From positions 32,001 to 96,000 of the IMG/VR virus record IMGVR_UViG_3300037483_000443: a stretch of DNA of 64,000 nt. One strand, given 5' to 3'. The position numbers and the translations under genes are program-made. This DNA is from a virus. This document shows, one piece after another, positions 1 to 64,000 of the stretch (positions within the stretch are counted from its first letter, which is position 1; the number at the start of each line of letters is the position of its first letter). The notes under the pieces were generated by a model. It was not told the origin of the DNA and ran no database searches. It worked only from the letters and a program-made list of their open reading frames with translations.

Positions 1-2
1 GA

Positions 3-3000
3 TTTGAGACCGAAACCGTCAACGCGATCCTTGATCAAAACGCAAAGCAAGTTTCAAAGAATGACATTCGTGTTTTCCGTCAAGATGACATTACAGAGAT
101 GGTTTTTGACACTCCCGTTTATACTCTGCATCTGTTGACGTCTGAATTTGAGCACGTCGTTCTTTTTGAAAATAAAGCTACTAACACATTGTTGATCTAT
201 GATCCTTTCTTGGGACAACGTGTTAGTCGAATTTTCATGAGTGGGCAGAAACAAGCCAATTTCTCCGGGCAAATCGACTTTGGTGGTCACTTTTTGCTTG
301 GGAACGAGATGAAAAAGAACATCGAGAGTTCGGTGAATAGCATCATTAATCTCTATGACACTACCGTCAAAGACGTTGATTCTCAAATTCTTGATCGCTC
401 AAGATCATTACTGGGATACCAAAAAAAGTCATACTTTGACGTAAGAGGAACTACAGATACGTCTCAGTTTAGATTTTGGCAAGGGATGATCGCCAATAAG
501 GGTACTAACTTCTCCGTAGATGCTTTCATTAACTCGGCGTCTTATCACGACGCAATCTTGGACGAATACTGGGCTTACAAAGTAGCTGAATATGGAGATT
601 CTCGTTCGATCATAAAGACAGAACTTTTGGTACAGCCAGAGGATTGTATAGGTGAGTATGCTAATTTCATCTTCTTAGAATCGGATGACATTTCTACTCA
701 GTCTACTGATTCAGCAAACTTGTATGACAACGTTGTTTATGACTACAACGGTTTTAGTGCAAGCTCGCAGCTTGACGTTACCGGACTTATCCCAGTAAGC
801 GCAACCGATGAAACACGTTGGTTCTCTTATTCTGATTTGAATACGTTATCATATCTTGAAGCTCAACCTATTGCGACGATGTTTTTACCGTCTGCAAATC
901 AAATTGCAGTAGGTAGTTGCTTTGTCATAACGGATTCAAACGGTCGTCCTGTTAGAGCAGATAGATTTGAGATTATCAACTTCAACTCGACATCAGCGAG
1001 CACGATCATCTTCCGTGAAGCCGGTGATTATATCGTTGGTACAAATCCACCTGATTTTTCTTTACCAAGATTTGAACGATTGAATCAATCTGTGATCAAG
1101 ATTCTTGATCTAGGTGGCGATCTTACTCAGGCTGTGAATTTGATACCAGGACTTGCGTATAACATCATCTCTCAAGGAACTTCAACTGACTTTACCTTGA
1201 TCGGGGCTGCAAACAACAACGTTGGTACTTCATTTGTTGCTACAGGCCCAGGGTATGGTAACGGTGTTGCGACGATCAGTCCTATCGTTCTAGGCGTAAC
1301 TGCTATAATTGTAGGGCAAACTTACACCATCACTACTCTTGGAAACACTGACTTTACACTAATCGGTGCAGCCGCCAACTTGGTCGGTGTAACGTTTACC
1401 GCGGTAAACGTTGGGGTAGGAACTGGTACGGTAACTGCAGTTTCGGCGTTAACTAGTGCAGGTTCATTCGTTATTGGTGTAACATACACCATCAACACTA
1501 CAGGTGTATTAACTGACTTTACGCAAGTTGGTGCACCAAACAACAACGTTGGAACAGAGTTTATCGCGACCGCCGCTGGGACTGGTAGTGGAACCGCAGC
1601 GACGGTAGTAGTTACAGGGTCTCTACAAGTGGTTGCATATGGCCCGGCTTCAAGTTGGTACAGCCCAAACTTGCTTTATGATTATGTTAACAACGTTCTA
1701 GTTAAGAATGACATCATTTGGTGGGATCCGGGTAGGGGAATTCACCACCCACAAGCAGCAGCATCTATCTCTTATGACTTAGATTCCGATCCTGCAATCT
1801 ATACCAGTTCTCTCCTAAGTGATGCAAAGGTATCAAACTTGAAACCCTGGGGATCTGCTCAGGTAGGTAAGATCTGGTGGAATACCGAGAACTTGCACTA
1901 CAAACCATATTCTGATGATAAACAAGTTCCTCAGGTAAAAGATAGAATTGCCTCATGGGGAGCTTTATCTGACATGTCAAGCATCGAGATCTATGAGTGG
2001 GTTAAGTCACAAGTACCTCCGAGTTCTGCAGTTCTTGGACAAAGCATGAATGGCGAGCCTGCGATTACCAACACTTTGACTCGTACACGTACATGGTGGC
2101 AGCGTCCGGTAGCTTGGAGATATTCTTCAAATCCTGATATCACCCCAAGGGCGTTCTTGCAGTATCAACCATCTAGACTGCAGATTACCTACTTTAATGG
2201 TGTCGGTCAAGCAACCCTGAAGACGGGAAGCTTTGACACACTTGGAATCATGATTGGTACTAAGATCTCAGGTACAGAATATTCAAGTACTACTAAACTT
2301 GATAATGTCTTGTCAAAGATCTTTGGTCTTGCGATCGTTTCTTCAACGTCGACAACCGTAGTAGGAACCACTGGAGGGTACGCAGATGGCCCTGGATTCA
2401 CGAACAATGCTACGTTCAGTAACTTCCAAGCGGTTCTTGATCAGAATGTTCTGAAGTACAGAACTACTTCTCTTGGTCAATATGCCCTGAGTACTTCTGC
2501 TGACTTGGCAACTGTTTCAGTGGGATCTCTCAACGTTGGAACTGACTATACAATCACTTCGATTGGACAAACGTCTCCAACGACAGCTGGATACCTTGTC
2601 ATTGGAAAGACCTACGTTATCGTTTCGATAGGATCGACCACAAACTTTATGTTGGTTGGGGCTTCTGCAAACACACCCGGTGTAGAATTTGTGGCGACCG
2701 GAATAAGTAGCGGTGATGGTACTGCAATGCTTGTGACCAATAATGTAAATGCCACGGCTTTGATTCCGGGCTTCACTTACGTGATCACAAATACCGGTAC
2801 GACAGATTTTACCGCTGTTGGGGCTTCTGCAAATACAAACGGAACGGTGTTCATTGCTACAGCTGCTACGACCGGATCTGGTACTTGTTCTACCGCAAAT
2901 ACCGACTTTACGACAGTAGGTGCTATCACCGTGTCACCGGGGTCATTTGTGTCTGGGCAGACGTATGTTATCAAGGCAGCTTCTACCGGTGGTACTTCAA

Positions 3001-3716
3001 CGAACTTCACGTTGATTGGAGCACCAAATAACACTCCCGGAACAACGTTCACTGCTTCTTTCATCGGTGCCGATCCAACGACAGGCACAGGAAGAGCTTA
3101 CAACGCTACGTTTACAGCTTCAAGTACATCTACCACTGGTACTGGAACAGCGCAGTACTCGGTCAATACATATCTTTCCTTGACCCATGTGAGCTCCGGT
3201 GAATCGCAGAAATTGAAAGTGATCAATTCTACTCGCTCCCAGGGCCAAACTCTTTCCTATAACTTTGACGCGTTGGGTGTCCAAGTAAGTGCGACACTGG
3301 GAGTAAACTTACCGCATGCTTCAACGATTGTCAGTGGACTTGTAAGCGGAAATGCTGACATCAATCTACGTAGTTCTGTGACAGTGAAAATCCCGATGAT
3401 CTTTAATGATGGGACAACTACTTTTACAGAATTTTTCTCTAATACTGACACTCTATCTCAGCTTGGCTGGATAGCTTGGAATGATCCAACGACGAACCCG
3501 AATTTAGGTAATCCTCCACCTAAAAATCTTTATGAACCGCTGGTCGGAGATTGGGTTCAGGTGGGGTCAAATCTTCATGCGGTGTCTGATGATATTGTTC
3601 TTCGTATCTCAGATCCATGGACTTGGTTTGATGGCTTAGATTACACTCCATACAAATCTTCATGGACTGCCTGGACTAAGATGTCTCCTACGATTATTGA
3701 AGCATACAACCTGTAA
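3..3716 (+). CDS. Large virion structural protein, probably baseplate wedge (5'-truncated by window), with 7 copies of a ~48-aa inserted module
   Basis: Frame open from nt 3; >1200 aa, T/S/G-rich; tail gene cluster; IWWD/GKIWWN segments typical of jumbo-phage baseplate proteins (from recall). Confidence 0.65.
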   Translation, partial: FETETVNAILDQNAKQVSKNDIRVFRQDDITEMVFDTPVYTLHLLTSEFEHVVLFENKATNTLLIYDPFLGQRVSRIFMSGQKQANFSGQIDFGGHFLLGNEMKKNIESSVNSIINLYDTTVKDVDSQILDRSRSLLGYQKKSYFDVRGTTDTSQFRFWQGMIANKGTNFSVDAFINSASYHDAILDEYWAYKVAEYGDSRSIIKTELLVQPEDCIGEYANFIFLESDDISTQSTDSANLYDNVVYDYNGFSASSQLDVTGLIPVSATDETRWFSYSDLNTLSYLEAQPIATMFLPSANQIAVGSCFVITDSNGRPVRADRFEIINFNSTSASTIIFREAGDYIVGTNPPDFSLPRFERLNQSVIKILDLGGDLTQAVNLIPGLAYNIISQGTSTDFTLIGAANNNVGTSFVATGPGYGNGVATISPIVLGVTAIIVGQTYTITTLGNTDFTLIGAAANLVGVTFTAVNVGVGTGTVTAVSALTSAGSFVIGVTYTINTTGVLTDFTQVGAPNNNVGTEFIATAAGTGSGTAATVVVTGSLQVVAYGPASSWYSPNLLYDYVNNVLVKNDIIWWDPGRGIHHPQAAASISYDLDSDPAIYTSSLLSDAKVSNLKPWGSAQVGKIWWNTENLHYKPYSDDKQVPQVKDRIASWGALSDMSSIEIYEWVKSQVPPSSAVLGQSMNGEPAITNTLTRTRTWWQRPVAWRYSSNPDITPRAFLQYQPSRLQITYFNGVGQATLKTGSFDTLGIMIGTKISGTEYSSTTKLDNVLSKIFGLAIVSSTSTTVVGTTGGYADGPGFTNNATFSNFQAVLDQNVLKYRTTSLGQYALSTSADLATVSVGSLNVGTDYTITSIGQTSPTTAGYLVIGKTYVIVSIGSTTNFMLVGASANTPGVEFVATGISSGDGTAMLVTNNVNATALIPGFTYVITNTGTTDFTAVGASANTNGTVFIATAATTGSGTCSTANTDFTTVGAITVSPGSFVSGQTYVIKAASTGGTSTNFTLIGAPNNTPGTTFTASFIGADPTTGTGRAYNATFTASSTSTTGTGTAQYSVNTYLSLTHVSSGESQKLKVINSTRSQGQTLSYNFDALGVQVSATLGVNLPHASTIVSGLVSGNADINLRSSVTVKIPMIFNDGTTTFTEFFSNTDTLSQLGWIAWNDPTTNPNLGNPPPKNLYEPLVGDWVQVGSNLHAVSDDIVLRISDPWTWFDGLDYTPYKSSWTAWTKMSPTIIEAYNL

Positions 3717-3726
3717 ATAGAACACT

Positions 3727-6651
3727 ATGTCAGATCTTAACAACATTCTAACCAAGATAAACTCAACGATCGTAGCTCAGTCTGATTCCAGACTGTCGTT
3801 CTCATCACAATACGCATACAGTGTGACAGGCGCAATGAGCGGAACAACTACTCTCACGGGATATGTCGCGATTTACTCGATGACTAATGCTACATATCTG
3901 ACTGATCTTGTTCCAATTTCAGGAGGTGCATGGAGTACATCTACCGCGATTGCTGGAATCAAGATCATTGAAAACTGTGCAAGCGGTACGTTGAATGCTG
4001 CTGGAACAATTTCTTGTACAACAAACATCGTTACGGGGGTTGGTACTTCATTCACAACACAAGCTGTGGTAGGTGGGTTGATCTACGTCAACGGTCAGCG
4101 TGGCTGGATTCAGTCAATTCAAAATAACAATCAGCTTACTCTTTGGTCAAACGTTACTACATCTTTTTCTGGAGTTGCTTATTCAATTCTAGGACCAACG
4201 ATAGCTAGAACAATTTCAAATGGAACTCCTCCCTCACTTCCAGTAAGCTATGTAGTTCCATTTAACGATCCAGATTTTCAACAATCTGGTAGAGGAACGA
4301 AGAGCAATATAGAAGATGTTGGTTCTTACTTGTTAGTTTGTGCACGTAATCAAAATTTTACAACTGGTAATGCTGTAGTAGATGCTCTAACCTTGCTTTC
4401 AGGGTATGTAGATGCTAATTTGGGTACAATCGGTGCTTTGCCTATTACAGCTAACAGCTTTAATCTCTCAGTTGGAGATTTAAATTCAGTGCGAACTGGA
4501 GTTTCAGCTTGGGTTGGAACTGCTCTATGTGAGTACTATAAGTCTTCTGGATACATCCCTGCTCTCTCTTTAGCAGAGAAAATCGGTACTTATCTTCTGA
4601 GTGTTCAGGTATCACGGTTTTCAGTAAATGATCGTCGTTCTGGACTGATTGTAACTGGTCAAGATGCCGGGATTCTCTCGATTCAGGCATCAACAGAATC
4701 TAACGTTAACGCTTACTTCTTTTTCAAGGATCTTTACAGCCTAACTCTAAACATCACACACCGACAGGCTTATTTTGACATACAGTGGGGCTTGTTGAAC
4801 CATCTCTATGATGGTACTCTCGGTAGATTTTTGTACGGTACCTCGTCTACTACTGGAGATTACGCAGAGTCCATAAGCTTATATGCAGAGGGTGGCATAT
4901 TCTTGCTTGACTCAAATGAGGTTGATAAGTCAGTAGCCATCGCGACTAGAATGATGTCTAAATTCTATGTAACAGGCAAAACGATCGTCTTTGAAAATAA
5001 TTACCCATCTAAGTACAATCAAACATACTCGAACACAGCAGCTGCTAACGGATTGAGAGAAACAGCTCTTACAACAGATGGAGATACTACCAGCAGTTAC
5101 ATAAATCCTCCTGATTCAATTTCGGTTTACGGGACGCAGGAAGCTCTGTTGATGCTTTCTAGATTAAACAATCCAGCGTTTATCTCCCAACAATCAGATC
5201 TATCGGCTGGTCAGGAAATCATTTATAACACCATCGGTGACGGATCGATCGTCGGATATACTAGCTCTAGCCGTCTATCTCCGTACGAGTTCCAAGTGTG
5301 GCCGTCTTTGACAGCTTTGTGTTGGTGGTGGCTAAGAGCTTCTGCTTCAAGCTTACTTTACCCAACCACTACTGCGCTTCCACAATTCAGTTCTCTATTT
5401 GCGTTCCCTGGGTTTACCCAGGCTCAAGTTCAAACTCAGGGAGTTGTTTACTTGAATGAAACGCGCTTGAAATCATCTCAGTGGTCTGTTACGATGTCTG
5501 GTAATACACCGACCGTCATCGTCGATCCTACATTAATCAAGCAGGGGGACTTGATTAGAGCTGTTGTGAACCCTTATGTACCAACGATTAATGATTATGC
5601 GTTTGATCCGACGATAAGTGACACTAATCCTCTGTTGTTGAATCAATATAAGCAAGATATTCCGTATGTCACTGAAGTTCTAAGAGATTCAAATGACAAT
5701 TTGTCTATCACAAATTACTACTATTGGGCAAAAAATAAGACAACTATCGGTTTAGCTGGACAGCTTTCAACGGTCGACATTACTAACTTGATGACAGAAA
5801 ACTCTGACATCTATGCGATCCCACTACAACTCAAGCCGTACAATCAGACCGACGGACGTCCTAATCGTTATTCTCGGCTGACTATTAAGAGTTTGAATCG
5901 TGAAGTAAATGCTGTCAACCACTACAAGCTTCGATTGAACAAAAACCAAACTATGCGAGACCGTGATGAGAACAGCAACTTAAAACCGGTCTTCACCGAG
6001 TGGAAGCTGCTTCGTCGAGGACAGCTTGATCTAATTCCCCTTGACTTGTGGAATGTATTGGTAGATACATTAGCTGCGAGCACTCAATTAAATCTACCGC
6101 TCCCATACACTTCACTACAGCTATATGACAAGAAGAATAAAACTTCAGTTAGCTATGGATTGAATACAGGACAGGTAATGACAGATGCAGACATCGCGAT
6201 CGCTACCGTGAAGCATACGATTCTAAATACTCAAGTCAATAAATATGTCAACGGTTCATTCATACCTGATTACATTTCGTATACGCCATCTCCTGTGAAT
6301 GAGATGTACGGATCTTCTGGAATGTTTGACATTGCAATGCTTGATACATATTTTAGCACGACTGATAACATCAGACAACTTATGTCTGACTTGTGGCGTT
6401 TTGCAAAACCTGCACAGGTTAATGAGATTTTCTTCAATGTGTTGCAAGATATGGCTGCAAAGAGCCTGGAAATGGATTCTTTCTTTAAGACTTCATTCGT
6501 ATCTCTGAACGAGATCAAAGCAGTTACTGCTACAAATCAGACTTTGGATGTAGCTACAAGCGCTGCAACTACAACCGGTGCAACACTTTGGGATTTTGTA
6601 CCTACGCCAAATTGGGATAATCCACCACCGCCGACTAACTGGATAAACTAA
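3727..6651 (+). CDS. Structural protein with a central six-hairpin glycosidase-like domain and a baseplate-wedge-like C-terminus
   Basis: 974 aa; TAAATAG just upstream; [25 protein letters not shown] resembles an (alpha/alpha)6 barrel; C-terminal YYYWAK..FFKTSF. Confidence 0.5.
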
Positions 6652-6658
6652 GGACAAC

Positions 6659-9600
6659 ATGGCTTCTAACATCGATCCAACAAGACCAACGCATGTCAAC
6701 CCTCAAACTGAGGACGTGCGTCTTAATTTTCAGCATGCTCATGATGAAATCAATGTTCTTCAAGAACAAGTAGCTGGAATTTTGATAGGTCCTACTGGCC
6801 CCACTGGTCCCACTGGTCCTACTGGCCCCACTGGACCTACTGGCCCCACTGGTCCTACCGGTCCTACTGGCCCCACTGGTCCCACTGGTCCTACTGGCCC
6901 TTCAGTGACAGGTCCTATCGGTCCTACCGGGTCAAATAGTGTCTTAACTGAAGTTGCTGGATTGGAAGATCTCCCAGTTCCGGGTACTCTTCCGAACTTC
7001 AATGAATATCTAGTCGGTCCTAGAGCTGGTACAAACGATTCTGTACTCGTTGTCAAGGGGTCTAGTGCGGCTTGGGAATTTCCTCAGTATGTGGCAGAGA
7101 TTCAATTTAACGGATCCTCGGTCGGTACTGCAACAGCAGGCGGAACTATCAATACTGTAGTAAGCACTTCTTCAGATTTTACTTCTCTTACTGATACTGC
7201 TAATCCGGTAGGAGTCGGAACACACATCATCCAATTCTTAACTGGTGCTCTTGCAGGTCTTCCTCGATTTGTGACTAGCGTAGTCGGTTCGACGGTAACA
7301 GCAGAAACCCCTTGGGCTTCTGCGCCTTCGGTAGGTGACACTTTCAAGATTTACAAGAGAGATCTTGTGCTCATGAATTCGTTGGAGCAATTTAGCTTTT
7401 CTAAGACGCTGAAACAAAACACAGGTATCAATTATCTGGCCCGTCTAGTTAGAGCTGGTACTAGAGCAGTTCGTGAATATAGTGACATCACAGACGGTGG
7501 AACTGCCGGATTGACTCCAGGGACGATCTCTGAGGCGGCAACTACGTTCAATGCCCAGTTTACGTTGTCTCCTACACCTACAAACGTCTTATCATGTACA
7601 ACAACCGTTGGATCAGACATCATTCTCACTGCTAATACTTCATCGGTATCTATCGGAGATAACATAGCAGGGGTGGGTATCCCTGTAAATTCATGGGTAA
7701 TTGCTATCAATGCTGGAGTAAGCTTTACTATCAACAATTTAGCATCTGCTAACGGTACTGTAACTCTTACAAGTACTCGTTATTGGGTTCGCGATCGTTC
7801 TAATGCAGGTGATCACTCTTATCTTCGTAGAATCAATGAAAGCTACGAAGAAGAAATTTGGTTTTCTGACAACACCGTCGCTGCCACTGGTGTTTTGTGG
7901 CAGCTACGCAGCCGCATCCAATTGATTACAGGTCAGAATCACCTGTATGGTATCTTGACTGTTACACAAGACCCATCTACTCAATTTGAACTCGCGACCA
8001 AGGGATACGTAGATGCTACAGCCCAGGGATTAAACATCAAAGATCCGGTGCACTGTGCAGCAAACGGAGTCAATGTTGTTTTGTCTGGTGTTCAAACTAT
8101 CGACGGATTCTTGGGTACTGCTGGGGTAACCCGTGTACTGCTTGCATATCAAGCAGTACCTTCTGAGAACGGAATTTGGATCATGCAGACAGGTGCATGG
8201 ACCCGCTCTACCGATACAAACAACCCTGGAGTGAATTCTGCACCAACCGCAACGAACATGATTCGAGGATATACTTTTGTCGCAAACGGTAATAACACGA
8301 CCGGTACTTCGTGGGTCATGACTACTAACCCATATACTCTTGATACTACTGCGCTGGTATGGACTCAGTTCTTTGCAGCGGGATCAATTACCGCGTCACA
8401 GGGGCTGCAGAAGATCGGGTCTGATATTCAAACTAAACTCAACCCTTCTGATTTGCGTGTCAACGGAACTACTGGCGATCTTGAAATTCAACCCGCAATT
8501 ACCGGACACACGTACGACGGACTTACTCTTACTTCTAATGCAGTAGGATTTAGCATCTCCGGTGGTTCAACTGCAAAAAATTTAGTTCTCAACAACAGTC
8601 TAAGTTTTTCTGGAACCGATGGTTCTACTTTGAACATTGGGGGTGGTGGTACCTTAGGAACAGCCGCGTACATAAATTTCGTAAACGCAGGTCGAGGTGT
8701 TGTAGATTTTAATACATCGACTAGACCAACTGGAGTTTACGCAGTTGAAGGTGCAGGAAGTAACGGACCGGGCCTGGCATACCCTAACTTAATTCACTGC
8801 ATGAATTCTAACGACTTAGCTTTCCAGATTGCTGGTGGTTACACTACCGATAAAATGTACTTTAGAGGTGGCTATAATCTTACGACGACACCCGGATGGA
8901 CCACGTGGAGAGAAATCATTCACTCTGGCAACATCTCAAGTCAGTCAGTATACTCATCTACCCTGGTTAATAGCGTATTAGATGGTGGAATCGTTAATAA
9001 CCAATCGGGTGCATCTGGATGGATCGGTAGAATCATATCAAAGAATGTTGCATCCGATTCTTCTGTCGCGATAGGAACTTGCAACGGCCTACCTTCCATA
9101 GCATCACACAACTATGCTCTTACTGCCTGGAAAGATCTGTATGTTAATACAGTTGATGGTTCAGGTGGAGGAACGATACGGATGCCTGGCGGGATCGTCA
9201 TTACACCTGGCACGATCAATGCTACAAGTTTCGTAGGAACTGCTTCGAATGCTACTACGTTTATTGGGAACTGGACCAATTGGGTATCATATCGCTCTCA
9301 AGCGGTTGCGAACATGCTGGGTTGGAAGGCATACGGCAACAATCATGTGATCTTTGACGCCTCCGCAGGCTCGTCCCCCACCGGCTCGGCGGTGAACAAC
9401 ACCAACGCCCAAATTCCGTGGGCTGGATCTTATCCGACGTTAATGGGTTGGAACGGGGTAAACACCTTTGGTGTCAGAGTAGACAGCGCGAGGGTGGCGG
9501 ACAACGGCATCTCCAAGTTCATATCCACGATACTGACGGTTCCGACCGCGGTCGCACAGGCACAATCTGTAGCTCATGGACTTGGTGCAGTTCCAGCGTT

Positions 9601-9847
9601 AGTAAGATTAGTAGCTGTATGTAAAGTCGCTGGATATGGATATGCCGTTGGAGATGAGGCTGAAGTTCTATGTGGTGCGTATGACAATGGCAACGTTCAG
9701 CTCAAACCGTGGGCAAGTGCAACCTACGTCGGTTGGAGTTCAGGCTCAAATATGATGATAATAAATCGAAGCTTAGCCCAAGGTAATGCGCTGAATATAA
9801 TTAACCTCGGCGTGTACTTCGGTCTAAGGGTATATGCTTACTTATAA
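6659..9847 (+). CDS. Collagen-repeat tail fibre protein
   Basis: 12x GPT near N-terminus; ATKGYVD..QGLNIKD..ENGIW fibre module; [16 protein letters not shown]; mosaic C-terminus. Confidence 0.8.
6788..6895 (+). repeat. 9-bp tandem repeat x12 (GGN CCY ACY) encoding collagen-like (Gly-Pro-Thr)12
   Basis: Read directly from sequence. Confidence 0.95.
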
Positions 9848-9855
9848 ATGGAAAT

Positions 9856-10074
9856 ATGATGAAAACTGAACTCTTAAATCTTGGATATGCCCCCGTCCCT
9901 CATAAGTTAAGCAATGAGACAATCTGTGTGGGAGTGGTACTCCCACTTTCAAGGCATCCGGACATCGTGTCTACATTGATTTCCTCTATTTCACCCAAAA
10001 AAATCGATAGTAATCACCAAACTTTGGAACTTGGTAAAGATCTGCTGCTCTTTTGGCCTAACATTGCTTACTAA
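9856..10074 (+). CDS. Hypothetical protein
   Basis: 72-aa ORF filling the gap between structural genes. Confidence 0.5.
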   Translation: MMKTELLNLGYAPVPHKLSNETICVGVVLPLSRHPDIVSTLISSISPKKIDSNHQTLELGKDLLLFWPNIAY

Positions 10075-10079
10075 GCCCG

Positions 10080-12452
10080 ATGAATATAAATGATGCCCTC
10101 ACCCAAGCGTTGATCGATTACATCAACGATGTCAAGCCGTTTCACACTAAGTTTCGTGAAACAGCTTCACAGATCTTTTTTGAAGATCAGTTTAATGTAA
10201 ATGTGAGTGAAAACTATATCGTTGAGTCACACTTCAAGAATTCTTGGGGACGAGACGATCTCGGAGGTTTTGGTCTACAGAAGCTCTCAGAAGGAGATCT
10301 TGATGATGCCACATACACTCTTCCAGCAACGGTCTTCTCAAATTTTAGTCTCAATGACGGGATAAACGTAGGTCAGACTCCTGTAGGTAACGATCCAGCT
10401 ACACTCAACGCAGACGGTAGTGGGTTTCCGTTTATTGATTCTGGTGATGGAATTCCAGATTCGGAAACTCCCTGGGAAGTTACTGCTGGAAGCTTCATAG
10501 TCGGTAACTCATATACGATCGTTTCTATCGGATCTACTGATTTTTCTCTCATCGGCGCAACAGTAGTCACTGCTGGATCTCTCAGCTATGGCAGATCATA
10601 CATGATTCTTGCTGCGAATACAACGGATTTTACGCTTGTTGGATCGGATTCTAATACAGCTGGTACAATCTTCCAGGCAACCGGGCATGGAGTAGGTACT
10701 GGAACCGTCTATGAATTAAGATTCACGGCAACCGGCCCTGGAACGGGAACTGGTAAAGCTGCGCTGAATACTTTTTCCCATCAAATGGGAAGCAACCAGA
10801 TTCCAGTTGAAGCAAAAATTTTATCAGTGGTCTACGGTAACACATCCTTTTCAATTACATTTGACGCAAGTTACGAAGCCACCTATGGTTTCGACCCAAA
10901 TCTGATCAGAGTTACCGTCAATGATCAAGAATATGACGTTGCAGATACAGCGTTCTTTGTTAAAACGAGCACTCCCGTACCAGGGTACACAAATGCAGCT
11001 ACGATCACTATGACGATTCCCGGTGGATTGATCGCCCCAGCAAATCGTGTAACGGTGACATACTTGAGTACAGGGCGGTTCTTAGTGCCGTTTCACCAAG
11101 GATCCCGCGTTCGAGTTGACGGAAGCTTACAACAATTGGGTGTTCATTACGTAATTGATAAAACCAGAACATTCATTCAATTTCTACCAAACCGTCATCC
11201 TCGACTCTCACATCATGTAGACATAAATCTTATGAAGTCTGATAAGTTGTTCATCTGTAAGCATGATCCGTTTGCCTACAGGGGATTTCAAGATACGTTC
11301 ATAGTAACATCCGTTTCAACTCCAGGTTTTGTTAGTGCAGGTTCACTTGTTATAGGTTTGGGATATACGATCATGACGGTTGGAACTACTGACTTTACCC
11401 AAATTGGAGCGGCATCGAATACCGTTGGATTGACTTTTACTGCTACCGGAATAGGTGCAGGGACTGGTGCTGCTGCTCCTGCTTCTATGACAAATTTGAG
11501 AATGTCTACCAAAGAGATTCTTGCTGGTTTTTCTTACATCATCATCTCGGCTGACACTGCTGACTTGACGATGATCGGAGCTAACGATAATCTACCAGGA
11601 ACATCTTTTACTGCATCTGCAAATGGAAACATTCTTGTTGGATCTGGCTCGGTAGTCCCTAGTGTCACCTGTAGTGTTCAGTTCAATAACGCAGACCCTC
11701 TCACTCACAAGGCTCAACTAACGAACGTCATCACGACAGCATCTGCTGGAACTGTATGGACCTTAACAGCCATCGGTCCGTGGACTTTTCAAGTACAGAA
11801 AACTTCTCCCCTAAGCTCAACCACGACCAAAGCTTACTTCAAAGTACCGTATGGTGATGGAGAGCTGTCTTTTACGTTAGATCGAACCTGGGTAAACTAT
11901 TACGTTAGTGATAATGTAGCTTATGTCTCCTACGACATTCAACAAGATGTGAATAGCTACTACACATATGATGAGTCACTGCTCGGCACTGGGGATGGAT
12001 ACGGAGCAGAAGAATTCTTCCCAAATCTTGACTCTGTTACCGAACATGGAGTTGTGTCTGATCCAGTTCCACCGATACACTCACCGGTTCGATTCAATCA
12101 GTTTGGGATCGTTAGTAAAACTTCTGACGGAAGTTACAAGTTCATATTTGACACGATTCCTCCTCGTTATACATACGTAGAATTCAAAGTAGAAAAGGCT
12201 GATCAATACAACCCATCGGTTAGAACTGCTATCACTGAAGATGTGAAGCTCTACGTGACCTATGATTCTATCACTGAAGGTGGAATCGTGGCCGGAAATA
12301 CTTACGTTATCAACTCTGTCGGGTTCTCTGATTTTACGGCAATCGGCGCCCCATCAAACACGGTAGGAGTGATGTTTTTGGCTTTATTAGATGGAAACCC
12401 ATTTGGGTCAGGAACTGTTTCGAGAATAGAAACAGTTCCTCTTACTCCTTAA
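10080..12452 (+). CDS. Baseplate-associated structural protein with 5 copies of the ~48-aa module
   Basis: N-terminal DYINDVKPFHTKFRE motif typical of baseplate wedge C-terminal regions; tail cluster. Confidence 0.6.
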   Translation: MNINDALTQALIDYINDVKPFHTKFRETASQIFFEDQFNVNVSENYIVESHFKNSWGRDDLGGFGLQKLSEGDLDDATYTLPATVFSNFSLNDGINVGQTPVGNDPATLNADGSGFPFIDSGDGIPDSETPWEVTAGSFIVGNSYTIVSIGSTDFSLIGATVVTAGSLSYGRSYMILAANTTDFTLVGSDSNTAGTIFQATGHGVGTGTVYELRFTATGPGTGTGKAALNTFSHQMGSNQIPVEAKILSVVYGNTSFSITFDASYEATYGFDPNLIRVTVNDQEYDVADTAFFVKTSTPVPGYTNAATITMTIPGGLIAPANRVTVTYLSTGRFLVPFHQGSRVRVDGSLQQLGVHYVIDKTRTFIQFLPNRHPRLSHHVDINLMKSDKLFICKHDPFAYRGFQDTFIVTSVSTPGFVSAGSLVIGLGYTIMTVGTTDFTQIGAASNTVGLTFTATGIGAGTGAAAPASMTNLRMSTKEILAGFSYIIISADTADLTMIGANDNLPGTSFTASANGNILVGSGSVVPSVTCSVQFNNADPLTHKAQLTNVITTASAGTVWTLTAIGPWTFQVQKTSPLSSTTTKAYFKVPYGDGELSFTLDRTWVNYYVSDNVAYVSYDIQQDVNSYYTYDESLLGTGDGYGAEEFFPNLDSVTEHGVVSDPVPPIHSPVRFNQFGIVSKTSDGSYKFIFDTIPPRYTYVEFKVEKADQYNPSVRTAITEDVKLYVTYDSITEGGIVAGNTYVINSVGFSDFTAIGAPSNTVGVMFLALLDGNPFGSGTVSRIETVPLTP

Positions 12453-12495
12453 AATTGAGAACCATCTACATAAATAGAAATATGAAAGGTACAAG

Positions 12496-13071
12496 ATGAG
12501 AGAAAAATTTGAAATTGAAGTTGAGGGACGAGTACAGATCTTTGATCATGAAACAAGAGAACTTTTGCGTGATACTAAGAACGCTGTTCATCCACAGAAT
12601 ATGGCGATGATGATCGCGAAAGCTATCTCTCGCGATACTGCAACATCCCCAGGCATTCTTCAGTTGTGCTTTGGAAATGGTGGAACTTTCTTTAACTCAA
12701 GCAATCAAATAGTGTTTCGCCCGCCAAATACCGTTGGTGTGTCTGCTCTATACAATCAAACTTACTCTGTTCAAGTTGATGATCAGGTTACCGGCACCCC
12801 GTCAACTAATTCTGTCATTTATTCAGCTTCTCCTAGTCCAGCTATCACTTCAATCGTGACCGTAACGGCTCAATTGAATGCTAATGAGCCGGCTGGACAG
12901 GCAGTAACTGACAACGTCACTACAAATCCTAACTCTCTGTTTACATTTGATGAGATTGGATTAAAAGCTGCAGATGGTTCTTTGTTGACGCACTTAGTGT
13001 TTTCACCATTTGAAAAAACTGCTAACCGCGCTTTTCTCATCATCTATACCTTGACGATCAGCGTTTCTTAA
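12496..13071 (+). CDS. Baseplate/tail structural protein
   Basis: KNAVHPQNM..FGNGGT..FDEIGL..THLVFSPFEKTANR..IIYTL pattern of conserved jumbo-phage baseplate proteins; TAAATA upstream. Confidence 0.7.
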   Translation: MREKFEIEVEGRVQIFDHETRELLRDTKNAVHPQNMAMMIAKAISRDTATSPGILQLCFGNGGTFFNSSNQIVFRPPNTVGVSALYNQTYSVQVDDQVTGTPSTNSVIYSASPSPAITSIVTVTAQLNANEPAGQAVTDNVTTNPNSLFTFDEIGLKAADGSLLTHLVFSPFEKTANRAFLIIYTLTISVS

Positions 13072-13088
13072 ATTTTGGGATGAAATAA

Positions 13089-13307
13089 ATGGATGAATTT
13101 TCAACAACCGACATCGTACTAGCAGCCTATCTAAAAGTGCAAGGCTACAAGCTGATAGAAATTCTTAAGAATGGAAACAAGGGAACTTTTGTGTTTGCTG
13201 GTGTTCACGAGGAGATCGTCAATGAATATGATCTTGGACAAGCCAGAGTTGAACCTAAAGCTCTCAACTACGAGATAAAATCTTTGACGACTGCAGCTCG
13301 TAGATAA
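13089..13307 (+). CDS. Small DUF5659-like protein
   Basis: TTDIVLAAYLKVQGYKL..GTFVF pattern. Confidence 0.55.
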   Translation: MDEFSTTDIVLAAYLKVQGYKLIEILKNGNKGTFVFAGVHEEIVNEYDLGQARVEPKALNYEIKSLTTAARR

Positions 13308-13316
13308 GGAAACCTG

Positions 13317-14624
13317 ATGACCTACATTTTGACATGGAGTGATTCTTCACTGAAGCCAACCCCGATCACGTTAGCAAACAACGTGATCAGTTCAAACGCG
13401 CTTTCTATCACGTTAACAGGAAAGGGAGCTGTTAACTGGGGATTTCCTCTTCAAGAAGATTTGATGCACATGTTAGAAAACTTTGCATCAAACGGCACTG
13501 CACCACAGTATGCAACTCTCGGTCAGCTGTGGTATAATGCTGCAACAAAGCATCTAAACATCAACACAGCTGTTGGTTGGGCCGAGCTTGCATATCGTCG
13601 CGTTGATTCTTCTTCTCCCCCATCTCCCCCGTCTTATTCTGGAGATACGTGGTTTGACACTACAAATCACTTCTTTAACGTATATGATTCAGCTGGAGCT
13701 GGTTCTTGGAATCGCTTGGCCTTTACTACTCAAGTTCAAGGAAACTATTCAGTAGAACAACCTGGAAGCATAGCGAATGCTTACATCGTTGTGCTAAACC
13801 CAACGATCGCTTCATATGCCAATAACTTTACCGGATCGTTCAAGGTAAGTCACGCAAATACCGGTGCATGTACTATCAATGTTGGAGGTGGAGCTGTTCC
13901 ACTAAGAAACCCCAATGGAGGAGCGTTAGTTAACGGTGATCTTCTAGCTGGACAGATAGTTTCTTATGTTTATGTGCTCAATGACAATGCAGCCTACGTC
14001 GTTTCGGTTACTCAAAGTCAAACTGATACCCGATATGCAAAGTTGGCTGGTCTCAGCACTCAAACTTTCAACGTTGCTACAGCAACGGTTGGAACCCACG
14101 CGATCAATCTTACTCAGGCAAATTCTCTTTATGCTCCGATCATCGCTAACAGCAATTTAGTTCCTGTTGGAACTGTGATCGATTTTGCCGGGCCTAATGC
14201 ACCAGATACAACTTATCTTGTGTGCCCTGCTTCTGCTGGGTCTGTTTCACCCCCTCAGTTGTTACAAATCTCTCAATATCCAGATTTATTTGCGGCGTTA
14301 GGGTACACTTATGGTGGTGTCGCTGGACAAACTTTTGGAATTCCTTGGTTTCCGACTGGTTTTCCATCTATCGCTGCAAACGCTGGTGGAGGCGCACCTG
14401 TAGGATCATCTTCTCACGGAATGCTGATGGAACACCACCACACTTACGGTTGGAGAGCATCTTTAGCAGCCCAATCTGGATCATCAACTCCATGTTGGGT
14501 CGGTGATTCTACACAAAATACTTCAGGATACATTGATGCACACGGCCGAGTGGGTACTAGTCAAGTTGACAATATGCCGGCAGGCATGTATATGTTGAAG
14601 TGTATTAAAGCAAAGAAAGTGTAA
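13317..14624 (+). CDS. Tail fibre with tail-collar domain
   Basis: N-terminal GKG..NWG..LENFA..GQLWYN; C-terminal PVGTVIDFAG..YPDLFAALGYTYGG..TFGIP collar motif. Confidence 0.8.
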   Translation: MTYILTWSDSSLKPTPITLANNVISSNALSITLTGKGAVNWGFPLQEDLMHMLENFASNGTAPQYATLGQLWYNAATKHLNINTAVGWAELAYRRVDSSSPPSPPSYSGDTWFDTTNHFFNVYDSAGAGSWNRLAFTTQVQGNYSVEQPGSIANAYIVVLNPTIASYANNFTGSFKVSHANTGACTINVGGGAVPLRNPNGGALVNGDLLAGQIVSYVYVLNDNAAYVVSVTQSQTDTRYAKLAGLSTQTFNVATATVGTHAINLTQANSLYAPIIANSNLVPVGTVIDFAGPNAPDTTYLVCPASAGSVSPPQLLQISQYPDLFAALGYTYGGVAGQTFGIPWFPTGFPSIAANAGGGAPVGSSSHGMLMEHHHTYGWRASLAAQSGSSTPCWVGDSTQNTSGYIDAHGRVGTSQVDNMPAGMYMLKCIKAKKV

Positions 14625-14633
14625 AGGAAGATA

Positions 14634-16802
14634 ATGGCTGACTATATCTTACGGTGGTCAAGTACTCAAATAGTTACAGGCTTGTTTGATCCAGGTACCC
14701 AATACATCATTACGACTTCTGGCAATACCGATTTCACTTCTTTTGGGTCTGTGAACAACAATGTTGGCACTACCTTCATAGCAAACAACAATACGATCAC
14801 TCCAACGTCATTGATCATTGGAAAAGCTTATAAGATCTTGACGTTGGGTTCTACCGTTTTTTCTACTGTGGGTGCACTGCTTACTAATGCTGGTAACTTC
14901 ATTAGTGGAAATACGTACATCATCTCTACCGTCGGTACTACAAATTTTACATTGATCGGGGCCTCCAGCAATACTGTTGGAACTATCTTTACTGCATCCT
15001 TCGTTGGAACTGACCCTACTGCTGGGACTACAGGATCTGCGTTTGGCCAACAATTTGTTGCTTCTGCGGTTGGAACTGGAACTGGTACCGTAACTGGAAA
15101 TTGTGGTTCTGGAACTGCAACCACAGCATTTAAACCTTCACTTACAGTTTCTGAAACTGCGATAGATTCAACTTCGACATCTTTATCTCTTTCAGGGCGT
15201 GGATCTGTAGATTGGGGTAGATTGATCCAGGAAAACATGCTGCGGGTAACGGAAAATTTTGCTGATAAGATAGAACCGCTAGCACCAACAATCGGACAGA
15301 CTTGGTACAACTCTCTCGGCGGCAACTTGAATCTATATTCACAGAATTCTGTTGCTGCTGGATCTTTCGTGATAGGTCAAACATACACGATTTCTAGTGT
15401 CGGAACTACTGATTTTACTCTAATCGGTGCTGTAGGTAATAGCATTGGGATGACTTTTGTTGCAACTGGTGTAGGATCTGGAACAGGTACTGCGATGTCT
15501 TCTTCACCGACTTGGAAGGAAGTTCCAACGGTGAATCATGCGAGCCTGGTCGCTGCTTTGATGTTTCCAAAGCCGGAGTGGCCGGTGTTCCCTTGCTACG
15601 AGGTAGGAGCAGAAACGACAAGGATAGTTAATGGAAGTACGATTGAAACATTCGTATTCAATGGCGTGAATTTGTCCTATGGTGAGATGACCGATACGAG
15701 ATGTACTAGCGTTGGTGCTCTAGCTGCTACAGATGATGCTGATGCAAGATTTGGATATGTTTTCAAAGTGGGAAGTATCTATTATCAGACATACCAACGT
15801 GCCGCGGATGGCCAAATAGGGTTGAAGAAGAGCATAAACAAGCTCAACTGGACAGTAATAAATGGTGGTAATCCCGTACTATCTGGTGGTGCGATTGGAT
15901 CAATTTATTACCATACGTGGAATACAGGCGTCTATGTCTCTGGTGATACGTGGCATTTGTGGGTTGAATGTGGAGCTGCTGGAGACCAATCTGACGTTGG
16001 GATTGCTTATTCGTATGGAACGTTTTCCGGGGATGTAATCAATTTTGATACCCACAGAACGGCATCGCATGTTATAAGAGGAGGTGGTCAGCCTAATCCT
16101 GTACTTATTGATAACTACTTAGTTATGCTGCATGGCTCTATCAACGTCCAAGACCGTACGTTATGGGAGATTCGCGCAGCAACTGTACTTGTTACTTCAA
16201 ATTGGGCATTACCAGAAAGCTATACAGAGTCGCCATATTTCCAGGTCAAATATCAAGGTATGCATACAGCTGATCCGGACTTTGTGGATTTCGGCACCAC
16301 GAAATCACACAGATTGGGAATCGGTTTCATGTACAACCAAAATAGGTCAGACCTCCTTTACCTTGATATGACGCCTGCTCAGTTCTTGGATGCCTTGTTA
16401 AATGGTTACCGAGGAGGGTTTGGTAGATACCCAAAGTTCAGCGAAACACTTTCGCTCGCATGTGGAAGCGGCAGTGTAACGATGAATACTGGATTTAGTT
16501 ACTTCTATTGGCAGATCGTAGGCAACGTTCTGGAGTTCCAATTCTCGTTCGTTGTAGGAACTACAAGCATTCCTGGAGGCAGACTTAGTGTAACCCTACC
16601 TTTTTCAATTTTCCCGACAAAGCCAATGAGCGGAGTTTGCCATGCCTACAACATAGTCGGAGTTCTTGGAGTTTACGAATACGAAATATCAGGGTCAACG
16701 ATGTACATAGACCGATTTGAGGCAGGTGTACAGAATCTAGACGCAGCTGCTCAACTCGTTCCTGATTCTACGTTGAAGGGTTTCGGAATAATAATCTTCT
16801 GA
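14634..16802 (+). CDS. Tail fibre/receptor-binding protein with 4 module copies and a beta-propeller glycoside-hydrolase-like C-terminal region
   Basis: N-terminus paralogous to 13317 ORF; GLKKSINKLNWTVINGGNPVL and HTADPDFV resemble GH32/43-type propeller blades. Confidence 0.65.
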   Translation: MADYILRWSSTQIVTGLFDPGTQYIITTSGNTDFTSFGSVNNNVGTTFIANNNTITPTSLIIGKAYKILTLGSTVFSTVGALLTNAGNFISGNTYIISTVGTTNFTLIGASSNTVGTIFTASFVGTDPTAGTTGSAFGQQFVASAVGTGTGTVTGNCGSGTATTAFKPSLTVSETAIDSTSTSLSLSGRGSVDWGRLIQENMLRVTENFADKIEPLAPTIGQTWYNSLGGNLNLYSQNSVAAGSFVIGQTYTISSVGTTDFTLIGAVGNSIGMTFVATGVGSGTGTAMSSSPTWKEVPTVNHASLVAALMFPKPEWPVFPCYEVGAETTRIVNGSTIETFVFNGVNLSYGEMTDTRCTSVGALAATDDADARFGYVFKVGSIYYQTYQRAADGQIGLKKSINKLNWTVINGGNPVLSGGAIGSIYYHTWNTGVYVSGDTWHLWVECGAAGDQSDVGIAYSYGTFSGDVINFDTHRTASHVIRGGGQPNPVLIDNYLVMLHGSINVQDRTLWEIRAATVLVTSNWALPESYTESPYFQVKYQGMHTADPDFVDFGTTKSHRLGIGFMYNQNRSDLLYLDMTPAQFLDALLNGYRGGFGRYPKFSETLSLACGSGSVTMNTGFSYFYWQIVGNVLEFQFSFVVGTTSIPGGRLSVTLPFSIFPTKPMSGVCHAYNIVGVLGVYEYEISGSTMYIDRFEAGVQNLDAAAQLVPDSTLKGFGIIIF

Positions 16803-16887
16803 CGAGGTCATGGACAGGTAGTGTATCTGGCATATTATGTTCAGTTGGCCGGCATTGGCGGTATTTAATCTTTTGTAAAGGGTAACT

Positions 16888-17241
16888 ATGTTTGATCAAA
16901 TTTCACTTATCTTTGCAGACATGACAGCTACAATGGCGGGAAAGGTATTCTCTCTACTGTTGATCGCTGTCGTGCTAATTCTTTTTCTGTTGGCTCATAG
17001 AGATCCAAGTAGTAAGATTGACTTGAGCGATCTGTTCGTAGATCAATCTGGAAAAATTGGCGGAAGTCAGATGAGATTGAATCTTGCATTCGCTCTCAGC
17101 TCTTGGGTCATCATCTTCTCGACTCTGAACGGCAACCTTTCCGAGTGGTTGTTCTCTGCTTACATTGCAGCTTTCGTGTATGATCGCATCGCATCACGGA
17201 AATCTAGCGGAACGAAGCCCTCAGTAGATGAATCTCAGTAA
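16888..17241 (+). CDS. Membrane protein, possible holin
   Basis: 117 aa with about 3 hydrophobic segments and a charged tail, at end of tail operon. Confidence 0.45.
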   Translation: MFDQISLIFADMTATMAGKVFSLLLIAVVLILFLLAHRDPSSKIDLSDLFVDQSGKIGGSQMRLNLAFALSSWVIIFSTLNGNLSEWLFSAYIAAFVYDRIASRKSSGTKPSVDESQ

Positions 17242-17277
17242 GATCTTACTAGTTAAAAGAACTACTACTTAAAGAAA

Positions 17278-17302
17278 AAGGGAGATGAATTTCATCTCCC
17301 TT
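17278..17302. terminator. Intrinsic terminator between convergent gene blocks
   Basis: AAGGGAGATGAA-T-TTCATCTCCCTT inverted repeat with A-run on the left. Confidence 0.75.
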
Positions 17303-17330
17303 GCTATTTGCGCTCAAGTTATTGGGAACA

Positions 17331-17954
17331 TCAAACGATGTCTGAAAACCACGTCCTAAAGTCGCCCTTGAACTTTTCAGGATCATACAACCAGAATCCT
17401 TCACCACAGATGTGGAATCTTACGCATTGAAGTTCTCCAACGAGAATCGGAGTAGTGAGAGAGATGAAACGTTCACATGAAGGATATACGATTAACGTCC
17501 CCTTCTGTGGTTGGAAACCAAAGTTGTAGACTGGAAATTCTAACTTCCCACCGAGAACTTGAGTTTGTATGTTGAACGGTGGAGATTCTTGATAATCTTT
17601 CAGCCAAAGAATACCAGTAAGATCACGATCTTTAACACGCAGCCACTTCTTCCTCTTGAATACTGCATTTTCACAGTGAGGTTCTTCTGCATTTTGGTTA
17701 GAGACTGGAAATTGTTGGAACACTAGGTGCTCAGTACCTCGATACTTTACCCCAAAGTGTTCTTCAATTTCTGGGATTAGATGTTGAAACTTGTCAAAGA
17801 TTTCAAGTTCGGCTTCTTCATGAAACCGATTGACAGGTTGAAGAACCCCCTCGTCATTCTTTAAGAGCTCAACTCTGACTGTCTGTGCAAGTTGATCACA
17901 ATCTGTTGAGCTAAGAAAATTCTGGTAAACTAAAAATGGGGATTTGATTGTCAT
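17331..17954 (-). CDS. 2OG-Fe(II) oxygenase-fold (prolyl-4-hydroxylase-like) protein
   Basis: NFLS..C, PHCEN, RDLTGILWL, GGKLEFP, PQKGTLIVYPS. Confidence 0.7.
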   Translation of the reverse strand: MTIKSPFLVYQNFLSSTDCDQLAQTVRVELLKNDEGVLQPVNRFHEEAELEIFDKFQHLIPEIEEHFGVKYRGTEHLVFQQFPVSNQNAEEPHCENAVFKRKKWLRVKDRDLTGILWLKDYQESPPFNIQTQVLGGKLEFPVYNFGFQPQKGTLIVYPSCERFISLTTPILVGELQCVRFHICGEGFWLYDPEKFKGDFRTWFSDIV

Positions 17955-17991
17955 ATAGTGTTTAGTGTTAAGTTAATGCAACTGCATCTAT

Positions 17992-19461
17992 TTACTCTTC
18001 TTCCTCATACTCTTCGACATCACTTTCCGGAGCATCGTGCTGAACTTTGTCATCGTCGGTATGAACGATAACTGGAAGACCTAGAGCTTGGAGAGCATTG
18101 CGACCGATGAGTACTTCATACTTCATGTTAGAGCGATCGTTGAGCGTAAACTCAATTTGATTGAGGCGAGTGTTACGCATGACAAGATCGAGACGAACGA
18201 CTGGACGACGTGGAGCTTCACCGTTCACCGTCATCGCGTTTCGGATCTTCACTGTCTTAAAGACAGGTACTTGGTATGTCACGTCACCACGAGTAAAGCG
18301 GACAGTGTTCTCGAGCATCTCAACGTGGTCGACGTGTAAGGAGCAGAACTTTGCACCGGTGTCGATGCGAGCTTCCACGTCACTGGTAATGCGATTGATT
18401 GCGACGATCTCGGTCTCGCCGATTGTGTCTTGAGTAGGTGCAGGAACTTGAGGAGGAGCTTCGTCCTTAACCTGATCTTCGACGTCTTCCGGTGGAACTT
18501 CAGCTGATTCAGTACCCATAATGTACTCAATGACGGTCTTCGGGAGATTCTTGTCAGGCCAATTCTTCTGAATTGCTTCAAGACCAGGAGAACCGTTGAC
18601 TTCCAAGACGATGATCTTTTTATCTTCCGTGATCAGGTAGTCGATCGCACAGAAGTTACAGCCAAAGAGCTCTACGATCTGTCGAGCCACGTTCAGCTCA
18701 TCGTCTGATGGTTTGTAGATCTCAGTTTCAGAGCCTAGGTGAGAGTTGGTGCGAAACTCGTCTTTCTCTTTCGGTTGACCACGAAGGTTTGCTGCGAGCA
18801 TCTCGGTACCGATCATGATGATTCGTGCTGAACGCTCATGTTTGCAGAACTCTTGCAGCATGAAGTCAAGGCCTTCCTTGGCAAGCAACTGACAAACAGA
18901 GACGAGAGATGATCGGCTGTCTACCTTCATGACCCCGATGCCGTGAGTACCTCGTAGTGTCTTGATGACGAACGGGTACTTAATCTTCTTTTCTTCTTCA
19001 AGCTTAGCAACGACAGTCTCGATCTCGTCAAGACCTTGAATCATCACGCTGTAGGGTGACTTGATTCCTGCCGAGTTCAGAACGATCTGAGTCATCAGCT
19101 TATCATTGCACAGCTCCATTGACTCTGGAGAGTTCAACAATTTTGCGCCCTGTTTTTCGAGACGCTTCAAGATGCCGATCTTTACTAGCATGTTGTACTC
19201 GTTCAATCGAGGAATGACAGCTGTCTCGGTGTCAACCTTGACTTCGGTAAGAGTACCCTTTTCAACGTCTACGGAATAGACTGCGCTCTTCAGCTTGAAG
19301 TTTTCAGGTGAGTCACCTTCAAGTTCTTCACAGAGAACGGTCTTAGAGATGTCGAGGATCTCTGCTTTGAGACCTAGTTTCTCTGCTTCTTTTTGAAGTT
19401 CTACTGGTACAAAGTTAGAAGGTTCTGCTGTTACAAGCAGCACTTTTTTGATGGTCATCAC
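17992..19461 (-). CDS. rimK: RimK-family ATP-grasp ligase fused to a C-terminal retropepsin-like (RimB-type) protease
   Basis: CNDK, YPFVIKTLRGTHGIGV, LQEF, FRTNSHLG, LEVNGSPGL; C-terminal ARIDTGA..RRPVV..FTLNDRSNMKYEVLIGRNAL. Confidence 0.88.
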   Translation of the reverse strand: MMTIKKVLLVTAEPSNFVPVELQKEAEKLGLKAEILDISKTVLCEELEGDSPENFKLKSAVYSVDVEKGTLTEVKVDTETAVIPRLNEYNMLVKIGILKRLEKQGAKLLNSPESMELCNDKLMTQIVLNSAGIKSPYSVMIQGLDEIETVVAKLEEEKKIKYPFVIKTLRGTHGIGVMKVDSRSSLVSVCQLLAKEGLDFMLQEFCKHERSARIIMIGTEMLAANLRGQPKEKDEFRTNSHLGSETEIYKPSDDELNVARQIVELFGCNFCAIDYLITEDKKIIVLEVNGSPGLEAIQKNWPDKNLPKTVIEYIMGTESAEVPPEDVEDQVKDEAPPQVPAPTQDTIGETEIVAINRITSDVEARIDTGAKFCSLHVDHVEMLENTVRFTRGDVTYQVPVFKTVKIRNAMTVNGEAPRRPVVRLDLVMRNTRLNQIEFTLNDRSNMKYEVLIGRNALQALGLPVIVHTDDDKVQHDAPESDVEEYEEEE

Positions 19462-19466
19462 GTATC

Positions 19467-19667
19467 CTATTCGTAATCAAATTCACCGTTGAAAACGATG
19501 ACTACTTCTACACCTTTAACGGGGTGATCAAGCTCAACAACATAGTATCGACGTTCGCTATGTGCTTCTTTACTAAAGACGATCTTTCCAATTTGACCAG
19601 TAAAATCACCTTCTTGAATCTTAATTTTCTTACTGTAACCTTCGTCTAGGAATTTCTTAAAGCTCAT
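19467..19667 (-). CDS. Small KOW/SH3-like protein, putative head-internal protein
   Basis: Start MSFKKFLDEG overlaps upstream stop; KIQEGDFTGQIGKIV KOW-like. Confidence 0.5.
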   Translation of the reverse strand: MSFKKFLDEGYSKKIKIQEGDFTGQIGKIVFSKEAHSERRYYVVELDHPVKGVEVVIVFNGEFDYE

Positions 19668-20506
19668 AATGACCCTCGTTTGTGTAAATTTATGTAAGCT
19701 GTACGCTTTATCAAAAGTGCCGGGAAATCTATCCACACTTCATGGTCTCCGGTACCGCGTGAGAATGATTCAATGCGAACAGAGTGGAATCCGTTGGCTT
19801 CAGGCTCAAGTTTCTCAGCCAGATATCTTTCAGTTGAAGAGATGTGACGAGACAGCAGATCTTTGATGATCTTGGCATCTTCATTTGAGATACTCTCACC
19901 GATCGAGAGGTTCTTCTCAAGCTTATGACGATCTTCACCGATGATCTTGTCGATCTGCTTCAAAGCTGTCCTGAACTCACCGAAGGTTTTCGGCTTATAC
20001 TTCTTGATCTTCGTATCGGTCAACTGAGCAAAACTGTTCTGGACGGTGTCTAGCCAGTCAGTGAAAGTCTTATTATCAACCCGATCAAATCCGAGATTCT
20101 TGTGAAGGCCCTTGAAGCTGCGGTAGAATGAAGCACCCGGAGCTACACCTACTCGTGTTCCGTCAAGAGGGATCAGAACGTAGACATCATCTCCACCAAA
20201 GGTGCGATCAAAGTTAGTATAAGCCTTGATGAAACGAGAGCGACTAGGCATCCGGTTCCAAGACGGCATCTCCTTGATGAGCTTGTCAACCCAGAACTTA
20301 GAGCGTTCTTCCTTGGCTGCCGGGGTGACCAACATCATATCTGGACCGGTGTCTTGCCTGAAGAAGGGAGTGTGTTGCGCGATCAAGTGCGCATTCTTCG
20401 CCTTCTCTCTCAGCAGCTCTAGGAACTTACCTTCTGTAAGTTCACGGCGATGCTCTGCATCTGTAGGATCACCCTCGTTGAGGAAATGTTTGAAGTTTAA
20501 GTTCAT
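19664..20506 (-). CDS. Hypothetical protein, putative head-internal protein
   Basis: MNLNFKHFLNEG N-terminus; TAAATA promoter at 20512-20517. Confidence 0.55.
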   Translation of the reverse strand: MNLNFKHFLNEGDPTDAEHRRELTEGKFLELLREKAKNAHLIAQHTPFFRQDTGPDMMLVTPAAKEERSKFWVDKLIKEMPSWNRMPSRSRFIKAYTNFDRTFGGDDVYVLIPLDGTRVGVAPGASFYRSFKGLHKNLGFDRVDNKTFTDWLDTVQNSFAQLTDTKIKKYKPKTFGEFRTALKQIDKIIGEDRHKLEKNLSIGESISNEDAKIIKDLLSRHISSTERYLAEKLEPEANGFHSVRIESFSRGTGDHEVWIDFPALLIKRTAYINLHKRGSL

Positions 20507-20514
20507 CTACCTAT

Positions 20515-21192
20515 TTACAGCTTTGCGTAAAATTGGGTGACACGATTGAAAAGCTGTTCAACTAGATCTTCGGTGATAGTTTTCTTGAAAACAAGCGGCA
20601 GTTTGTTCTCGACTCCCATGAGAATGACCATCTTTTCAATGTTAGTACCAAACATCTCATTGTGCATGATCGCGTAAGCTGCACATTGTACCCAATAGTC
20701 ACCTATCTCATCAGCTGACTTGATCCTACTAGAAGTCTTGTAGTCAACAATCGCGATCTCTCCTTGATACTCGGCGATCAAGTCACAACGCCCTGCAACC
20801 CCCAGGGTATCAGAGTACAGAACGACTTCTTGACCGAATACTTTGTTGACCTTGTTAACTTCTAATCGAAGACTTTTAAACAGACGAGTGTGTGCTTCTG
20901 GAAAAGATTCTAGCTGAGGATCTTCATTGCGGAGATAGCGCTCCAACATTAAGTGAGTGTTGGTACCACGATCACATGCATCTTTTGAGATCTGGTCAGC
21001 TTTCTTGTTACCAACCCGAGCTCTCCAGTTTGCTAGAACATCTCTCTTCTCAGACTCAAGAGTGTTACCCAGAACAGTCGTGATGCTGGGGAACATCTTT
21101 TCATCCGAGATGCAGTAGACTCTACCGACACCTTGTAGGTTGGTAGTCTCGCAATCGAGATACTGAAAGGTGTCGAGAGCTAATTCAGTCAT
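20515..21192 (-). CDS. PD-(D/E)XK exonuclease
   Basis: PSITTVL, RGTNTH, EVVLYS..AGRCDLI..IVDYKTS, QCAAYA. Confidence 0.85.
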   Translation of the reverse strand: MTELALDTFQYLDCETTNLQGVGRVYCISDEKMFPSITTVLGNTLESEKRDVLANWRARVGNKKADQISKDACDRGTNTHLMLERYLRNEDPQLESFPEAHTRLFKSLRLEVNKVNKVFGQEVVLYSDTLGVAGRCDLIAEYQGEIAIVDYKTSSRIKSADEIGDYWVQCAAYAIMHNEMFGTNIEKMVILMGVENKLPLVFKKTITEDLVEQLFNRVTQFYAKL

Positions 21193-22920
21193 TTAGAACT
21201 TAACAGGTGAGATGACTGAATAGATTCCATCATAATTGCAAGCAATGACGTTCACACCATTGATAGACATCAAATAGTTAGGAAACCAGTCTCCGCTTTC
21301 CACTTTCTTTGCGCCTTTTTTATTTGCTTTGAATAAAGATTCAACCTTTGGATCGTGCTCAGACGTAATCATGAATGTATCTTTCAGATCCTTACCAAGA
21401 TGATTTTTCACAGCTTTCTTACTAGCTTCAATATCATCTTCTGCATCGTCACCAAAAGCAGCTTTATTGGTCTTAAACCAGCCATTTAGTTTTTCTTCAA
21501 TGGCTTCCTTAATGTCATCTTCCTTGCTCAGATCATGCTTACTAGTACGATCTGGGACAGCAGCTGCCATCAGAGCTTCAACGTCCTTCGAAGACATCAT
21601 GAAACCGTCATCTTGACCAACAGCTTTCACCAACACGGTAGACCCGCGAGGAGAGAAGACGAACTTCTTTGCTGGTGACTCGGTGTGGTCACGAACGACT
21701 GTGACATTACGATTATTAAGACCTTTGACTAGCTTCTCGGATTCTTCATCGTCTAGCTCCATCGTGATCTGCTTGCTTGTAATGCTTAAACGCCCATCTT
21801 CAGACTTGAATGCCCAGTCAATCTTTTCTTCGGTGATGTTGATCTTCATGTTTTCACTAACTCCTGATAGTTCATTGATTCTCTTTTCAAACTTAGCTTT
21901 TACTTCTGAATAGCTTGTACTAGGAGAATCTTTTGCCAGGAGCTCCCACTTTTCTATCGGCTGTCCTTTCTTAGCCAAGTAGAATCCGTCTCCTCGATTC
22001 CACTCAATGGAGAAATCTCCTTTGACAGCCTTAGTCTGCCATGCTTCATTCAGATTTACGTCTTCCTTGATTCCCTTTGTATCATCAGAAACGTTCTTCG
22101 ATTGCTCTGTCTTATCAGACGTCTTCTTCTCTGCGGTGTTCTCATTTTTCTCTGCTTCCTTCTCATAGTCAAATGAATGGCGGATGAAGTTCTTAAGCGC
22201 AGTCTTCATCTGTCCGTTCTGTTGAATCTCTGCAGCAGCCTCCTTGATTCCCTTGATAATCGCAGCACGATATGGGTTGCGGGCGAGCGCGATCTCGGGA
22301 ACCCCGAGGTCAATGATAGCATGGTATACCATCAGCTGGGAAGCAGTAGAGAAACGGCTCTCGATGCTAGCAGCACTCTCAAGCAGTGCTAAGATAGCTT
22401 CTTCACCGTAGTTGAGTTCTTCACTGGTAGCTTCAGATGAACCGAAGTTTCGGTCAAAGTTATCTTCAACCGTTCCATTTTTGTTGTTAGGGCCGTAAAC
22501 TCGTTGATCAAGAGAAGAAGAACCGTCGTCTTCAACCTCTTCGTCCTCTTCGTCCTCTTCTTCACCTTCTCCTTCAGGCCACTCAACGTCGATGATCTCA
22601 TACTCTTTGGAGAGGTCATTCAGAACTTCTTCGATGTCGTCAATCTCTCCCAGCTTCGCAGCAAGAGCTTTCTCGAAGGGTTCTGCCTGTTCGGCATTGA
22701 CGTAGACCTTGACGATCTTGCCGTCATCGGTCTCCAAGCCAAAAGTCACACTGTCGATCTCATCAAACTTGACTGAGCGATCAAGTTTGTCAATGACTGC
22801 TTGTTCATCGGATGCATTTGGAACGTTGGTATTGGTAGCTCCTTCACCAGATCCACCAATCCCGGCTTCAAACAGCTTGAAATCTCTTGTCATGTTCTTG
22901 AGGATATTACGCATTGTCAT
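21193..22920 (-). CDS. Acidic hypothetical protein, putative head-internal/scaffold-like
   Basis: 575 aa; poly-E/D tract; several (I/L)xE sites. Confidence 0.55.
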   Translation of the reverse strand: MTMRNILKNMTRDFKLFEAGIGGSGEGATNTNVPNASDEQAVIDKLDRSVKFDEIDSVTFGLETDDGKIVKVYVNAEQAEPFEKALAAKLGEIDDIEEVLNDLSKEYEIIDVEWPEGEGEEEDEEDEEVEDDGSSSLDQRVYGPNNKNGTVEDNFDRNFGSSEATSEELNYGEEAILALLESAASIESRFSTASQLMVYHAIIDLGVPEIALARNPYRAAIIKGIKEAAAEIQQNGQMKTALKNFIRHSFDYEKEAEKNENTAEKKTSDKTEQSKNVSDDTKGIKEDVNLNEAWQTKAVKGDFSIEWNRGDGFYLAKKGQPIEKWELLAKDSPSTSYSEVKAKFEKRINELSGVSENMKINITEEKIDWAFKSEDGRLSITSKQITMELDDEESEKLVKGLNNRNVTVVRDHTESPAKKFVFSPRGSTVLVKAVGQDDGFMMSSKDVEALMAAAVPDRTSKHDLSKEDDIKEAIEEKLNGWFKTNKAAFGDDAEDDIEASKKAVKNHLGKDLKDTFMITSEHDPKVESLFKANKKGAKKVESGDWFPNYLMSINGVNVIACNYDGIYSVISPVKF

Positions 22921-23899
22921 TCTCCGTTCCTTGTGTTTGTGACGGGGTGCTCTCTGGAGCTTTCTCGATCTTCTTAGGTTTCAAGAATGCTGGAGCTTTA
23001 AACTTCTTTGTACTGAAGGTGCGAGCTCTCTTCTTGATCGTCTTACCGTCACGGATCTTATATTTACCGTTTTGCTTATCTGTGTTTTTCTCAGGAGATA
23101 ACTTCTTGAGACGGTACAGGCCCCCTAAGTCCTTATCAAGATCTTGTTTGGTATCTCCCCAACCGGATTGTGAATTAGTAGCTCTAGCTCTTGGGTCAAT
23201 GATCGCGTTGCTAGTAGAAGCAACACCTCCGGTAGAAACAGCTCCACCGTCAGCTGTTTCGTTTAACTTCGCGAAACCGATGATCTTCTGAGCAGCTGTG
23301 CCGAATCTCCTTGACGCGATCAGATTAGATAGCTTGCGGAGGTGAGGAATCACCTTGGAAGTAGGATCACTCTGCATCATGAACATCAGGGAGTCATTGA
23401 TGGCCTTCTGCTTCGTGTTGAAGTTTACTGTGTCCCATTTGTGTAGAGTTTTGAGAATGCCGTGAAAGTAGCTGCTCTGAACGTTGAAAACATATTGAAG
23501 CAACAAGATGGCTCCGATTACCTCATTCCAGTTGATTGCGTCTGGAGCAGTCAGAGGCACCTTCATGATCTTTTGGATGCGTGTCGCAGAGACCTTCTTT
23601 GCAGCTTTGATTAGGTCTGCAGCATCTTCAGGTTGAATTCTGGACTTAACTTCCTTGTCACCGGCATGAAACATCGCACGAGCCCAGAAGTTAAGGTCAC
23701 TCATGTGGGAAGAGAATTTTGTCAGGTTGGCATGTCCGTGATCATTGATCAGCTCCAACCCCTTGAGGTCTTGCAGCTTCAAGAACAGCAAAGCAGTCAC
23801 GTAGTTCGCGAAGAAACCGTTCTTGATGTCGGTATCATCAGCCTTCTCTAGACGCTTCAGATTAATGCTCTCTTCAAGGTTAGCAAAAAAGTTAGTCAT
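22907..23899 (-). CDS. Hypothetical protein, putative head-internal protein
   Basis: GGAAG SD then MTNFFANLEES; LNETADGGA motif. Confidence 0.55.
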   Translation of the reverse strand: MTNFFANLEESINLKRLEKADDTDIKNGFFANYVTALLFLKLQDLKGLELINDHGHANLTKFSSHMSDLNFWARAMFHAGDKEVKSRIQPEDAADLIKAAKKVSATRIQKIMKVPLTAPDAINWNEVIGAILLLQYVFNVQSSYFHGILKTLHKWDTVNFNTKQKAINDSLMFMMQSDPTSKVIPHLRKLSNLIASRRFGTAAQKIIGFAKLNETADGGAVSTGGVASTSNAIIDPRARATNSQSGWGDTKQDLDKDLGGLYRLKKLSPEKNTDKQNGKYKIRDGKTIKKRARTFSTKKFKAPAFLKPKKIEKAPESTPSQTQGTENDNA

Positions 23900-25424
23900 T
23901 GTTACTTCCATAAAGTGAATCAAGTTGATCTCCGAAGAACGTGTTGACCAAATCATACATGTCATTCGCTCTGCGAACTTTATGCAGAGTCTCGATCAGT
24001 TGACGACGTGCTTCAGCAAACGTCAACAGAGTGCGTCGCTTGATCTCTTTTGTATACTTGATGGTTTGGCCGTCCTTAAGATTCAGAACGTAGTCATCGC
24101 CATTTGTCTTGAACGAACTCAAGGCATCTTCTAAGTCATCGATTGCAGCAATGTAGATCGCTTGGATCTTACGACGAACAGACCCGAAGTTCAGCTGATT
24201 CAGACTTTTCGTGATGCGTTCAAGGGTCTCATCTCGATCTTCACCTTGAAACTTTTGTAAGACTCTCTTCGTCTGACTTGGAGTGTCTGCATTCTCAAGA
24301 CCGAACAGCTTAACAGAGCGAAGACGAGCGTCTCCAACGATGCCACCACGGGCTTCGATCGACATGTTCGTGTCTGAAGTAGTTGCACGAGTAGCAACAC
24401 TTTTACGAGCCTGGTAGTTGAACTTGTTGATCGCGGTGAAGACATCTTTATCGACGATCTTGAACTTCTCGCGTGTCTTGGGGTCACTGAAGATGATTCC
24501 TTCTATACCACGGTATGCAGCCTGATCGTCTTCAACCCCACGCAGAGACGGCTTCTGACGATAGATCAGATCCATCAGCTTCTCCTTAATCGGGAGCTTG
24601 AAGTCAGCCATTATCTTGTCTTGAACTGATTGTCGTTCATTCGTTAGATCACGAGTGCGATCCTTGAGTACTTCAAAGTTAGTTAGATCCCGTCCTAGCT
24701 CACGAGCAAATGGATTCTCCTGACGAAGATAAGTTTTTAAGGCTCCTAGTTCCTTGACGAAGTTGACCTTCATGACCTCTTCTCTCGGTACGATGTCAGA
24801 AATAGAGAATTTCCAAGTAGTAACGGTCGGGGTCTTCACGATTGTGACACCGTCGACTGTATCAGAGATTGCTGTTCTTACGGTGAACTGCTTGTCACCG
24901 ATGCGCTTCATCAGGTCTTTAATCTTCTTCTGGTCAGGCTCAACCGAAGGATCATCTCCCGAGAGCATCTCGAGGAACGCGATGTAGTTTAAGTTGTCTT
25001 TACCGTAGAGAACTGTATTCGGTTGAGGGCCGAAGAGGATCTCAAGGTTGATCGACTCTCCCGGAACTAGAACCTCCATGAAGTAACCTTCAGCCTTCTC
25101 TAGAACTGCGTGTGCGGTCTTGAAGCCGTCATATGCAGAGCTTTTGGGAAAGTCCGATTCATTGTAGAATCGCTTTCCCCCCTTCTGTTCACGAGAAGTA
25201 TAGAGCTCACCGTGATCGTCCAGACCAACTCGTAGATTTGCTCCGTCAAGTTTTTGAACTGCCTCGAACTCATGAAGCTTCTCGATTACACGAAGGAAGG
25301 CTTCGATGTCTAGATCTTCCAGATGAGTTATGCTGTAATCACTAGTACCTTCTGTTAAAAGTACTTTTGATGCATACGATTTGAAATTAGATTTCATGAG
25401 AGATGGGCAGAAGTCATTGTTCAT
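23892..25424 (-). CDS. Ligase-type nucleotidyltransferase-fold protein (RNA-ligase-like)
   Basis: Motif I QKLDGAN, motif IV EGIIF, motif V KFKIVDK; THLEDL N-terminal motif; start may be 25397. Confidence 0.6.
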   Translation of the reverse strand: MNNDFCPSLMKSNFKSYASKVLLTEGTSDYSITHLEDLDIEAFLRVIEKLHEFEAVQKLDGANLRVGLDDHGELYTSREQKGGKRFYNESDFPKSSAYDGFKTAHAVLEKAEGYFMEVLVPGESINLEILFGPQPNTVLYGKDNLNYIAFLEMLSGDDPSVEPDQKKIKDLMKRIGDKQFTVRTAISDTVDGVTIVKTPTVTTWKFSISDIVPREEVMKVNFVKELGALKTYLRQENPFARELGRDLTNFEVLKDRTRDLTNERQSVQDKIMADFKLPIKEKLMDLIYRQKPSLRGVEDDQAAYRGIEGIIFSDPKTREKFKIVDKDVFTAINKFNYQARKSVATRATTSDTNMSIEARGGIVGDARLRSVKLFGLENADTPSQTKRVLQKFQGEDRDETLERITKSLNQLNFGSVRRKIQAIYIAAIDDLEDALSSFKTNGDDYVLNLKDGQTIKYTKEIKRRTLLTFAEARRQLIETLHKVRRANDMYDLVNTFFGDQLDSLYGSNND

Positions 25425-25464
25425 TTACTATTTATGAACAATGAGCATTCTGCCCAATTTTGAC

Positions 25465-25737
25465 TTACTGTTGTTGTACTGCGGCCGCTGCAGCATCGAC
25501 TGCCTTGAAGCGAACTTCTAACTCTGTCATCAATCCCTTTAGAGCAGCTTCATACTTAAAGACTTCACGACGAGCAACTTCATGTTCTTGCTGCCACTGT
25601 TGGTGAATCTTGATCATGTCCTGCATTGCAGGATCCAACGCTTCAATGATGTAAGATTTTCCGTTGAATGTAACTGTTGGCTTTGGATCGTAAGCGTTTA
25701 CTTCTTCATTTACTGGAGATTTTGTTTCGTCTACCAT
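25465..25737 (-). CDS. Hypothetical coiled-coil protein
   Basis: AGGAG SD; TATAAATA at 25771-25778. Confidence 0.6.
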   Translation of the reverse strand: MVDETKSPVNEEVNAYDPKPTVTFNGKSYIIEALDPAMQDMIKIHQQWQQEHEVARREVFKYEAALKGLMTELEVRFKAVDAAAAAVQQQ

Positions 25738-25773
25738 GATATGCTCCTATAGGTTTAGTTTGAGGTTGATTAT

Positions 25774-27126
25774 TTATACTTGAAAAATTCCGTCCAAATC
25801 ACCTAATCCAGAACCAGATTTGGGTAAAGAGGGCGGAGTGCTTGCATCAGGTTTTCTCTCTACGTAAGAGCTGATCGACTTTGACATCCTCGCTTTACCT
25901 GGATCTTCATCGATGTTCTCAAGACAAAGAGTTTTCTGGTTAAACTTTAGCATGTAGAAGTTACCTACACCGTTAGATGATCTAGTCTTCAGCAGTTTGA
26001 ACATCATCTCACCGCGGGCTTTCATTTGAGGGGTTTGCAGAATCGCAACCAGGTTATCAGTTGTGTTGATCTTTGACAAACCACCGGCGATGTTTGCGTG
26101 ACCCATATCTTCAACGTTGTCAAGCTGATGCGCAGAACGATTCAACTGTGAAGCTGTGATCATGATGAGATTGAACTCGTTCGCGATCGCACGCAGTTCT
26201 TCCGAGATGAACTTATCTCGAGTGAAGGTGTTCTCAGCTGAGATCTGCTGAACTGAAGCTAACAGGTCAAGATAGTCAACGACGATGAAGTCAGGTACAT
26301 AGCCATTAACGATCTCAAATTCTTTGAGGTGCGCGCGAATGTGGTTGGCGTTAGTAGATGACTCTGGCATACGCTTGATGTGTAGAGAACCATGCTTCTC
26401 CTTTTGCTGACTGATCTTTACTGTAGCCTCAGTGACATTCTTAAGAAGTTCGCCTTGTTGCATTCCAGAGAACATCGAGTCAAATCGCTTAGCAACAACT
26501 TCTTCAGATAGTTCTAGAGTGTAGTAGACACCGTTCAGGCCTCGCTTCATGAGGTTCTTTGCAAGATTAGCCATCGTCAACGACTTACCGACCCCGGCAG
26601 ACGCAGCAAAGATGATCATCTCCTTGCGGTTTAGACCACCGCCAAGATACTCATCAAGCTTGAGCCAACTTGTAGGGATGGAGTTATTGATTGAGAGTAG
26701 TCTTAGACGAGCTTCGGGATCACTGAAGTAGTCTAAGCCGATATTACGCTGCAATCCGACGGTGATCGCATCCTTGATCATTTTCTCGATCTCACCGTAT
26801 TTTCCCTCATCGAGGAGTTTTGGGGCTGCAAAGATGGCCGTCTCGATCGCTTTCTCACGACAGAATTGCTCAAGCTCATTCTCAGCATACGAGAGCTCTT
26901 GGCGTGTTAACGATGGCTTGAGATCAAGCTTTTGGCTAGTCTCGGCGATGATTTGATCAGATGACGGTGGTGTCTTGTATGTGTCAAAGTAGTTCTTAAC
27001 GAAGTTGACGACGTTCTTGATCTTGGGGTCAAAGTAAGCAGTCTTGAGGATCGGTGAGACCTTGACGAATAATTCTTGGCTCGAGACGAGATACGTCAAG
27101 AGCAACTTTTGCTTTTCTAGTTCCAT
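25774..27126 (-). CDS. Replicative DnaB-family helicase (T4 gp41-like)
   Basis: Walker A ASAGVGKS, YTLELSE, IVVDYLDL, TASQLNR, LKTR. Confidence 0.93.
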   Translation of the reverse strand: MELEKQKLLLTYLVSSQELFVKVSPILKTAYFDPKIKNVVNFVKNYFDTYKTPPSSDQIIAETSQKLDLKPSLTRQELSYAENELEQFCREKAIETAIFAAPKLLDEGKYGEIEKMIKDAITVGLQRNIGLDYFSDPEARLRLLSINNSIPTSWLKLDEYLGGGLNRKEMIIFAASAGVGKSLTMANLAKNLMKRGLNGVYYTLELSEEVVAKRFDSMFSGMQQGELLKNVTEATVKISQQKEKHGSLHIKRMPESSTNANHIRAHLKEFEIVNGYVPDFIVVDYLDLLASVQQISAENTFTRDKFISEELRAIANEFNLIMITASQLNRSAHQLDNVEDMGHANIAGGLSKINTTDNLVAILQTPQMKARGEMMFKLLKTRSSNGVGNFYMLKFNQKTLCLENIDEDPGKARMSKSISSYVERKPDASTPPSLPKSGSGLGDLDGIFQV

Positions 27127-27142
27127 GTTAAGGCTCTTTCTT

Positions 27143-28144
27143 TTATATTGAACATTTCATTTCAAGCAATAGTTTTCCCTGGAAGCCCTTACAGGCAGTA
27201 GTCGCCAAGTGAGTTGTCACCCAAAGGCGTCCTAACTTCTGGAGCGCGTCATTCGAATCATCGATGTTGTCAGGAAAAACAGTGACGAAAAAATTCTCGT
27301 CTTCCAAGATAGACAGTCCCAGCTTCTTACCGTTCATGTTCTTGTCGATGACGAAGATTACCCTTCTACGCTTGGCTGCTTTTCGCAGTTCAGCTCTTTT
27401 GAAGTCCGTTAATGCACTACCTGCTAAAGCAACAGCATTTCTGCCGATCGAGATAGCATCTAACGGACCTTCGGTCACGAACAAAGGGTTAGTTGTGTAC
27501 CGGTAGATCTCGTCCATGTTGAAGAAGATGTTGTGCTTCTCCACGATAGGATTTTTGTAGCGAGGCTCGATGAACTCATCGTCGAGAGATCTGCCTTGCC
27601 AATAGATGATGCGATCCCTAAAGAAGTAAGGGATCAAGAGACGACCTATATAAGCTGTCTCGTCTGTGATGTACCAGTCAAAGTCAGTAACCTTGAGAGC
27701 TCTTGATTCAAGGTAATGTCGAGCGACGTCGCACCATGGTGACTGCCCTGATGAGACTAGTACTGACTTTGTCGGAAGAGGAACTTCTTTCATAGGAAGT
27801 TCCATGCCGGTTGGTTTCGTTTCTACATTCATACACCCTTCAGGTTTCTCCTTGAAGAATTGAAAGGCGACGGTTCGGTCGATCTCTCCTTCTGGAATAC
27901 CAAAGGAGAGAAGAATGTCCTTGAGCTTTTTCGAGATTGTATGACGGTTCTTCTCAGGAGAGTATCCTTCACTAGCTCCACAATTAAAGCATTGATAGTG
28001 AACTCCACCGTTCTCAAACTTGAACCCACCGCGAGACTTATAGTCATTGCAGTGAGCACACTTTACAACTTCGTATCCTTTTGGAGAGCGCTTCCCGAGG
28101 ATTACGTAACTACGAATGAGAGATTCAAGATCGTTATGGTTCAC
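27143..28144 (-). CDS. DNA primase (T4 gp61-like)
   Basis: Zn finger CAHC..CFNC; LLIPY..YWQGR; TOPRIM EGPLDA; adjacent to helicase. Confidence 0.9.
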   Translation of the reverse strand: MNHNDLESLIRSYVILGKRSPKGYEVVKCAHCNDYKSRGGFKFENGGVHYQCFNCGASEGYSPEKNRHTISKKLKDILLSFGIPEGEIDRTVAFQFFKEKPEGCMNVETKPTGMELPMKEVPLPTKSVLVSSGQSPWCDVARHYLESRALKVTDFDWYITDETAYIGRLLIPYFFRDRIIYWQGRSLDDEFIEPRYKNPIVEKHNIFFNMDEIYRYTTNPLFVTEGPLDAISIGRNAVALAGSALTDFKRAELRKAAKRRRVIFVIDKNMNGKKLGLSILEDENFFVTVFPDNIDDSNDALQKLGRLWVTTHLATTACKGFQGKLLLEMKCSI

Positions 28145-28832
28145 TGGCTAGAATTAGGTTGTCTTTACCTTTCCATTCTATCCTGGCATCATCAATTTGT
28201 ACATTTTTCATCCGCTTGGAGAAATGTTGTACTCGTTTGGTGTAGTCATGGTGTTTGGGATTTACTCGGCGTACAGCACCTGGCCCCACGTTATAAGCCG
28301 TGATCGCTCTTGCTGGATTGTCATTGATTCCCATCATGAGCAAGTATTTGCTTGCTACACGAATGTTAAACTCATCATCGAGAATGAGTCTTGCTTGGAT
28401 TTCTTCGTCGGTGTCTGTATTAAGGAATCTTCTCATCTCTGGAAACTGATCTAGTACACCGCGAGCTGCAGCTACCTTAATCTGTCCACAACCAAAGTAT
28501 CTATTTCCTACTCGATTTGTAAGCCCGGCAACCCTCCAACTTTTACCGTGACACGCATTTGACTCCTGAAGTAAAATTCCTTGGAGGTATGTGGGATTTA
28601 GCATTCCGTCGGCTTTCGCGACATCATACGCGAATCCTAGGAGCTTTTGTTGTTCTATGCTTAAATTGTCTGAAACTACGACCGTAGTAAGACGAATGTT
28701 ACCGTCTTGGTCGTTTGAGATGCTACTGATTACTGCTGTACCCTTAGAAGTGGTATAGGGTGTTGAGTATGCTGCTGCCGTCAATCCCAAAATGATTGAC
28801 AGGGTAATGCAAAGTGTACGAAGTAAAGTCAT
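28134..28832 (-). CDS. SLT-family lytic transglycosylase with N-terminal signal/TM segment
   Basis: LQES catalytic Glu, FGCGQIK, NIRVASKYL, AYNVG. Confidence 0.8.
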   Translation of the reverse strand: MTLLRTLCITLSIILGLTAAAYSTPYTTSKGTAVISSISNDQDGNIRLTTVVVSDNLSIEQQKLLGFAYDVAKADGMLNPTYLQGILLQESNACHGKSWRVAGLTNRVGNRYFGCGQIKVAAARGVLDQFPEMRRFLNTDTDEEIQARLILDDEFNIRVASKYLLMMGINDNPARAITAYNVGPGAVRRVNPKHHDYTKRVQHFSKRMKNVQIDDARIEWKGKDNLILASEP

Positions 28833-28934
28833 GTCGATTTCTCCTTAAGTTGTGCAGGCTAACTTCAAGTCCCGCTTTGGCTCTTGAGATCATCTCGTGT
28901 AGCTAGTTCTGTCCTTTCTTGATAATTGAGATGA

Positions 28935-28980
28935 CAAGACTAGAACCCGGAGAAGGGATGCTTCGTCGGGTTCTAGTTTG
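28935..28980. terminator. Stem-loop (terminator or processing hairpin)
   Basis: ACTAGAACCCG / CGGGTTCTAGT inverted repeat downstream of the 28997 gene. Confidence 0.55.
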
Positions 28981-28996
28981 GTATACTGTGTAATGC

Positions 28997-29482
28997 TTAG
29001 GCGTCGAGTGTCGCCGAGGTTGGATCAGAGAACTCCGAACCGATGATGCCGCTACCTTCAGCTTTAGCACCCATCAGACCGCCGTCCATACCGGTGTTAA
29101 CTGCACCAACGCCGTGCACAACCCGAGTGAGCTGGTGGAAGTAGTCTAGCGCGTTCTTCCCGTTGCTGAGAGTGTTCTGAGCAAGCAGATCCCACAGTTC
29201 ATACTTGTCAGTATGCTGGTTGGTTACCACTGCCTTCAGACGACCCTTGTCAACCTGATCAAGCAAAGCCACGTCGATGTAGTAAACTGAGCGAATCACT
29301 CCACTCTTGTCACGATCCAACTTCACGATCGCGACTTCACGAAGACGACCGTCATCTTGGATGTCAAAATAAGCGATATGCTTCATGCCGGTCGGTTGAA
29401 GACGGGCTTCAAGTCCGGTCTTAACTGATGATGCGCCAACTGCTTTAGCGTCATGTGTTGCGACTTGGTTTTTGTTTGCCAT
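28997..29482 (-). CDS. Hypothetical protein
   Basis: 161 aa; GGAGAG SD; TAAATA at 29545-29550. Confidence 0.7.
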   Translation of the reverse strand: MANKNQVATHDAKAVGASSVKTGLEARLQPTGMKHIAYFDIQDDGRLREVAIVKLDRDKSGVIRSVYYIDVALLDQVDKGRLKAVVTNQHTDKYELWDLLAQNTLSNGKNALDYFHQLTRVVHGVGAVNTGMDGGLMGAKAEGSGIIGSEFSDPTSATLDA

Positions 29483-29671
29483 TTACTGCTCTCCTATGTG
29501 TGATCTGTTATCCCATGCCGGGCTAGTACTGCAATCTAGATTTGTATTTATTGTAGTTCTGGACCGTCATTTTGATATGATTTGATATGCATGTATTTAG
29601 TAGATGCATATCTGGAGCAATCCTGATCAGTACTCAATAAATAAAATCTTAGCTCTCATGTGGAAGCTTGT

Positions 29672-29749
29672 CTAGATTACCATGTTGTGACGATACCACT
29701 GGGAGAAAATCCCATCCCAGAAGAACACCATTCCGTTTTCTTGTCTCAT
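29672..29749 (-). pseudogene. N-terminal remnant of a NADAR/YbiA-family gene
   Basis: Manual translation MRQENGMVFFWDGIFSQWYRHNMVI-TAG; FFW..FSQW is the YbiA N-terminal signature; no convincing continuation. Confidence 0.6.
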
Positions 29750-29750
29750 A

Positions 29751-30473
29751 TCATTCTTTAAATTGAAGCTCAAAATCACGCAGTGCATTGACCTTGGCAT
29801 TCTCTACTTCTTGTGCTGGGCACTCATGATCGACCTGGCCTACATCATCAAACAAAATTGGCCACAGCTGCCTAAACCTTGCCAACAGAGGACAGATTAT
29901 CTGGCGGATCTGCGGGTGAGCAGCATTCGAAGTGCGCAGAGCCGCGATGTGACGCCACTCACGGATGTTAGCAGTAACGACGATCTCGGTCTTCAAGCTA
30001 TTCGGTAGAATCGAGCGAGCTTCTTGAGGTTTGGCTTTATTCTGCAGTTGGTTAAGATAAGCAGCTTCTGCAGACATGCACATGTTTTTCCAGCTATCAT
30101 ACAGAGCCGTGTTTTCATCTCCGTTTGGATTGCATGACGGGACGTAGAAGAACGGCTCAATGAACGTCACTTGATTGTCAAACTTATCTTTGCCGTAGTT
30201 ACAGTAACGAGTCGATTCTTGGGTAAAAGATGCTACTCGATGACGCACCAACTCATGTGTAACGCCACGGTCAGTAATGAACTTGACGGTGATACTACCA
30301 TGCTCGAGAGTCGATTCATGCTTGAAGTTCTTGATGCGACCGATGATCTCGGTGTCAGTACCTGGACCGATCTTGTCTTCAGACTTATAAGCAGTGCGAA
30401 TACCAAGCTCGATGAGTCGAGTCATGAAGGGAGTGTATCCCATAATCTCGAAAGAAGGTTGTATAATTTTCAT
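29751..30473 (-). CDS. thyX: FAD-dependent thymidylate synthase
   Basis: HESTLEH, THELVRHRVASFTQESTRY, ARSILP, LRTSNAAHPQIR. Confidence 0.95.
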   Translation of the reverse strand: MKIIQPSFEIMGYTPFMTRLIELGIRTAYKSEDKIGPGTDTEIIGRIKNFKHESTLEHGSITVKFITDRGVTHELVRHRVASFTQESTRYCNYGKDKFDNQVTFIEPFFYVPSCNPNGDENTALYDSWKNMCMSAEAAYLNQLQNKAKPQEARSILPNSLKTEIVVTANIREWRHIAALRTSNAAHPQIRQIICPLLARFRQLWPILFDDVGQVDHECPAQEVENAKVNALRDFELQFKE

Positions 30474-30700
30474 GTTGATCTCTTATTGATAAAGTTTGCG
30501 ATCTCGGTTAGATCAATTGACTCGAAAGCTGGCGGATCACCAGCTTTCTGCCCCTTGACGTAAACGAAGAACTTCTCTCTTACACAGAACAAAAAGTAAC
30601 CAGCCTTCGCTGCATCTGCAGAAAGCACATTGTACATGTGGATGAAAGCCGGTTGACTGTCATGGTTGTATGTTACATTGAGAGTGTAGTTAACGTTCAC
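30470..30700 (-). CDS. Hypothetical protein
   Basis: Fills gap; translationally coupled to thyX. Confidence 0.55.
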   Translation of the reverse strand: MNVNYTLNVTYNHDSQPAFIHMYNVLSADAAKAGYFLFCVREKFFVYVKGQKAGDPPAFESIDLTEIANFINKRST

Positions 30701-30701
30701 G

Positions 30702-31769
30702 TCAAAATCCTAGTAGATTGTTCTTGGTAGATACTACTTTCTTTGCTTGCTGAGGCTTAACTTTCTCCTGCTGAGGGTCGCCTTTCAAGAAACGTTGATT
30801 GTTAGCAAACATGTCGATGAACTTCATCGCGTCTTCGGTTACCTTCTGAAGTTCGAACTCATGCAGGAACCGCAAAAAGTGAAAGTGAGAGTAGGTACCG
30901 ATTGTCTCAACCTGCATCTTCACTCCTTCCTCGAGGATTAGACGCTGATCTGCAGGTTGCTTCCAGAGATCCATGAGGATGATGTTCTGCTCATAGAGAT
31001 CTCCCACGCGGTGAGTCACTTGGTGATTTCCGATGATGTTACCTTGATCGTCATAGTCAAAGACCGTTTCTGTCCATTGCTCATTCATGAAGTTCACTCT
31101 CTCATATACATTCTCGTATGCTTTCTTGATACGAGTTTCGCGAACGCGAGGATAAGCTGAAGGCACGTTGTCTCCACCATCACCTCTGATGCACTTCTTG
31201 AAGATCCAGTATTCAAGGTCGGCCTCATAGTCCTTATCACCAGGAGAGTTGCGGAACTTTCCGTTGTCAGGATTTACTAGCTTGATGTTCTGCAGTTTCA
31301 ACAGCTGAGTGAAGTCCTTGTCACCAGAGATGATGAAGATCTCATGATCTGGGTTTGCGTAGAGCTGACAGTAAGCCGCGATCGAGTCATCAGCTTCCAA
31401 CGTGTCAATACAGAGACAGCAGATCGAGGTATGAGAGCTGATGGTCTCACGGAAGGCTTCGATGAGCTGGTAGTAATGCTTCATCTCTGGATCAACTACA
31501 CGGTTTCCCTTGTAGGCTCGACGAGCTTTCTCAACCGCAGTGTAAGTCTTTCTCCAGTTGTTCGCACCTTCAAAGGCAAATACTACAAAGTCAGGCTTGA
31601 ACTTGTTAAACCATTTCATGATTGAGTACAGAGAGATGTGCATGCACAGTCCGACAAGCTCTTGAGTCGAGCTATCTCGAGCATAGGGACTGTTCTTCTG
31701 AACCGCCGCAACTCGAAACAGAACGTTTGAGATATCAACGACGAGTGATCGCTTAGGAATCTTTTTCAC
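30702..31769 (-). CDS. RNase H / 5'-3' flap exonuclease (T4 Rnh-like)
   Basis: VVDISN, NNWRK..YKGNR, LEADD, ISGDKDFTQL, RGDGGDNVP. Confidence 0.88.
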   Translation of the reverse strand: MKKIPKRSLVVDISNVLFRVAAVQKNSPYARDSSTQELVGLCMHISLYSIMKWFNKFKPDFVVFAFEGANNWRKTYTAVEKARRAYKGNRVVDPEMKHYYQLIEAFRETISSHTSICCLCIDTLEADDSIAAYCQLYANPDHEIFIISGDKDFTQLLKLQNIKLVNPDNGKFRNSPGDKDYEADLEYWIFKKCIRGDGGDNVPSAYPRVRETRIKKAYENVYERVNFMNEQWTETVFDYDDQGNIIGNHQVTHRVGDLYEQNIILMDLWKQPADQRLILEEGVKMQVETIGTYSHFHFLRFLHEFELQKVTEDAMKFIDMFANNQRFLKGDPQQEKVKPQQAKKVVSTKNNLLGF

Positions 31770-32437
31770 AGTTTGATCCCACGTCTAGCTAATTCTTCAC
31801 GCAAAAACTTTCGCCCATCCCGAACTACGCTTTGAACTTCCTCAGAAGTGTTGCGCAGAAGATTAAAGAGCTCTTCGATCTCGGCTTCAACGTTGACGTC
31901 TACCTCTTTCTTGCTCTTCATGATGTCATCAAAGATCAACTTGGCAACATCTCCCTCACCACGAACGGTCTTGAATGGAATGTTGAAGTCGTTGAGCATC
32001 TTGGTAATGTTGACATCGATCTGCTTAGCTTCGTCTTCAGTTTGGTTGCGACCGATTGCTTGGTAAGGACGAGCTCGCTCGATGACGTAGTTGTAGTTTT
32101 CGTACGTGTTCCACAGCTCTAACGAAAGGCTCCTGAAGGTGTACGGAAGGTACTCAGGTGTTACGTAATTGACACCGAGTAAGATTGGGCTGTCGGTAAC
32201 ACACCACTCAACTTGGTCTTGTAGACGAAATTGACGACGATTCTGGTTCGCGAGGAGAAATAGTTGGTCGGCGAAGGCCGTTTGGTTCTTCTCCCAGGTG
32301 AGGTCCTTGGCAAACTCTGTCACTTCCTCAACATTGTGTCCGCCTTTCTTGAAGAGAGCGAACAACTCGGCTCTCGTAGTGGACTTGCCACATCCAGGTC
32401 CGCCAAATAAGTTAACAACTTTTAGTTTCTTGGTCAT
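31766..32437 (-). CDS. P-loop kinase/ATPase (NadR/AAA_28-like)
   Basis: NLFGGPGCGKST, EFAKDLTW, TDSPI, GRNQTEDEA. Confidence 0.8.
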   Translation of the reverse strand: MTKKLKVVNLFGGPGCGKSTTRAELFALFKKGGHNVEEVTEFAKDLTWEKNQTAFADQLFLLANQNRRQFRLQDQVEWCVTDSPILLGVNYVTPEYLPYTFRSLSLELWNTYENYNYVIERARPYQAIGRNQTEDEAKQIDVNITKMLNDFNIPFKTVRGEGDVAKLIFDDIMKSKKEVDVNVEAEIEELFNLLRNTSEEVQSVVRDGRKFLREELARRGIKL

Positions 32438-32447
32438 GATTTTAACC

Positions 32448-32630
32448 TCAGTTTGCTGGAATAAAATGAACCGTAAGACTGACGAGTTGACCGTCGTCTT
32501 GCCTCGTCCACGTCAGTGCTTCGACGCTACATAGATTAATCCCCATGTTATTAGGGATCACGCTTAGAGGGAGCGGAGAATCTTCTTTAGATTCAATCAG
32601 CTCAGTGACAGTTTTCGTGATAGTTTTCAT
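32448..32630 (-). CDS. Hypothetical protein
   Basis: 60-aa ORF coupled to neighbours. Confidence 0.55.
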   Translation of the reverse strand: MKTITKTVTELIESKEDSPLPLSVIPNNMGINLCSVEALTWTRQDDGQLVSLTVHFIPAN

Positions 32631-33181
32631 GTTTGACTCCCTGAGAATTTACGACGACGCGGTTTCTTGCGAACTCGAACTCTACCACGTTCAGCATTTT
32701 TCTCTTCGATCTGACGCGCAGCTTCTTCAAGCTCAGCAATCGCCTCAGCATTGATATCACCAAATGCTGCATCAACGTCTTCGTTAGAAATTTCATTCTT
32801 TCGATTGCTGACCAGCAGCGAGAGGTACATCTCAATCGCTTCTTCCTCAGTTTCAGCGATGATCCCGTTATCAGCCAGGTGACGAATAAAAGCCTGGTTC
32901 CAGTCAAGCTTCATCTTGATACGTCCGTCGTCTGAAATTCCAGAGTGTAGGACATCAAGACGAGGCTCCTCTAGCTCAAGGTTCTCACGATCAGAGAACA
33001 ACTTTACGATCTCGTCATCGGTCTTGCCGTCGATGAGATCGCCCATCCTTGACTTCAAATCATCAACGAAGGATTGGTTGTAAGACCGTACCTTCACTTT
33101 CTTTCCGATGTAGCTGATGTCAGCCCACGGAGTTGATTTGCCGCCAAGATACTTGTTCCAGATCGATGAAAACATTCCCAT
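32627..33181 (-). CDS. Hypothetical protein
   Basis: TAATG overlap with upstream gene; LDWNQAF motif. Confidence 0.6.
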   Translation of the reverse strand: MGMFSSIWNKYLGGKSTPWADISYIGKKVKVRSYNQSFVDDLKSRMGDLIDGKTDDEIVKLFSDRENLELEEPRLDVLHSGISDDGRIKMKLDWNQAFIRHLADNGIIAETEEEAIEMYLSLLVSNRKNEISNEDVDAAFGDINAEAIAELEEAARQIEEKNAERGRVRVRKKPRRRKFSGSQT

Positions 33182-33576
33182 TACTTTTCTCCCAGAATCT
33201 TGCGGAGTTCTTCTTGTGGTGCTACCCAACCTTCAGGTTTACGTACGTCGAAGGTACTACCGCGCTTAGATTCTTCTGCGCGTTGAACCCTGATCTTCTT
33301 CATGTTAGCCGAGTGAACTGCGGCCATCCCAGCATTCCACTGTTCTGGAGAAATTCCTAGAGCCAGCGCAGAACCGAAAGCTACATAAGTCAAATCGAGT
33401 AGAGCATCGAAAGCTTCTACACGATCTTCCGTGAAGAGACCTTCAGTAAGCTCGGTCATCTCTTCCTTGAGGAAGTTCAGACGAAACATCTGAAGCTCCT
33501 TGTTGGAAGAGAGAATGTCCTGGCTACCGTCGGGTAGCCCAAACTTCTTGTGAAATTCTTGGACGAGTTCGATCAT
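33181..33576 (-). CDS. MazG-like/PRA-PH nucleoside triphosphate pyrophosphatase
   Basis: EFHKKF, LKEEMTE, DALLDLTYV, VHSANMKK, KPEGW. Confidence 0.85.
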   Translation of the reverse strand: MIELVQEFHKKFGLPDGSQDILSSNKELQMFRLNFLKEEMTELTEGLFTEDRVEAFDALLDLTYVAFGSALALGISPEQWNAGMAAVHSANMKKIRVQRAEESKRGSTFDVRKPEGWVAPQEELRKILGEK

Positions 33577-33578
33577 GA

Positions 33579-34307
33579 TCAGCTCTGGGGAAGTAGATAA
33601 AAATCAAATCCATTCACTTTGAATGTGAAGATTCCACCCTCGCCAAGTTGAAGTGACAGAGGGTCGCTTCCCTTCAGGGCTTCCTTCAGAAGAGAAACGA
33701 AGATCTTGGCGGGGTACTTCTGGCAGAAGGATGACTGCGGACTACCGGAACCGATCCAGTTGGCATCGTCAGACAGCTCAGTAGTGAAGATATCCTTGTT
33801 GGCATCAATCAGCTCGATCGAGACTGTCTTACCATCCTTTGAGGCGACCGTGATTGCTTCAGCACCCATCGCGGTCACAGCTTGAGCGATGACCGGGAGG
33901 TTCTTGCTGGTGATCTTCACTTCCCAGACCAGGGTGTCAGCGATGTTCTTCGGAACACCCTTAACTGCTTCAACAGAAGCACAGCGGAATTGAGCTTTCA
34001 CCTTACCAGACGACAGATCTAGTAGAGAGATGTCAGTACCGTTGGAAGCTTCGGTCGCTTCGATAGAGACGTCGCCTTGGCTCTTTACTAGCTGTAGACG
34101 AGGGGCGAGACTCTCGAGACGGTTGATACCAACTTGCTTACCACCGAAGTCAGGCACGTTGTTGGTCGTGATGATGACGATCTGTTGCTTCTCGTCGATG
34201 CCGCGGATCTTACCGCTCTCAATGACGAGCTTCTTGATGCCAGCACCCATGGCTGTCTGGATGAGGGTATCCAACTTCTGGATAGAATCTGCTGATAGTT
34301 TACTCAT
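33579..34307 (-). CDS. Putative DNA polymerase sliding clamp (gp45-like)
   Basis: 242 aa, alternating beta/alpha pattern, ends FYLLPQS; near polymerase (inference). Confidence 0.5.
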   Translation of the reverse strand: MSKLSADSIQKLDTLIQTAMGAGIKKLVIESGKIRGIDEKQQIVIITTNNVPDFGGKQVGINRLESLAPRLQLVKSQGDVSIEATEASNGTDISLLDLSSGKVKAQFRCASVEAVKGVPKNIADTLVWEVKITSKNLPVIAQAVTAMGAEAITVASKDGKTVSIELIDANKDIFTTELSDDANWIGSGSPQSSFCQKYPAKIFVSLLKEALKGSDPLSLQLGEGGIFTFKVNGFDFYLLPQS

Positions 34308-34874
34308 TTAGTTCTCCGTTTGTTTGATGATTGGTTTGTAATTTGCAATGTCATCTTGAGCATTATATACTGGATGTCGCTTTGAGTATATTTGTCCAAG
34401 ACACTCATCAACAAGTACAGAGACGTCTTTGAACAGATTGAGTTCAAAGCTGTTCTCTTCACCCGGACGAGTTATGTTTCCATGCTTCTCAACAAGTTGA
34501 ACTGAGGGTCCTGAGATCTTGATCGGATTCCAAGGGCGAGTTGCTACCTTGAATACTGGCATGCTCCAGATCTCTTCATCGGTTTGTGGAAAACATCGTT
34601 TAGTGTCACCGACACTGTAAAACACATGCACATTCACGTCAAACTTAAGGGTCTTGAGGAAAGACCAATTCTCGATTAGAACGCCGGTCTCTTCTTGGAA
34701 CTCACGAACGATTGCCGAGAAACAGCTTTCACCGTACTCTATCTTCCCACCTACTCCATTGAGGAGCCCGATTTGATTAGCCGGACGATTCTTCCTGATG
34801 AGGATCACCTTCTTCAGATCATCTGAGAATAGGAACCCAAGAACATAGCCGTTGTAGTAGTCATCGTGATTCAT
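34308..34874 (-). CDS. Nudix hydrolase
   Basis: Nudix box GGKIEYGESCFSAIVREFQEETGV. Confidence 0.88.
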   Translation of the reverse strand: MNHDDYYNGYVLGFLFSDDLKKVILIRKNRPANQIGLLNGVGGKIEYGESCFSAIVREFQEETGVLIENWSFLKTLKFDVNVHVFYSVGDTKRCFPQTDEEIWSMPVFKVATRPWNPIKISGPSVQLVEKHGNITRPGEENSFELNLFKDVSVLVDECLGQIYSKRHPVYNAQDDIANYKPIIKQTEN

Positions 34875-34882
34875 GTCTTCTC

Positions 34883-35047
34883 CTATAGGGATGATTGTGG
34901 CGTCCAACCGCCGGCAACTTCAACTTCACGAGCATCGTCATATTGGTTGATCTCTAAAGCTGGGTAGATTTCTCCAGCTCCAAAGACTACTAGATCGTAG
35001 TCAGGTTTGAGCTTAGAGAGAATCTCGATCGCTTCTTTAACTTTCAT
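34883..35047 (-). CDS. Hypothetical protein
   Basis: GAGGAG SD then MKVKEAIEILSKL. Confidence 0.55.
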   Translation of the reverse strand: MKVKEAIEILSKLKPDYDLVVFGAGEIYPALEINQYDDAREVEVAGGWTPQSSL

Positions 35048-35057
35048 CGCGGTCTCC

Positions 35058-37022
35058 TCAATCAAACGACAGCAACTTCTTGACGGTTGCGGTGTGCTCG
35101 GTTGGAACGGTCCAACCGATCGGGTCAAAGATGTTCTTCAGCTTTTGATCAACCAACTTCTTCTCTGTTAGCTTAACGTCGATCTCAAATCGATCTGTGA
35201 ACCACTTCGGCAGATCTTCGGTTTCAGATGAGAACGCCATGCTGTCGTATCCGTGCTCGTTCTCCTTCAGCCACACGATCTTGATCTTGTCTCCTGACTT
35301 GATCGGGTGTGCTTCCTGGACGCTGAACATGTCTAGACAGAGGTTGTGGTTGATCGAGGACTTGACGTTGTTTGGCAGACGAGCGCTACCGAAACCAGGC
35401 TTCTCGATCCTTTCCCACTTCGCGAAGTACTCATCTAGGTTCTTGACTGAGGTGACAGTAGCAAACTCAAGAGGGTTGACTTTGTCTTCAACACTGTTCA
35501 AGTTCCGCCGGAACACCATTACATAATCCTCGACCGAGCTAACAGGCTCGTTGGTCAGGATTTTCAACGTCACATCCTTCAGCATCGTGCGGATGCGTTC
35601 AGGGGTGGAAGAGATCTTTATGTCAGAACCTTGGCTCTTCAACGCCTTGGGGTCTTCTGACTTGAGACGCTTACCTTCATTGTCTGCTACCAAGAGAATG
35701 TACTTCTTCTTGGCACGGAAGATTCCTGCCGATGCTACTACTTCTCGCCCGGCCTTGATCTTGTCATCAAAACCTGGCTGACAGAAGAATGCAGTTCTCA
35801 TGAACTCTGGGAATGAATTGTTGACCGCCGCAGCGACTGCATCTGCACACTCGATCGCAGATTCGATGTCAGTACCAACGAGAGCATCCATGACGAAATA
35901 GCACGAGTCTGTATCAGAATAGATCGGTCCAAGTCCCTTTGGAGTCTCCAGGGTATAAACGTTGACCGGATCACCGGACTTTTCATCAAATCCAATGGTC
36001 TTCACGACCTTCGGCGCATCAGGGCCGATCAAGTTTATTGAGACAGTCTCGATCATGTGAGTAGTTATCTGACGTCCTGAACCAGTGGTAGATGCTCCGA
36101 GACGAGAATCATGGAAACGACAGAATTCATTTAGGGTTGCGCCGTATGTAGAGTTCAACAATACCTTACGTACACCTTGCAGCATGTCATAGTATTCAGA
36201 CAGCTTTTGATGCTCAAGATAGGTTGGGTCTTCTTTGTTGCCGTCAGCTGCCTTTAGAGCTTCTTCTGCAAGCTTCGCATGCTTCTTCTTGAGACCCTGC
36301 ATCTCCTTGCGACCGTTGAACCAGTAGGTCAAAACGGCAGGGATGAGTCCTTCTCCGTTACCTTGATCTAGGATCGTACCATATCCAGATAACGCATACT
36401 TGTTGTCTTTCAGGAAGCGGATCATGTTACCTGCAGTGATCTCTAGACCTGCGTCAACCCGCTCGCCTTCTTCATCGAGCGGGTTGACTCCCTCAGGAAT
36501 GATCGTGACAGGCCGATTCTGGTATTCTTCGTTGTCAGGGTGGAGGTGAGCGTTGTAGACTGCTCTCCAACCTTCTTCATACTCAGCAAGCTGACCGACG
36601 ATCTTCTCAGGTGAGAGATTCAACGAGCGATATGTACTTGGGTACAGAGAGTTGATGTCGATGGAACCGATCATCTTGTGCAGACCCTTCTGTGGGTTCA
36701 ACACTAGAGCTCCCTCTACCTTTTGTCCAGCAGAGTGCTTCTTGTCAAAGACGATCTTCTTCATCTGCGTGTGACAGAAGTTGACGATCGCGGTGTCGAT
36801 CAGCTGCACAGAGCCGAAGATCGCGTTGAAGTTGACGGTCGCTTCGTGGACCATCGTATTTGCTAGTTCGATGTACTTGAACTTCTTGTCCAGGTCAACT
36901 AAGCACTTAACGTCGTGACGGTTGTAACGACAAAAGTTAATAAATGATAAATACTTTGTCTGTTGATCTTTTTGTTTATATAGAGCTTTAAGCTCTTCAT
37001 TTGATAATTGAGTATAGTCCAT
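35058..37022 (-). CDS. Family B DNA polymerase, C-terminal subunit (ExoIII plus polymerase domain)
   Basis: ExoIII YNRHDV; motif A DINSLYPS; motif B KVLLNSTYG; motif C YSDTDS; KKKY. Confidence 0.93.
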   Translation of the reverse strand: MDYTQLSNEELKALYKQKDQQTKYLSFINFCRYNRHDVKCLVDLDKKFKYIELANTMVHEATVNFNAIFGSVQLIDTAIVNFCHTQMKKIVFDKKHSAGQKVEGALVLNPQKGLHKMIGSIDINSLYPSTYRSLNLSPEKIVGQLAEYEEGWRAVYNAHLHPDNEEYQNRPVTIIPEGVNPLDEEGERVDAGLEITAGNMIRFLKDNKYALSGYGTILDQGNGEGLIPAVLTYWFNGRKEMQGLKKKHAKLAEEALKAADGNKEDPTYLEHQKLSEYYDMLQGVRKVLLNSTYGATLNEFCRFHDSRLGASTTGSGRQITTHMIETVSINLIGPDAPKVVKTIGFDEKSGDPVNVYTLETPKGLGPIYSDTDSCYFVMDALVGTDIESAIECADAVAAAVNNSFPEFMRTAFFCQPGFDDKIKAGREVVASAGIFRAKKKYILLVADNEGKRLKSEDPKALKSQGSDIKISSTPERIRTMLKDVTLKILTNEPVSSVEDYVMVFRRNLNSVEDKVNPLEFATVTSVKNLDEYFAKWERIEKPGFGSARLPNNVKSSINHNLCLDMFSVQEAHPIKSGDKIKIVWLKENEHGYDSMAFSSETEDLPKWFTDRFEIDVKLTEKKLVDQKLKNIFDPIGWTVPTEHTATVKKLLSFD

Positions 37023-37989
37023 GTGTAAATTGTATCCTATTCAAGAAGTAAAGAACATTTATCTTAATCAAATTTTAGAGCTCTCTACTAGTAATAAGTA
37101 TTCTATATGGTATAAAAACATAATTGAAAAAGCCCTTTCAAGAACTGAAATCGTTGAGGGAGAAAAACATCACATAATCCCAAGATCATTTAAACTCGGT
37201 GGAGAAAAAGATAAGCAAAATATCATAAAGCTAACATACCGTGAGCACTTTATATGTCACTTACTTCTTGCCAGAATGTTTCTTCATAAAGGTTATAAAG
37301 CTAAGATGATCAATGCTGTTCTTTATATTTGTTCTGGATTTCTCAGAGGAACTACAATTAGAAGTAATCCGTATGCTTCAAAAAGATATTCTCTTCATCG
37401 AAAGTCTATCGTTCTTATGTTGAGAGAAAAGGTAAAAGAAAAACTTTGGATCAATGATGGTACTATTTGTAAGCGAGTTAAATCACAAGAGCTCGATCAA
37501 TACATTTCTAATGGTTGGGCTCTTGGGAGAACATTCTTCAATCGACTAAAAGTAGAAACTGTAAATGATGGATTTGTCTGCAAGAGAATCCCTCGTGATG
37601 AGATTCAAATTTATCTTTCTTCTGGATGGATAAAAGGGCGTCTTCAGTCATACAAAGATAAGATCACTATTACAAATGGTAAGAAAAACATGAGAGTTCT
37701 TCCAGATCAGATTCCAAATGGGTTTTACAAAGGCTCTCACCTTAAAGCTAGTTTCGGTAAAATTTGGGTCAACAACGGCGCTGAAGAAAGATATGTCTCA
37801 AAAGTTTCATCAGGTTTTGTAAAAGGTCGACTTAAACAAATTCAATCTAAACATGTTAGAACCGGATTCTGTATAACAGATGGAACTTCTAAGAAATATG
37901 TTTATGATCTTAAAGAAGTTCCACCTGGTTGGAAGCTTCCAAAACGCTCTAAACGACGGAAAGACCCCGTTTTTCAAGCTCTTGTCTAA
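37021..37989 (+). CDS. Free-standing HNH homing endonuclease, antisense within the polymerase locus
   Basis: EKHHIIPRS..GG..NIIKLTYREHFICHLLL; repeated WINDG..GW..GR units; AT-rich; TAAATA at 36948-36953. Confidence 0.88.
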   Translation: MCKLYPIQEVKNIYLNQILELSTSNKYSIWYKNIIEKALSRTEIVEGEKHHIIPRSFKLGGEKDKQNIIKLTYREHFICHLLLARMFLHKGYKAKMINAVLYICSGFLRGTTIRSNPYASKRYSLHRKSIVLMLREKVKEKLWINDGTICKRVKSQELDQYISNGWALGRTFFNRLKVETVNDGFVCKRIPRDEIQIYLSSGWIKGRLQSYKDKITITNGKKNMRVLPDQIPNGFYKGSHLKASFGKIWVNNGAEERYVSKVSSGFVKGRLKQIQSKHVRTGFCITDGTSKKYVYDLKEVPPGWKLPKRSKRRKDPVFQALV

Positions 37990-38950
37990 TTCTCTCGCGC
38001 TCTACATTGACTTTATACAACTCATTTTGCTCGCTTTCTGACTTTAGAACTTTTAAGTTTGGACGATGAGTTCCGTGATACAGCTCGTAGAGAGTTCCCT
38101 CATAGTGCAACTTTGGAACATCTAGCTCTTCCTCGGTGATCGCTTGAAGAGAGAATGACTGGCGTCCACCGAGAGTGAACTTTTTGAAGAGAGCCATGTA
38201 GTCAAGATGGACACGACTCTGGAGGTCGAGAACGATCTCTTTCTGCTTGGATCCCTTAAAGCGATCCTTTTCACCCCAACGAGGAGTGGGACCGCCTTCA
38301 AAAGCAAGGCTGCGAAGAGCTGACTTACCGAAGAGCAGTTCGATGCGCTTGCCGATATATGGAAGGTCAAAGAACTCTGAGTTCCAGCCTGACAGTACGT
38401 CGACGTCATTACCAAGATCGAGGAACTGCTGGAGAAGTTCACGTTCACTGTTGCAGATGAAGTAGTTGTCTTCCAACATCTCCAGTGGAAGTTGGTTCAT
38501 TACTGACCAACCTGGAGGTGCGACCGCGAGAGTAAAGTATGCTTCAAGATCTGACCTGTAGAGAGTCAGTGCGTTGATCGGAGCATAGGGATTTTCAGGA
38601 CGAGCCCAACCGATGGTTGGGTCATAGTCGACTTCGATGTCGAGGAATCCGACTGTGAGAACAGGTACCTTCTTTCCCACGTAGGTCATCATGACCTTTT
38701 CTTGTGGGTGGAAATCACTCTCGAAGCGAGTCGGATAAGATCTACAAGCGTCATCAAAGTCGCGCTTGTTGTCGAATTCTATTTTCTTGAGAGATTCGCC
38801 GGTGAGGGCAGTAAAGGGGCCGTTCTTGTCAGGAACGTAGAAGAAATATGGACTGTCGTATTCACGCTTGATGCGCTTACCCGATTCTGACTTTTCCCAG
38901 ACGAGGACTTTGTCACGTCCACGTTCGTGATAGCTGCTGATAAAACTCAT
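37949..38950 (-). CDS. Family B DNA polymerase, N-terminal subunit (N-domain plus ExoI/ExoII)
   Basis: ExoI FLDIEVD; ExoII SGWNSEFFDLPY; HLDYMALFKKF..SFSLQAI; AGGAG SD before ATG 38950. Confidence 0.92.
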   Translation of the reverse strand: MSFISSYHERGRDKVLVWEKSESGKRIKREYDSPYFFYVPDKNGPFTALTGESLKKIEFDNKRDFDDACRSYPTRFESDFHPQEKVMMTYVGKKVPVLTVGFLDIEVDYDPTIGWARPENPYAPINALTLYRSDLEAYFTLAVAPPGWSVMNQLPLEMLEDNYFICNSERELLQQFLDLGNDVDVLSGWNSEFFDLPYIGKRIELLFGKSALRSLAFEGGPTPRWGEKDRFKGSKQKEIVLDLQSRVHLDYMALFKKFTLGGRQSFSLQAITEEELDVPKLHYEGTLYELYHGTHRPNLKVLKSESEQNELYKVNVERERIRQELEKRGLSVV

Positions 38951-39012
38951 GTTGACTCCTAAGAGTGATGGCATGTTAACGCCGAGGCACGCCAGGTCTC
39001 GGTCGTGTGGTA

Positions 39013-39207
39013 CTAATCTTCGCGGATGATCGTGAATCCTTTGACGTCTTTGATGTCAGGAATCACACTAGATGAGTAGAGGAGCCTCCAAGTGCCGTCA
39101 GGAAGCTCCGTTAACTCAATCATCTTCTTGGGAACCTTAAGAGCAGTGACCTTGGAAAGTTCTAAGTCTACTCCCAATCCCTCAATGCGAATCGCGCGCC
39201 TGGTCAT
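39013..39207 (-). CDS. Hypothetical protein
   Basis: 64 aa, TGATG coupling. Confidence 0.6.
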   Translation of the reverse strand: MTRRAIRIEGLGVDLELSKVTALKVPKKMIELTELPDGTWRLLYSSSVIPDIKDVKGFTIIRED

Positions 39208-39497
39208 CAGAACTGGTACAGCTTGACCGGAACCGTGAAATATGCGTCTTCAGCCTTATCAAACTTCACCAGACCATGCTCAGAGAGACGTCCCAGGATT
39301 GACACTGTGGTGCGACCAAGTTGTTGAGCGATGAACTCAGGAGAGACACCACCGGCGTAGCTCAGAATCATCTTTTGCTCATCGTCTTGTGTCCATCGCT
39401 TTTGGTGATTGACCGGCTTCGTTGCCTTGATAGACGTTGAAGTTGCTGTAGAAGTCTTACTGGTAGTGCTCGTGCGGGGGCGTGTTACTTTGCTCAT
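39207..39497 (-). CDS. Small HTH (Myb-like) DNA-binding protein
   Basis: KRWTQDDEQKM..IAQQLGRTTVSILGRL. Confidence 0.65.
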   Translation of the reverse strand: MSKVTRPRTSTTSKTSTATSTSIKATKPVNHQKRWTQDDEQKMILSYAGGVSPEFIAQQLGRTTVSILGRLSEHGLVKFDKAEDAYFTVPVKLYQF

Positions 39498-39518
39498 AGC
39501 TTTCTCCTTTAGGTTAGA

Positions 39519-39827
39519 TTACTCGTCTTTGATGCCGAGGCCAACTGCAAAGTCGCTGATTTCCTCGATTTCGTGTTGCTTGGCGTCGATAGAACCTGGG
39601 TTCATCTTCTCGTTCACCAAACCGTTCAAGATCTTGCCAGGTATGCCGAGACTGTCTTTAGCTTCAGACATGATGTCTTTAACGCCCAGCTGATGTGTCT
39701 TGATGTGTCCCTTGTGCAACAGGATCTCCTCGATGAAGCCCTCTAATTGAGATTTTGTCACGGGATTGTTCACGATGGTATCGAGGCTGAACTGGATCTT
39801 GGTCTTCTTGCCGGTTGCATCTTTCAT
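39519..39827 (-). CDS. dsDNA-binding protein (T4 DsbA/GapR-like)
   Basis: LEGFIEE..VKDIMSEAKDSLGIPGKILNGLV pattern. Confidence 0.6.
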   Translation of the reverse strand: MKDATGKKTKIQFSLDTIVNNPVTKSQLEGFIEEILLHKGHIKTHQLGVKDIMSEAKDSLGIPGKILNGLVNEKMNPGSIDAKQHEIEEISDFAVGLGIKDE

Positions 39828-39924
39828 TTGGTATTTCTCCGTAGTTGATTATCAGGAAGAGTCATTTTAACATACATGACTTTGGAAGGACATTTACTAA
39901 GCAGTTAGCTTCAACAGATAAAAA

Positions 39925-39951
39925 TGCCCCGGTCTTTTGGCGACCGAGGCA
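39925..39951 (-). terminator. Intrinsic terminator
   Basis: TGCCCCGGTC..GACCGAGGCA stem followed by U-run on minus strand. Confidence 0.65.
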
Positions 39952-39982
39952 GAGCCATGTTCCAGAGCCTTAGGCAGAGGTA

Positions 39983-40495
39983 CTAGTGATAGGTTGAAGA
40001 GAATTGGGTGCGAGGAATGTTCATTGGCTCAAATGCGAAGTCACCGTTTCCAGATAGTTCGATCGCGTCATCGGAGTAGAAGATCTCATATTTGACTAGC
40101 CACGAGTTTGCATTTAATGCTGCGATCTCTTCGCCTTCTGAGTTATCTGCGAAGAATAATACACTACAACAGTTGTCATCCCAGCCACTAAGATACTTTG
40201 CTCCAAACTTCGCGGTAAGAGCTTCTATTGAATCAGCATCTTGGATCATAATTGATGGGTTAGCAATCATGAATTGACTGATGAAGTGTTCACCTTTGGT
40301 GTAAAAGGCCAGAGCTTTCTGTTCAAAGTCACCGTTTGCGGCTGATAATGCTTCACCATATGACATGAATAGCTTTGAGCGCATCTTGAAATCGACTATA
40401 GGTCCTGTGACAGCAGAAACACCCTTCATGTCCATCATCGTTTTGACGATTGGGTTGGTGAGGTTGAAAGAGGTAACGAAGTAGAAGTTGCGCAA
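39983..40495 (-). CDS. Hypothetical protein
   Basis: 170 aa; AAGGA SD, TTG start. Confidence 0.6.
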   Translation of the reverse strand: MRNFYFVTSFNLTNPIVKTMMDMKGVSAVTGPIVDFKMRSKLFMSYGEALSAANGDFEQKALAFYTKGEHFISQFMIANPSIMIQDADSIEALTAKFGAKYLSGWDDNCCSVLFFADNSEGEEIAALNANSWLVKYEIFYSDDAIELSGNGDFAFEPMNIPRTQFSSTYH

Positions 40496-40507
40496 CTTTA
40501 GATTCCT

Positions 40508-42067
40508 TTATGTAGGTCCAAGAACATATTTGTGAGTAACCACTGTAACGGCAGGAGTTCCAGTGATGGTAGGTACATTAAAGAGCGCTGGATCGCTAGG
40601 ATCTGATGGTGTTAACGGGTGAAGCAATTGAGTAAGTCTTGATTGAGCAGTTGAAAACTCATAGAGTCCTGTAAACGGTTCTTGTGCATAAGTAAAGGTG
40701 AAAGTAGAATCTATCACGCTTCCAGACAAATAGACGTTGAGATCCTTATCTTGAAAGTTGTAAGGGTCTTTTGCCACGACAAAGAAGATCTCGCTCAACG
40801 AGATGTCGATGGGAACGACTGCTATTGTAGCGGTACCTGTTCCTGTACCGGCTCCAGTAGCAGTAAATTCGATTCCGATCGTGTTAGAATTAGCTCCGAT
40901 CGCAGTAAAGTCAGTAGTGCCAATTGAAGTGATTTGATACGTCGTCCCGACGACAAAGCTTCCTGCATTTATCGTGACGGCTCCGATTACAACTTGAGCT
41001 CCCTTGACTCCATAACTGTAATCGTTTATCAAAGCATCAAGCTGTGAACAATACATCAAGTATCGCGTTCCAACGGTTGGAATTGTCACTGCATTATAGT
41101 TACCCCAAGCATCTCCGCTTAATAAGGTTAGCGGAGATGTTCCATTAGAGGTGGTAATTGACGGATCTAACACAACAAATTCAAGAGGGATGATGCTGCT
41201 ATCAAGTACATTTGCTGTTAAGTCGTTGTAAACTATGACATTAACTACATTGTTAGATTCAAAGATCGCAGGTGTAAAAGTAATGCTTTGGTTTGTAATC
41301 GAAATTATGTACTGAGTATCAGGAACCAGAACGCCGTTGACGTAAACACTGATCTTGTTGCTGATAGAAAATCTCAAGGTATTTGAATTTGGGCTATCAT
41401 CTGGTCCACTGATAACAGCAACTGCTCCAGATACAAGGTATGTAAAGTTCATGCTCTGGAGTAGATCTGGAGAGATCGGGAATACGTTCAATAAAATTTT
41501 GACATTTTGGGCCAGATGGAACGTATTATTTTGGGTGTCTACTGTAATCACCGTAGTTGTTGCAGTTCCTGAACCTGCTCCTGGACCAGTCGCGATGAAA
41601 GTTGAACCGACTATGTTAATATCAGCCCCAATCAACGTAAAATCAGTATTTCCCAAAGTTTCAATTACATATTCTACACCAGTAATGAAATTTCCGGCTG
41701 GTACAGAACTGGGAGTTGTACCGTTTATGTAATAAGAGTGCTCCGTACTAGAAGTTGCTCCTTTTTGCAGCACAGCCATCGTCATCATACCAATTTCAGA
41801 AGTAGACAATGGGATTAAAGGGTCTGTCGTGATCGTTGGGGACGATAGAATCACTGTCCCCCGTGGAATGAAATCTTGAAGTCCCTGGACCGGTGGAGTA
41901 AAGAGAAACTTCTTGTTTGTTCTCTCACCTACTCGTGATAACTTTCCGCGGCATTTGAGAGTTATGTTACAACGCAGGGGATCAGGACGACGGCTGTCGA
42001 TCTGAATCTCAGTCTGTCGATTGCATGTATCACATTGAAAGACGATGTATTTGTTTAGAGTGCTCAT
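40508..42067 (-). CDS. Late virion structural protein with 2 copies of the ~48-aa module
   Basis: TAAATA at 42073-42078; N-terminal CDTC..CNITLKCRG; VYVNGV Ig-like segment; T/S-rich. Confidence 0.65.
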   Translation of the reverse strand: MSTLNKYIVFQCDTCNRQTEIQIDSRRPDPLRCNITLKCRGKLSRVGERTNKKFLFTPPVQGLQDFIPRGTVILSSPTITTDPLIPLSTSEIGMMTMAVLQKGATSSTEHSYYINGTTPSSVPAGNFITGVEYVIETLGNTDFTLIGADINIVGSTFIATGPGAGSGTATTTVITVDTQNNTFHLAQNVKILLNVFPISPDLLQSMNFTYLVSGAVAVISGPDDSPNSNTLRFSISNKISVYVNGVLVPDTQYIISITNQSITFTPAIFESNNVVNVIVYNDLTANVLDSSIIPLEFVVLDPSITTSNGTSPLTLLSGDAWGNYNAVTIPTVGTRYLMYCSQLDALINDYSYGVKGAQVVIGAVTINAGSFVVGTTYQITSIGTTDFTAIGANSNTIGIEFTATGAGTGTGTATIAVVPIDISLSEIFFVVAKDPYNFQDKDLNVYLSGSVIDSTFTFTYAQEPFTGLYEFSTAQSRLTQLLHPLTPSDPSDPALFNVPTITGTPAVTVVTHKYVLGPT

Positions 42068-42119
42068 ATAGATATTTACACATCTCTCAATTATTTTCTA
42101 CTTCAAGAGAGCCTCAATA

Positions 42120-42356
42120 TTATTGCACTGTGACCGTGATATACTTGCGCAACGTCACGTCCTTGTCTTGGCACGAGAACGCATCACCGTTCTTATAGTT
42201 TACTACCTTAAGACATGCCCCGTTGCTTACATGAACTTTTGGTAGATCCAGATAATCAGTGAGGGTCTTCATGAACCACATGGTTGCTGCGACTGTCATG
42301 CAGATCGCAGCAACCGTCGAGACTAATTGCTTAGTAGTGACTGCGTAGTAAGCCAT
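42120..42356 (-). CDS. Small membrane-anchored protein
   Basis: N-terminal TM segment, two Cys. Confidence 0.55.
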   Translation of the reverse strand: MAYYAVTTKQLVSTVAAICMTVAATMWFMKTLTDYLDLPKVHVSNGACLKVVNYKNGDAFSCQDKDVTLRKYITVTVQ

Positions 42357-42364
42357 GATCGCTC

Positions 42365-42967
42365 CTAAAGAGAAGACGCAACACCGAGGATAAAGAATTC
42401 CTTGATGCGCTTAACTGACTCGAGAGTATATTGAATGTCTTCAAGAGAGTTGTGCTTACCTCGTGGAGGTAATCCCAACGTCGCAAAGATATCTTCGGAA
42501 TATGTCAGCTCCATGAGAGCAGTTGCGATCGCACAGCTGTCAATAGACGTCGGGTGATAGGTGAACGCCAATCCAGCAGCGTCAAGCAACTGGATAGTAA
42601 ACGCCTTGTCAAAGTGCACACGATGTCCCAACAACATAACTTCACTGGTTCCCATATATTTACTGACCATTCCGACCAACTCAAACGCAGCTTCCTCTTG
42701 AGTAATTCCGTTCTTCTCTAGGTGTTCTTGGGTGATCCCGTGGATATTCTGTGCGCCCATGTTCCACTGGTACTTAGGATCAAATTTGATCTCGCGGTAG
42801 AGCTGCTCGATCGGTTTCAACGTTCTCACGTCAAAGATGATCGCTCCGAAAGAGATACCTTGGTGTTTAGCCGCATAGTTGGGGAGGGAGTATCCAGACG
42901 TCTCCCAGTCGATCGCCAGGCCGAAACTAGGGAGTCTGTTGAGGTCTTTCTTCTTAGGTTCAGCCAT
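42365..42967 (-). CDS. DEDDh 3'-5' exonuclease
   Basis: IDWETSG, IHGI, GHRVHFDKAF, HNSLEDI. Confidence 0.85.
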   Translation of the reverse strand: MAEPKKKDLNRLPSFGLAIDWETSGYSLPNYAAKHQGISFGAIIFDVRTLKPIEQLYREIKFDPKYQWNMGAQNIHGITQEHLEKNGITQEEAAFELVGMVSKYMGTSEVMLLGHRVHFDKAFTIQLLDAAGLAFTYHPTSIDSCAIATALMELTYSEDIFATLGLPPRGKHNSLEDIQYTLESVKRIKEFFILGVASSL

Positions 42968-42974
42968 AGCTATC

Positions 42975-43250
42975 TCACTTAACTTCAGCGGGTGTGTCAC
43001 CCTGAGTTTTCAGCTGAGCAATGAGCTTGCTGACGATGTTCGACGCACGGTCAAACATCTTACCCTTCATGTAGGTAGGAGCCTGAGAAATCTCATTGAG
43101 AGCGTATGCAAACTGCACCTCATAGTTGTAACGATCTGTGCCTTTTTTGTTGTTAGCACCGAAGTTCTTGATGAGGCGAGAGAAACGCTCGTTCAGTTCC
43201 TTGACGTGAACTTCTGCGTTGAAGAGAGTAGAGGTATTAGATTTTGTCAT
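42975..43250 (-). CDS. Hypothetical protein
   Basis: 91-aa ORF. Confidence 0.55.
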   Translation of the reverse strand: MTKSNTSTLFNAEVHVKELNERFSRLIKNFGANNKKGTDRYNYEVQFAYALNEISQAPTYMKGKMFDRASNIVSKLIAQLKTQGDTPAEVK

Positions 43251-43330
43251 GATGTAATTCCCAAGACTAGTTGATCGGATGATTTCATTTACTACTTGAT
43301 CATTGTATCAAACTAGCCCCGGTAAGTACA

Positions 43331-44044
43331 TTAATCTCCTACTCTGATACGACGACGAACGTCTTCTACCTGTCCAGGACCCTCTAGGTGGCGCAGCATC
43401 TTCTCGATCAAAGGATTTCGCACGATGTGACCTGATGAGAACTCAACTGTAGCGATCTCTCCATCAACTGCGCTGAGACGATCAGTTGCCCACTTCAAGC
43501 CGTTCTCAAGACGATCTGGAAGATCTGACTGTGCACAGTCACCGGTGATGACGATCTTCGAATCATATCCGATTCGAGTCAAGAACATCTTCATCTGCTC
43601 TTTGGTTGTGTTCTGGGCTTCATCAAGAATCATGAAAGCTCGATTTAGACTGCGTCCACGCATGTAAGCTAGAGGGAGGATTTGGATGCGGTTCTCACTG
43701 AACAGCATCTCCGAACGTTGAATTCCGACGTGACTCTCAATCGCGTCAAACAAAGGCATCAAGTAAGGGTGAATCTTTTCGTTCATGTCACCCGGTAAGT
43801 AGCCGATGTCTTCGGTAGCCACGAGCGGACGAGTCAGGATGATCTTGTCAACTTCGCCTGCGAGCAATGCTTCGAGCGCAACGTACGTGGCAAGGTGAGT
43901 CTTACCTGTACCAGCGGGTCCGGTGCAGAAGGTGACAGTTGACTCTTTGATCGTTTGGACGTAGTACTCTTGAGTTGAGTTGCATGCAGTGAGGGGCTTG
44001 ATGAAGGTATCAGGGAGTTTCTTCGGGTAGTTCTTCTTGGCCAT
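43331..44044 (-). CDS. phoH: PhoH-family ATPase
   Basis: GPAGTGKT, GYLPG, AYMRGRSL, DEAQN, TRIG, GDCAQSD, VRNPL. Confidence 0.95.
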   Translation of the reverse strand: MAKKNYPKKLPDTFIKPLTACNSTQEYYVQTIKESTVTFCTGPAGTGKTHLATYVALEALLAGEVDKIILTRPLVATEDIGYLPGDMNEKIHPYLMPLFDAIESHVGIQRSEMLFSENRIQILPLAYMRGRSLNRAFMILDEAQNTTKEQMKMFLTRIGYDSKIVITGDCAQSDLPDRLENGLKWATDRLSAVDGEIATVEFSSGHIVRNPLIEKMLRHLEGPGQVEDVRRRIRVGD

Positions 44045-44093
44045 GTGCGGCTCCTGGTTGGGTTGCTTGTGCTACTATGGTATTAGAAAGTAA

Positions 44094-44124
44094 AAAGGGC
44101 AACCGATAATATCGGTTGCCCTTT
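44094..44124. terminator. Intrinsic terminator
   Basis: Perfect AAAGGGCAACCGAT / ATCGGTTGCCCTTT inverted repeat. Confidence 0.8.
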
Positions 44125-44147
44125 CATAACTCAAGATAGAAATCTCG

Positions 44148-44393
44148 TCACTTTTGAGAGTGAAAAATCTTAGCTTCTGCTTCAATATATTGATCAAATT
44201 TCTTGCCAAACTTTTTCTTGAGATAGTTTTGAATATCTGTTTCTTTGCCAAGATGAACATGAGAAAGTTTCTTCCCTAGTTCTTTTTCAAGATCTTTGGT
44301 TTTCATCGAGTACAATCGATCCCACTCAGCTTCAATCTTTTCAAAATCTGTTTTGCTGAGTGATTCTGACATTTGAAGAAGTTCTTTAAGCAT
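44148..44393 (-). CDS. Small basic protein, putative head-internal protein
   Basis: MLKELLQMSES N-terminus. Confidence 0.55.
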   Translation of the reverse strand: MLKELLQMSESLSKTDFEKIEAEWDRLYSMKTKDLEKELGKKLSHVHLGKETDIQNYLKKKFGKKFDQYIEAEAKIFHSQK

Positions 44394-44395
44394 AA

Positions 44396-44698
44396 TCACA
44401 ATTGTTTCAAGAATTCTTCAACTTTTGGAGGAAGCGTGTAATCTCTAGGAAGCTGTTTCTTGAAGTAAGCTTTTGCTGCATCTCTCTTGCTCTTATCAAA
44501 GAACTTACTGTCGTCTGGCTTGTTACCAAATCCACCCTTAACTTTACCTACTTCAATTTCCCTTGAATCAAATGCAACGATTCTGAGGTCTAACTTATCA
44601 TTCGACAAAACGTACGGCTTACCAGTCTCGATAAAGTCACATCTCCAACCATCAATCTTCATACTAGATTCTGCTAATATCAGGAGCTCTTTAAGCAT
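44396..44698 (-). CDS. Small protein, putative head-internal protein
   Basis: MLKELLILAES N-terminus, paralogous to neighbour. Confidence 0.55.
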   Translation of the reverse strand: MLKELLILAESSMKIDGWRCDFIETGKPYVLSNDKLDLRIVAFDSREIEVGKVKGGFGNKPDDSKFFDKSKRDAAKAYFKKQLPRDYTLPPKVEEFLKQL

Positions 44699-44700
44699 GA

Positions 44701-45090
44701 TCAGTCGTTAGCCTCACGTGATTGAAGGAACTTCAGATACTCAAGATATTCTTGCGTAGGATTGCGAAGCGCGTAGAGAGCATCGCGATCCTTAGTCTGA
44801 AGCAGATCGTACAATCTGATAGCTAACGCAGTCATCTCTGCCGGAGGCAGAGCTCTAAGCATGTCAATCACTTCCTTAGAGGTAGAGACATTGCTGTCGA
44901 AGAGCGGGTTGGAGTTCTTGTAGAACTCTCCCATCTTGAGGAACTGGAGGAGACGAGCTACCACCATGTACTCAAAGTGATTATCTGCTCGTCCTCGACG
45001 AATGATGTTAGCGACAGACATCATCACATTCGGCTCAACTACTCCACCTTCATTGATGAGTCTTGCTTGTGCGATTTCATGTATCTTCAT
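44701..45090 (-). CDS. Hypothetical late protein
   Basis: MKIHEI..LINEG; TAAATA at 45118-45123. Confidence 0.6.
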   Translation of the reverse strand: MKIHEIAQARLINEGGVVEPNVMMSVANIIRRGRADNHFEYMVVARLLQFLKMGEFYKNSNPLFDSNVSTSKEVIDMLRALPPAEMTALAIRLYDLLQTKDRDALYALRNPTQEYLEYLKFLQSREAND

Positions 45091-45144
45091 GGAAGCTTCC
45101 CTAGACAGGTTTGAAGTTATTTATCACTTAGAGTCCTGAAACTC

Positions 45145-45777
45145 TTAGCTCCAAGGATCGCGAACTTCGTCACACATGCCGTACTTCAAGGCTTCTTTCG
45201 CGGAGATCCACTTGTCAGAGCTACCTAACAGAACGTCTTGAATCTGTTTCTCAGACATCTTGGTATGACGTTGGAAGTGCTCAACGAAGCGCTTGTGGAT
45301 GTCATCATCATGATTACGTTGAGCGATGAACTCATGGTACTTTCCTTCCATTCCCTGATAGAACTGGTGGGTCATGATGAAGGAGTTGCGAGACATGATG
45401 CGCTTACCCTTGGTGCCGGCAGTAAAGATCAAGGACGCCATCGAGGCAACCATGCCGATTCCAACGGTTTGAATCTGGAGGCGGCTGCTCTCCATCAAAT
45501 CAATAATACCGAAGCCGTCATAGACTCCGCCACCGGGAGAGTTGATGAGCAGCGTAAGAGGTTGTTCTTCAGGGAAGATGTAGTTAGCTTTGATGATGAA
45601 CTGACAGAGATCTTCAGCTGATTCTTCATCGATCGGCCTGAACAGCATGTAGGCTCCGATTGACTGTAGTGAGAACTTGTCGATGGAGATGATCTCTCCT
45701 TCATCGCCTGTACGATCTGTGGCTTTAGCCGTCTTTTTAATTGGTTTCTTGGTAGTTGGAGAGGAATTTAACGCCAT
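45145..45777 (-). CDS. clpP: ClpP-family protease
   Basis: INSPGGGVYDG, GMVASMASLI, FIMTHQ, DKWISAKEALKYG. Confidence 0.88.
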   Translation of the reverse strand: MALNSSPTTKKPIKKTAKATDRTGDEGEIISIDKFSLQSIGAYMLFRPIDEESAEDLCQFIIKANYIFPEEQPLTLLINSPGGGVYDGFGIIDLMESSRLQIQTVGIGMVASMASLIFTAGTKGKRIMSRNSFIMTHQFYQGMEGKYHEFIAQRNHDDDIHKRFVEHFQRHTKMSEKQIQDVLLGSSDKWISAKEALKYGMCDEVRDPWS

Positions 45778-45833
45778 GAAGAACCTTTGATGTGAATTTA
45801 GATCTTGCGACCTTTACTACTTCTGCCAATTAG

Positions 45834-46436
45834 TCATATTCTTGAAAACAAATAGACTCGATCAAAATCCTTCAGCTTACTGCCTTGCTTTCCGTACTCA
45901 ACCTTAACAGTGTACAGAGTCTTGTACATGTCACGACCCCCGTCGGAGAGCCCCAGTTGGAAGCGAATCTCATCATGGTCACGAAGAATCTTGAACCACG
46001 GAGTAGCTCTTCCCTTCTTCTCAATGCGAAAGATCTCACTCCAAGCATCAGTAACATGCTTGATCGCAGCCTCAGCACCGTCAAGCAATTGCCTGATCAT
46101 GATCTCACGTTCTTCACGCTTGTAGAGCAGAGGAACCTTCGCGGAGGGAGAGACCTCAACAGCTTCACGATGGCTTGAAGAGACGAGTTTTTCATCTTTC
46201 GTCTCGACTGAGAGCTTACCTGTTGCCTTGGGATTGTTCAACAAAGCAAACTCAAGGTGATCATCTGCGATTGGGTGTATTTTTGACAGAGAGTTGATGT
46301 CACGGGTCCACTCTTTCTCCAATGCCTTCTTCAGGTCAAGGAGAACTTGAGTGTGGTAGCGCTCTTGAAACAATATGTAGCGTTCAGCATGTTCGCTGCG
46401 GAGTGCTTCTTGAATGATGAAGTTCTTCAGTGCCAT
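45834..46436 (-). CDS. Hypothetical protein
   Basis: 200 aa; MALKNFIIQEA N-terminus. Confidence 0.6.
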   Translation of the reverse strand: MALKNFIIQEALRSEHAERYILFQERYHTQVLLDLKKALEKEWTRDINSLSKIHPIADDHLEFALLNNPKATGKLSVETKDEKLVSSSHREAVEVSPSAKVPLLYKREEREIMIRQLLDGAEAAIKHVTDAWSEIFRIEKKGRATPWFKILRDHDEIRFQLGLSDGGRDMYKTLYTVKVEYGKQGSKLKDFDRVYLFSRI

Positions 46437-46939
46437 TAGCTCTTTCGCTTCAGCCCGATGGGGAGGTAATCTTGATAGTACTTCTTGAAGCGAGCTTCGT
46501 CGAAGCCTTCCTTGAATCCCTTGTGAACGACGTCTCGAAGATCACCGAGAGTGAACTCACCCTCTTTAGTGATCACCAACAAGCCGCGACCAGCTCCGTA
46601 CTTCTTTGAGTGAAGACGAAGGCTAGTCACTTCAAGTTCTTCTAGATCATCTCTGTAGGGAACGTCGATGAGCTTGACTTTGATAGTATCCTTGGGTTGA
46701 GGGAGGTTGAAGCGACGCTTCAAGGGTCCCAGAGCATCAAAGACCTTGCTGTCGGAGTTATACTCAACGCTTACACCATTGATCTCAATGATGTCAGAGA
46801 AGTATACGTAGTTGTCAGAACCACCTGGTTTTGTATAAACAGCTGGCTCATCTTTCAGCGACGAAAAAGAACTAACGACGCGCGAGTCACCGCTGTCTTT
46901 AGTTCTGATTCGATCTCCGGAAACGGGTACTACTAGCAT
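46436..46939 (-). CDS. Hypothetical protein
   Basis: 167 aa, coupled. Confidence 0.6.
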   Translation of the reverse strand: MLVVPVSGDRIRTKDSGDSRVVSSFSSLKDEPAVYTKPGGSDNYVYFSDIIEINGVSVEYNSDSKVFDALGPLKRRFNLPQPKDTIKVKLIDVPYRDDLEELEVTSLRLHSKKYGAGRGLLVITKEGEFTLGDLRDVVHKGFKEGFDEARFKKYYQDYLPIGLKRKS

Positions 46940-46945
46940 GGATCT

Positions 46946-47167
46946 TTACTCTTTTGCTGCAAGGCGTTCAGCTTCAGCAGCAGCCTCTTCCTCAGCAGCA
47001 ATTCGTGCGGCAGTCTCGTCTTCAGTTTCTACCGGTGTTGGGTTGACTCTCTCACGCATCTTTGCAGACAAAACGGCATGCAAATTCTGATTAGCGGTTT
47101 CTGGGTCATCCTTGATGAAGCTGCTGATCACGTCACGCAGCTGGGCTTTGATTTCGTCTTGATCCAT
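46946..47167 (-). CDS. Small acidic late protein (possible prohead core-like)
   Basis: AGGAG SD; TATAAATA at 47216-47223. Confidence 0.55.
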   Translation of the reverse strand: MDQDEIKAQLRDVISSFIKDDPETANQNLHAVLSAKMRERVNPTPVETEDETAARIAAEEEAAAEAERLAAKE

Positions 47168-47260
47168 CTTGATCTCCTTTGGTATAATGAAGTGATCGCC
47201 TCGCGATCTACCTTCTATTTATACTTCCAGAGACCTTGATGTTTTGCAACTAAGCTCTAC

Positions 47261-47455
47261 TTAGACACTTTGCGTTTCCTCTAACAGGTGCAAGTCACAA
47301 TCTAGCACCTCACACCACACGACCCCCGGCTCTTCGATCTTCTCAAACTGATGCCAGAACCGATGATCACCTGGGTAGCGTTCACGTCCCATGTAAGCCA
47401 AGCGTTCTGGTTGGTTTCTCCAGTTGTACTTTCCGCCAATCTTCATTTCATGCAT
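47261..47455 (-). CDS. Hypothetical protein
   Basis: AAGGAG SD; IGGKYNWRNQPERL..WHQFEK..VWCEVL. Confidence 0.65.
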   Translation of the reverse strand: MHEMKIGGKYNWRNQPERLAYMGRERYPGDHRFWHQFEKIEEPGVVWCEVLDCDLHLLEETQSV

Positions 47456-47480
47456 GTTCTGTCTCCTTATAGAGGCTGCG

Positions 47481-47954
47481 TTAGCTTGGAAGTTTGTACA
47501 ATACTTTCTTGAAGTCATCACCGATCGTCTCGTCGATGATCGTGCTGATGATCTTCCAGTTGCCACCGCCGAGGCCAGCTCCGATCATCGGGAAGATGAT
47601 GTCAAGCTTCTTGCAGTCTTTTTCACGGTTAAGGTGGACACTTCTTGCAATCTCTTTGACTTTTTCAAAACATTTAGCGACAGCTTCATAGTCAACATGG
47701 CGTTTATCGGTACCGTATTGAATTTGTGTCATAGCGTTGACGATGATCTTGTTTGGAGCTACTTCACAGTCAATGATGTTTCCTGACGTCAAACCATAGC
47801 GAGTGAAACATTCTCTGTAGACCCGGAAGGCTTCTGGAAAGCGTCTCTTTACCTCAGCTGCGATACCTGAGCCCATTACACCCTGACAATTACATCCATG
47901 TACGATGATCCCTTCGGGGACGTCGAGGGCGTTGCCGAAACGTTCTTCGATCAT
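47481..47954 (-). CDS. Macro domain (ADP-ribose binding/hydrolase) protein
   Basis: GNALD, HGCNCQGVMGSGIA, NAMTQ, PMIGAGLGGGNW. Confidence 0.9.
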   Translation of the reverse strand: MIEERFGNALDVPEGIIVHGCNCQGVMGSGIAAEVKRRFPEAFRVYRECFTRYGLTSGNIIDCEVAPNKIIVNAMTQIQYGTDKRHVDYEAVAKCFEKVKEIARSVHLNREKDCKKLDIIFPMIGAGLGGGNWKIISTIIDETIGDDFKKVLYKLPS

Positions 47955-48134
47955 TTTAGTACTCCCATTATCAATTTAGTTCCTGCTGTCTCTTTCGAGC
48001 CGACTTGTCGGCCTGGAACGTGTCCCAGATCGGCTCGTACTCTTCCCAAGTCAACTCCGGCTTTATGTGCTTGCATATGTCGAACCATTCAACCTTGTCG
48101 AATTCATGCAGTTTGGCATCGTCTTTTGTGTTCA

Positions 48135-48416
48135 TTAAATACTTCCTTCGGTGGAGTCCTTCACAGGGAAGACCTTGTATGCCCGAATGTTGACTTTGTC
48201 AGAATCTTGAGACCAAGTCTTTTCGAATGGTTGACCGTAGAGGAAGTTTTGTACTTTCTCCACGGAGAGAGACAACAAGTTTTTAGGTGTGAACTTCACT
48301 GCTCGCCCCACGACAGTTCGATCATGTCCATCCGAGCTGGTAGAGTATCCGTAGAGTTGACCCATGATGATCTCATTTCCGAGAGCATCAACCGATCCAT
48401 ACTTTTCTTCGCTCAT
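48135..48416 (-). CDS. Hypothetical protein
   Basis: ATGA coupling with upstream gene. Confidence 0.55.
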   Translation of the reverse strand: MSEEKYGSVDALGNEIIMGQLYGYSTSSDGHDRTVVGRAVKFTPKNLLSLSVEKVQNFLYGQPFEKTWSQDSDKVNIRAYKVFPVKDSTEGSI

Positions 48417-48601
48417 TTCTGCTCCCATTTCAAGTCATTATCATCGTTGACTGTGTAAACACCCTTACCCTGTGCATCGTAGATATACGGAGATCCGCAG
48501 CAACCACATCCACCAATCACGATACCATGCTTCTCCGAGAGCTTACCCAGCTCTTCAAGAAACTTTTTTGTATTTGCTGCTTTTTGCTGTTGATCATTCA
48601 T
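48413..48601 (-). CDS. Hypothetical protein (GCGCCGSP motif)
   Basis: LSEKHGIVIGGCGCCGSP; AAGGAG SD. Confidence 0.65.
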   Translation of the reverse strand: MNDQQQKAANTKKFLEELGKLSEKHGIVIGGCGCCGSPYIYDAQGKGVYTVNDDNDLKWEQK

Positions 48602-48723
48602 GATTTCTCCTTAACGTAAACTTGTTGAATGTTGCGAACGAATCCAGCTTTCTCATCCACGTCTAAACGGCTAGGTCTCCGCAAATGTCGTTCCGCCACA
48701 ACGTGCAATATCAAATGGCAGGC

Positions 48724-49074
48724 TCATACCTGCTCCTTACGCTTGGATGCGGCAAGACGGAGTTCTTCTTCCATTTGCAGTTTGAGTTGGATTAAATCTT
48801 CTTCGTTTGAGCCAGCATGTATTGCAGTAATTGCCAATGCCATAGATGAGATTCTTGCCTCTGCAATCTTTTCTTCCAGCCATTGCGTAGCCAATGGCTC
48901 TGTGGCAGAGAGTGCTAATTCAAATTTCCTGCTGCTCTTCCCTATATTCCGCTGATCGTCTTTCTCTCTACGCAGGAAGTCTGTTATAAGATCAACCAGC
49001 ATCGCCCTCTCACGCTTGAGAGATTCGTTCTCCAAGTAAAGTGCATCAGCAAAATTCCGATTTGGGTCACTCAT
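48724..49074 (-). CDS. Hypothetical coiled-coil protein
   Basis: AAGGAG SD, 116 aa. Confidence 0.55.
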   Translation of the reverse strand: MSDPNRNFADALYLENESLKRERAMLVDLITDFLRREKDDQRNIGKSSRKFELALSATEPLATQWLEEKIAEARISSMALAITAIHAGSNEEDLIQLKLQMEEELRLAASKRKEQV

Positions 49075-49189
49075 GCTTTATTCTCCTTGGTGGTGATTGG
49101 TGTGGATGGGCGGATGATGAGTGGCTTTTCATATCGAGACATTTTGCAACCGCGATGCGGGTATCCGTCCGCACCAATCGGTCTTACGT

Positions 49190-49675
49190 TCATGCTTTGC
49201 TCCAATCAAAATCAGATCGAAAGTCAGAATCAACTACAGGTTGAGGGTTAGCTACCTTCGGCTGCCAGTCATATTGCCGCCCTACTGTAATGTGCAGCCT
49301 GTAGTCAAGACGCAGACCGAGCTCTTTGCGGATCTCGATGAGGCGAGGAGATTCAACAGTCAGAGACCAGAACTGCCAGTGACGTTCCAAGCGAGACGGA
49401 TCATACATGAGCTCGATTTCATGCCCGGCATACTTCTTCCAGAGGTTAAGTCGATCTTTAGAGATACGCTCATCGCCCTTGACCACAGTGCAGTGAACGC
49501 CGAACATCGGACGTTGAAGAGTCAGCCACTGACCGTACTTCTTAGTGAGGAACCATTGGTAGTAGAGGTCAAGCTGATCACGTGGCAATTGCACGATGAG
49601 AGTGCGTTGCTTGTGAGTTTTCTTGAAGTCCTGACGAACAGGATCGTAAACGAGCTTGCCTTTAACTTTGATCAC
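49190..49675 (-). CDS. 2H phosphoesterase
   Basis: Two HxT motifs (VHCTV, LHITV) about 65 aa apart in a 161-aa protein. Confidence 0.75.
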   Translation of the reverse strand: MIKVKGKLVYDPVRQDFKKTHKQRTLIVQLPRDQLDLYYQWFLTKKYGQWLTLQRPMFGVHCTVVKGDERISKDRLNLWKKYAGHEIELMYDPSRLERHWQFWSLTVESPRLIEIRKELGLRLDYRLHITVGRQYDWQPKVANPQPVVDSDFRSDFDWSKA

Positions 49676-49691
49676 TTTGTGATCTCCTGTT

Positions 49692-49768
49692 TGGTGCGAC
49701 TGGGGAGGATCGAACTCCCGTTGACGCGGATTTAGAGTCCGCCGCTAAAACCACTCAGCTACAATCGC
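49692..49768 (-). tRNA. tRNA with CUA anticodon (amber suppressor)
   Basis: GCGATTG/CAGTCGC acceptor, A73, CCA; anticodon arm GCGGA-CTCTAAA-TCCGC; T arm GGGAG-TTCGATC-CTCCC. Confidence 0.88.
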
Positions 49769-49784
49769 GTTATTTGATAAGAGA

Positions 49785-49813
49785 ATTATATCATGTGCAT
49801 CTAGAAAGTAAAC
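49785..49813 (-). promoter_or_regulatory. T4-like early (sigma70) promoter
   Basis: GTTTAC..TGATATAAT immediately upstream of the tRNA(CUA). Confidence 0.8.
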
Positions 49814-49817
49814 ACTT

Positions 49818-50147
49818 TTACCACCGGCTCAAAACATCTTTGTCAGTTTCATCGATCTCCGGGAGCAACGGCAGAAACCGATCTTTGTTGTCGATGATCC
49901 ACTGACAAGTATCTACCCAGCCGTGATCTGTTTCACGGACTTCCGCCGAGTACGGGCGTAGATATGTGATCAAGTATATTGCAACCCCGTGAGGAAATTC
50001 TATTCCAGCTTCCTCAAAGTCCGGTTTGTAGGAATAGCACTTATCACCGTGAGCTCCGATGATTCCGGCATTTAGCTCCCAATCGAGATTGAGCTTCGCA
50101 AAGAATGCCGGAAGATGCTTCTCAAGCCATTTGTAGTGATCGATCAT
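49818..50147 (-). CDS. Hypothetical protein
   Basis: 109 aa, coupled. Confidence 0.6.
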   Translation of the reverse strand: MIDHYKWLEKHLPAFFAKLNLDWELNAGIIGAHGDKCYSYKPDFEEAGIEFPHGVAIYLITYLRPYSAEVRETDHGWVDTCQWIIDNKDRFLPLLPEIDETDKDVLSRW

Positions 50148-50332
50148 GATGCCTTCCCACGGTGAGTAACTTGAAATCCGGCGCGACGTGCAGCATCAAT
50201 TACATCGTTGACACTGTGTTCATATTTGCGCCTACAGTCACGATGGCCCTTCATGTAGCCGATTATGAATCCTGTCGTTCCTCCAATAGTACCGAAGAAT
50301 AACCATCCCATCAGCAAAGCGTGGTCGTTCAT
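50144..50332 (-). CDS. Small membrane protein
   Basis: N-terminal TM segment. Confidence 0.5.
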   Translation of the reverse strand: MNDHALLMGWLFFGTIGGTTGFIIGYMKGHRDCRRKYEHSVNDVIDAARRAGFQVTHRGKAS

Positions 50333-50583
50333 TACTTGACTCCCTTAGAGATCGTGGCGAAGCAGCGTCCGGGGATGAACGAAGCTGAGAAGTCAGTTCT
50401 GCGAATTTCGTTTCGTTCTTTGATCGACTTTTTGTCCCATGCAACACAGCGAATGAGGGTTTCAGGATCGGGAGTGTACGGAGTAGAGATACCCCAGACT
50501 TTCTTACCTTCTACTTGGGTGATGAAGTGTCCAGCGATAACTTCACCGACTTTGGGACGAGCATTCAGGATGACGTCGGTCAT
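50332..50583 (-). CDS. Hypothetical protein
   Basis: 83 aa, coupled. Confidence 0.5.
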   Translation of the reverse strand: MTDVILNARPKVGEVIAGHFITQVEGKKVWGISTPYTPDPETLIRCVAWDKKSIKERNEIRRTDFSASFIPGRCFATISKGVK

Positions 50584-50585
50584 TT

Positions 50586-50837
50586 CTACCTCGCGATGTA
50601 CATGATGGCTACAACTTCTTCGATGTTATCAACCGGGTGAAACACCCCGACGACATCGCCTTGGTCTAAACGTTGGAATCCCATCGGATAGTTGGGGTCG
50701 GATGAGATGACTTCATCGACCAGATCGGCAATGTCGTCGCCTGCATAGTCGATTGAGTTCAGACGTTCTTCACCGACGTAGAAGTCTCCCTCGACTCCGT
50801 TGAACGTCACCAGATATTTGCCGGATGGAGTCTTCAT
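50586..50837 (-). CDS. Hypothetical acidic protein
   Basis: 83 aa, GGAG SD. Confidence 0.55.
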   Translation of the reverse strand: MKTPSGKYLVTFNGVEGDFYVGEERLNSIDYAGDDIADLVDEVISSDPNYPMGFQRLDQGDVVGVFHPVDNIEEVVAIMYIAR

Positions 50838-50838
50838 C

Positions 50839-50961
50839 TCAGTATGCTCCCAGAGCGAGTTGTTTACCGCGGGCTCGGCTTACATGCTTTCCAAATTTTG
50901 CTTTGTGGCGACCGGTACCAGAAGATTTTGAGTGCTTTGCGACGAAATTATTTGTTTTCAT
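50839..50961 (-). CDS. 40-aa basic early peptide (absent from ORF track)
   Basis: GGAGG SD; MKTNNFVAKHSKSSGTGRHKAKFGKHVSRARGKQLALGAY. Confidence 0.7.
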   Translation of the reverse strand: MKTNNFVAKHSKSSGTGRHKAKFGKHVSRARGKQLALGAY

Positions 50962-50987
50962 ATTACCTCCGTTGATTTAATGGAGTA

Positions 50988-51016
50988 ATTATATCAAAGC
51001 ACTCAAGAAAGTAAAC
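50988..51016 (-). promoter_or_regulatory. T4-like early promoter
   Basis: GTTTACTTTCTTGAGTGCTTTGATATAAT. Confidence 0.8.
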
Positions 51017-51024
51017 AACTTTGT

Positions 51025-51195
51025 TCAGTCTTTTGACCAACCGCCACCGGAAAGTTTAGTTCTCCATTGCGGAGATTGACAGTGAGTACATTGTCGATGT
51101 TGAATGTTATTGAAGTGAATGCTACTGCGACCTTTAGTAGAGACCCAACTACCGTAAGTGTGAAAACCGAGTTTGCAAAGAATCTTGTCAAGCAT
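51025..51195 (-). CDS. 56-aa Zn-finger-like protein (DUF1660-like; absent from ORF track)
   Basis: GGAGG SD; MLDKILCKLGFHTYGSW..HRQCTHCQ. Confidence 0.65.
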   Translation of the reverse strand: MLDKILCKLGFHTYGSWVSTKGRSSIHFNNIQHRQCTHCQSPQWRTKLSGGGWSKD

Positions 51196-51305
51196 CTTTC
51201 CCTCCGTTAATACTCGTCAGCTCTGTTCACTACTTAGTGAACAGAGCTGCATCTTCCATCGCGAGAAAGCTCTCACGGATGAATTTATAGATGCAGCTCC
51301 AAACG

Positions 51306-52085
51306 TTAGAAAAGATCTTCAACGGTTAGATCAGACATATATGGCAGTTCAACCGGCTTCACCGGTCGACGCGTCACTAACTCAGTGGTACGGTGCTTCT
51401 CGGGAATCTTTGCTAGCTCAAGCTCAGTGAGAGGGCGCTTCTCCTCAACGCGACGGAAGTAAGTCCCCTTCCGGTAGCAAGAAGCATAGTTCTCCCACGG
51501 ATCACCGATCTCACGCAGCATCTGCTTCTTTGCTTCACTGCTAGCTCCATGCAGCACTCTGTCAGAGAAGTGTGCTTGGGCTACCATCGAGATAGAGTTC
51601 TTGATCGCATCTTTCTCACGCCACAGTAAGCACTGGTAAGCTTCATGTAGCGTAGGAACTTGCCATACTCGTGCATCAAACAGCGGCAGAGCATCTGCTT
51701 TTTCAGGTAAGACAGCTGCCAAGTGTTTGTTGAAGTACGCAGTGGCAGTTGCCGAGAGAATCGAGCAGATCTTTTGGTAGCGTCCGTCAAAAATGTACTC
51801 TTGAACTGCGTCTGCTGGAAAGAACCAAACAAGAGTTATCTCATCTGATTGAGTGTAACCGATTAAGGCACAAGTTTGCTCGACGAGGTACTTTGTGGTG
51901 TCTTGCATCAGCTTCGTCAGATTCTCATCAAAAGGGCGCTTCAACCCCTTCGTGAAGGTGTGAAATGCTCGCCCGTCAAGCCTAGCAATCATCGGCATCC
52001 CGATCATGGCTTTACGAGAACCTTCTACTCCCTCGAGAGCTTTCATCTTGTCGCCGAGGGTATCGTTCTTTGCTATGTTTGTCAT
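51306..52085 (-). CDS. tRNA-His guanylyltransferase Thg1-like protein
   Basis: ARLDGRAFHTFT, GYTQSDEITL, FDARV, WREKDAIKNSI. Confidence 0.92.
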   Translation of the reverse strand: MTNIAKNDTLGDKMKALEGVEGSRKAMIGMPMIARLDGRAFHTFTKGLKRPFDENLTKLMQDTTKYLVEQTCALIGYTQSDEITLVWFFPADAVQEYIFDGRYQKICSILSATATAYFNKHLAAVLPEKADALPLFDARVWQVPTLHEAYQCLLWREKDAIKNSISMVAQAHFSDRVLHGASSEAKKQMLREIGDPWENYASCYRKGTYFRRVEEKRPLTELELAKIPEKHRTTELVTRRPVKPVELPYMSDLTVEDLF

Positions 52086-53389
52086 TTTCTCTTGTTCCAA
52101 AGTGCGATTGCAGAATACACTGCTTCGTTCCCAACGATCGCGCCAGACCCTGTTCGACCCCCTGTATCACTCGGTCCGCAAGCCCCGCAGTTGCATGAGA
52201 CATATACTGAAGTTGCCGGTTGACCAGAGTACGAGATTCCGTTCGGCTGTGATCCACAGAATGGGCAGGATTTCAGCTCTCCGATGAAAGCATTCCGGAC
52301 GATCTCAGATTTCGTCTTTAAGACAAAGCTCTTGATCTCTGACGGCTTCAGGCCTTTCACCATCTCTGTAAAGTCCAACTCCAACAAATCGTTGAAAGTG
52401 TTCTCAAGATTGGTGAAGAAGTCTTTTGCTTTATCGTCGAATCGATCCAACTTTTCCAACTTTTTCGTCAACGTGATCATGTTATACAGGTCGCCGTTCT
52501 TGATTTCTTCACGAAACGCATCGAAGACCTTAACGATCTGCTCAATCTCTGGCTCGCCAGACAACCGAACGATTTGAAAGATCTCGTCAACTTTCTGCAT
52601 GAACTTGCAATAACGTGCTACGTCGCTCGGAACGCGGAACTTTTCCAGCTGTTCCTTGGTCATAGTGCCTACTTCCAAGAACAAGAACTGCTTCTCATCT
52701 AGTGAGAGAATTTCCTCTACCTCATCGGTGTATAGACAGGGAATGACTAGTCCCTTCAGACGTTCAACCAAGTGCAGAGCACCGATGCTTAGCAAGAAGT
52801 TGATACCGATACTAGGACGTTTCTCCGACAACAGCTTGGTCATCTCCGTCCAAATCCGGTCAGCAGACAGGGCGTCCAGTTCACCGCTCTCTACTAGCTT
52901 ACGGCAGAGCTCGACAGTTTCGGGAGCGATCTTGAACCTGTAGCGAGAAGCGAAGCGAGCAACGCGGATGACCCGCAGAGGATCTTCGGCGAAGGCTTCA
53001 CTCGTGTGACGGATGATGCCGTCCTTCAGATCCTGACGACCATGCCAAGGATCGATGTACTCACCGGTCTCCAAGTTGTAAGCGATCGCGTTGATCGTCA
53101 GATCACGACGCAGCAGGTCGTCGTTGATGATGATGTGCGGTCCGAACTCGAACTCAAAGCCTTGGTAGCCAGCAGCGACTTTCTTTTCACGACGAGCAAG
53201 AGCATACTCATCACCGGTTTCAGGATGGAGGAAGACGGGGAATGAAGCTCCGACCTGCTTGAAACCTTGGTCGAGCATGTATTGAACGTCGGCCCCGACT
53301 ACGACGTAATCAAGATCTTTCGGCTCATTGCCGAGAAGCTTGTCTCTTACTGCGCCGCCAACGAGCAGGCATTGAACTTTTTTAGTCAT
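52082..53389 (-). CDS. cca: tRNA nucleotidyltransferase (CCA-adding class II) with C-terminal Lar-like Zn finger
   Basis: VGGAVRD, DLDYV, EYALARRE, DLLRRDLTINA, EDPLRVIRVARF; C-terminal LKSCPFCG..SCNCGA..AIALWNKR. Confidence 0.92.
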   Translation of the reverse strand: MTKKVQCLLVGGAVRDKLLGNEPKDLDYVVVGADVQYMLDQGFKQVGASFPVFLHPETGDEYALARREKKVAAGYQGFEFEFGPHIIINDDLLRRDLTINAIAYNLETGEYIDPWHGRQDLKDGIIRHTSEAFAEDPLRVIRVARFASRYRFKIAPETVELCRKLVESGELDALSADRIWTEMTKLLSEKRPSIGINFLLSIGALHLVERLKGLVIPCLYTDEVEEILSLDEKQFLFLEVGTMTKEQLEKFRVPSDVARYCKFMQKVDEIFQIVRLSGEPEIEQIVKVFDAFREEIKNGDLYNMITLTKKLEKLDRFDDKAKDFFTNLENTFNDLLELDFTEMVKGLKPSEIKSFVLKTKSEIVRNAFIGELKSCPFCGSQPNGISYSGQPATSVYVSCNCGACGPSDTGGRTGSGAIVGNEAVYSAIALWNKRK

Positions 53390-53422
53390 CTTGATAAATA
53401 CTTGAAAGTGAAAGGGATTTCA

Positions 53423-54157
53423 ATGTTTCTTCAAAACAAATATACAAAGTGGTACATGAACATTATAACACAAGCTAAGCTTGATGTAAACAACAGAAGT
53501 GAAGGGTATTTTGAGAAGCATCACATCATTCCAAAATCTCTTGATGGATCTGATTCAAAAGATAATTTGGTGAAGCTAACAGCAAGAGAGCATTTCATCT
53601 GTCATACACTTCTTATTAAGATGTTAGAAGGAAAAGCAAGACAAAAGATGGCGTATGCAATGTACTTTTTAATGAATAGAAAGAATAGAAAAGAGCAATT
53701 GAAGATCAACTCTAGAATTTTTCTCTTCTTAAGAGAAGAACATTCAAAAGCAATTTCTATGGCTTTGACTGGATTAGAGAGATCTGAAGAGCATTGTAAG
53801 AATCTTTCTCTAGTTGCTAAGAAACGAGTAGATTCTGGAACTTGGAATAATCCTTGGGCGGGAGAGAAAGGATCCGAGATGTCATCTCGACAGAATAAAG
53901 AAAGGGTGCTGAAGGGTACTAACCCATGGGCAGGAAAGAAGGGTTCTGAACTTTCTAAGAAGATCTGTGCAGAACAAATCAAGAAAGGAACTCATCCGTT
54001 TCAAGATCGAGAGAAGGCAAGAGAAAGAACATTGAAACAAGTTGAAAATGGGACACACATGACCCAAGTTGAGCATACATGCCCTCATTGTGGAAAGACG
54101 GGAACTGGATGGACGATGTTCAGGTGGCACTTCAAGAATTGCAAAACTTTAAAATGA
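53423..54157 (+). CDS. Free-standing HNH homing endonuclease (antisense)
   Basis: EKHHIIPKSLDG..NLVKLTAREHFICH; GTNPW repeats; C-terminal CPHCGK..WHFKNCK; TAAATA at 53395-53400. Confidence 0.88.
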   Translation: MFLQNKYTKWYMNIITQAKLDVNNRSEGYFEKHHIIPKSLDGSDSKDNLVKLTAREHFICHTLLIKMLEGKARQKMAYAMYFLMNRKNRKEQLKINSRIFLFLREEHSKAISMALTGLERSEEHCKNLSLVAKKRVDSGTWNNPWAGEKGSEMSSRQNKERVLKGTNPWAGKKGSELSKKICAEQIKKGTHPFQDREKARERTLKQVENGTHMTQVEHTCPHCGKTGTGWTMFRWHFKNCKTLK

Positions 54158-54159
54158 AG

Positions 54160-54381
54160 TTACCACCAGGCAAATTCGAGGCATGGTTTGTGATACATGC
54201 CAATAAATGTACTGCACCCATTCTCAAAACCACGACAATCACGACAAGTTATCTTACATTGTCTCTTTGCTTCTTTTTCATCATGATTCTCCATGGCAGC
54301 AAAACGGGTTCCCGCTCTCTTTGTAGAATGAATTTGGGAGGTGAACTCATGCTTATTTTCTTTTGTAGTTTTGCGTGGCAT
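54160..54381 (-). CDS. Hypothetical Cys-rich protein
   Basis: 73 aa. Confidence 0.45.
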   Translation of the reverse strand: MPRKTTKENKHEFTSQIHSTKRAGTRFAAMENHDEKEAKRQCKITCRDCRGFENGCSTFIGMYHKPCLEFAWW

Positions 54382-54382
54382 G

Positions 54383-54697
54383 TTATCTTCGATTCGAAGA
54401 AAAGTTGCGAATTGCTTCTGCTGTTGAAGTCATTGAAGAGATTCCTCTCTTTTTATCTTGCTCTTCAGCGTAAGAGATGTAACCCTTGCTTTCGAGGATG
54501 GGAAGAGGGCTGAGATGCTTCGCTCTCTCTGTGAAGTATTCTTCGGGAGTGAAGTTGGTGATAAGAAATTTTACGAAATGTCGCGCTGATCGTGTTGGAC
54601 TAACGTGTTTGAAACGAGCAACAAACTCTTGATCATGATATACCCAAACTTCTTGAGGATGAGCATCAACACTGATATTCCATTCTTTAGATCTCAT
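54383..54697 (-). CDS. Hypothetical early protein
   Basis: AGGAGG SD; FLITNFTPEEYF..PLPILESKGY. Confidence 0.7.
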   Translation of the reverse strand: MRSKEWNISVDAHPQEVWVYHDQEFVARFKHVSPTRSARHFVKFLITNFTPEEYFTERAKHLSPLPILESKGYISYAEEQDKKRGISSMTSTAEAIRNFSSNRR

Positions 54698-54717
54698 ATC
54701 TTCCTCCTTAAAGGGTA

Positions 54718-54746
54718 ATTATATCACAGTGCTCAAGAAAGTAAAC
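54718..54746 (-). promoter_or_regulatory. T4-like early promoter
   Basis: GTTTACTTTCTTGAGCACTGTGATATAAT. Confidence 0.8.
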
Positions 54747-54748
54747 AC

Positions 54749-55141
54749 TTATGCGATAAAATCTGAAGAGTCTTCTGAGAATAGATCTGGAAGATCCATC
54801 GTTTGATTGGCAAGAGAATGGGTGCAATCACCCAAGAACTGAATTCGACCGTCGGTGACGAAGCTGTGGCAACGATCATCTACGTACTCACCTTTCCAAC
54901 CCACTGGAGCTGGATTGTCATTAGAGTAACCTTTGGGATGCCGGTAAGTCACCAGAACGCTAGGGGAAAAGGTAGGTTTCTCGATGTTACCATTCCAACC
55001 CCAGTTGCTATTGCCTCCCTCGATCATCACCTGATGAAGCCCATGTCCTGTTTTGGCGCACCCTGGGCATCGAAAGTATAGAAAGCGATGGGTTTCAGTT
55101 CGAATTTCTCCGAGAACTTTAGAGATTTGGTTTATCTTCAT
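54749..55141 (-). CDS. DUF6527-like Zn-binding protein
   Basis: CPGC..H..WGWNG..PTFSPSVL..CHSFVTDGRIQFLGDCTH. Confidence 0.7.
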   Translation of the reverse strand: MKINQISKVLGEIRTETHRFLYFRCPGCAKTGHGLHQVMIEGGNSNWGWNGNIEKPTFSPSVLVTYRHPKGYSNDNPAPVGWKGEYVDDRCHSFVTDGRIQFLGDCTHSLANQTMDLPDLFSEDSSDFIA

Positions 55142-55331
55142 TACTTTGGCTTCTCGTAGTATATAGATCGATGCTCAGAAAGATGATTGCTACGGTTGTG
55201 TTGAGAATTGGTATGAGAGTGATCGCAAGAGCGAAGGCCCATTCTTGGGAATCTTTCACACATCTATAAGTCACATCTACGTATGCATAGTAGACACAAA
55301 TGAAGAATGAAACCCAATAGACGTACATCAT
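55119..55331 (-). CDS. Small membrane protein
   Basis: Two hydrophobic segments; ATGA coupling. Confidence 0.5.
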   Translation of the reverse strand: MMYVYWVSFFICVYYAYVDVTYRCVKDSQEWAFALAITLIPILNTTVAIIFLSIDLYTTRSQSNEDKPNL

Positions 55332-55984
55332 TTGAAGAGCACCTTGTAAGTAGTGTAGACAGAAATTCCAATCCACAGACAGGCCCAGACAACCGCTGGA
55401 ATTCCGGTAGAATTCTGCATGTTGAGAGCATCAGTTGCAGTCCCAGTCCCTGAAAGAACGAAGAGAGTCTTCAGGTCATAGAACGCGTTGAGGAGAAGCT
55501 GAATTGAAATGAATGCTGCAATGAACTCGATGACTCTCTTGGAAAAATAGACGATCGTCACCAAGATTGCAGCAGAGATTGCCATTCCCCAGATAGTACC
55601 GAACAAGTTGTGAAACCCGGTGTACAACATCGTGATGAAAGAAAAAGCCAAGAACACCGATAAGATCCCAGATGCGTTCACGTTCTTTCTCAGGAGATAG
55701 ATGCTGAAAACTCCAACGAGCATCGTTCCAAGATAACCAGCAAAGTTGATGATCCATTGGATTCCACCTGACGTCATTGTAGTTCCAGACATGTCAGGAT
55801 TGATGTTGATCTCATAGACTCGCCCTCCTGTTACAAGAGCAGCAAGAGCATGGCACATCTCATGAACGTAGGTGACAAAGAGCTTGATCGGATAGATCAG
55901 CGTATCCGCACCAGGAACCATCGAGATCATGAAGCATACGATCGTAGTGAACAACATCATGAGTGACATTCTAGAAGTCATCAT
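55328..55984 (-). CDS. Peptidase M50B-like intramembrane metalloprotease
   Basis: HEMCH (HExxH), SGTT, AGYLG, TDA..M; multiple TM segments. Confidence 0.85.
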   Translation of the reverse strand: MMTSRMSLMMLFTTIVCFMISMVPGADTLIYPIKLFVTYVHEMCHALAALVTGGRVYEININPDMSGTTMTSGGIQWIINFAGYLGTMLVGVFSIYLLRKNVNASGILSVFLAFSFITMLYTGFHNLFGTIWGMAISAAILVTIVYFSKRVIEFIAAFISIQLLLNAFYDLKTLFVLSGTGTATDALNMQNSTGIPAVVWACLWIGISVYTTYKVLFK

Positions 55985-56277
55985 TTCTTACCTAGAAACT
56001 CGTCAAGGGCTGCACAGAATTTGTTGTAGTCAAGCTTGTACTTTTCAGCAATTTCTTGAGCATGAAAATAGTTTGTGCTTGTTTCTTTTCTGAATGAAAT
56101 GCTGATTTCTGGTAAGCTTTCATCTTGTTCATCCCAAGTAATCTCAAAGTTTTCAAGTCTTGAGATTGCATCCTTGTCCTGAAATAGAGGCTGTAGACCG
56201 TATAACAAGACTGCAAGTTTGTCAGTAGCTTTAGATTCAGAATTTTCAACGATGAATTTCAAATCAAAATTGTTCAT
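55981..56277 (-). CDS. Hypothetical protein
   Basis: 98 aa. Confidence 0.55.
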   Translation of the reverse strand: MNNFDLKFIVENSESKATDKLAVLLYGLQPLFQDKDAISRLENFEITWDEQDESLPEISISFRKETSTNYFHAQEIAEKYKLDYNKFCAALDEFLGKK

Positions 56278-56293
56278 GATCTTCTTTCTCTTC

Positions 56294-56359
56294 TATAAAT
56301 AAAATGTCTATCGCGAGACTGGAATCTCCATAGACTCTAACGCTTTTGGGAGCATCAGC
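56294..56359 (+). promoter_or_regulatory. Late promoter TATAAATA plus structured leader of the GIY-YIG gene
   Basis: TATAAATA 56294-56301; GTCTAT-CGC-GAGA..TCTC-C-ATAGAC hairpin; SD GGAG within a small GCT/AGC stem. Confidence 0.65.
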
Positions 56360-56974
56360 ATGTCTATTTATCCTTCAACTAAGGTCTTACCTTACGTCTA
56401 CTGGCTTAATCACAAGATAACTGGCCAGTTCTACATCGGCTATCGTGAAGCTAACAAACTTCCAGCTGATCAAGATCTTCCTATCTATCAAACTTCATCA
56501 AAGAAAATCAAAGAGCTAGGGTTTGAAAATTTTGACTGGAAAATCGTTGCTGAATTCTTTGATGGAGACTCAGCATATAATTTTGAAAATCATTTAATAG
56601 AATCTTACATAAAAGATCCTCTTTGTATAAATGGACATTATCGTAAAAATGGTAGCAATCATTTTAAACGTACTGGACCACATTCAGCTGAAACTAAAAT
56701 CAAAATATCACTTGCAGCTAAATTTATCTCACAAGAGACTAGAGATAAATTAGCAACGGCTGGTCGAAATCAATCTCCTGAAAAGAGAGCTAAACTTTCG
56801 ATTGCACAAACTGGCAGAATTTATTCTGAACAATCAAAACAAAAGATGTCAGCAGCTAAACTTAACAAGAAACGCAACCCATTATCAGAAGAAACAAAAG
56901 CTAAAATATCATTAGCTAGAAAGAATTATTGGGAAAAGAAACACGCGGAGTACCTGGCAAATTTTGCCAGTTGA
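56360..56974 (+). CDS. GIY-YIG (Seg-like) homing endonuclease with NUMOD3-like repeats
   Basis: PYVYWL..GQFYIGYR..YQTSS; repeated SxETKxKIS. Confidence 0.82.
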   Translation: MSIYPSTKVLPYVYWLNHKITGQFYIGYREANKLPADQDLPIYQTSSKKIKELGFENFDWKIVAEFFDGDSAYNFENHLIESYIKDPLCINGHYRKNGSNHFKRTGPHSAETKIKISLAAKFISQETRDKLATAGRNQSPEKRAKLSIAQTGRIYSEQSKQKMSAAKLNKKRNPLSEETKAKISLARKNYWEKKHAEYLANFAS

Positions 56975-57866
56975 GCTTCTCGCGAAGCGTGTGATAGTAG
57001 CTGTAAGTCAGATCGTCTAACTTTGGGTGCATAAAGTCAACGGCTGAAATAGACTTCTTGATGATGAGGCTGTCACGAGCATTCTTCGCGTTCATGTTAG
57101 CAACTTTTGTACCGTCAACGAAAACTTCAGCTTCTCCGTTAATCAGCTTGAACCTGACTTGAGAGTTGTCATTGATGATCAGCGGACGGCAGGACAGGGT
57201 TTGTGGAAGAATCGGAACGATCTCAATGACGCGAGCTGTCGGGTGGATGATCGGGCCTCCAGCAGACATCGCGTAAGCAGTAGAGCCAGTGGGTGTGGAG
57301 ATCATGAGCCCATCTCCGCGAGCATGGTATGCATACTCAAAGTCGATGTAGACTTCAAACTCGATCACCTTGCCAGTAGATCGAGAGATCACGACTTCAT
57401 TCAGCGCAAGGTAGCGACTTTTCTCACTCTCACCAAGAGTCCAATCATCCTTGATGTCAAGCATATTTCTCCGCTCGATGGTGTACTTTTGCTTGTCTTC
57501 AATCATGTCGATGACTGCATCGTAGTCAAAGTCATGAGGGACATCAGTGATGAAACCAAGCCGCCCAAGATTGACACCGAGGAGTGGGATGCCGATTGAC
57601 ATCTCTTTAGCGACAAAGAGCATCGTACCGTCTCCACCGAAGACAACGGCGACGTTAGCAACAATCCCTAAATCACTGAGACTCTCAATCTTAGTATCAT
57701 GGGCAAGAGCACGATCTTTGAAAAAGTTCTCAGCCGTCTCTTTGTCAAACATCACTGTATGACCTTGACGATGGACAGTAGCTGCAAAAGTTTCTAACAT
57801 TGTCAGGATGTTAGAGTGAGCAGAATCGTTCTGTCCAGTCTTACGACCGATAATAGCGATGATCAT
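56916..57866 (-). CDS. nadK: NAD(+) kinase
   Basis: GGDGTML, GVNLGRLGF, LNEV, DGLMISTPTGSTAYAMSAGG. Confidence 0.93.
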   Translation of the reverse strand: MIIAIIGRKTGQNDSAHSNILTMLETFAATVHRQGHTVMFDKETAENFFKDRALAHDTKIESLSDLGIVANVAVVFGGDGTMLFVAKEMSIGIPLLGVNLGRLGFITDVPHDFDYDAVIDMIEDKQKYTIERRNMLDIKDDWTLGESEKSRYLALNEVVISRSTGKVIEFEVYIDFEYAYHARGDGLMISTPTGSTAYAMSAGGPIIHPTARVIEIVPILPQTLSCRPLIINDNSQVRFKLINGEAEVFVDGTKVANMNAKNARDSLIIKKSISAVDFMHPKLDDLTYSYYHTLREKLNWQNLPGTPRVSFPNNSF

Positions 57867-58141
57867 CCATCCCTCATTGAAGTAGTTAGTGAGTTTACGT
57901 GTTTAATGAACCTTTGCCAGAGCGTAGGCGGCTTTTGTTCAAAGAAGTCTCCGCTCGGACCACAAGCACCAAACCGACCACGATTCGACTCGCAGAAAGA
58001 GCTCCACTTGGAGCCACTATCTGTTAGCTCACCGTTGACCGGGCTTGGATTGAACGCATCTGACTCTGGATGATGACAAGCATGCTTTGTTCCCATGCTT
58101 GTCATCATATGATGTTTACAATCTATGCAAAGCTTCATCAT
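57863..58141 (-). CDS. Hypothetical Cys-rich protein
   Basis: CIDCKH..C..C..ACGPSG. Confidence 0.6.
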   Translation of the reverse strand: MMKLCIDCKHHMMTSMGTKHACHHPESDAFNPSPVNGELTDSGSKWSSFCESNRGRFGACGPSGDFFEQKPPTLWQRFIKHVNSLTTSMRDG

Positions 58142-58638
58142 AGTCTCTTCACGGTATTAAGATCAACTCCGTTTCGCAGGAGCTTGCGTAGTTTCATCAA
58201 ACGGCTACAGAATTCAACTTGAGTTAGCACCGTCTTACTTTCACTAGTGCGACCGATTCGGTGTGTCAAGATCAAGTCGCCAGTGTCCAAGATCGCCTGG
58301 CGAAACTTCTCATTAGCCTTAGCTAACTCCAGATATGCCCGGTCGATCAAAAGCTGGTATTCATCACTCTTTCGACAAAAGATTTCACCGTTCCACCAAA
58401 GAGCTTGCTTTGTCTTCCATTGTACGTTTCGCTCTTTACCGCGATGTTTTGCTTGAACTCCCGTCAGCTTACAAACCTCAACTTGAATGTGAGGTTTGTC
58501 AAACTTAAGAGCTTGGAGGAAGCCCTCCATAGAAGCGCACTCTACACCGTCAAGCGTAAACTTGAATGCTGTAAAGTTACTCAAATCACCGGCTGGGTAA
58601 GAACTCTTCGTACCGATGTCAAGCATATTTGCGCTCAT
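58138..58638 (-). CDS. NADAR-family protein (T4 gp30.3-like)
   Basis: LSNF..FTLDGVECASMEGFLQALKF, LWWNG, LTHRIG, VLTQVEF. Confidence 0.82.
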   Translation of the reverse strand: MSANMLDIGTKSSYPAGDLSNFTAFKFTLDGVECASMEGFLQALKFDKPHIQVEVCKLTGVQAKHRGKERNVQWKTKQALWWNGEIFCRKSDEYQLLIDRAYLELAKANEKFRQAILDTGDLILTHRIGRTSESKTVLTQVEFCSRLMKLRKLLRNGVDLNTVKRL

Positions 58639-59168
58639 TTTGCTGTTCCGTATAGTTTGATGAGTGACTTTACTTCATCCCAGTTCGAGGCGTGATGGTC
58701 TCGCGGAGGTTTGTAAGTCGTTTGGTAACGTCTTGGTTCCCATCCGTGAGTAGGTGAGTTACCGAAACGAATCACTGTCCCCTCGAACTGATGAGCATTT
58801 GCCCATGCAGGAAAATCGTCGATTAGAAAGTCGCGGTGGGTTCCCACACAACCTTTGTCAGGAGAAATGATGATGTGGTCTTCCATGAAGGGAGCATGTT
58901 CGTACAACCACTGAATCTTTTCTGTAGCTGCGAGAGGGTTCTCCGATGGAATTTTTGTTAACATCATTGGGAAGTAACCGTTATCGAGCAACCACTTCAA
59001 ACCGTCTATCGCTCCGGGAATAGGTTTCAAATCACGATAGATTCCAGGAAGCTTCTTGAACTCAGTAGCAGTCATGCCAACAGACTTGAAGCCGCCTTCA
59101 AAGTCAGCAACTACGCCATCCATGTCAACATAGACACGAATCAAGTCAGGATATTCACGGATGCTCAT
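58635..59168 (-). CDS. HAD-family 5'(3')-deoxyribonucleotidase
   Basis: VDMDGVVADF, EKIQW, DK, LIDD. Confidence 0.85.
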   Translation of the reverse strand: MSIREYPDLIRVYVDMDGVVADFEGGFKSVGMTATEFKKLPGIYRDLKPIPGAIDGLKWLLDNGYFPMMLTKIPSENPLAATEKIQWLYEHAPFMEDHIIISPDKGCVGTHRDFLIDDFPAWANAHQFEGTVIRFGNSPTHGWEPRRYQTTYKPPRDHHASNWDEVKSLIKLYGTAK

Positions 59169-59203
59169 AAAGATTCCTAGTGATGTCTTTGTAATTACCG
59201 GCT

Positions 59204-59590
59204 CTAATCTGCCATGAGCTTGTTATGTTCAACAACGTCTTTAAGGTTTGAACCTTTGAGCACTTTTGGGCAAAAAGAAACAACTTCCGGTACAAGTGTT
59301 GTTTTGTTGATGATGTCTTGAACCGATTGAGAGATCTGTTTGGTGGCTGTGGGGAGAGGTATGCTAAAGAGAGGTATGCTCTTGAAATCACCATTCACCA
59401 TTTGAACCATTTCTTTGACAGTTCTTGCGATTTCATCTTCTCTCTCATCACCAGTCATTACGTTGACTTTAGCAAGCCAATCTTCATTCCAAGTAATGCC
59501 AAACTTCACAAGTCCACTCTCGGCTTTGACATGAGAGATGACCTCATCTCTCAGAGCGACGTACGGCATGATGAATGCACCTACAGGCAT
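59204..59590 (-). CDS. Hypothetical protein
   Basis: AAGGAG SD before ATG 59590. Confidence 0.5.
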   Translation of the reverse strand: MPVGAFIMPYVALRDEVISHVKAESGLVKFGITWNEDWLAKVNVMTGDEREDEIARTVKEMVQMVNGDFKSIPLFSIPLPTATKQISQSVQDIINKTTLVPEVVSFCPKVLKGSNLKDVVEHNKLMAD

Positions 59591-59594
59591 GACA

Positions 59595-59750
59595 TCACTC
59601 CTTGTCAGCCGAACCGCGTTGAATAGATTGGCGACGCTTAAGCGCCAACATAGAAGCATGGGCTTCCAGCATACCGCGACGCTGAGATTTGGACTGGCCG
59701 ATCAGCATGATCTTGAGAGACTTTGGGCACTTGAAGTGTTTGTCGAGCAT
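59595..59750 (-). CDS. 51-aa basic early peptide (absent from ORF track)
   Basis: GGAG SD; MLDKHFKCPKSLKIML..GSADKE; first gene after promoter. Confidence 0.6.
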   Translation of the reverse strand: MLDKHFKCPKSLKIMLIGQSKSQRRGMLEAHASMLALKRRQSIQRGSADKE

Positions 59751-59787
59751 TTTTGTTTCTCCGGTTGGATTGATCTATTGAAATAAC

Positions 59788-59817
59788 ATTTTAACACATA
59801 CATCTGTGAAAGTAAAC
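59788..59817 (-). promoter_or_regulatory. Early promoter variant
   Basis: GTTTAC..TGTTAAAAT. Confidence 0.65.
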
Positions 59818-59828
59818 AAGAAAGTGAA

Positions 59829-59858
59829 ACGGCGTTGATCAATTAAGACCGACGCCGT
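59829..59858 (-). terminator. Intrinsic terminator-like hairpin
   Basis: ACGGCGTTG..CGACGCCGT stem followed by U-rich tract on minus strand. Confidence 0.55.
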
Positions 59859-59977
59859 CATGTCATTGAAGCACAAGTCCTGCAGTCAATTACTACTTAA
59901 GACTAATGGATTACCTTAATCAGCAGCATTGATGAATGTAGCACCGATGATCGTACAGAGCAAGACAGTGACTTATT

Positions 59978-60010
59978 AAACCTGAGGACTTTGACAAGTA
60001 CCTCAGGCTT
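59978..60010 (-). terminator. Hairpin downstream of the release factor gene
   Basis: CCTGAGG..CCTCAGG inverted repeat. Confidence 0.55.
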
Positions 60011-60049
60011 GGTTGGACGTTTAGATCTTAAGACCTTTTATAGCATCTC

Positions 60050-60685
60050 TTAACCGATTTTTTCACCGGTGACATGGTTTGTTACAATGTCATCTTGGCT
60101 ACGATATGTTTTAATCTTATCACCACGCATCCCAGCTCCTCGAAGATCTCTCTTTTCATCGTTCTTTCGTTTCTGCTCTTGATTAGAAAAATAACTTCTA
60201 ACTTTTGCTTCAAGAAGAGATCTAGCATTTTTCTTGTTGGTATGTTGACAACGCTCTCTAGCAATTGCTTCTATTCCAGTAGGAATGTGCCGCATGACAA
60301 CACATGAGTCTGTTGTATTAACATGTTGTCCACCCGGACCGCTAGATTTCTTGGTGAAGACCGTGATGTCACGATCGTTCAACTTCCACTCAGCTTCTTC
60401 TGGAACGATCATTGCTACTACCGTCACTGTTGAAGTGTGAACTCGTCCTTTACGTTCAGTGGGTGGGATTCGTTGCCACCGGTGACCGCCCGACTCTTGG
60501 AGCAATCCCCGGACGAGATTGTCTGGCCCATCGATCGTTAGATTGATTCAGCCGTGTTGCTCTTCAAAGTCAACTCGAGCGTTGATCCGCTCTGCAAATC
60601 GTGCGTAGATGGTAGCTTGGTCATTGACCAAGAGCTTTGCGTCTTCTCCGCCCTCACCTGGGCGGATCTCTAAACTGATCTTCAT
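60050..60685 (-). CDS. RF1-type peptide chain release factor lacking domain 1, with in-frame TGA at codon 46 (60548-60550)
   Basis: AGGAG SD, then MKISLEIRPGEGGEDA..EEQHG*INLTIDG..ESGGHRWQRIPPTERKGRVHTS..SSGPGGQHVNTTDS, all in one frame. Confidence 0.88.
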
Positions 60686-60737
60686 GTCTTTCTCCTAGTT
60701 GTGTTGTTTTCTTGAACTTCAAGTGAACATATCAACG

Positions 60738-61724
60738 CTAGGAGTCTTTCTTTCCAACAAGGTGTCCTGTTCCATTGCAACAAGAACATTCTGAGATTGG
60801 TTGATTTAGATGAAACATTAGCTCGTTAAGATAAAGCCTTACATTCTCGATCAAGTCTTCAAGAGAATTACCCTTGAAACCTTCGATCGGAGTGTAGCCT
60901 TTGTACTTGTTGATGTTGTCTGTCATCTCGAAAATCTCAACTAATTTCGTGGTGACAGTACGATTAGTGATGCGAGGGCGAGCGTATGATTTCCCATTTG
61001 GCTTCTTCTCTTCGTAAGTGTTCACGATCGGTTTGATCTGAATCTTTTTCTTGACAGTAAAGCAGAAGTCATAGTCACTCGTAACTTCAGCATACATGCG
61101 ATCAAGGTTCTCCTTGACATATTGACGCACAATCTTGTATGATTGTGCTGAAGTGATGTAACATGGACGCTTGTGCAAGAGCAAGTCGGGGATCAACATC
61201 TTCTCAAGTTCGTACCAATTCACGACCGTGCTCAAGTCAAGTTCTTTAACCTTCTCCCATGCTCCGTCGTTCTTGATTCGAATCTTCATGTCTGATATGC
61301 TTCCAGGCAACTCGACTTCGATTTCGCCACAGTACTTGAATTCTGCAGGGTTGGTTACCCACTTGGAGGGTTCTTGATCAAATTCAGAACGATACAGTGA
61401 CTGGAGCGTTGCGTGTTTTCCAGTCCATTCTCCGTCGTTATCATTGACCTCGGCTGGCCAGAGAACTGGCTGGAACCTATCTGCTAGAGATTCATCGATC
61501 AAAATGTACCGCTTGTTGATGAAACTACCGGTAGTGAACACTTCGTAAGATGAAGCTTCAGTTTCACCGGGGACAAAGTACCAAGACTGGTGAAAAGTAG
61601 GCATGATCGTCTGACCATTGATGCGGTGGCGATTTACGTCAAATACTTTCTGCCGTTCGCTTCCGTAGAACACAGAAGAAGCAACGTAGATGCCATTTGC
61701 TGACTTGTACCAATCAATTTTCAT
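60738..61724 (-). CDS. Hypothetical protein with C-terminal CxxCxGxG
   Basis: GAGGAG SD, MKIDWYK; TSDYDFCFTVKK; ECSCCNGTG. Confidence 0.7.
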   Translation of the reverse strand: MKIDWYKSANGIYVASSVFYGSERQKVFDVNRHRINGQTIMPTFHQSWYFVPGETEASSYEVFTTGSFINKRYILIDESLADRFQPVLWPAEVNDNDGEWTGKHATLQSLYRSEFDQEPSKWVTNPAEFKYCGEIEVELPGSISDMKIRIKNDGAWEKVKELDLSTVVNWYELEKMLIPDLLLHKRPCYITSAQSYKIVRQYVKENLDRMYAEVTSDYDFCFTVKKKIQIKPIVNTYEEKKPNGKSYARPRITNRTVTTKLVEIFEMTDNINKYKGYTPIEGFKGNSLEDLIENVRLYLNELMFHLNQPISECSCCNGTGHLVGKKDS

Positions 61725-61735
61725 GTCTTCTCCTC

Positions 61736-62065
61736 TCAGAGGAACGAGATACTTGCTTTTGCCTTGAAAGTTCCAGCTTTCTGAACTTCCGGCCAATATT
61801 TAATGACGTCTTCGATCAGGTCAAGTGACGTTCTAAAGTCGGCTTCGATCGTCTGAATGCCTGCGCTGTACGCAAGAGGGTCTCCCTCTTCAGTGATGAA
61901 CGTCACACTATTATCGCCAATCAAATCTTTTTCAGTGGACTTTGCGAACGTCATCATGATACGTCCACAAAGTGTATAGGTACGAAGCACGGTGTCTCCG
62001 AACTGTCCGCTCATTCCGCGAACGTTGCAGGCCTCGATGATGTCAAACAGACCTTTGCGGTACAC
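61736..62065 (-). CDS. Hypothetical protein (start uncertain)
   Basis: 109-aa ORF. Confidence 0.45.
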   Translation of the reverse strand: MYRKGLFDIIEACNVRGMSGQFGDTVLRTYTLCGRIMMTFAKSTEKDLIGDNSVTFITEEGDPLAYSAGIQTIEADFRTSLDLIEDVIKYWPEVQKAGTFKAKASISFL

Positions 62066-62178
62066 ATGTCGCAGAAACTTGTCAAATGTTTGTTGAAGTA
62101 CGTACTTTTGAGCGTTGCAGTATCGTTCATTTGACTACAGTTTTCTGTCCTCCCCGGGTTTCAATCCGGATCAACGGT

Positions 62179-62380
62179 GCACCAACCCAACCGTATAAGT
62201 GAGAAGTTCCCACGATCTGTTTGGCTTGCTGCCTATATCACGGTAGTAGTAACGAACATGTGTTAGTTTCCAAAACTATGAGCTTATGCCCTTTATTACT
62301 TTTGCACTTCTTCTACACGCTTCTCACGGCAGTCCCGAACTTCCTCTACACAACATAAGTGTGCAGCGATAGGCCGGACG
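62179..62380 (-). ncRNA. rnpB: RNase P RNA-like sequence lacking its 3' conserved end
   Basis: AUCGCUG-P3-GAGGAAGUUCGGGAC; P5 CUGCC/GGCAG then CAAG; P6-like GUGAGAAG/CUUCUCAC; CR-II-like AGUGCAAAAG; P15 GCCAA/UUGGU; no P2/P4 3' strands found. Confidence 0.65.
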
Positions 62381-62386
62381 TTAAAC

Positions 62387-62461
62387 TGGTCTCTCTACCC
62401 AGACTTGAACTGGGATCTAAAACTTAGGAGGTTCTTATGCTATCCATTGCACTATAGAGAG
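62387..62461 (-). tRNA. tRNA-Arg(CCU)
   Basis: CTCTCTA/TAGAGAG acceptor, A73, CCA; anticodon arm AGAAC-CTCCTAA-GTTTT; T arm CCCAG-TTCAAGT-CTGGG. Confidence 0.88.
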
Positions 62462-62487
62462 ATTGACCTTCTTATATCACGCTCACC

Positions 62488-62565
62488 TCTAGGGCTCTTT
62501 GCCCAAACTGTCATTCACAAACTTCAACTTGGAGAAAAGCAAAATCTCATCCAAACTGGAACTGA
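62488..62565 (+). pseudogene. C-terminal remnant of an HNH endonuclease
   Basis: SRALCPNCHSQTSTWRK matches the LCPNCHSQT end of HNH nucleases; no start codon. Confidence 0.6.
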
Positions 62566-62576
62566 GCTACGAGGGC
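62560..62576 (-). pseudogene. 5' fragment of a tRNA gene
   Basis: GCCCTCG-TA-GCTCAGTT = acceptor 5' strand plus D-arm start; remainder absent. Confidence 0.45.
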
Positions 62577-62580
62577 TATG

Positions 62581-62796
62581 TTACGACTCAAGAACCTTAT
62601 TACGATAGAAAGAGATCATCATGTAATCTGGGAAGGGTTTGAGAACTTCAGAAAGAAAGTTCATCTCGTCTGAACGATAACCACTCAGTTTGTGATCTTG
62701 AATACACGCCATGTAGATCTTTTCAGCATCAACACGTGCTGTTTTATCTCCTTCGGCAAAACGCCGAACTACATTCTTTTCTTCGTTCGTCAACAT
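62581..62796 (-). CDS. Hypothetical protein
   Basis: GGAGG SD before MLTNEEK. Confidence 0.55.
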   Translation of the reverse strand: MLTNEEKNVVRRFAEGDKTARVDAEKIYMACIQDHKLSGYRSDEMNFLSEVLKPFPDYMMISFYRNKVLES

Positions 62797-63038
62797 TTCA
62801 TTACCTCCACATCTATTTAATGCGTTTGGTCCAGCGATAAACTCTCTTCTCACCATTGTCATTCACTGTGATAGGGTATCCACAAGATTAACGAACTGGT
62901 CAATCTTCCAGAATTTAAGGACACCATTCAGGTGGACAACACTTTAACTACACCAAGCTATTTGATTGTATATAGTGAGAACTTTACTAACCGTGAAGCA
63001 TTCCTGTCCAAAGTGGAAGAGTTCTATTCAAAGAACAG

Positions 63039-63203
63039 TTAATGGTGATCCCGCCCAATTATAATTAGGGCAACGCCGCACAAGATGGCAATTATGCTAG
63101 GAATAAAATGTCCCCACGAATGTTGGTTTGGTGTGGATGTCAAGAGGCAAAAAAGAATGGTGTTACTCACTACCAACAATATTCCAAAAATTGTATTGTT
63201 CAT
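63039..63203 (-). CDS. Small two-TM membrane protein
   Basis: AAGGA SD; hydrophobic. Confidence 0.45.
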   Translation of the reverse strand: MNNTIFGILLVVSNTILFCLLTSTPNQHSWGHFIPSIIAILCGVALIIIGRDHH

Positions 63204-63432
63204 GTCAGATCCTTCAGGATAAACCTTAAACACCAGTTGATATGATGCACTTCATACCAAGCACATCACCGTGCTTGTTGGTATACGTTTCACTTTGAAT
63301 TCCGGCAGCGTTGCACTTTGCAGATCAGCCAGACAAACAGGCCTTGCAAGATGAACGCAATTACGATAATCATGATCCATGAAATATAGAAAATGATGAA
63401 CGCAATGATCGCAATGAACTTCAAGAAAGTTT

Positions 63433-63831
63433 TCATATTAAGACCTTGTGCAACAATGCGTAAACGTCTTTTGGATCCAACTTGTAGAGCTTGTTGTCAC
63501 CAGAGATAAGCTTTCCGATCACGGTAACACGACCCTTCATACCCATGATCTCGTAGGTACGAGTACCGAAGACTACTTTCTTACCGATGTCATCGGTCGA
63601 CAAGCCTTGAGAGAATCCATTGCGTTGCATGTCACGGAAGAACGTCGGATCAACGTCGCCCATGACGTCTTTACTGAGAAACTCGATCTGTTTCAACTTG
63701 AAACCAGTTCCGTTGGCATCATACGTGATGTTGCTACTACCGAGGCTCAGATTATGCTTCTTTGCAACAGCTTCCAATGCTTCTCTGATGTCTTTGTGAA
63801 TGATCGCGATGTTTTGTTTGGTGATTGCCAT
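63433..63831 (-). CDS. Hypothetical early protein
   Basis: GGAGG SD; first gene after early promoter. Confidence 0.7.
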   Translation of the reverse strand: MAITKQNIAIIHKDIREALEAVAKKHNLSLGSSNITYDANGTGFKLKQIEFLSKDVMGDVDPTFFRDMQRNGFSQGLSTDDIGKKVVFGTRTYEIMGMKGRVTVIGKLISGDNKLYKLDPKDVYALLHKVLI

Positions 63832-63855
63832 GTTACCTCCGATTGCGATAGTGAA

Positions 63856-63884
63856 ATTATATCACCTTGCACCGGAAAGTAAAC
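63856..63884 (-). promoter_or_regulatory. T4-like early promoter
   Basis: GTTTACTTTCCGGTGCAAGGTGATATAAT. Confidence 0.8.
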
Positions 63885-64000
63885 ACTTTATCAACGTTTT
63901 GATGCGTTGAAAACGATGATTTGTTCAGCTTGAGTCTTACAAGCTTTCAATTTCTTGGCTAACTCGGACTTTGGATTTTGGCGGATGAACTCTGCCATGA

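Follow-up and report, generated by a model that had tools for sequence, protein, structure and literature searches.

An amber-suppressor tRNA of standard-code jumbo phages and its probable target, a UAG-headed Pth2-type hydrolase gene

The window considered here is a stretch of 64,000 nucleotides (G000:C1:32001-96000) of a 135,654-bp virus record, which was estimated by CheckV to be 37% complete. The record is a fragment of a jumbo phage of about 350 kb; its proteins are 33 to 40% identical to those of the approximately 350-kb jumbo phages RsoM2USA, XbC2, CBB, GAP32, and BF, and it possesses 43 tRNA genes and one tmRNA. Two tRNAs were called by ARAGORN in the window, one of which, on the minus strand, has the anticodon CTA at position 34. 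This tRNA and its immediate surroundings comprise the following features.

49692..49768, minus strand: tRNA with anticodon CUA, of the amber-suppressor type (ARAGORN; Rfam RF00005)
49785..49812, minus strand: sigma-70-like phage promoter with TTTACT, a 16-nt spacer, and an extended -10 element, TGATATAAT (from sequence)
49190..49675, minus strand: gene for a 161-aa 2H-phosphoesterase-like protein with a GTG start (from sequence; HxT motifs; PHROG 12204)

The 77-nt tRNA was found to score 57.8 bits against the Rfam tRNA family (gathering score, 29; E value, 7e-10) and has an anticodon loop of sequence CUCUAAA, a G1-C72 pair, A73, and an encoded CCA end. The complete cloverleaf with the loop CU-CUA-AA that had been noticed in the original prediction is hence supported by the ARAGORN call, by the Rfam score, and by the sequence. 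ARAGORN assigned the label 'Pyl' because of the anticodon alone. Pyrrolysine tRNAs have an atypical shape characterized by a short variable loop, a small D-loop, and a long anticodon stem; the tRNA of the window has an ordinary D-loop with GG, a 5-bp anticodon stem, and a 6-nt variable loop, and does not have the shape of a tRNA-Pyl.

On the minus strand, TTTACT-N16-TGATATAAT is followed by 16 nt that separate the -10 element from the first base of the tRNA, by the 77-nt tRNA itself, and by a further 16 nt between its CCA end and the GTG codon of the 161-aa gene, which is preceded by an AGGAG site. Given that the space after the tRNA is too small for a terminator, the tRNA and the 2H-phosphoesterase-like gene are necessarily co-transcribed. 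The promoter is one of a family: the 135.6-kb record contains 21 copies of the motif TTTACW-N16-18-TAYAAT, all but one of them in minus-strand orientation, compared with an average of 0.56 over 50 shuffles, and BLAST identified five more copies of the promoter motif in the record. The claim that the tRNA lies 16 nt below an early-type phage promoter is therefore well founded.

The protein encoded downstream has two conserved HxT motifs (H61 and H128) and scores 22.4 bits against Pfam 2H-SAK, under the cut-off of 27. At locus L052 (positions 4001-5017), which corresponds to the closest complete relative, G002, the 2H-phosphoesterase-like gene is fused to a C-terminal macro-domain-like region with the motif NCQGVMGAGIA, which we take to be that of a macro domain; by analogy, this pairing is reminiscent of steps that clear tRNA-splicing by-products. 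According to PHROG assignments, replication, nucleotide, and tRNA-handling genes surround the tRNA(CUA), among them those for a Thg1-like guanylyltransferase and a CCA-adding enzyme at 51306-53389. Elsewhere in the window, a DNA polymerase gene is split on the minus strand into 37949-38974, which ends in TAG, and 35058-37022, with a plus-strand homing-endonuclease gene (37021-37989) in between, and looks like an intron or a split gene rather than a case of readthrough. A phage tmRNA with the tag ANDANGALALAA is found outside the window at G000:C1:107431-107757 and in G002 at 306555-306937, and other relatives have tmRNAs with different tags.

The sequence of the locus was compared with Logan contigs. 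One independent contig, from run X1, which is possibly the source sample, is identical across 49100-50200 in a contig-level comparison. Matches in runs X2 and X3 are confined to the promoter repeat. A 180-nt contig of the RNA-library run X5 covers 49669-49771; it stems from a relative and has the same anticodon, with C32 read as U, and is no evidence of transcription.

The phage uses the standard genetic code, as follows from three observations. Stop-to-stop ORFs of at least 100 codons span 88% of the record when read in this code; the stretches past TAG stops are short and not coding-like; and there is no excess of genes running on into the next one, with in-frame run-on for 7 of 95 TAG-ended genes versus 89 of 986 TAA/TGA-ended genes in G000 and its complete relatives G002 and G003 together (Fisher p, 0.71). 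Genes were called with a crude in-house ORF scorer based on codon usage and not with a validated gene finder; of 159 such genes in the record, 71 end in TGA, 70 in TAA, and 18 in TAG (about 11%), in agreement with the original statement that TAG terminates a minority of genes. In the complete relatives G002 and G003, TAG ends 55 of 480 and 22 of 445 genes, respectively. A code-15-like recoded phage was rejected as a description, as TAG ends genes in all three genomes and in-frame TAG is conserved only at the leader gates described below. It had also been noted that several TAG stops are backed up by a second stop. Such backups are present at 50586 and 60738, but they are not enriched over chance: a stop within three codons follows 17% of TAG-ended, 20% of TAA-ended, and 28% of TGA-ended genes in this record, and 17 to 25% of TAG-ended versus 20 to 28% of TAA/TGA-ended genes across the three genomes. 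The description of the tRNA(CUA) as one of the amber-suppressor type, transcribed from an early-type promoter and belonging to a phage that keeps the standard code, is supported.

Conservation of the tRNA was assessed at 16 loci, 15 metagenomic and one viral, that encode relatives of the 161-aa protein with 41 to 79% amino acid identity. At 13 of these 16 loci a tRNA with the anticodon CUA (UUA in one case) occupies the syntenic place. With ARAGORN, a CUA tRNA was detected directly upstream of the 2H gene at 10 loci, one of which (L054) has two copies, and a UUA tRNA at a further locus; CUA tRNA-like sequences at L059 (38.4 bits) and L064 (27.9 bits, just under the gathering score) were seen by Rfam or inspection only. 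Neither a CUA nor a UUA tRNA was found beside the 2H gene at L049, L055, and L063. An alignment of 14 syntenic tRNAs revealed covariation at 17 of 22 predicted stem pairs, the pairing being kept by changes on both sides, and invariance of T35, A36, A37, and A38. In total, 35 CUA tRNAs and one UUA tRNA were identified in related phages, all with the loop N-Y-CUA-AA. As CUA is kept across deep divergence and in the presence of compensatory stem changes, the suppressor anticodon is under selection. The discriminator base of these 36 suppressor tRNAs is mostly A, with G and U also occurring, sometimes within one genome.

Several variants were observed in these tRNAs. Four of the suppressor tRNAs (L053, L059, ME3 [L235], and G008 192413-192488) have C33 in place of the near-universal U33, resulting in the loop CCCUAAA. 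The UUA tRNA (L060 3899-3973), of the ochre type, is at the syntenic site and by wobble could read both UAA and UAG. ARAGORN also called tRNA-like genes with four-base anticodons, namely, 'ctag' at G006 129464-129543, directly after the tRNA(CUA) of that genome, and 'ttgt' at G000:C1:118310-118386. A megablast search of 47000-52000 against GenBank phages returned no match, and scans with the exact anticodon-arm pattern detected no close tRNA homologue, the best of 40 viral loci agreeing at 60 of 74 bases and the metagenome yielding none. In a blastn search of the tRNA against phages, the partial matches (78 to 93%) were to a stretch called as tRNA-Cys by ARAGORN, which is unannotated, and to tRNA-Asn and tRNA-Pro, and they are uninformative on amino acid identity.

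It had been stated that no long gene at the locus needs TAG readthrough. This is true of the window, but the genome does have such a gene, which encodes a Pth2-like protein with a conserved TAG at codon 3. It came to light in a genome-wide scan for conserved in-frame TAG, for which the sequence past every TAG was checked in G000 and in the whole of G002 and G003.

G000:C1:121007-121369 (locus L111 1508-1870; 89007-89369 on the scale of the window, outside it), minus strand: Pth2-like peptidyl-tRNA hydrolase gene (from sequence; PTH2)

This gene of about 117 aa is common to the three genomes and is preceded in frame by a TAG and, just before it, by a strong ribosome-binding site and an ATG. The leader reads AAGGAG-N5-ATG CTG TAG ATT in G000, ATG TTG TAG ATT in G003, and ATG AAA GCA GCT CTG TAG GTT in G002. 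Past the gate TAG, the first ATG, GTG, or TTG is 95 codons downstream in G000, and there is no such start in the G002 gene. In G000 the gene is located about 40 kb from the tRNA(CUA); a separate promoter, which belongs to the family of that of the tRNA, serves it and begins at record position 121451. Besides the leader gates, no other conserved in-frame TAG was detected in this sub-clade (complete G002 and G003, and the G000 fragment). Eight TAG-ended genes that run in frame into the next gene were inspected; seven were rejected as fusions, being unmatched or one-sided in the other genomes, and the eighth (G002 243953) leads to the Pth2 gate. Also set aside were an ORF with ATG, four codons, and TAG at G000 10968, which is without a homologue in G002 and G003 and has a start 11 codons later, and an all-frame TAG-to-X BLAST, the 451 spanning hits of which were mostly off-frame or antisense matches of homologous DNA.

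The G000 hydrolase scores 23.0 bits against Pfam PTH2 (PF01981), which equals the cut-off, over profile positions 6-104 of 115. An AF2 model was generated with an eight-sequence alignment (pLDDT, 66), and in a Foldseek search with it ranks 1 to 11 and 13 were all Pth2-family structures, most with TM scores of 0.68 to 0.76 and E values down to 5.5e-6, and one NMR entry with a TM score of 0.46. The matches include AF2095, Sulfolobus Pth2, and human Bit1; the entries TA0108, MJ0051, PH1539, and Bit1 are members of this family. The product of the gated gene thus matches Pth2 both in sequence and in its modelled fold.

A leader composed of ATG, 1 to 12 codons, TAG, and a purine was found to head the Pth2-like gene in 23 phage records. 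In IMG/VR, 7 of 11 loci carry the leader TAG, down to 34% identity, and the other four, which encode one identical protein, have a plain ATG start. A tblastn search matched 33 GenBank phage records, of which 15 were examined. The gate is present in 13 of these, namely, RsoM2USA, XacN1, Xoo-sp13, CBB, GAP32, fHe-Yen9-03, pEa_SNUABM_19, BF, XbC2, Kaldavass, LR756511, Arash, and ME3, and absent from RaK2 and Hallingskeid. Among the gated phages, XacN1, RsoM2USA, GAP32, CBB, BF, ME3, and Arash have been cultured. Two further gated records are RAS14 and LR756501. In XacN1, Xoo-sp13, and RAS14 (loci L196, L207, and L265) the gate heads a fusion of an HD domain and Pth2, and G003 has a separate HD-domain gene (about 20437-21012 of G003:C1) with its own leader, ATG ACG TAG, for the protein of which tblastn gave no match in G005 to G009. 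Most of the GenBank records either have no annotation for the Pth2-like gene or begin it too far downstream, so that its conserved N-terminal strand is lost, presumably because of the leader TAG; this applies to RsoM2USA, BF, pEa_SNUABM_19, fHe-Yen9-03, CBB, GAP32, XbC2, Kaldavass, Arash, and XacN1. In the 735-kb uncultured phage LR756501.1, the same gene (687574-689055; L266) has an internal in-frame TAG in addition to that of its leader, which suggests wider TAG recoding in that genome. Another phage, Atu_ph07, carries a UCA suppressor (PMC6102473) and was absent among the matches of both Pth2 queries.

The stop codon of the gate is invariably TAG (21 of 21 leaders). TAG is the rarest stop in these genomes, ending 5 to 22% of the genes of gated phages, and TAA is the commonest in most of them, with TGA equalling TAA in G000. 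The base that follows is a purine in all 21 leaders (A in 14 and G in 7), and a purine after UAG is a context that favours suppression. The next codon is ATT in 6 of the 21 leaders (5 of 20 on the Pth2-like gene, plus LR756501), and a non-start codon (GTT, AAT, AAC, ACC, or GTA) in the other 15.

Gate and suppressor were found to occur together. At least one tRNA(CUA) is present in all 20 gated genomes that were scanned (7 metagenomic and 13 GenBank), a count that leaves out G010, RAS14, and LR756501. There is one copy each in G000, G002, G003, and G006, two each in G007 and G008, and three in G005, and in the 13 gated GenBank records the tRNA(CUA) is mostly 1 to 8 kb from the gated gene. The ungated phages RaK2 and Hallingskeid have nine Rfam tRNA hits each, none of them CUA. 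The exception is G009, a 58% fragment, which has an ungated Pth2-like gene yet one tRNA(CUA); the tRNA may therefore have other targets or uses.

Judging from these sequence comparisons, the tRNA is probably a working amber suppressor, the conserved job of which is to decode a single gate UAG that heads the phage gene for a Pth2-type hydrolase. In some relatives it would also gate an HD-domain gene or an HD-Pth2 fusion. Transcription from the sigma-70-like promoter yields a tRNA-mRNA in which the tRNA forms the 5' part and the 2H-phosphoesterase-like gene follows; from this transcript the tRNA would be released by host RNase P and a 3' endonuclease, and it would be charged by a host synthetase. 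Full-length hydrolase would then be produced only when the charged tRNA(CUA) out-competes RF1 at the gate codon, so that hydrolase output would be set by the ratio of phage suppressor to RF1 and could act as a delay or as a sensor of termination capacity. The inserted amino acid probably matters little, given that the leader around the gate is not conserved and that A73, G73, and U73 all occur among the tRNAs. As a side effect, genes with a TAG stop, which are roughly 11% of those of the phage and also include host genes, may be expected to be read through in part. Further points against the link to the gate are that in this sub-clade the tRNA(CUA) is about 40 kb from the gene and not beside it, and that the suppressor would extend the products of the 18 of 159 phage genes with a TAG stop, for which no compensating backup stops were seen.

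A second gene relevant to stop-codon reading is present in the window.

60050..60685, minus strand: RF1-like release factor gene without domain 1 (Pfam RF-1 and PCRF; NCBIfam)

In the original prediction, the tRNA(CUA) shares the genome with a UGA-gated RF1-type factor, and the Pfam and NCBIfam matches bear this out. The product scores 186 bits against the NCBIfam RF1 model versus 112 for RF2, and it has a GGQ motif and a PPT tripeptide, the latter in line with RF1 under the PxT/SPF rule. It is not a standard prfA, since the 186 bits compare with a cut-off of 400 and the match starts at model position 106, domain 1 being absent. A single-protein search with it detected no viral relative. The in-frame TGA is at codon 46 (60548-60550 of the window) and is conserved as HG*INLT at the same site in G000 and G002 and as KG*LLV nearby in G003. 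No tRNA(UCA) is present in the complete genomes G002 and G003; the UGA in the RF1-like gene is hence a real barrier. The companion of the tRNA(CUA) is RF1-like and not an RF2.

Such a factor would work against suppression. The alternative favoured by the original prediction is a timed switch in which the tRNA(CUA) suppresses UAG early and the UGA-gated RF1-like factor restores UAG termination later. The presence of both genes, the conservation of the in-frame TGA in G000, G002, and G003, the early-type promoter of the tRNA, and the absence of tRNA(UCA) from complete G002 and G003 all agree with a switch of this kind. The factor is, however, no general partner of the tRNA. Among the gated phages searched with the RF-1 family, RsoM2USA lacks an RF-1 domain though the tRNA(CUA) and the gated gene are present, and the RF-1 domain hit in G005 and G006, both of which keep the tRNA(CUA), is a short GGQ-type protein without the codon-reading domain. 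The RF1-like gene is therefore a lineage-specific addition. With RsoM2USA gated in the absence of an RF-1 domain, a switch between tRNA and RF1 is needless to explain the tRNA, and it leaves the conserved TAG in the hydrolase gene unexplained. We thus consider the timed switch unlikely, although the RF1-like factor could balance or modulate suppression without being required for the role of the tRNA; behind its in-frame UGA, it may temper readthrough in this sub-lineage.

Alternatively, the tRNA might be a general suppressor without a dedicated target, which either disturbs UAG termination in the host or is a neutral passenger, with the leader being a mini-uORF and ribosomes reinitiating at the codon after it to produce the hydrolase. 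Minigenes of two codons are known as elements of translation, and ATT is a rare start codon, so that termination and reinitiation are possible for the 6 of 21 leaders in which it follows the TAG. The tRNA(CUA) of G009, with its ungated gene, also fits a general suppressor. Against this stand the non-start codons in the remaining 15 leaders, the use of TAG in every leader though TAA is the commonest stop in most genomes, and the distribution of the tRNA(CUA), found in 20 of 20 gated genomes and in neither of the ungated RaK2 and Hallingskeid. A suppressor without a dedicated target consequently appears rather improbable, and decoding of the gate UAG is preferred.

The gate could also mark a stage on the way to TAG recoding of the whole genome, or what is left of such recoding, with the hydrolase gate as the first or last recoded codon. 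In the model of Borges et al. (10.1101/2021.08.26.457843), as set out in part of that source, acquisition of the suppressor precedes the build-up of in-frame TAGs, and standard-code relatives of recoded phages with an acquired suppressor tRNA are described in the same part. The two in-frame TAGs in the gated gene of the 735-kb LR756501 would be in line with such a course. However, the position and context of the gate are the same across distant phages (33 to 74% amino acid identity) in which TAG still ends 5 to 22% of the genes, and this constancy points to a stable, selected state and not to a transition; a transitional state is thus very improbable. Finally, the tRNA might be a tRNA-Lys(CUU) rendered functionless by a chance or assembly-derived U36-to-A change. 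The caveat that a single base separates the two was raised initially, and the tRNA-Lys(CUU) of the phage does have the same anticodon stem. This reading can practically be dismissed, since outside the anticodon arm no other tRNA of the phage agrees at more than 53 of 77 bases, 35 related tRNAs keep the anticodon CUA across deep divergence and with compensatory changes in their stems, and the independent Logan contig is identical.

Decoding of the gate UAG by the phage tRNA would have parallels in known systems. The RF2 gene prfB is autoregulated by an in-frame UGA and a +1 frameshift and senses its own product. As in prfB, the synthesis of a termination or rescue factor would hang on an early in-frame stop and could sense termination capacity; unlike in prfB, the frame is unchanged, a dedicated suppressor tRNA is encoded, and what would be sensed (RF1) is not what is produced (Pth2). 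The RF1-like gene differs from prfB as well, its TGA also being in frame. Phage lambda has 'bar' minigenes of two codons, which become toxic under Pth limitation and are separate elements that end in TAA or TGA. They resemble the gate in that a very short ORF (ATG, one codon, and a stop) is tied functionally to peptidyl-tRNA hydrolase, and differ from it in that the mini-ORF described here shares the frame of the hydrolase gene and is joined to it via TAG.

A comparison can also be drawn with the code-change module known from Lak, crAss-like, Jade, and Agate phages, in which RF2 goes with TAG recoding, according to the part of Borges et al. (10.1101/2021.08.26.457843) considered here. To the extent covered there, the resemblance is that a phage tRNA(CUA) reads in-frame TAG in a standard-code host, that a release-factor gene is present alongside, and that the idea of a stop codon gating the expression of particular phage genes applies to both. 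The present phages differ from recoded ones in that one gene (two in G003) has an in-frame TAG, located at its very start, and TAG ends 5 to 22% of genes. Relative to the recoded phages as described in that part, the gated gene encodes a translation-rescue enzyme instead of a structural or lysis protein, and the factor is RF1-like and TGA-interrupted instead of RF2.

CUA suppressors of other standard-code jumbo phages have been reported previously. Two were described in XacN1, the targets of which could not be identified, readthrough having been tried only at annotated gene ends, as stated in part of that report (PMC5852040). A CUA suppressor was also reported for RsoM2USA, and the corresponding part of that paper names no target beyond UAG being abundant (PMC8504454). 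These orphan suppressors are of the same kind as the tRNA studied here, and both phages also have the gated Pth2-like gene. Relative to what these parts of the two reports cover, the target proposed here is a leader of 2 to 12 codons that is skipped by gene callers. The presence of PTH2 in jumbo phages was noted by Iyer et al. 2021, in a text from which the terms 'suppressor' and 'stop codon' are absent. A search of titles and the beginnings of abstracts, with subscription-only literature and supplements outside its scope, found no paper that links PTH2 to phage suppressor tRNAs.

More tentatively, many standard-code jumbo phages might run a stop-codon circuit for rescue factors, in which tRNA(CUA) competes with RF1 at a UAG 3 to 13 codons into Pth2, the hydrolase reports termination capacity, the RF1-like gene is likewise gated by UGA in a sub-lineage, and such gates are the seed of genome-wide TAG recoding; we regard this as a possible but doubtful extension of the gate reading. 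Through the gate UAG, the amber-suppressor tRNAs of standard-code jumbo phages such as XacN1 and RsoM2USA would gain a concrete target that is testable in cultured phages, and a widespread Pth2-type gene proves to be missing from or truncated in GenBank annotations. Furthermore, the notion of recoding as regulation, which concerns late and lysis genes where recoded phages are considered, would be extended to standard-code phages and, in these, to one gene for translation rescue.

Follow-up and report, generated by a model that had tools for sequence, protein, structure and literature searches.

The window analysed here is a 64,000-nt stretch of phage DNA (IMG/VR record IMGVR_UViG_3300037483_000443, positions 32,001 to 96,000), whose minus strand carries an RF1-type release-factor frame of 211 codons when a single in-frame TGA is read through. 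The features at this locus, read from the sequence or, for the upstream segment, taken from the list of open reading frames (ORFs), together with a tRNA gene given as genomic context only, are the following:

60050..60685, minus strand: complete coding region of the short RF1-type factor, from ATG (60685..60683) to TAA (60052..60050)
60691..60696, minus strand: Shine-Dalgarno (SD)-like AGGAGA, 5 nt 5' of the ATG
60551..60685, minus strand: upstream segment, codons 1-45 (LEIRPGEGGEDA...), the start of domain 2
60548..60550, minus strand: in-frame TGA gate at codon 46, context GGC TGA A
60458..60466, minus strand: PPT, the counterpart of PxT in RF1, within GGHRWQRIPPTERKGRVHTS
60326..60334, minus strand: GGQ catalytic motif (SSGPGGQHVNTTDS), residues 118-120
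49692..49768, minus strand: tRNA with anticodon CUA (amber-suppressor type)

Codons 1-45 are all sense (MKISLEIRPGEGGEDA...EEQHG, the last codon being GGC), and 165 further sense codons follow codon 46 in the same frame before the TAA. The table-11 ORF list splits this one frame into 60548..60685 (45 aa) and 60050..60505 (TTG start, 151 aa), and the public protein call for the window's contig is a 120-aa fragment. Of the 120 matches listed, 103 cover no more than 67-81% of the query. The sequence and the ORF list confirm the SD-led ATG at 60685 and the one in-frame TGA at codon 46 described by the initial annotation, as well as its intact PPT and GGQ motifs, both of which lie downstream of the TGA. 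That annotation had also called for a check of TGA against TGG in reads. At the level of contigs the TGA stood, the same 1001 bases recurring without a difference in assemblies of two public runs (word depth 13.9 and 41.2). The window's DNA may itself stem from these two runs, which are thus not independent, and rare TGG or A7 variants could escape such a comparison. None of the runs listed as holding the sequence was of RNA. Searches of the neighbouring genes with PHROG and Pfam returned no translation-related partner. The CUA-anticodon tRNA, of which the same kind occurs in a complete 345-kb relative (G001), is a possible competitor of the RF1-type factor at UAG.

By its domains, decoding residues and predicted fold, the product is a short class-I release factor of RF1 type, consisting of domains 2-4 and including GGQ. 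Pfam placed PCRF at residues 3-89 (66.4 bits), in a match that spans the stop, and RF-1 at residues 97-204 (84.2 bits), both above cut-off. Since the NCBIfam RF1 models (NF001859 / TIGR00019) match at positions 106-316 of 347 and 114-325 of 361 only, domain 1 is absent, as had been claimed from the sequence alone; the cut-offs for full-length RF1 equivalogs are not reached (184.5 bits vs. 400 and 181.4 vs. 423.25). RF1 scores highest both with NCBIfam (184 bits, followed by RF2 with 111 and PrfH with 75) and with PDB sequences (137, 81, and 45, respectively), and the RF1 reference outscores the RF2 reference for all 81 family members. Alignment to E. coli RF1 chains sets hrwQripPTE..grvHTS of the window against hrvQrvPATE..griHTS, and the decoding stretch of the family, GGHR[IW]QR[VI]PPTE..GRVHTS, has the RF1 pattern. 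The RF1-specificity residues (the Q before PxT, P and T of PxT, E, and HTS) are kept, and RF2's SPF and V are absent from the aligned decoding residues of the family. PPT itself occurs in 77 of the 81 members; the Acinetobacter RF2 reference has SPF. By the tripeptide rule, PPT should read UAA and UAG, not UGA, and UGA would therefore be non-cognate to a factor that is RF1-type by motif. The predicted fold (pLDDT 88.5) agrees with ribosome-bound RF1 at a TMq of 0.85-0.88. With PrfH, of the RtcB2-PrfH ribosome repair pair, to which it had been likened, the window's factor shares a length of ~200 aa, the missing domain 1, and the retained GGQ. The likeness does not go further, however: the PrfH model TIGR03072 yields 74.6 bits against a cut-off of 166.65, over residues 97-197 only, the PrfH fold is more distant from the prediction than that of RF1 (TMq 0.69), the stop-codon decoding residues of RF1 are fully conserved here, and RtcB (PF01139) was found in none of five phage records, namely the window's own 135-kb fragment (G000, of a record 37% complete) and G001, G002, G003, and G005 (92-100% complete).

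The phage uses the standard code. TGA ends 37 of its 97 non-overlapping ORFs of at least 150 aa and 105 of the 276 long ORFs in G001 (38% in both), and table-11 ORFs cover 0.91 of the window, 0.88 of G000, and 0.875 of G001. Since ORF coverage of 3-kb flanks is too noisy to serve as a test of the code, whole-genome tests were used instead. Same-frame ORF pairs joined by TGA showed no excess, and a UCA-anticodon tRNA was found neither among the 42 tRNAs of G000 and 52 of G001, as called by ARAGORN, nor among 231 in the flanks of the 80 related loci described below. The initial view that recoding is not genome-wide thus held, TGA being an ordinary stop in this phage.

To follow the gate across relatives, 80 viral loci were kept from 299 relatives found with an alignment as query; a scan of viral contigs with the single protein as query had given no match. 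A recoding signal lies within the first ~50 codons at 76 of these loci, as one TGA (64 loci), two TGAs (2), TAG (2; L010 and L020) or a +1 shift (8), and 4 have no gate. The shift site is the prfB-like CTT TGA in all eight cases, with GGAGG/GGGGG-like purine runs a few bases upstream in seven, and TGA, as gate or within CTT TGA, is used at 74 of the 76 recoded viral loci. At seven of the frameshift loci the CTT shares an alignment column with 56 TGA gates, and at the eighth (L009) it adjoins the window's column. Genomic relatives number 145, and bacterial genome records have a frameshift site in register at 70 of 80 loci (CTT TGA at 49, mostly with an SD-like run upstream, CTT TAG at 19, and CTT TAA at 2). 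Because of these CTT TAG and CTT TAA sites and the viral TAG gates, an exclusive dependence on RF2 does not hold across the family. The column of the window's gate holds nine stops, with TGA in L002-L008 and TAG in L010, and nine Trp residues in uninterrupted relatives, including the closest of these (P0002 and P0004); the Acinetobacter RF1 reference has Trp at the other main gate column. The window itself has no +1 CUU UGA shift site, its GGC TGA A being in the 0 frame. A T directly 3' of the gate was found in 0 of 70 cases, whereas 38 of the 142 genuine TGA stops have one (p = 5e-8 by Fisher's test, a value that overstates the avoidance, as the sequences are related). Within the window's clade, no conserved RNA structure was detected downstream (window z = 0.09; RNAalifold -4.18 kcal/mol, covariation term 0.02). 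Isolated phages gave tblastn matches to the release-factor gene of at most 42% identity, and blastn of the neighbourhood against them returned two short, irrelevant matches only.

Selection has acted on both sides of the stop. Between the window and L002, pN and pS are 0.18 and 0.80 upstream and 0.26 and 0.80 downstream, and dN/dS for L002 against L003 is 0.05 upstream and 0.07 downstream of the gate; the TGA has been retained despite saturated synonymous sites. The initial annotation had proposed that conservation of the stop and purifying selection on both halves would distinguish a gate from a pseudogene or an error. Indeed, L002-L008 share the TGA, and pN is far below pS on each side. A sense codon at the stop column and constraint downstream of it, as in programmed readthrough, are thus both present. 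The gate is conserved, specific to the release-factor gene, and located at a Trp column. Since the UGA is real and gene-specific and the code standard, the full-length protein needs UGA readthrough, as the annotation had supposed. In a quick tree search, with SH-aLRT as the only support measure, the TGA-bearing window, L002, and L003 cluster with the Trp-bearing P0002 and P0004 (SH-aLRT 96), and well-supported branches force at least three changes between stop and TGG in this clade. The uninterrupted proteins in the tree were chosen for full length, and their share is therefore not representative. Some lineages can therefore dispense with the gate.

Recoding inside a release-factor gene is a textbook case of translational autoregulation and, to our knowledge, has so far been known for bacterial prfB and giant-virus eRF1. 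The RF2 gene prfB is likewise a release-factor gene with an early in-frame UGA (its frameshift site is codon 26), the bypass of which depends on RF2 activity. Its CTT TGA cassette is the very one found in the eight frameshifted viral relatives and at 49 of the 70 bacterial-record sites and, as in a prfB-type switch, the bypassed stop of the window is early (codon 46 of 211) and under selection. The window differs from prfB in using 0-frame readthrough at a Trp column rather than a +1 frameshift (SD, CUU UGA C), and the gate lies in domain 2 (codon 33-47), whereas the prfB site is in the N-terminal part that the short factor lacks. Moreover, prfB encodes RF2, while UGA is by motif not the own codon of the RF1-type product here, and the family also uses TAG and TAA gates as against the UGA of prfB. 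As a separate observation, the CTT TAG, CTT TAA, and TAG gates are cognate for an RF1-type factor and would fit better with autoregulation. A viral termination factor that also needs recoding past internal stops is the class-I release factor of Mimivirus and Megavirus (PMC3521657), and Jeudy et al. (2012) there regard the recoding as a bacterial-style regulatory device (PMC3521657). The Mimivirus/Megavirus protein is an eRF1, the eukaryotic/archaeal type, from viruses of amoebae and is described as requiring frameshift and readthrough (PMC3521657), whereas the window has a bacterial RF1-type factor in a phage with a single UGA readthrough. Jade phages carry an RF1 beside translation genes, as here, and read TGA as Trp in late genes with a TGA suppressor tRNA and TrpRS; their code-change module is reported to be in the standard code, its release-factor gene having no internal stop (10.1101/2021.08.26.457843). 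In contrast, the whole genome of the window's phage is in standard code, and the TGA is inside the release-factor gene alone.

Our literature searches found no description of a stop-gated RF1-type phage gene, a negative result for which the phage release factors listed in the Borges preprint (Table S2) may be relevant. The prfB-like logic is met here in a large phage RF1-type family, whose gate codon should not be readable by the factor it controls, and this opens the testable question of whether phages monitor the termination capacity of their hosts. Gene callers split or shorten such genes, so that phage release factors are under-counted, and the gate sequences would be ready-made natural reporters of RF2 activity.

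We consider it somewhat better than an even chance that codon 46 is a programmed UGA gate of the short RF1-type factor, with an output inverse to RF2 activity. Most ribosomes would terminate at this codon by means of host RF2, and the 45-residue peptide so released would make the segment of codons 1-45 a free-standing product. In a fraction of cases the UGA would instead be decoded as Trp, most likely by the near-cognate tRNA-Trp(CCA), and the factor completed. Since only RF2 reads UGA, the yield of factor would rise as RF2 activity at this codon falls; and since relatives place the CTT TGA/SD cassette at the same site, we infer, by analogy with prfB, that the gate senses host RF2. These relatives would obtain the same RF2 dependence through the prfB device of SD, CUU UGA, and +1 shift. 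In B. subtilis, TGA readthrough is 6% in prfB+ and 19-54% in prfB mutants (cited in PMC7918605), figures which indicate that UGA readthrough reports RF2 activity. On the ribosome, the factor would presumably add UAA/UAG termination capacity when that of the host is short; that an RF1-type factor should answer a shortage of RF2 is offered as a rationale and not as a result. Against this account stand the TAG gates and the CTT TAG and CTT TAA sites of the family, the repeated exchange between stop and TGG in the window's clade, the lack of a conserved RNA structure downstream, and the out-of-frame tail and slightly greater divergence of the window's copy described below. A wider reading, which we put forward tentatively and at distinctly less than even confidence, is a cross-wired termination homeostat, in which the virus would gauge host RF2 via UGA bypass and answer with an RF1-type factor. 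Shortage of RF2 could then result from host shut-off, or from ArfA-type rescue of broken mRNAs drawing on RF2, and the viral factor would take over UAA/UAG termination and spare RF2. If true, this would be the first release-factor gene under the control of the other factor's codon, and part of a phage kit for ribosome upkeep along with the tRNA arrays, tmRNA, and CUA-anticodon tRNA of the same genome.

Other readings of the gate appear less probable. The stop might merely set a low, constitutive dose of a factor that is harmful in excess, with no sensing involved. A release factor without domain 1 may recycle poorly. Overexpression of a release factor lowers fitness in B. subtilis (PMC12421855), and TGG replaces the gate in several close relatives, as expected if dose alone counts. 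However, a weak ribosome-binding site would suffice for such attenuation, yet the SD of the gene is good, and the fact that T is avoided directly 3' of the gate speaks for a leakiness that has been tuned. Gates also arose at no fewer than two columns and in two mechanistic forms, one of these being the entire sensor cassette of prfB, which is known to work with an efficiency dependent on RF2. We therefore regard fixed attenuation as unlikely, and slightly more so autoregulation after the manner of prfB, in which the short factor, perhaps of relaxed specificity, would terminate at its own gate codon. Autoregulation is the simplest prfB analogy, and relatives repeatedly have the cassette of SD and CTT-stop. 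That TGA, TAG, and TAA gates all occur in the family would be accounted for by a single omnipotent factor, and PxT always has Pro in its middle, as opposed to the PAT of the RF1 reference. The conserved decoding residues (Q, PxT with its P and T, HTS), the absence of RF2's SPF and V, and the tripeptide rule nevertheless argue against autoregulation, as does the use of TGA at nearly all recoded viral loci, the eight with CTT TGA included. Less probable still is a timer, in which a phage tRNA-Trp would open the gate once the tRNA arrays are expressed. The release-factor genes do lie among tRNA arrays (231 tRNAs within 3 kb of the 80 loci), with a tRNA-Trp(CCA) beginning ~10 nt past the end of the gene in L007 and two tRNA-Trp(CCA) genes in G001. 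U11:A24, a pair that also arises in the Hirsh suppressor of UGA in E. coli, occurs in three of six phage tRNA-Trp examined, a count that has no baseline from ordinary tRNA-Trp. However, no UCA-anticodon tRNA occurs in G000, G001, or the flanks of the 80 loci, the +1 frameshift variants work without tRNA-Trp, and the window's 135-kb fragment has no tRNA-Trp, its record being 37% complete. Moreover, 38% of phage proteins terminate at TGA, and these too would be lengthened by a tRNA that read UGA strongly.

It is scarcely credible that this phage routinely reads TGA as sense, be it as Trp throughout the genome or as selenocysteine. The gate does sit at a Trp column, and TGA-recoded phages with RF1 have been described (10.1101/2021.08.26.457843). 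This is outweighed by the table-11 coverage of 0.88-0.91, the share of long ORFs ending in TGA in G000 and G001, the failure of ARAGORN to find a UCA-anticodon tRNA (suppressor or tRNA-Sec), the lack of a hairpin 3' of the UGA, and the presence of Trp, not Cys, at the gate column of homologs. On these grounds we rejected selenocysteine and a table-4 code, and likewise sequencing error, the TGA being conserved. The gate of the family might also be real while the window's own copy is decaying, non-functional, or misassembled, and here two features near the 3' end of the gene have to be considered:

60058..60063, minus strand: A6 run (GAA AAA A), followed by the conserved C-terminal tail in the -1 frame
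60021..60059, minus strand: -1-frame continuation NRLRDAIKGLKI, ending at a stop and homologous to in-frame tails of relatives, e.g., ARLRDVKQGRIE of L002

After the A6 run, the 0 frame gives only IG and a stop, ending 12 residues short, whereas L002-L005 have the conserved tail in frame; this -1 frame break was absent from the initial annotation. In the quick tree, the end branch of the window (0.51) is longer than those of L002 (0.20) and L003 (0.11), and the window's copy is slightly more diverged from the outgroups than these two. The copy may be impaired or decaying, but we consider decay, loss of function, or misassembly as the explanation of the locus very unlikely. The window keeps all 43 columns that are invariant in a 20-sequence alignment (A1), GGQ and the decoding residues included, both halves have a pN well under pS, and the same letters recur in the two run assemblies, though both may be the source. 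The TGA itself is common to L002-L008. The reading frame of the -1 tail is intact and its homology preserved, so that the change would be recent or compensated by slippage.

The initial annotation had described a release factor (RF) frame that opens at an ATG led by a Shine-Dalgarno sequence and is broken once by TGA, and the sequence, the ORF calls and Pfam all bore this out. The sequence features of the gene are as follows.

60696..60691, minus strand: Shine-Dalgarno-like AGGAGA, upstream of the ATG
60685, minus strand: start codon ATG; the product begins MKISLEIRPGEGGEDA...EEQHG, up to the gate
60550..60548, minus strand: in-frame TGA (the gate), codon 46, directly after ...EEQHG
60052..60050, minus strand: terminal TAA, in the same frame past the TGA, via GGHRWQRIPPTERKGRVHTS and SSGPGGQHVNTTDS

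Under table 11 the gene is read as two ORFs of 45 aa and 151 aa, the latter starting from TTG 60505. The Pfam domain PCRF covers residues 3-89 and spans the stop, and RF-1 covers residues 97-204.

Reads had been proposed as a check of TGA against TGG; the comparison made here used contigs. A 1001-base stretch at this locus showed no difference in contigs assembled from two public sediment runs, at word depths of 13.9 and 41.2. Since both runs may be the source of the window DNA, the match counts against an assembly slip only. Comparative evidence for a genuine stop is stronger and outweighs the run match. Among the 120 matches listed by a protein search, 16 are 215-249 aa long and span 96-100% of the query, 103 cover just 67-81% and start near the gate, and the last is the 120-aa call for the window's gene. 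Viral contigs scanned with the alignment as query gave 299 relatives; among the 80 loci retained from these, 64 carry one TGA, two carry two TGAs, two carry TAG, eight switch from frame 1 to frame 2, and four are uninterrupted. The closest known device is the +1 frameshift of prfB, the bacterial RF2 gene, and its cassette (Shine-Dalgarno and CTT TGA) is present among these gated relatives: all eight frame switches lie at CTT TGA, preceded in seven by a GGAGG- or GGGGG-like purine run. In the joint alignment, the first gate column unites 56 of the TGA gates with the CTT codons of seven frameshift sites; the Acinetobacter RF1 reference has Trp there, and the RF2 reference has Phe. The second column holds the TGA of the window and of viral loci L002-L008 and the TAG of L010, and the eighth frameshift site (L009) adjoins it. 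Nine uninterrupted relatives have Trp at this second column, including the closest two, proteins P0002 (64% identity to the window product) and P0004.

In a quick maximum-likelihood tree with SH-aLRT support, for which uninterrupted protein rows were picked for full length, the short-RF family stood apart from the RF1 and RF2 references (SH-aLRT 99) and the first-column TGA rows (n = 49) formed a single deep clade (SH-aLRT 99). The window grouped with the TGA-bearing L002 and L003 and the Trp-bearing P0002 and P0004 (SH-aLRT 96), and the state changed between stop and Trp at least three times on well-supported branches of this clade. The initial annotation had looked to relatives for a kept stop and for purifying selection on both halves of the gene; the gate was indeed found in relatives, though it alternates with Trp in the window's clade, and both halves are constrained. 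Nei-Gojobori pN/pS between the window and L002 was 0.18/0.80 upstream of the stop and 0.26/0.80 downstream, and dN/dS between L002 and L003 was 0.05 and 0.07, respectively. Considering that pN is far below pS on both sides and that synonymous sites are saturated, the stop has outlived such divergence. The codon preceding the gate is GGN at 58 of 70 sites. The base after it is A at 37, G at 23, C at 10 and T at none, while T follows 38 of the 142 true TGA stops of the window's record (G000) and the related phage record G001; this avoidance (Fisher p = 5e-8) is indicative only, the sequences being related. The initial observation was confirmed: the gate is a recoding signal that is kept by selection and confined to this gene, in a phage with the standard code.

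The window phage uses the standard code, in keeping with the earlier statement that recoding is not genome-wide, and so does G001, the nearest relative among large contigs (345,069 bases, terminal repeats, completeness 100%; 66% identity between the two RFs). In G000 (135,654 bases, with the window at 32001-96000; CheckV completeness 37%), table-11 stop-to-stop ORFs of at least 100 aa account for 0.91 of the window's length and 0.88 of the whole record's, and the 97 non-overlapping ORFs of at least 150 aa end in TAA (49), TGA (37) or TAG (11). In this record TGA joins 20 same-frame ORF pairs, all small, which is no excess over the pairs joined by TAG (13) or TAA (17). Coverage in G001 was 0.875, and its 276 long ORFs end in TAA (145), TGA (105) or TAG (26). 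A single RF-like place occurs in each of phage records G001-G004, and the two in G005 are parts of one frameshifted gene. No second release factor was found in these five records.

Assignment to the RF1 type, also made in the initial annotation, was upheld. NCBIfam models ranked the product as RF1 (184.5 and 181.4 bits) over RF2 (111.4) and PrfH (74.6), with every RF1, RF2 and PrfH score under its cut-off because the RF1 models were matched only past domain 1. PDB sequences gave the same ranking (RF1 137, RF2 81, PrfH 45 bits), and the decoding residues are kept in alignment to E. coli RF1. An AlphaFold model, built with the TGA read as Trp and an alignment of 16 full-length relatives (pLDDT 88.5, pTM 0.72), superposed on ribosome-bound RF1 with a TMq of 0.85-0.88, on RF2 with 0.74-0.82 and on PrfH with 0.69. 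By motif and modelled fold, the predicted product is RF1-type. The proposed likeness to PrfH stood only for the missing domain 1, the one common feature; the sub-threshold score, the less similar fold and the failure to find RtcB in any of the five phage records searched disagree with it. The libraries searched held no dedicated family for the short RF, the best PHROG being phrog_19918, of unknown function. A giant-virus eRF1 gene passes both a frameshift and a readthrough site, according to PMC3521657; no description of a stop-gated RF1-type phage gene was found in the literature, supplementary tables being outside its coverage.

G000 has 42 tRNA genes and G001 has 52; the following tRNA and tmRNA genes bear on the gate or lie near it.

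Window 49692-49768, minus strand: CUA-anticodon tRNA (amber-suppressor type, CCA end encoded)
G001 202917-202992: CUA-anticodon tRNA, same kind as the window's
G001 316655-316729 and 317874-317947: tRNA-Trp(CCA)
L007 1511-1587, L008 4981-5054 and L075 88-242 (viral loci): tRNA-Trp(CCA) near a gated RF or in its genome
Window 62387-62461, minus strand: tRNA-Arg(CCT), 1.7 kb upstream of the RF gene
G000:C1 118310-118386, outside the window: tRNA-like gene with four-base anticodon ttgt (ARAGORN)
G000:C1 107431-107757, outside the window: permuted (two-piece) tmRNA, tag peptide ANDANGALALAA
G001 306555-306937: permuted (two-piece) tmRNA with identical tag ANDANGALALAA

Searches of G000, of the complete G001 and of the 231 tRNAs flanking the 80 viral loci revealed no opal suppressor tRNA (UCA anticodon). 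In the window's clade the stop is not followed by a hairpin (z = 0.09 for the window; -4.18 kcal/mol by RNAalifold, covariation term 0.02), which counts against selenocysteine and a structured readthrough stimulator there. The alternation of Trp and stop points to near-cognate tRNA-Trp(CCA) as the probable reader of the gate. Phage tRNA-Trp genes sometimes adjoin the RF, one in L007 starting ~10 nt past its end. The D-stem pair U11:A24, which the Hirsh mutation of E. coli introduces to give a UGA suppressor, occurs in three of six phage tRNA-Trp examined, a count to be read against the frequency of this pair in ordinary tRNA-Trp. The CUA tRNA would compete with an RF1-type factor at UAG, and TAG closes 11 of the 97 long ORFs; no TAG-interrupted gene was identified in the standard-code phage carrying it. 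A second four-base-anticodon call (ccta) lies in the flank of one RF locus, and the genes between tRNA-Arg(CCT) and the RF gene either match PHROGs without a known function (phrog_20113) or have no match.

UGA is read by RF2 alone and TAA is served by either factor. Since the product is RF1-type by motif and fold, UGA would be non-cognate for it, and since readthrough and the CUU UGA +1 shift both rise when RF2 acts slowly, the gate would tie supply of the phage's UAA/UAG-reading factor to low RF2 activity. In B. subtilis, TGA readthrough was 6% in prfB+ and 19-54% in prfB mutants, as cited in PMC7918605. RF2 sensing through the gate is the best-supported candidate mechanism. Its benefit would lie in supplying an RF1-type factor at low RF2: TAA closes half of the long ORFs in the phage, ArfA-type rescue recruits RF2 (PMC8012679; also PDB entry titles), and the phage devotes a further gene to a tmRNA, which in both G000 and G001 adjoins arrays of 40-50 tRNA genes. 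Relatives in bacterial genome records bear on autoregulation by the factor itself. Their scan gave 145 relatives, of which 80 were kept (L103-L182), many from Myxococcota, complete chromosomes among them; examples are:

L144: Archangium gephyra chromosome
L129: Minicystis rosea chromosome
L141: Pyxidicoccus fallax

Two frames were found in 55 of these 80 loci and an in-frame TGA in eight, and CTT plus a stop in the +1 register in 70, against a chance estimate of ~6. The stop at these 70 sites is TGA (49), TAG (19) or TAA (2), with an SD-like run upstream in 50 and C after the stop in 58. Since TAG and TAA are cognate for an RF1-type factor, autoregulation fits such gates, which would count against a purely RF2-directed reading. 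It may be overall termination capacity that the short-RF family senses, the gate codon being matched to the host.

In 15 of the 80 viral loci the short RF is followed, within ~1.5 kb, by a gene for an Rnl1-type RNA ligase, and a ligase fusion adjoins one bacterial-record copy.

L017, L018, L025, L027, L030, L039, L042, L043, L052, L056, L057, L058, L065, L066, L072: viral loci with Rnl1-type ligase
L155:720-2933 (Novimethylophilus): kinase-phosphatase-RNA ligase fusion, directly upstream of the short RF

Rnl1-type ligase is absent from G000 and G001. These neighbours hint at a link between the short RF and RNA-damage repair.

The window copy has a further frame break near its end.

60063..60058, minus strand: A6 run (GAA AAA A), after which the 0 frame reads IG and stops
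Down to 60021, minus strand: -1-frame C-terminal tail NRLRDAIKGLKI*, after the A6 run

This tail corresponds to that of L002 (ARLRDVKQGRIE...) and L003 (MRLRDVRQGKLE...), where it is in frame, and no such break occurs in relatives L002-L005. Either the window lineage recently lost one A, so that its product would lack 12 residues, or ribosomes or polymerase slipping at the A6 run may restore some full-length product. The window copy keeps 43 of the 43 invariant columns of a 20-sequence alignment and is slightly more diverged from the outgroups than L002 and L003.
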